Positions 1 through 20,085 of a stretch of 20,085 nucleotides of DNA are shown here, one piece after another. The notes below the pieces were generated by a model, which was not told the DNA's origin, ran no database searches, and saw only the letters and a program-made list of their open reading frames with translations. The stretch is from a bacterium. GTDB lineage: Bacteria > SAR324 > NAC60-12. Within the stretch, counting starts at the first letter, position 1. Every line of letters begins with the position of its first letter. The position numbers and the translations under genes are program-made. The stretch spans positions 1 through 20,085 of the forward strand of contig CBDDTI010000242.1 of assembly GCA_965233585.1 (NCBI GenBank). Reading direction: 5' to 3'.

Positions 1-1256
1 TACCACAAGAAACAACCCTCATAAGAATAGATATAGTCCTGCTTAAACATATTTATGTAAGTTTTTCCCATACGGTAACCTATAAAACGTGGACAAAATG
101 TTGCATGATCACCTTCCAAACCATAACCTATTAAGGAAAATTGACGTATAACACAATATTTGTCATTCGCAATAATTCATCTAAGTACCAGTAAAGATCA
201 CAAAATTGAGCCTTCAGTTCCTTAAGATACTTATACATTAATTTGTTTAAAATGAACAAGAGCCTTTGATAACAAACCATTAACGTTAATTCGGTGTTAA
301 CGAAAGGCACATATCAGGTATTCATTACACGTCAGGCATTCATCACATGTCTCGATAGAAGACACGGGGCTGTCCATTTATGGCATTTGGTCCCATCCCT
401 CTCCACACCCAATTTCTCTTTTTCTTCAGCTGCTATCAGCTTATTACGCTTCTACCGTGTTGTTGGGATGTTTATATTTCTGCTCTTTCCTGTTTGCTGC
501 GATTATTTCATTGCTTGAAGTTTTCTCGTATTTTATCTCATGGAATATTCAGGTGAGCATGATATTTCTTTACTGACATCACAAGCAAATGTTGAAGTGG
601 CAGAAAATGTTCTGTGGTTTAAATTAAATTGTAGAAACGTAAGTGAAGTTAAGGAAAGCAAGAAATGCTATGAGAACAAGAAGTCGTAAGCGACTGTTTT
701 AACAATTTTTCCGTGTTTTTCCAAACGTGCGCGAGTTATGGAAAGACAACGTTCGTGTTTCTCGATCTTTTAGCTTTTCTTGAGTATCTATCTTCCCTGA
801 TTCGGTATAGAATTTACGATCACTTTGGAGCACAGCATTTATCTGTGTCGCAAGTTTCTGTAAAGCGAAACATACGGCAATCAAAAAATTGAATAGAAAT
901 GTTTTTTTTTAATATCAAAGGCACGATACAGGCCTTCTAATTTTGAATTTTCAAAGGGATACTGTCCCCGCTGATTATCGAAAGTTTATATTTCGTAATT
1001 TTCCCCTGGACGTGCCACCAAATATAGCATTGAATTGCATAAAAAATAGAGATTGCACAGAGCAAAATAAAACAAGCCTTTTCGGGAAGAAGCTGGATTC
1101 AAGGATAGAAGTGAATTACGTTTGAAATCGAAATTGCCATTCCACTGAAATTTGAGTCTCTTAGTCCTCATGTTAACTCTTAATACGAGAAAATGCCACT
1201 CAGACCTTTTAATTAAATGCTGATATTTAAAACATTTGAAATAAGTAACCTTGGAA
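1..1256 (+). repeat. Copy A of a diverged local (segmental/tandem) duplication; runs off the left edge
   Basis: Aligns by eye with 3915-4938 + 6777-7018. Both start TACCA(C/A)AAGAAACAACCCT(C/A)ATAAGAATAGATATAGTCCTG and end TTTGAAATAAGTAACCTTGGAA, with many substitutions and small indels between. Confidence 0.93.
430..552 (+). CDS. Putative 123-nt internal exon encoding a hydrophobic segment (LLSAYYASTVLLGCLYFCSFLFAAIISLLEVFSYFISWNIQ)
   Basis: Strong polypyrimidine acceptor TTTCTCTTTTTCTTCAG| and donor CAG|GTGAGC, length a multiple of 3, open phase-0 frame. Both splice sites are conserved in the paralog. Could instead be a UTR/non-coding exon. Confidence 0.5.
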
Positions 1257-1325
1257 TATAATATTTAAGTCTGGTGAGATCCTTTGACCAACTCCTACAT
1301 TTGAGGACTGATTGGAATACTCTAC

Positions 1326-1888
1326 TTAGGAAATAGAAAACATGCATTTACCGCCGTGTTTTTATCGAGTTTTAGTATAAATCTACTAGCGTTCTATCAC
1401 GAATACTGTTCTCTGATTGGCTAAGCCACTCACTATCTATTCTGTGATAGATACTGAGTAGCGTGGCAGTGGTCCCTTGTTAAAAAATGAAAGCTGCTTC
1501 TCGGCGTTTTCGAAGTGTCTGTGAAGAGGATTTTGATAAAGTTTTGAACGACTAGTAGATTTGCACTAAAACTGTTAGATTATTCGCTCTCGATTCTATG
1601 CGTGATAGAAATCTCGAGCTCATAATCTAATTGTTTAATAGAAACGGAAGTGGAAGTTTGGGAGAACGAGAAATGCTGTAGGAACACGAGCCACAGGCAC
1701 GAGCCCATTACCCACATGCGAGTGTTTCCACAGTTTTTTCGAGTTCTCCAAAACTTTCACGAGTGTTTCTATAACTCGAAAGAAACACAGAGAACTTGTT
1801 TTCTATTTCTTTTAGAAAACACCGCGACGAGAAAAAGGAAAACAACTTGTTAACTTGGATCATCAAAATGTGAATTCTCTTTGCTCGT
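1326..1888. mobile_element. Palindromic non-autonomous repeat of a type common in coral genomes (possibly Crypton-related), interrupted by a nested insertion
   Basis: Left arm (AGGAAATAGAAAACATG...GTGTTTTTATCGAGTT//ATAGAAAC..GTGGAAGTTTGGGAGAACGAGAAATGCTGTAGGAACAC) is the imperfect reverse complement of 1722-1812. Older copies of the same motif lie at ~630-740 and ~4555-4665. Confidence 0.7.
1372..1637. mobile_element. Nested ~265-bp hairpin-rich element
   Basis: Inverted repeat TTTAGTATAAATCTACTAGCGTTC / GAACGACTAGTAGATTTGCACTAAA plus a terminal hairpin AAACTGTTAGATTAT...ATAATCTAATTGTTT. It splits the left arm of the surrounding palindrome. A related fragment lies at ~7722-7822. Confidence 0.65.
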
Positions 1889-4358
1889 AACTATTTTTTA
1901 AATAGCATACTATACTGGTTTGGAATCTTCTTAGAATTATTGTCAACATGCTTGGTGCAGAGGTGTGCCAAGCCTCCAAAGTTTTCTGTCGATGACACAA
2001 CAACTATCAAAATCTATGCAACGGCCGAATGACCACGCATTTTTCGCAATGTTTGATCCATTAACAAATGTTTTGACATTCCTGATATGTTCCTTCCTTC
2101 AAGTTTTCCTTGGAAAAAAATTTTCTATTCGGCACTCCAGTACATGCTACCCATGTCTTTCTCCTCAGATGTCATTTTTTTTTATATCTGTCCTTAATTT
2201 CGCAGCAAGCAAAGGTTAGTCCTGACTGAATAGGTGTGATAAGTCTTGATCGTAAACGGACATATCACTGCTTCAAGCAGCTAACAGCAAACAATGGAAA
2301 AAATGCATTCGAGAAAAAAAATCAGTTATTTACATACGCACTTTCACTGGGCCCGCTCAAATGAGAATCTGTTACAAGCCGTGACGATTGAAGTTAAAAC
2401 CGTACTCCTAAACGGTAGCCTATTATATAAATTTCTGACTTCATTGTTTTCCAAGTCCAAAGAAGCACAAGCAGAGATGCTTTAACAGGCCTCGACACCC
2501 TCGAAATAAAATTGCCGCCAAACTTTTACCAAAATACAATACATGCAGTAAGACGCAATTCCATGCAGTGTTTTATAGTACATTGTCTTTACATGACCTG
2601 TCACGTTAATTCTACTAAACATAACTTTAAAGTAAGGCAGTACAATAAGCTTCTGACAAAAAGTCCCGTTCATCTTTAATCGCCGTGGCCATATCTTAAG
2701 AAAAAACAATCTCCAAAAGCTGATCGTCTCACGCACAGGCAATTTCCTTTTTTTGTGGAGCAATTTTCTAACCACTGCCATTCTCGATCTTGTTATTGGC
2801 TATTCAGCAAGAATATCACATGTGGACACCCTCTATTTTATTCCAGTTCTGATTAACTAATGAATAAAAAGCAAAATTTCACTGCTGTACCTATAGCGAC
2901 CCTTTAGCCAGAGCGGTCGAGATTCTTGGGGCTGACCCTTCAGAACGCGACCTGCCAGCGTGCAAAAACACAAACAAGAAGAATACTAGCTAATAGTGGC
3001 TGATGGATTAAATTCAGTGATCGCGCTTGTTAAACTTGGGGTGTTTAACTAATTGGCTATTTTTTTCTGTCGGTGATCTAGAGAAACCGGATGTTTAAAT
3101 CGAGAGCCAGGAAACACTTTTCCTGCTTTTTGTTCCCAACTGAACTTCTTTCTCCACAGGTCTGGCGTTTGCTGTATTTTTTTGACGGCTGCCTTAGGCC
3201 TCAAAAATATACACATCAAAGAAAGTGCTTTTCTGATAGGGCTCTCGGCGTAGGACGAAAGAGATCAGACAAAAAGATGAAATTCTAGAACGACTTCGGC
3301 TTTTATTTAAATTGAATTTTTATATATATATTAATTATTCATTTCTTTCCGTTGCCGCTTTCTGTGGCATAATCCTTCAGACCGCCGAGTAATGCAATAT
3401 AAAGTATATGATATCTCTTTGTGGTGCTATTCCGTTAAACGGAGAGAATCCAGAAGTTGTAATTTTTATCTGTAGTCTCTACGAACGTAGCTCGATCCTC
3501 TCAGTTAGAACACTGATCTGCTCGTTTTTGTTTTAGAACACTGCTTGTCGAATTTAATTTTGCAATTAAAGGAGGGATAAAAAAAAAATTTTGTATCCAT
3601 ACAAGCGTTTAATCGAAGTTTGAACTCGATTCTCTACGAAAAAGTCAAGAATTTCACGAGAATCAATCATAAACTCAATAAACTGACCAGCTGGTAGGCG
3701 GCTTATTGACTTGTTGAATGAATTTGCAGAATTAATATTCATTCAGTATTATAGCCAGACATTTGTCGAAATGATCGTGAACAAACATTACACCTGACCT
3801 AAAAGCTATTAACTATGACAAGTGTGGTTGGTATAAGTAAGATCTCTTGCTCGCGCTCGCTCGATCGATGAAACAATCATTCCGATATATAATTATATAA
3901 TGTGGTAAACCTCTTACCAAAAGAAACAACCCTAATAAGAATAGATATAGTCCTGTTTAAAACAATTTATGTAAGCTTTTCCCATACAGTAGCCAATAAA
4001 ACGTGGACAAAATGTTCCATGATTACCTTCCAAACCATAGCCTATCAACTAAGGAAAATTGACGAAAAACGCCACACATATTTGTGTACACAATATCTGT
4101 CATACGTAATAATCCTTCTAAGTACCAATAAATATAACAAAGCTAAGCCTTCAGGTCCTTTAATATGCTTGTACATTTGTTTAAAACGAACAAGATCCTT
4201 TGCATTGATGACCGTTAACGTTAATTCAGTCTTAATGAAAAGCACATATCAGGTAAAGTGTCTGCATTCATTTCATGTCGCGATAGATGACATAGGGATG
4301 TCTGTTTATGGCATTTGGTCCCATCCCTCCCCTCGCCCCCATTTCCCTTTTTCTTCAG

Positions 4359-4482
4359 CTGCTATCAGCTTGCTACGCTTCTGTCGTGTTGTTGGGTATG
4401 TTTATATTTTTCCTCTTTCCTGTTTGCTGCGTTTATTTTACTGCTTGAAGTTCAATCGTATTTTATCTCGTGGAATAATCAG
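4359..4482 (+). pseudogene. Paralog of exon 430-552 with a +1 insertion (124 nt)
   Basis: Same acceptor TTCTTCAG| and donor CAG|GTGAGC. GGGTATG replaces GGGATG and shifts the frame. The 3' part reads CLYFSSFLFAAFILLLEVQSYFISWNNQ. Confidence 0.5.
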
Positions 4483-4938
4483 GTGAGCATGATATTTCTT
4501 TATTGACATCACAAGCAAATGCTGAAGTACAGAAAACTTTCTGAATTAAATTGAAGAAACGTAAGTGGAAGTCTAGGAAAGCAAGAAATGTTATGGGAAC
4601 AAGAAGTAGTAAGCGACTGTTTCAACAATTTTTCCGCTTCTCCCAAACTTGGACGAGTTATAGAAACAGCATTTATAGTTCGTGTTCTTTTTTAGCATTT
4701 CTTAGGTATCTACTTACCCGATTATAGAATTAACAGTCACCTTGAAGTGGATCATTTATCTGCGTCGAAATTCTCTGTAAAGCTAAACATGGCAACGGAA
4801 AAAATTGAAAAGAAAAGTTTTTAATAACAAAGGCACGAAACCTTTGTAATTTCAAGGTTTTAAAGGGATATTGTCGGCCGGCTGATTATGGAAAGTATTT
4901 TTTTCCTAATTTTCCGCTGCAAATGTCACCAAATATAC

Positions 4939-6769
4939 CAAGAGAAAATGAGGGGACAGAGAGGGAGGCTCCCAGTCCAGGCCTTGGGATATGTCAATTC
5001 CACTAAAGTTATTTTAGGGTTGCCGGAAACAGCGGGAGTGCATTTCCTGTTACGTCCGCATCATTACATTCTTAGGTGATCACGCAATTTAGAAACGGCG
5101 GTCCACGGGCAAATACGTCGATGGAAGCGTCTTTCACAGGTATATTAGAGAGGAATAGTATTTCTGAATGGATAAATGAAAGAGGGATATATATTTTCAC
5201 AACTTGATGGAAATAAAATGGCACATCATTGCAGACGGGCGGAAATGCAGTTCTGAGTGGTCAACAAAAACAACAAAATGTTCCGGCTGGACGTGTTATA
5301 AAGGTCGTGTCGGCTAGGCTATCATGGACTATGCCCTGTGGCTTTTTTAAATGGAGTTTACGAGCCCATGGACTTGGACATTAATATTGGCAAGGACAAC
5401 GAGATTTTCTCCTCACGAAAGCTTACATTAGTGTAAATTAGCGAAAGGTGCAGACTGACGTGGCATGAACATGATCAATGGAAGATGACACCTCCGTCTT
5501 GGCCGGTTTCGTCTGTTAGAAAAGCAGTCAGAAGAACTGAGTTATCCCTTTCGCTCAGTTCAGTGTACTTTGGTTGATGGTTTAAAATAATTTTTTGTCG
5601 CTTACATGGGAGTTATTTTGTCGTTGAATTGAAAGTTCAGTCAACGTTGTTCTGTGTTTCTGTGAATTCAAAATTAGGAACGAAGTTGAATTCCCGGCGT
5701 TGAATTATTTCTGCACGGGTTTCAGTGTCGCTCAGATTGCTTCACTCAAGCTACAGGAGTTGTTTTGTCGCCGTAACAGTATTCACGACTAGTTCAGTTT
5801 TTACGTTCCCATGATCGCCATGCTTCTAGTTGTTGAGTCGCTGTGCGGGCATTCAATTTTTTTTTTCTCTTGCTAAACGCTACTCTACAAGCCTGACCCT
5901 CGAGAGTGTTTGTTATTGTATTCAAAATTATTTCTGTCACTGGTCGTCCCACTTCGAGCTGTTTTAAATATATTTCTCTCGCTGGTCGCTTCGCTGTGAG
6001 CCATTTTGTCACTCTACTGCCATTCAACATTATTTCTCTTGTTGATCACCTCGCTCCGAGCTGTTATTTGGTTGAGTTATTTTCTAGGCTGATCGCTACA
6101 CTCCGAGTTGTTTTATTCGCGCCCTTAAGACTCAAAATAAAATTTCTTTGGGTGAAAATTGCTTTGTTGAGGTGCAGTATTCAAATTGGTTTCTGTCGCT
6201 AATCGCTAGGCTTCGAGTTGTTTTGGTTCCTGGATTCAAAACATTTTAGCTACCCTCCGAATTGTTTTGCCGTTCGACCAGAATTACTCCTCTATCCGGG
6301 TTGAGAGCAATTTTGTCCGCGCTGGGTTCAAAAATAGTTTTTTCCGTGGGAACCAAAGTAGTTTTCTTCGCTGTGCTAAAATTTCTTTCCTCGATGCGTT
6401 CAGTGGTATCAGGAACGCTACAGATTGAAACAGTATTTCATGTTATGTTACAACATCGAACAATACGATACTTCTCTGCATGTTGTCTACAAATGAAAGC
6501 AGATTAATTCTTTGTTGTTGTCATCGCTGTTTTCTTTGGTTCAAATTCTCAGAGGATAAACATTGATATTCCTTCATGCCGAAACGTATTTCCACGCTGA
6601 CCGCCTTTTCAATTAGCTTCAATTCCCAGATCAACGAGTGAAAGGTATCATGCGGACGTCTGGGGAAATAGACTTCCGTTTCCGCCTAAAACTAAAAATA
6701 ACTTTAGTGGAATCGACATATCCCAGCCAACGCCCTGAATGTCCCTCTCTGTCCCCTCATTTTCTCTTG
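4939..6769. mobile_element. Complete non-autonomous TIR DNA transposon (1,831 bp), probably P/Galileo superfamily
   Basis: Perfect 28-bp TIRs CAAGAGAAAATGAGGGGACAGAGAGGGA (4939-4966 and 6742-6769), with imperfect inverted repeat extending ~130 bp. 7-bp TSD AATATAC at 4932-4938 and 6770-6776. CA..TG ends. Empty site at ~1016-1030 in copy A. No transposase ORF. Confidence 0.9.
5605..6320 (+). repeat. Degenerate internal repeat array inside the transposon
   Basis: About ten or more same-orientation variants of (TCGCTACACTC)CGAGTTGTTTT, often followed by TTCAAAATTATTTCT, e.g. at ~5955, 6057, 6103, 6214 and 6258. Confidence 0.7.
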
Positions 6770-7375
6770 AATATACCAATATATAATATGGAAAAAACGT
6801 CAGAGATTGTACAGACCAAAATAGAACAAGTATTTTTGGGAAGAAGCCGGATTACTACGATAAAGGTGAATAACGGTTGACTTTTTGACAGGATATCAAG
6901 AGATCGAAATTGTCATTCCACTCAAATTTTGAGTCTCTTAGTTCTGATTTTAACTCGTTGTCCGATAGACTGCCACTTATGCTGATAATTAGAAGATTTG
7001 AAATAAGTAACCTTGGAAAATTATAATTAAATTAACGACTGATTGCTTGATGATGCAATTAGGAACAGTTCCAACATTATCAACTTTTGAAAGACACCCC
7101 AAGAGTATTTTCTAACTTTATTATATAATTGATTGATGTATTCTTAACTTTAGCTATAGAAAAATGCGATAAAATATATTTCTTAACTTTAACTTTGTAA
7201 ATGTAAAAAATCTAACGTTTTAAACTCTTAACTCTTAGCTTTTTTGGCTTGCAAGCCCCCTCTGAAAACCACATATGTGACGTGGGTTCCCTGTTAGAAT
7301 ATCTCTGTTATTAAGTAACGTTGTTATATTCTTGGCGCAACTTTTTGTTCTTACCTAACAACTCACATGGTTGCG

Positions 7376-7396
7376 CCCCCCCCCCCCCCCCCCCCC
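7376..7396 (+). repeat. Poly-C tract (C21)
   Basis: Direct observation. Confidence 0.95.
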
Positions 7397-7516
7397 ACCA
7401 TCCCCAAGAATCTTTGACAGGCGTTCTTCCAGTTAATCTGATAATCATTTCTCTGTAGAAATGGCAATTAACAAGTAAAAGGCAACAGACTGCGAGACAA
7501 AAAAGACTTTTACATC

Positions 7517-7583
7517 ATGAAAATGCTCATCTTAGTGCTATTGCTCCTGTTGAATGATCAGGAAGGTGCTCAAGCAACACAAG
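7517..7583 (+). CDS. Putative first coding exon encoding a signal peptide (MKMLILVLLLLLNDQEGAQATQ-G) of a secreted or membrane protein
   Basis: ATCATG start, basic n-region, Leu-rich h-region, AQA cleavage-like motif and a phase-1 donor AAG|GTAAAC. An upstream acceptor TTTCTCTGTAG| lies at 7458. Confidence 0.55.
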
Positions 7584-8128
7584 GTAAACAAACATATTGT
7601 GTCTTTTCTTGGCCTTTTCTAATTGTCGTAGTTGATGGTAACTGGTGTAGTGGGAGAGGAGAAGTTGTTGTATGACAATATTGAAACTAAATGAAGAAAT
7701 GTAGTGATAGACAGCTTCCAACAACTAGTAGATTGATAACAAAACAGTTGCATTATTCAATCTCGAATTCTATGCGTGACAGTTGACAGCTGCGCCTCCG
7801 TAAACTCTCGATAGAATTTCAATATATTAATGCTTGTTCTATTTTAATTTACAAAAACTTAGCCTGTGCTATGGCACGGAACATTGTTTGGAATACAGTA
7901 CATCCAAAATGTTACCATATTATGTTCACCTTGCCATTGCCATGGTAACGGGCCTTTTTTACTAAGATTCCCGGCTTTTATGTGTGCTCTCGTGAGTTAT
8001 TAAGAGACAAAGAGTTTTTTTTTCCAAAATTTAAAACAGTTTCATACGCTTGGTTAAAACAGTATCCTTTCAGGCATAATTACCGTACTTTTAAATTCGT
8101 GTATAATGTAGACAAACACAATAGTAGT

Positions 8129-8183
8129 TCTTGTAGTTTTTATAGTTACTCTTGTAGTTTTTATAGTTGGTATAGTTACTCTG
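8129..8183 (+). repeat. Short tandem repeat, 21-bp unit (TCTTGTAGTTTTTATAGTTAC), ~2.5 copies
   Basis: Direct observation. Confidence 0.85.
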
Positions 8184-8280
8184 TAAATTCGAGATCAAAT
8201 AGAATCATTTAAGTGTGTTTGTAAAAACTGTCGTAATAACATGATTGTCGTTGTTAACTGTGATAGGCCCAGACCTCTTT

Positions 8281-8340
8281 ATAGACCGTTTTCACATGAC
8301 GTCACGGCGGCCATATTGGTGTTTACAAACAATGAGAAAT
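8281..8340. mobile_element. Truncated end of a common cnidarian MITE
   Basis: ATAGACCGTTTTCACATGACGTCACGGCGGCCATATTGGTG resembles a terminus I recall as abundant in coral/anemone genomes. The other end is not seen. Confidence 0.55.
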
Positions 8341-8909
8341 TCTCTCTTTTGGAAAGTGTAAACATTTACTATCATTTGGGAAAGTCAATATAGTCCCCAA
8401 TACAACGTTTTTTTAAGCTAAAAACTCAAAATTGAGGTGGAGCCAAAGAAGTTTGTGGTCTCTGAAGACAGTAATGTCGTTAACAAGAGGAAAAGGAAGG
8501 GGTTGGGGTCGGTCCCCTAAGCAACTCTCCTGGAACTGCCATCTAAATACACCCAAAGTGTTAGTAGTTATACCAACCTAATGAAACTGGTTACTGCTGA
8601 TTATTCTGCTTAATTAAACTCCCAAATGTCATGGAAACATCGCTGATTGACGTTTTCCGCCAGTAAAATGAAATAAATTCGTCATCATGACGTCGTATTA
8701 CGCTAGAGTATCTGTAGCTATATACATTATCCTAGACTAATTTGGTGGCCAAAGCATACGCACTTTACCTGGTGCGGGCCTCTGAAGGGTTTAGGGTGAA
8801 GCATTGAGGCAGTATTCAGTAGTCGTGTTTTATGGTGTGGTGTTATCCTATGCTCACCTGTCCTGCAATGTGTTTCCTCAAAGAGAATTTATGTACATAT
8901 ATAATATAT

Positions 8910-9073
8910 CTATAGGTGATTCCTCAGAAATAAAATTTATCGATTTTCCACGATTTTCGCGTGATTAGCGCGCGCAAATAAGCGCGTGCACATAGACAAC
9001 GAAAGAAATTTCGCTCAAGCTAAGCTCGATACCGAAATAAATGTTCTTTTTCTTTTAAACGAGCATGATGACC
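8910..9073. mobile_element. Left part of a host interspersed repeat split by the Polinton insertion
   Basis: Ends ...AAACGAGCATGATGACC and appears to resume as GTGACCGAAACCTAAATTAGCC at 11718. Continuity is inferred from the TSD-like duplication and my recall of the repeat family. Confidence 0.5.
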
Positions 9074-9345
9074 AGTAGTTGTGTGGGCCCCTTCTTCGCC
9101 TAGGTCGCGCTCTGATTGGTTGTTTGAGCCCTAATTCTTATGCAAATAAACCAAGATGGCGGCCGGTGTAGTGATACATATCCAAGATGGCGACCCCTAA
9201 CCGTAATGACGTCGTCAACCCTAATTAACATATCCATCATGACGTCCTCGTCATCCCTGAACCCTAGTCCCCCTTTGATCCCTAAGACGTCATCCCCTAG
9301 TCTCTCTTTGACCCTCTAATTAACATATTTTTCATGGTGCCCTAA
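9074..9345 (+). promoter_or_regulatory. Polinton terminal region with clustered host transcription-factor motifs
   Basis: CTGATTGGTT (inverted CCAAT, 9112), ATGCAAAT octamer (9140-9147), CAAGATGGCG YY1-type x2 (9152, 9183), TGACGTC/GACGTCA CRE-like x3 (9207, 9240, 9286), CTAATTAACATA x2, and repeated CCCTAA/CCCTAG. Confidence 0.6.
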
Positions 9346-9677
9346 GAAGGACCTATTTACTAATCAACTTAATGACATGCTCTTATATTTGGATCATGAC
9401 ATGTTTACTTATCCCTGTGGGAACACTTACTCTGTCACTTTAGTCACTACGCATCCTGGTAAACAATATGGTCAAGATTTGTTTATATATGAGTCACGAA
9501 AAGTCCTTCGACCCATGTGGGAGATGGTACTCTGTCACTTGACGCAGTGCGCAGTATGAGAAGCACGAATTTTATAGATTTGTTGTCGGAAAGGGTGAAA
9601 ATTTGTTACTTATTGGTTAAGTAATCGTGCCTTTACATATGGTAAATGAGGGTTGTGGGAGTCAGTACAAAAAATAC

Positions 9678-9720
9678 TGTTCTGGTCAGGAATCGAACCT
9701 GTAAGCATTTAGCTTCTTAA
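9678..9720 (-). pseudogene. 3' half of a tRNA gene (5' half missing)
   Basis: Minus strand reads TTAAGAA GCTAA ATGCTT ACAGG TTCGATT CCTGA CCAGAAC A, then GTATTTTTT. This gives a perfect B-box/T-arm, a 7-nt acceptor 3' strand and a Pol III terminator. Confidence 0.65.
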
Positions 9721-9734
9721 TTTAAAGCTATTTT

Positions 9735-9807
9735 GACTGGATAGCGCAGCGGTCAGCGTATTGGGCTCATAACCCAAAGGTCCACGGTTCAAATCCTTGT
9801 CCCGTTC
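9735..9807 (+). tRNA. trnM: tRNA-Met (CAT), initiator-like anticodon stem, slightly decayed
   Basis: GACTGGA TA GCGC AGCGGTCA GCGT A TTGGG CTCATAA CCCAA AGGTC CACGG TTCAAAT CCTTG TCCCGTT C forms a full cloverleaf with one mismatch each in the acceptor and T stems. Anticodon at 9768-9770; followed by a TTTT terminator. Confidence 0.85.
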
Positions 9808-9875
9808 ATTTTATTTATTTATTTTTTTTTTACAAAGCTATTAGATTGTATTCAATTAAGTAGTTATCAATTTTA

Positions 9876-10120
9876 TTACGTGATATTACACGTTGGTTTT
9901 CTAGTTTGACCTGAGGCTTTGACCCATTCGTTAAAGCTTTTACTGCCTCCGTTTGATTTGTATTTTGATAGTTTGCTTTCAAGTTGGCGTAACGTTTTTC
10001 CCTTTATGATCTTGACCTTTGAAATCTCAGAGAGTTTTCTTAGCGATGCCTTTAGTAACTTCGATTCCTTATACCTTTATTTTCAACGCTGCGTGTTTGC
10101 TGCGTGAAACTTGCTAGCAT
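9876..10120 (-). pseudogene. Remnant of a small Lys-rich Polinton ORF
   Basis: Open stretch RYKESKLLKASLRKLSEISKVKIIKGKTLRQLESKLSKYKSNGGSKSFNEWVKASGQTRKPTCNIT* whose stop overlaps AATAAA. The nearest ATG (10120) is out of frame. Confidence 0.4.
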
Positions 10121-10192
10121 TTTTAAACCCACTAAAAGGTAAAGTGAAACAACACATTGTAGTAAACTTTTTTTATTTATTTTCAAAACAAA

Positions 10193-10451
10193 TTACAACT
10201 TCATGCGTTTCTTGGCTTGCATGATTTTACGAATGGCGCGTTCGGTCATGGTATTGCTGCCAGGTAAATTGTTGATTGCTTTTATCATTTTATTGTCAGC
10301 TTTCCATTTGTCACGCAAGTTCCGAGCGACGGAATAGTCCATGTCGTGCTACTTGGTGATGCGGTCGAGTCGATCCTCGGGCCAGTCGCTTCTTCAACTT
10401 GGTACCAGGCCCCAAGTATTGGTAACCAGGCACGTGATATTCGATTCGCAT
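10193..10451 (-). pseudogene. Parvovirus-type phospholipase A2 (adintovirus PLA2X-like), disrupted; not in the supplied ORF track
   Basis: MRIEYHVPGYQYLGPGTKLKKRLARG / frameshifting deletion / RLDRITK*HDMDYSVARNLRDKWKADNKMIKAINNLPGSNTMTERAIRKIMQAKKRMKL*. Shows the Ca-binding YLGPG loop, the catalytic HDxxY and the downstream AD. AATAAA follows the stop. Confidence 0.9.
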
Positions 10452-10523
10452 GTCACTGCATTCACTAACACCGCAGGCTCAGAACAGCTACGTTCAAAAA
10501 CGTTGTAAGTTCGTCCAAATTCT

Positions 10524-11058
10524 TTACAGGCGGAACGTGTGCGGTTCCTTAGTGGGAGAACGCCCATAAACATTTTTTTCACAATATACGTGAATCATTA
10601 TTGAGTGCGTTGAGGGAGAAAAAGAGAGCAATGTCCAACAAGGTTTGTGCGCTACTAATTGAAATACATTAAGTGGAAATGCAAATCTAAACTCATTGAT
10701 CTTGACTGTTCCCTTGAGAAAAGCATCATTCAAAAGAATCTTAAACAAACAAAAGACATTTTAAGCCACCGTTGAAGAATCAACATAGTAAGTCAGAGAT
10801 GAAACCTGAAATGAATTAAAACCGAGCGCATGCTTAGAAGCTAAACATAACATCTAAGGTATTTCAAACAAACGTTCGCGCTTGAAGTAAAGATCAAACA
10901 AACATTGCAAATCGCATCGCTTCTGATTCAACAGCCGCACAAATTATAGTTCGGTCTAAGCGGTTTTCTAACAGTGGCAAGAATAATTCACTCACATCAA
11001 CCATAGTCGTTTCAAATTCCTTTAAAGCGATGCTCAGCTCTTGATCACTTAGTTCCAT
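10524..11058 (-). pseudogene. Decayed Polinton ORF of unknown function (~175 codons)
   Basis: MELSDQELSIALKEFETTMVDVSELFLPLLENRLDR... joins, via one frameshift and two in-frame stops, the track ORF ending ...FKILLNDAFLKGTVKINEFRFAFPLNVFQ...PHTFRL*. Confidence 0.5.
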
Positions 11059-11167
11059 AATCGCCAAGACAAGAGTCCAAAAACGTGTTTCCAACCTCGT
11101 CACAAGTAAAATGATTTTGCTCAAGTCTGAAAGACTTGTATGTAAAAACGTGTATCCAATAAGGACC

Positions 11168-11717
11168 ATGAGTAAAACAGGTCTTTTTGGTTTTCCCTTG
11201 GAAGAAAACTATAATGAAAACGTAGAAGAGAAAGAGGAGGAAAGTAGTAGCTCCGAAGAGGAACCTGAACAGGAGAAGGAAGAAGAGACTAGCAGCTCCG
11301 AAGAAGAACAAGAAATGGACGACGATGAACCAGATCCATGGAAGCCATTACGTGAAAAAGTCGGGGAAGATCTGGAAGAATATCCTACCTGAAAGAAGTT
11401 CAACAGTTCCTGGATAAGGGAAAAACCCAAGATTATGCCCAGATAGCCCTTTCAATGCCCTATTACCTGTAACTAGAAGAAGGCTACGAAGGATTTACCT
11501 GGAGCGGCTAAAATGGACTCACCGTATCAAACACGACGTAATACACCGTAAAGTCATGAAAACTCTTCGACGCTTTATTGAGGAAGATGATATGGATTTT
11601 GACGAGGCTGCTGAGTCAGCAGTGGCAAAACGGAAATTCCTGATAAACAGAGTCATGAAAAAGAAACCACTCCCCAATGAGTCCGATGACGACAAAGAAG
11701 AAGATAATGATATCTTA
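11168..11717 (+). pseudogene. Decayed acidic/helical ORF resembling an uncharacterised family seen in invertebrate Polintons
   Basis: MSKTGLFGFPLEEN..(E/S-rich)..DEPDPWKPLREKVGEDLEE / YLKEVQQFLDKGKTQDYAQIA / FNALLPVTRRRLRRIYLERLKWTHRIKHDVIHRKVMKTLRRFIEEDDMDFDEAAESAVAKRKFLINRVMKKK. Two frameshifts (~11385, ~11449); cut by the right junction. Confidence 0.7.
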
Positions 11718-11857
11718 GTGACCGAAACCTAAATTAGCCACGTGAATCTTATAAGAATTTGATTTAGCGAGATGGACATGAAACAAAAGCCTCGTTTCAC
11801 GCGCAGCGAAACGAACTTTTTTGGTCAAAAATAACATGTATTCTATTTGCATATCAA
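11718..11857. mobile_element. Right part of the host repeat split by the Polinton; truncated at the genome-type junction
   Basis: GTGACCGAAACCTAAATTAGCCACG...TATTCTATTTGCATATCA, then an abrupt change in sequence character. Confidence 0.5.
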
Positions 11858-12272
11858 ATATCTATGTCATCAAAAAACAAAATATAGCGATTGTTTGATT
11901 TGTTCATTGATTGGTTCATTGATTCATTGCCGAAGTCTGGACCCATATCCATTTAACCATCAAGAACTGTGGATGCTGATCATTTCCTCCATTGACTTGG
12001 CGTGTTTCTCAAAAGAAAAGGTGCCAACTTTTCCTTGACTGCCAAAGGATCACATTTCTTGGTTCACTCATACTTTTTCCCTGCTTGAAACCCTCATTTT
12101 TGCTGACAAAATCCATTTCAAGTCCATTCAAAATCCATGAAAATCGCAAGATCCCACTCAAATCCCCGAAATCCCATGATTTTATCCATTTATCCCCCTG
12201 TTGTACTCCCATTTTTCCATCCAAAATAACTTCTTCAGTCACCGGCATCACCATTTTCAGTCAAGGTGGCAC

Positions 12273-12385
12273 AAAGCGCAGTAGCCCAGCACGGCACGGA
12301 TGAAGAGCGCCTGGTACTCCAATAGGCTGGTGCCCAGCCAGGTCTCTAACGGTTGGCCACGGAGCCAAAGGCAACAGCCCAAGCC
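12273..12385 (-). CDS. EamA/DMT (SLC35G-like) transporter, third visible exon
   Basis: Acceptor CAG|G, then GLGCCLWLRGQPLETWLGTSLLEYQALFIRAVLGYCA. In phase with the previous exon; LFIRAVLG matches the LLLRGxLG motif of the family. The donor TT|GTGCCA is a best guess. Confidence 0.7.
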
Positions 12386-12702
12386 CTGCCAGGATTTTTT
12401 TTTGGGGGAAAAGCCAGGTTTTTTTTCTGGAAAATCTGGGAAAAACATAGGTTTTTTAATGACAAAACCTGGGGAAATCCCCTGAAAAAAATATAAATGT
12501 TGATGTTTAAAGGAAAATCATCTGTACATGCGTGATTTTCTTTTGCCACGTTTGATTACCGGAGAGTAATATGAATGAAAATGACGATATGTAACAAATA
12601 AATAAGAATTGCAAATTGAAATGATCATGATTTGAACAATGATACTGATAATGATCATCATGATGACAATAACACTGATAGACTGATAGTCACAACAACA
12701 AT

Positions 12703-12751
12703 GATGGATGGATGGCTGGCTGGATGGATGGATGAATGAATGAATGATTGA
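12703..12751 (+). repeat. Compound tetranucleotide microsatellite (GATG/GCTG/GAAT) in an intron
   Basis: Direct observation. Confidence 0.9.
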
Positions 12752-13109
12752 AGGAACGCACCCAAATGCTCGGCAACAAGCCTTCAAGCCCCTGCAACAC
12801 ACTGCGACAAACTGGTCCTCACTTGGGAATGAAACCACCAGTACTCAGTACATGTACGCGCAACTACGACAATTTCTAGTCATGGCCCAACCTCAAAAAA
12901 AATTGGTGATCCGTAGAATCCGTAGGTTGGTAATACATTCTCTTGTCAAAATGAAAGTAAACTATGAGAATAGCCTGCATCAGTCGGTTGACCCAGCAAT
13001 TTCCATCCATGTTCGGGAAAATGATGATCAGGCACGGAAAAATATCAGATTACATCCACATCCCCATGATTCTGAACCGCCGGTTCACCCAGGCCATGCT
13101 GAACTTCGC

Positions 13110-13184
13110 CTGACAGCTACCTCGCAGCAGCAGCAGCTGAAAGGTGCCAATGCCCCGCTGGGTCAGCCAGCGCACTAACAAGGC
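13110..13184 (-). CDS. EamA/DMT (SLC35G-like) transporter, second visible exon (75 nt)
   Basis: GAG|G acceptor, ALLVRWLTQRGIGTFQLLLLRGSCQ, CAG|GC donor; a GC-rich island within AT-richer intron sequence. Confidence 0.75.
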
Positions 13185-13313
13185 CTCCCACGAAGTGGTG
13201 GATTATGGAGTATCAATTTGGTGGATTTTTCAAATATGGAACAAATCCTCAAGGTTTTTTCAAGTATCAATTTTGTGTTTTGGGTTGAAAATATCAAATA
13301 TCGCTATTTCGTC

Positions 13314-13417
13314 TTAAAACCCTGGTACCATTTGGGGTGCCCGAAAATATCTGGGTAATGGATGTTTTTTCTTCCCGATTCCCCCCGGTGACGAAATCGG
13401 AATTGACCCATCCCCAT
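13314..13417 (+). repeat. Diverged copy of the dinoflagellate dispersed repeat at 14042-14144
   Basis: Shares AAAACC(C)TGGTACC..AAAATA..GGTAA-TGGATGTT..TTGACCCAT(C/A)CCCA with that copy. Confidence 0.65.
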
Positions 13418-14041
13418 GTGATTTAAAATACCTAGCTGGGATACCTAGCTGGGGATAGAACCAATAAGATGGAGATGATCAAAAAGGATAACGGTATTGG
13501 AATATGTATGAATATGTCATCATCAAAAAAAAATGTAATACAATGATGATAGCAGATACAATGGTTTTTTGGGGGATATACCGGGATATACTGGGGATAC
13601 AACTAACGGACCAACAAAGATATGGACATAACGGGTATAAGCACCCATAATCACTGGGATCGTAGATACTTGGGTATATACTCCCAATTTATGGCCAGCA
13701 TGGCCAAAGTATCAATGAGTGGGAGTCTAAAACGAACCGTTTTATGAGGATTATGATTGGGGGTATGATGGGGAATTAGTGGGAATGGGGACTTTTTTTT
13801 TGTAGATTCCTGGGATATCAGGGGACATAGGGATATGATCAATAATTTGGTGATACAATGTAAAACCAACGATATCCAATTTGGAGCGGATGGATCCAAA
13901 TTAAAATGGCGTTATTACAGGAAAATGATTGATTTTTCGGGTACCACATGTACGTTCCCCAACGGCGATACGATGTTTGATATGAATGGGATATTTTTTC
14001 AACATCAATCAACCACATCTCATTTGAATTTTGCGGCAAGT

Positions 14042-14144
14042 TGGCAGTGTGTCAAAACCTTGTACCCCTGGTGAACATCAAAATAGTTGGTAAATGGATG
14101 TTCATCCCACTAAAAATGTATCTATAGGTATTGACCCATACCCA
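14042..14144 (+). repeat. Short dispersed repeat characteristic of Cladocopium/Symbiodiniaceae introns
   Basis: TGGCAGTGTGTCAAAACCTTGTACCCCTGGTGAACATCAAAATAG.TGGTAAATGGATGTTCATCCC...GGTATTGACCCATACCCA; the antisense translation GYGSIPI..GMNIHLP.ILMFTRGTRF is one I recall recurring in Cladocopium gene models. Confidence 0.8.
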
Positions 14145-14642
14145 GTTGAATTTGTCATACTGTATATGAATTGGTTGTCCAAATACGACATAGGATGGGA
14201 TGAGGAAACCCACCGACATATGACGATATAATAAAGGCAATAAGGGATATGATTTATGGATGGTAATGGGATGTAATCAACAATATGATTTGGGTTTTGT
14301 CTCAAAATATTGGGGAAAACCAAGATTTTACTATATAATCATAGTTTTCCATATGTTGTGATGGCCATGAATTCATTTGGTATAGTCGGACAAACCCGTT
14401 TGACATCAACAAAATCATTTGAAGTCAGAAGATTTCAAAGACAAATTTTGAAAATGTGTTGAAAATACGGTAGAAAATATATATTTAAAAAAATCAAAAA
14501 GGGATATTATACTGGATCTAGTGAGCCATGGGATCTTTGCACGACACAAGGGAAGTGTGAAATATTAGTGTGACAAATCCATTTTCTTCATGACTGATAC
14601 AGCTGACCATTGGGTATACCTGTTGTTTGTTTTCCGGCCGGC

Positions 14643-14695
14643 TTGTATTGAAAAGCTGACCGTAGAAACAAGGAGCAGTAGAAAAGAAACGCATC
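14643..14695 (-). CDS. EamA/DMT (SLC35G-like) transporter, first visible exon (53 nt)
   Basis: CAG|G acceptor, (G)CVSFLLLLVSTVSFSIQ, CAA|GC donor. Splices in frame to ALLVRWL to complete the first TM helix. Confidence 0.65.
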
Positions 14696-14757
14696 CTGAC
14701 GGTGATTGACACGCCAAAGTGGAAACACACCGGTTGGTGAACCCCAAAATGATGAGA

Positions 14758-14798
14758 GCTGGGTTTTTGGTTGCCCCAATTTCAGACAAACCCATTTT
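14758..14798 (-). repeat. Second Symbiodiniaceae-type dispersed repeat end (ATGGGTTTGTCTGAAA...)
   Basis: Minus strand AAAATGGGTTTGTCTGAAATTGGGGCAACC; related inverted motifs at ~14287-14300 and ~14388-14400. Confidence 0.55.
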
Positions 14799-15889
14799 TA
14801 TTGCAAGTAAAAATTTCCCCAGTTTACTTCATACGAGAATCGGGATGTGTAAACAGGCTACAAGTAACCTGTTTGGTGGTCTCCAACCTCAGAACAATCA
14901 CCATTGGATCATGTCCTGAACGGTCTTAGTTGGTTTACCGGATTTCCATGACGCGTTTTTTGATTTCCAATGGGGTAGCAAACAAAAAAACACCGAGTCG
15001 ACCAAAGTTCTGTTTTCTTTTGGTTTGTCAGCGGAATGTCTGCTTTCCATGGCTCAGAATTGCTAAATTTGTCGGCTCCAAATTTTTAACTGATTTTGTG
15101 ACTAAACATAACACATCGCCATGCACATACAATCACATCATTCCACAACAAACAATTTTTAGGAAAAACATGGAAAAAATCGAATTGGGACACAACTCGG
15201 TAAACGCTGGAAATCGCGAATGCAGTTTTCATCATTGTTGTGTTTGATGGTACGGCCTTGAACCTGACCTGACTGTGGAGGCGTGCGAAACAAAAATTAT
15301 AGAAATCTTTGAAAATACAACACATCCAGTTCCACATCAAAACACATCATCCCGAGTATACCATCCCCATTCATCCCCTGCTTCACACAGTGTCACCCGC
15401 ATTTTTCTTGCTTTCATTCATACCAAGCGAACGAGCTATCTGCACAAAAATCCGACTTCAACCAGCTACCATAAGCGAATGGGTTCAAAGTTCAATTAAG
15501 CATCATTTCCACCAAAAAAACCGCTGGGGCTGTCAAAACTTTTGAAAGGGTTGATCCCCCGAAGTGCTCACATGTTAGGTCAGCAGAGTGCACAGTCACC
15601 TATGTTTTCATCTCGCTAGAGCCACTGATACCATGGTTGCATTCACACATTGTGAGTGCTCTGCACGGCATGATTGGAATGCCACAAGTATATTGATACC
15701 CCGCTTCGATTTGAGGCACTTTTGCGACTGAAATCGCCACATTGGAAGTCACATGTCATGGTGGACAAGAGGTGTATCAAGATGAATAAACTACCATTGT
15801 TCACAAAAGGCTCCCAAATTGTTTTGGTATCGTCCAGCCACGACAATGTCACAGAAAACTGAATAACCATGGGTATCGCGGCATCGCGC

Positions 15890-18371
15890 CTAGATTAGAT
15901 TGGGATAAAGCGCCATCATGCGCATCTTCAGATATTCTCTGTACATTTGTTCTGGAAACAATCTAACTTCCCTAATGCACTGAGCTCTCAAACGTTGACC
16001 TTCAGGTAAGTGATTCTCCAACACATCCAAGTCGTTCCAATCGACACCAATAGCAAAAATTTCAGGCAAAGTGCTCGGGCCTGGACAACGGAGATCCAGG
16101 AAGGCCCACATGCTCCCTTGAAATTGATGTTGAAGGTTCACGTTGAAATCCACCTGTTGGCATAGCACCGGACACAGTTGATGCAACTGCAGGTGCAGGG
16201 GTAGTAGCCACAACTGGTTCTGGTGTGTCCATTTCCATCGGATCATGCTCTCTTGGTTCTTCTTCTCCTTCATCACTCAAACCAACCATGCTCATCTCCA
16301 AAGTCTCGAGTTTTTCCACACCACGTTTCCTTTTCACCATTCTGGATGGGCGAACATGGCGTGACAATCCAAATGGAGTCTCACGGAAATATTCCTCACC
16401 AGAGTCTGCATCCTCAGTTTTTGTCAAGACTCGGTACTGCCGCACGCTATAAGTTTCAAGGTCCCAGTCATCCACATACTGGATGTCCTTCTGGGTCAAC
16501 TGAGTTTGCTCGGCCGTCCAACGCCGAATCTTTGATATCTTCTCGTTCTCTTCTCGACCAGTTTGTTGAAAAAGTAGCTAATGAAGAAACCGACAATGAG
16601 GAAAAACACCGCATACGAAATCATGAAGAAACGCCTGTGGACAAAGAGGTCATGAACCAAAATCATGTTATACTGCACCTCGTCACCAGAAAAGCCAGCT
16701 GCCAACGGCTGCAAAGCCGAAATGGCCAATGCCTTCAAAGGAGGCTTTGAAAGCTGTGTATGCGTGTTCTCTGCTCCTTCGCTCAAAGTTCCACAGGCAA
16801 TCCTTTGAACCATCTTCATACTCTGTCCCATAGCTTTCTTTCGAAGATGTTCATGCCTGCAAGAAACATGAGGAAGGCTCTCCTCGCCTTATTCAATTTC
16901 TTGGTTCCAAGATCGGACATGTTGAACAAAGTGCTCACACTGTCCATAGGCACCATGCTGTTCTTGATCATCAGTTGCAACCAAAGAAACTTGGTGTCCA
17001 CATGCTTAAGCTTTCCGACGCCCAATCTCTGAGCGAATGCTCTGCAAGAGCTAGAGTCAGTGACCAGTCGTGTCTTGACCTGCTTCTTCAACTCCAAAGT
17101 CGGCTGATGTAGATTCCTTCAGCAGCTCCTCCAACTGCTGCAAAATATTCACTTTCGCAGGAACTCAAAGCAATCGATTTCTGTGTCCTCGACCACGATG
17201 TGACTGGGCGACCATTGGGAAAAATCATTGCCCAATCCGAATCAATGAAGATTTCCACACAACCTTCTGCATCTTCAACTTTTCAGCCATAGATGGAATC
17301 CAACTTCGTTCCAGCCACCTTGTAAGGAAGAATCAGTGCAAAGGTTCGTGTTCCAGCAAGATACATGATGAGATGTCGAACTCGGGCACAAGCAAGTCTT
17401 GTTGGGCGAGACATGAACTGAGCAAGATGTCTTACTGTGCTGGGTATCCCATCGATCAGCAGATAAGCACGGCAAAGTTCCCATAGCTGATCTGAAACGG
17501 TGGGCTTCATAACTGAAAGTTCTCCATCTTCTCCATTCCACTGAGCCATATCTGGTGTGGCCTTTGGTTTATATGCACCAAGGTCGTAGAGCTTCACCAA
17601 CTCATCAACATACCTCTCATGTGGAGCGATCAGCACACCATTGGTTGTGAAGTAGCAGCGCTTCTTCAAGAAACGCACTGGTTCTCGAGGATCTTGGTGT
17701 GGACTGGGAACAACATCCCCGCTTGAAATAGTGAATCTTTTCTCTATCTCTCCAACCAACCAAACAAGTTCTCCTCCTCCACAAAGGATGAGATCATCCA
17801 CATGGGAACACATCACCAGGCTCTTGGTTTTGTGTCGAAACAAGTTTGGCAGCAAAGGAGTGCTCTCGAAACCAAGATCTTTCATGTGCTCTGTCAGGAA
17901 GTCAAAGACATGGGCGGCAGCGTTAAGCTGGCCGGGAAGGCACCTTTGAAGAATCCAAAACCCATCAACTCCTGGAACGTGATCTTCGGGTTTCCACCAC
18001 TGCGGAACTGTCACAAAAACGCATTCACGCCGAGGGACAAGGAGTAAGACATCTTTGATGTCCACAGAAGAGAGACATCAGCCGTAGATCATGTGCAGCA
18101 ACACCACCAATCGGCTTCCAATTCCAGCTGTTGGTGCAAAGGTCTCAGCTGTGTTCGTGGAATATCCTTTGGACTCTCGAGCAACAAATCTACACCTTTC
18201 CATCCTCCTCTGTACCGCCATCAAAAACTGACCTTGTTGGCAGCACCACACCCTTCTGCAGCTCTTCTTCTGTCTTCACAGTTCTTCAAAGCTCGCAGCG
18301 ATCTCCACTTCCTCCAATTGCTCTGCAGAAAGCTTGGGAGGTTCTCCAACTGATTCTGGCTCTTCTCGAGC
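15890..18371 (-). mobile_element. Decayed Ty1/copia retrotransposon pol fragment (RT, RNase H, long C-terminal extension)
   Basis: RT: RCRFVARE..TFAPT, DIKD, LQRCLPGQ, SHVDDL. RNase H: DSDWA..SWSRTQKSIALSSCESEY, TDSSSCRAFAQRLGVGKLKHVDTKFLWLQ, DLGTK. Multiple frameshifts, stops and deletions. No LTR identified. Confidence 0.93.
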
Positions 18372-18765
18372 TTATAGACTAACTTGAACTCCTCACATTT
18401 GCAAAAACATCCCACAAAGCAGCGTGTAGGTAAAACAAAAGCAAAACATAAAAACCCACACGAGAGTATGTGACTCTTCTGTCATCGCGAGCATCACACA
18501 CCATCTCAAACTTAAACGCTATCCTACGCACAACGAAAAACACAAACTTAAAATAAACAGCTGGCACATTCGAGAAAAACATCAATGCATCTGAAAATGG
18601 AATCGGCTCACGGTCTTTTCTCGCAACTGGCAAACATGGGGAAGTATCAAATCCTTCACGGTTGGATTTATCGTTCAATCCAAAGTTTCTGGTGCTTTCC
18701 AAAAATGCTTTGCATGAGAAGGACGCTCAAGAAAAATGCTCTGCTTCAAGCATGCAAATTTCCCC
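18372..18765 (-). repeat. 394-bp direct repeat, terminal copy (B2)
   Basis: Identical to 19269-19662 except for 3 substitutions; offset 897 bp. Confidence 0.97.
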
Positions 18766-19268
18766 CAATTTTTGGGGTGGGTAAAACCAAAGGTTTGGGT
18801 GGGTACAAAAATTAGGTGCGTTCCCAAGATGAAAGGTCTTTTCCTCCCACCCACCACTTGAAATGTAAAATTCACAAGATAAAATATCAGCATGAATGCA
18901 TTTCACTGACATGCACACGACAGTGACAAAAACAAAAACTTGAAACAACAAACCGAGGACCTCTGAAACCTGCCTTCAAAACAAGAACAACTAAGGTTGT
19001 GTCACTCAGAGGTTTGGTTTGTTTTGCCACGTTTAGTTTGTTTTGGAAAACAAAACTTCAGAACTGTAAAAACAAATGTTCAGCTTCAAACATTTGCAAC
19101 TTGAAAGGCATGCAGGTTGCGCTTTCGCGTATCGCACATATACAACATGTAATACCTACACGCTTCGAAGGATCATAAGGATTTGCGCAATGTAGTGAGG
19201 AGCAAGGGTCGCTTAACCCTTTATTCAAGGACAGTCTATAAACTACTATTGGCAAGCCAACTGTAATA

Positions 19269-19662
19269 TTATAGACTAACTTGAACTCCTCACATTTGCA
19301 AAAACATCCCACAAAGCAACGTGTAGGTAAAACAAAAGCAAAACATAAAAACCCACACGAGAGTATGTGACTCTTCTGTCATCGCGAGCATCACACACCA
19401 TCTCAAACTTAAACGCTATCCTACGCACAACGAAAAGCACAAACTTAAAATAAACAGCTGGCACATTCGAGAAAAACATCAATGCATCTGAAAATGGAAT
19501 CGGCTCACGGTCTTTTCTCGCAACTGGCAAACATGGGGAAGTATCAAATCCTTCACGGTTGGATTTATCGTTCAATCCAAAGTTTCTGGTGCTTTCCAAA
19601 AATGCTTTGCATGAGAAGGACGCTCAAGAAAAATGCTCTGCTTCAAGCATGTAAATTTCCCC
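19269..19662 (-). repeat. 394-bp direct repeat, internal copy (B1)
   Basis: Identical to 18372-18765 except for 3 substitutions; starts 8 bp after the RNase H stop codon. Confidence 0.97.
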
Positions 19663-19670
19663 TGTCTGCT

Positions 19671-20084
19671 TCAGCCAGTTACAAACGGTTCAGAGCCTTT
19701 CCAGTACTCAGTAATCGGACACCTCGGGTGTCGAACATCAAACGGCTGCATGAACTCAACTTGATCCCATCGTCCTCTGCTCGGAGGGTCAGCAACATTA
19801 CTAGGTGAGGCAACTCGTGCCATCCAAAGCAAACAGTTAAGGTTCTCATCTATTCTCTCAAGTGCCAGCAACAATCGTCTCCACCATCTAATTGGGGACG
19901 AGCTCTTGACAAAGACATCAATGGCTGTCCAGTTGTCACAAAAACAAATAACACGGCGACCAGCTATCGTCTCTTTCCAAAGGTCCAAGGCCACAACCAC
20001 CGCATACATTTCTGTCAAACCGACCGGGTGGTTAAGCTCGGTCAACCCATCCTTCAAAACATCGTCATCCACTCGGTTCCTAAA
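19671..20084 (-). CDS. C-terminal RNase H domain (DIRS1-like) of a retroelement polyprotein; 5' partial
   Basis: TEMYAVVVALDLW..GRRVICFCDNWTAID..WMARVASPSNVADPPSRG shows the E, DN and NxAD..SR catalytic motifs of DIRS1-type RNase HI. The frame is open to the window edge. Confidence 0.85.
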   Translation of the reverse strand, partial: FRNRVDDDVLKDGLTELNHPVGLTEMYAVVVALDLWKETIAGRRVICFCDNWTAIDVFVKSSSPIRWWRRLLLALERIDENLNCLLWMARVASPSNVADPPSRGRWDQVEFMQPFDVRHPRCPITEYWKGSEPFVTG

Positions 20085-20085
20085 C

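Follow-up and report, generated by a model that had tools for sequence, protein, structure and literature searches.

A decayed, initiator-like tRNA-Met gene near Polinton-linked debris in coral-like DNA, and an intact homologue within a putative Polinton-like element

The window, by which we mean the whole stretch of 20,085 nt analysed here, is an entire contig (C242) from a bin of 12.0 Mb and 747 contigs. It harbors a slightly decayed tRNA-Met(CAT) gene, abutted head to head by a tRNA-like 3' fragment on the opposite strand. About 310 nt from the tRNA-Met begins a patch of roughly 1.65 kb (10116–11761) of scrambled, Polinton-linked debris. The locus comprises the following features:

8949–9073, no strand: interspersed repeat of 125 nt, about 50 copies in the bin at 75–92% identity
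9669–9732, minus strand: tRNA-like 3' fragment with a hairpin (9710–9730), a T arm, a perfect B box (9689–9699), the 3' acceptor strand and a T6 run (9669–9674)
9724–9732, plus strand: first copy of AAAGCTATT, also lying within the hairpin of the minus-strand fragment
9735–9807, plus strand: slightly decayed tRNA-Met(CAT), found by ARAGORN and Rfam (RF00005, 54.7 bits, E = 1.6e-9)
9808–9833, plus strand: T-rich trailer, read directly from the sequence; its first T4 run starts 2 nt past the 3' end of the tRNA
9834–9842, plus strand: second copy of AAAGCTATT, directly after the trailer, of weak significance
9843–10115, no strand: single-copy spacer between tRNA and debris, from depth and with no match elsewhere in the bin
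10198–10478, minus strand: broken PLA2-like ORF (parvovirus VP1 / adintovirus PLA2X type), from translation, Pfam, tblastn and depth
10637–11163, minus strand: segment A of a 3.6-kb unit, inverted and cut at 10637, by 92% nucleotide identity
11176–11761, plus strand: segment B, an acidic-protein gene, cut and frame-broken, by 78–82% nucleotide identity and tblastn

The tRNA-Met had been described in the original prediction as complete. The gene itself is there, as both ARAGORN and Rfam report it, and its score exceeds the curated gathering score of RF00005 (29 bits). By the same measure, the host initiator reaches 58.7 bits, the host Ser tRNAs 64–67 bits and the homologue on metagenome contig L041, discussed below, 69.9 bits. 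Three G-C pairs make its anticodon stem initiator-like, the T loop is of the ordinary kind, and an A box and a B box can be recognized. Completeness, however, did not hold up. The cloverleaf contains non-standard pairs at 4:69 and 51:63, so that the gene lacks four intact stems, and positions 1 and 72 form a G-U wobble. Folded for minimum energy, the gene does not form a cloverleaf and does no better than shuffled sequences (z = -0.39); the host initiator on contig C418 folds well (z = -3.15). The T4 run in the trailer looks like a Pol III terminator and may function as one. An oligo-T run of its own had been claimed for each tRNA piece, and this proved correct, with T4 placed 2 nt past the Met gene and T6 at 9669–9674 for the fragment.

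The fragment on the minus strand has no 5' part. It had been taken for a divergent 3' half tRNA, and it does possess the hairpin, T arm, B box, acceptor strand and T6 run, but ARAGORN makes no tRNA call here and Rfam none at E ≤ 10. Its resemblance to host tRNAs is confined to the generic T arm. The B-box consensus GGTTCRANTCC occurs twice in the whole window, both times at the tRNA locus, where 0.14 copies would be expected in the window (2 of 100 shuffles reach two). Because both copies lie here, the reported half tRNA can be accepted as a genuine fragment, though no program calls it.

The AAAGCTATT motif does indeed recur before and after the Met gene, at 9724 and 9834, as had been observed, but the resulting 9-nt flank repeat carries weak significance. 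The motif occurs three times in the window where 0.38 occurrences would be expected, a count that none of 100 shuffles reaches. Repeats of at least 9 nt also flank 4 of 177 host-like tRNA genes, and a length of 9 is reached in 1114 of 20000 shuffles (5.6%) of the T-rich window flanks. The pair is thus weak evidence for anything. Cutting out the block between the two copies restored no tRNA.

The bin from which the window comes is mixed. Five large contigs carry bacterial-style tRNAs, and the other 742 contigs are short and eukaryotic-looking (9.09 Mb, about 39% GC). Among these host-like contigs is C418, with its canonical eukaryotic initiator tRNA-Met. They account for 180 of the 217 ARAGORN tRNA calls in the bin, mostly in arrays whose units, Thr(GGT), Arg(TCT), Lys(CTT) or Ala(GGC), are near-identical. 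Public runs of the source organism contain 82–89% of the words sampled from 9074–10636, coral and coral-reef metagenome runs contain small shares of them, and two coral metagenome runs cover 9918–10445 at 86–93% likeness. The sole named relatives of a neighboring gene family come from the coral Oculina patagonica. For these reasons we treat the window as coral-like host DNA that was wrongly binned with the bacterium, not as bacterial chromosome. A host mitochondrial contig was not found in the bin, where only a bacterial COX1 was seen. The window therefore matters mainly as a warning on the bacterial genome record, which includes misbinned host DNA; by itself, it is a decayed tRNA beside dead transposon scraps.

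The tRNA locus is identical in contigs from two source-organism samples. Summed contig depth is high over the tRNA body (interval 9712–9812) and its flanks are single-copy; this depth was computed from contigs only, and as the high value may reflect bacterial or organellar tRNA-Met contigs, we draw no copy number from it. Among the contigs listed for the two coral metagenome runs, none bridges the tRNA, and parts uncovered in these runs are uninformative. The spacer to the right of the tRNA has a summed contig depth of 9–19 in the four runs X1, X3, X5 and X6, of which X1 and X3 stem from the source organism and the remaining two are the coral metagenome runs. For 9813–10115, the value in the source organism is 9–16. 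The debris further to the right reaches 100–370 and more in X1 and X3.

According to the original prediction, the tRNAs lay close to the terminus of a Polinton/adintovirus-like element. The window holds no recognizable Polinton. None of its 229 stop-to-stop ORFs of at least 45 aa matches pPolB, rve, adenain or the A32-type ATPase in Pfam. In the bin, pPolB (PF03175) has 22 matches on 16 contigs and the rve integrase (PF00665) has 67 matches, none of them on the window contig. A tblastn search with the ORFs of local Polintons and of L041 gave no window match for capsid, adenain-like protease or packaging ATPase. As to a terminal inverted repeat or TSD, no inverted partner for 9040–9400 exists anywhere in the window. 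The host element proposed for the window thus has to be given up, and so does its terminus: position 9073/9074 is just the edge of the 125-nt interspersed repeat, and it is probably this right edge that had been taken for the end of an element.

What can be recognized near the tRNA is debris of three kinds. The PLA2-like ORF lies within a unit that spans about 500 nt (about 10116–10636) and is moderately repeated; the ORF is interrupted by one frameshift (near 10381–10383) and one in-frame TAG. Its first half matches PF08398 with E = 8.2e-4 and 20.0 bits, below the cut-off of 23.9. The remnant at 10262–10457 (minus strand) also aligns with the intact PLA2-like ORFs of three Polinton fragments (C304, C308 and C168; tblastn E from 3e-5 to 8e-4), and it is all that a tblastn search with every ORF of these fragments finds near the tRNA. 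Their other match in the window is a GIY-YIG-like ORF at 1894–2107. Segment A belongs to a 3.6-kb unit found on C744, C690, C587, C170 and C557, and its other copies extend past the breakpoint at 10637; the ORF at 10897–11181 on the minus strand is 82% identical to C744 2627–2920. On C744, C690 and C587, the gene of segment B comes after a gene for an A32-like packaging ATPase. The tRNA-Met of the window is located upstream of segment B and on the same strand.

We next looked for tRNA genes in related elements of the same host. We defined 58 Polinton-marker contigs by matches to pPolB or to PLA2-like, ATPase, capsid-like or protease sequences. These contigs make up 1.53 of the 9.09 Mb of host-like DNA (17%), so that a tRNA lying near element debris by chance would not be rare. 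A tRNA-Met is present on none of the 58. Other tRNA-like genes are found on two of them: three copies of Thr-GGT on C557 and six of Ala-GGC on C380. The three Thr units on C557 lie within 680 nt between the ATPase gene and B, flanked by a 14-nt direct repeat, and this block is a secondary insertion of a repeat derived from the host tRNA-Thr(GGT). The 4.3 kb upstream of the C557 ATPase contain no tRNA-Met. C744 and C690 run into a tandem repeat within about 400 nt, with no tRNA-Met shown. A second copy of the window tRNA-Met is likewise absent from the 12-Mb bin, including about 9 Mb of host DNA. On the host-bin evidence alone, with no tRNA-Met on any marker contig and no second copy, the original prediction would be refuted on the terms it had set itself.

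The tRNA is rare in kind. Its pattern, exact or degenerate, retrieved nothing from IMG/VR; an exact 26-mer found nothing in metagenome contigs, nor did an exact 33-mer in genome contigs. A pattern scan of genome contigs gave two matches (L011 and L012), both of them other eukaryotic initiator tRNAs. Searching 60 relatives of the bacterium yielded bacterial tRNA-fMet genes only. Identity with initiators is similar throughout, at 54 of 75 positions for the bacterial, 50 of 73 for the host and 56 of 74 for the protist tRNA. Eukaryotic cytoplasmic initiators are marked by A1:U72, A54, A60 and an anticodon stem containing three G-C pairs. The window tRNA shares with them the three G-C pairs at the foot of this stem and a similar D arm, but it lacks the A1:U72 pair and the A54/A60 T loop of the C418 initiator. 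It has G1-U72 and a T54-type loop instead, and we therefore rejected the host cytoplasmic initiator as its identity. The anticodon arm is identical to that of bacterial tRNA-fMet genes and is also present in a eukaryotic initiator from another contaminated bin, so this arm is not diagnostic. We take it to differ from the conserved arm of the opisthokont elongator tRNA-Met, a gene that the bin lacks for this host.

A degenerate tRNA pattern scan of metagenome contigs returned two loci. One of them, L040, holds ten tRNAs in a prokaryote-style array and is unrelated. The other, L041 (OFHQ01001112.1, of which 3055 of 6790 nt or 45% were examined), carries a tRNA-Met of 73 nt with all stems intact, followed by T6. 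It is 89.7% identical to the window tRNA over 68 nt. Two compensatory pair changes (5:68 and 50:64) separate the two genes; with two sequences to compare, such changes carry no statistical weight, since 137 of 500 shuffles do as well.

The tRNA on L041 is on the same strand as its neighbors, which are, in order, the C-terminal part of a capsid-like ORF, an adenain-like ORF, the tRNA itself and an ATPase ORF. The protease ORF has a weak adenain match (Peptidase_C5, E = 0.0039, below the Pfam cut-off), and the ATPase ORF matches AAA_16 (E = 7e-4). On C744, the homologue of this ATPase matches Pox_A32 (22.8 bits), and PF04665 is present in many relatives. The L041 ATPase is 64–67% identical to the ATPases of C690, C587 and C744 and 27–38% identical to those of about 40 other ATPase-bearing contigs. 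The capsid-like ORF is akin to ORFs of 450 aa in the bin (E from 1e-7 to 4e-10), many of which lie on contigs with pPolB, rve or ATPase matches. For one of these 450-aa ORFs, a low-confidence AlphaFold model (pLDDT 51) found only double-jelly-roll capsids in Foldseek (E from 7e-18 to 1e-10). These belong to adomaviruses, virophages, giant viruses, one MELD virus and one adintovirus, which at a pLDDT of 51 is a hint only. L041 thus appears to be a Polinton-like element, with a clear ATPase family, a protease below the cut-off and a capsid suggested by BLAST links and a poor model.

Searches for further instances added no others. The ATPase alignment had no relative in IMG/VR, the single capsid relative found there has no tRNA, and a protein search with the ORF that spans the L041 tRNA gave no candidate for other contexts. 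The window and L041 share the tRNA alone, and a comparison of their flanks revealed no homology. Remnants of an ATPase, protease or capsid of the L041 type were not detected near the window tRNA at E ≤ 10, and the 508 nt that follow the ATPase gene of L041 yielded no homologue of segment B. Still, the tRNA type and the element family appear to coincide in these two unrelated sequences, because the L041 ATPase is closest to that of the C744-type unit, from which segments A and B of the window derive. It is this intact homologue, in an element of the C744-type ATPase family, that revives the original prediction. A tRNA located inside a putative Polinton-like element can be pointed to on L041, between protease and ATPase genes, but the window tRNA lies about 310 nt from the debris, across single-copy DNA.

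We tentatively read the window tRNA-Met as the fossil of an element-borne tRNA-Met of the Pol III type, and would rate this reading just short of an even chance. According to this reading, an unusual tRNA-Met, with an initiator-like anticodon stem, an ordinary T loop and no A1:U72, would be cargo of one Polinton/adintovirus-like family. In the intact relative represented by L041, the gene would reside between the protease and packaging-ATPase genes, with internal Pol III boxes and a T-run terminator. It would be transcribed apart from the protein genes of the element and charged with methionine. We infer both the Pol III transcription and any benefit to the element. The copy in the window would have arrived with such an element, which would since have shrunk to about 1.65 kb of scrambled pieces.

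Several observations favor an origin from an element. The tRNA type is rare, with no other copy in the bin and only L041 found outside; the L041 ATPase and segments A and B of the window are of the same C744-type family; and segment B, whose gene comes after the ATPase, has the tRNA upstream on its own strand. The reading is weakened by the missing flank homology between window and L041, by the single-copy spacer (the repeated PLA2-like unit starts only at about 10116), and by the C744-type units of the host itself, in which no tRNA-Met was seen. The high background of tRNAs and element debris in the host DNA and the dependence of the association on one outside instance, L041, weaken it as well.

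This background also speaks for a more ordinary account, the main rival, which we find less likely but take seriously. The window may show a common host tRNA locus, with an eroding tRNA-Met and a truncated tRNA head to head, that came to lie near debris by chance, while L041 captured a similar host tRNA independently. At least one tRNA-like gene is present on 92 of the 742 host-like contigs, frequently in divergent pairs or arrays, and 17% of host-like bases are on element-marker contigs. Single-copy flanks around a tRNA body of high depth are what dispersed tRNA genes would give, and the lack of tRNA-Met in related elements of the same host fits as well. However, the gene differs from the cytoplasmic initiator of this host (50 of 73 positions identical on C418) and presumably from the opisthokont elongator in its anticodon arm. 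In 9 Mb of host DNA it is seen just once, and the sole other instance found sits in an element of a related family. Considerably less probable is a secondary, SINE-like or retro-copied unit, in which the 101-nt block at 9733–9833 would have inserted between AAAGCTATT target-site duplicates into an older tRNA-like sequence. The 9-nt direct repeat does flank this block exactly, its first copy falls within the hairpin of the truncated fragment on the minus strand, and an active family derived from tRNA-Thr(GGT) inserts into such units in this host (C557, 680 nt, 14-nt repeat). But the block has neither a tRNA-unrelated body nor an A-rich tail (read on the gene strand, the tail is T-rich), the bin contains it just once, excision restores no tRNA, and the 9-mer is weakly significant (4 of 177 controls, 5.6% of shuffles).

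The preferred reading has the window copy as a fossil, not a working module, because two base pairs have been lost. The original suggestion was that of a functional Pol III module belonging to a resident provirus, serving in translational support, as a decoy like VA RNA or as a tDNA insulator. The gene does retain its A and B boxes and its terminator, and the locus is identical in contigs from two source-organism samples. We consider it very improbable, since there is no provirus to serve and the neighboring element genes are all broken or missing. The fold of the tRNA with its two broken pairs is no better than that of shuffles, and as ATG is the sole Met codon, compensation of codon usage does not apply to a tRNA-Met. 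None of the proposed roles finds support in this decayed copy. Also very improbable is a tRNA-fMet of organellar or bacterial type that came to be copied into the nucleus, whether NUMT-like or by horizontal acquisition. The anticodon arm, variable loop and T loop do match bacterial tRNA-fMet over 36–65 nt at 80–92% in 27 of the 60 relatives searched, and depth confined to the tRNA body could stem from organellar or bacterial tRNAs. However, the same anticodon arm is present in the eukaryotic cytoplasmic initiators L011 and L012, overall identity is no higher to bacterial (54/75) than to host (50/73) or protist (56/74) initiators in any marked way, and the D stem is presumably not of the bacterial initiator type. 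The flanks give no mitochondrial gene, protein or rRNA signal, and the L041 homologue has a T-run terminator of eukaryotic style inside a eukaryotic virus-like element.

Beyond the window itself, it is possible, though we hold it to be somewhat less likely than not to be so, that a coral-associated animal lineage of Polinton/adintovirus-like elements encodes a non-canonical, initiator-like Pol III tRNA-Met between protease and packaging ATPase, of which the window keeps a fossil. Since methionine has a single codon, such a tRNA would have a role other than codon compensation, for example in sustaining Met-tRNA supply or initiation when the host restricts tRNAs. If the link holds, animal Polintons and adintoviruses would join phages, giant viruses, virophages and protist PLVs as tRNA carriers. 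The function of such tRNAs would also become testable in a new setting, with a cargo tRNA-Met that cannot be explained by codon-usage matching. Taken together, the features first described were confirmed in part, and their interpretation as an element-borne tRNA is partly supported.

Among known systems, tRNA-derived SINEs likewise combine a tRNA-like Pol III unit with short direct repeats, and the same host has a prolific family derived from tRNA-Thr(GGT). The window unit differs in lacking a body and a tail and in being the sole copy within 12 Mb. We rejected membership in this class, as there is no body, no further copy with shared flanks, and a 9-nt repeat of weak significance. Adenovirus VA RNAs come from a virus of the wider adenovirus/Polinton lineage and are transcribed by Pol III from an internal A box and B box; they are not tRNAs and act by binding PKR. 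The window sequence instead reads as a plain cloverleaf tRNA, and any likeness would lie in the Pol III boxes and the viral lineage.

That tRNA genes are not a described feature of Polintons, as had been stated, is accurate for animal Polintons in so far as our literature search found no paper describing them (bioRxiv supplements and the figures of PMC8502044 were outside its scope), but tRNAs are reported in PLVs and virophages (PMC12220804) and flagged in MELD viruses (PMC8502044). With tRNAs in polinton-like viruses already in print, the novelty is modest. Adintoviruses and MELD viruses appear to resemble the present case in a PLA2-like gene of the VP1 type, a module of capsid, adenain and ATPase, and tRNAs in some MELD genomes. 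The parvovirus-VP1-type PLA2 domain of adintoviruses was named PLA2X by Starrett et al. (PMC8502044, section 3.2), and the legend of their Fig. 6 marks tRNA genes as predicted for MELD viruses whose replicases are of non-PolB type; the text of that paper describes no tRNA for animal adintoviruses. For PLVs and virophages, PMC12220804 gives 558 tRNAs in about 8300 genomes, and its Table S12 includes tRNA-Met in elements of Polarella glacialis. As appears to be so on L041, the tRNA is in these cases carried within a small eukaryotic dsDNA element with a double-jelly-roll capsid, a protease and an ATPase. The elements covered there are those of protists, whereas here we are dealing with coral-like animal DNA and an initiator-like tRNA-Met, whose copy in the window would be a fossil outside an intact element.

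The genome bin from which the window comes (GCA_965233585.1) is a mixture of bacterial and eukaryote-like, coral-like DNA. The coral-like share amounts to 742 short contigs with a combined length of about 9.1 Mb, and the GC content of the bacterium is similar to theirs. The marker-based contamination figure of 2.09% does not reveal the mixture. The terminal ~36 kb of contig C745 (585000-620666) contain no ORF of at least 150 aa and harbor two copies of the host 125-nt repeat, while the rest of this contig is gene-dense and bacterial. C745 is probably chimeric, with bacterial sequence joined to host DNA.

Polinton-like elements are plentiful in the host-like part of the bin (58 contigs, e.g. 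C304, C164, C401, C435 and C212). Their ORFs encode pPolB, an rve integrase, an ATPase, a capsid-like protein of 450 aa and a PLA2-like protein; on C308, the integrase is fused with a PLA2-like domain. In the 3.6-kb unit typified by C744, the ZnF-ATPase gene is immediately preceded by a tandem repeat with a 20/31/51-nt period (C744, 1-268; C663, 17945-18677), and assemblies break at this repeat.

The window itself carries further repeats and transposon scraps, as follows.

1-713 and 3915-4636: direct repeats of ~700 nt, about 90% identical and 3.9 kb apart
4939-5015 and 6695-6769: 28-31-nt repeats in inverted orientation, 97-100% complementary, spaced 1.7-1.8 kb
18372-18671 and 19269-19568: direct repeat of 300 nt, 99% identical, 897 nt apart
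1894-2107, minus strand: transposon scrap
17283-18077, minus strand: transposon scrap
19671-20084, minus strand: transposon scrap

The arrangement of the ~700-nt direct repeats is LTR-like, and the inverted-repeat pair may represent a foldback element or a small DNA transposon. The scraps comprise a GIY-YIG-like ORF (1894-2107) that also occurs on C308 (E 2e-15), a weak copia-type RT match and a weak RT-RNase H match.

Left of the tRNA-Met(CAT) gene (9735-9807, plus strand) and the adjoining tRNA-like fragment (9669-9732, minus strand), promoter-like motifs are densely clustered between 9100 and 9320: an inverted CCAAT, ATGCAAAT, two copies of AAGATGGCG and several TGACGTC-like sites. The same region contains a 95-nt tandem duplication and, at a read depth of 100-500, is moderately repetitive. 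A high-depth contig from one coral-metagenome run joins position 9553 to 9670, skipping 116 nt; in another coral, a single repeat family may therefore include both the tRNA-like fragment and what lies to the left of 9553.

A degenerate tRNA pattern scan also retrieved a 2-kb metagenome contig (JACCDR010670815.1) with ten consecutive tRNA genes at 632-2060, an unrelated array. CCA is encoded in its first two genes, the two that were read, and the array looks prokaryote- or phage-style.

Near-identical tRNA-like units are highly abundant in the host-like contigs of the bin, where they form arrays and inverted pairs (for example C557, 5770-6450; C182, C740, C4 and C380). The types comprise Thr-GGT (17+9+8... 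copies), Arg-TCT, Lys-CTT and Ala-GGC. The Thr-GGT units have a downstream body in common, and those on C557 lie within an insertion bordered by a 14-nt direct repeat. These Thr-GGT units look like a tRNA-derived, SINE-like family.
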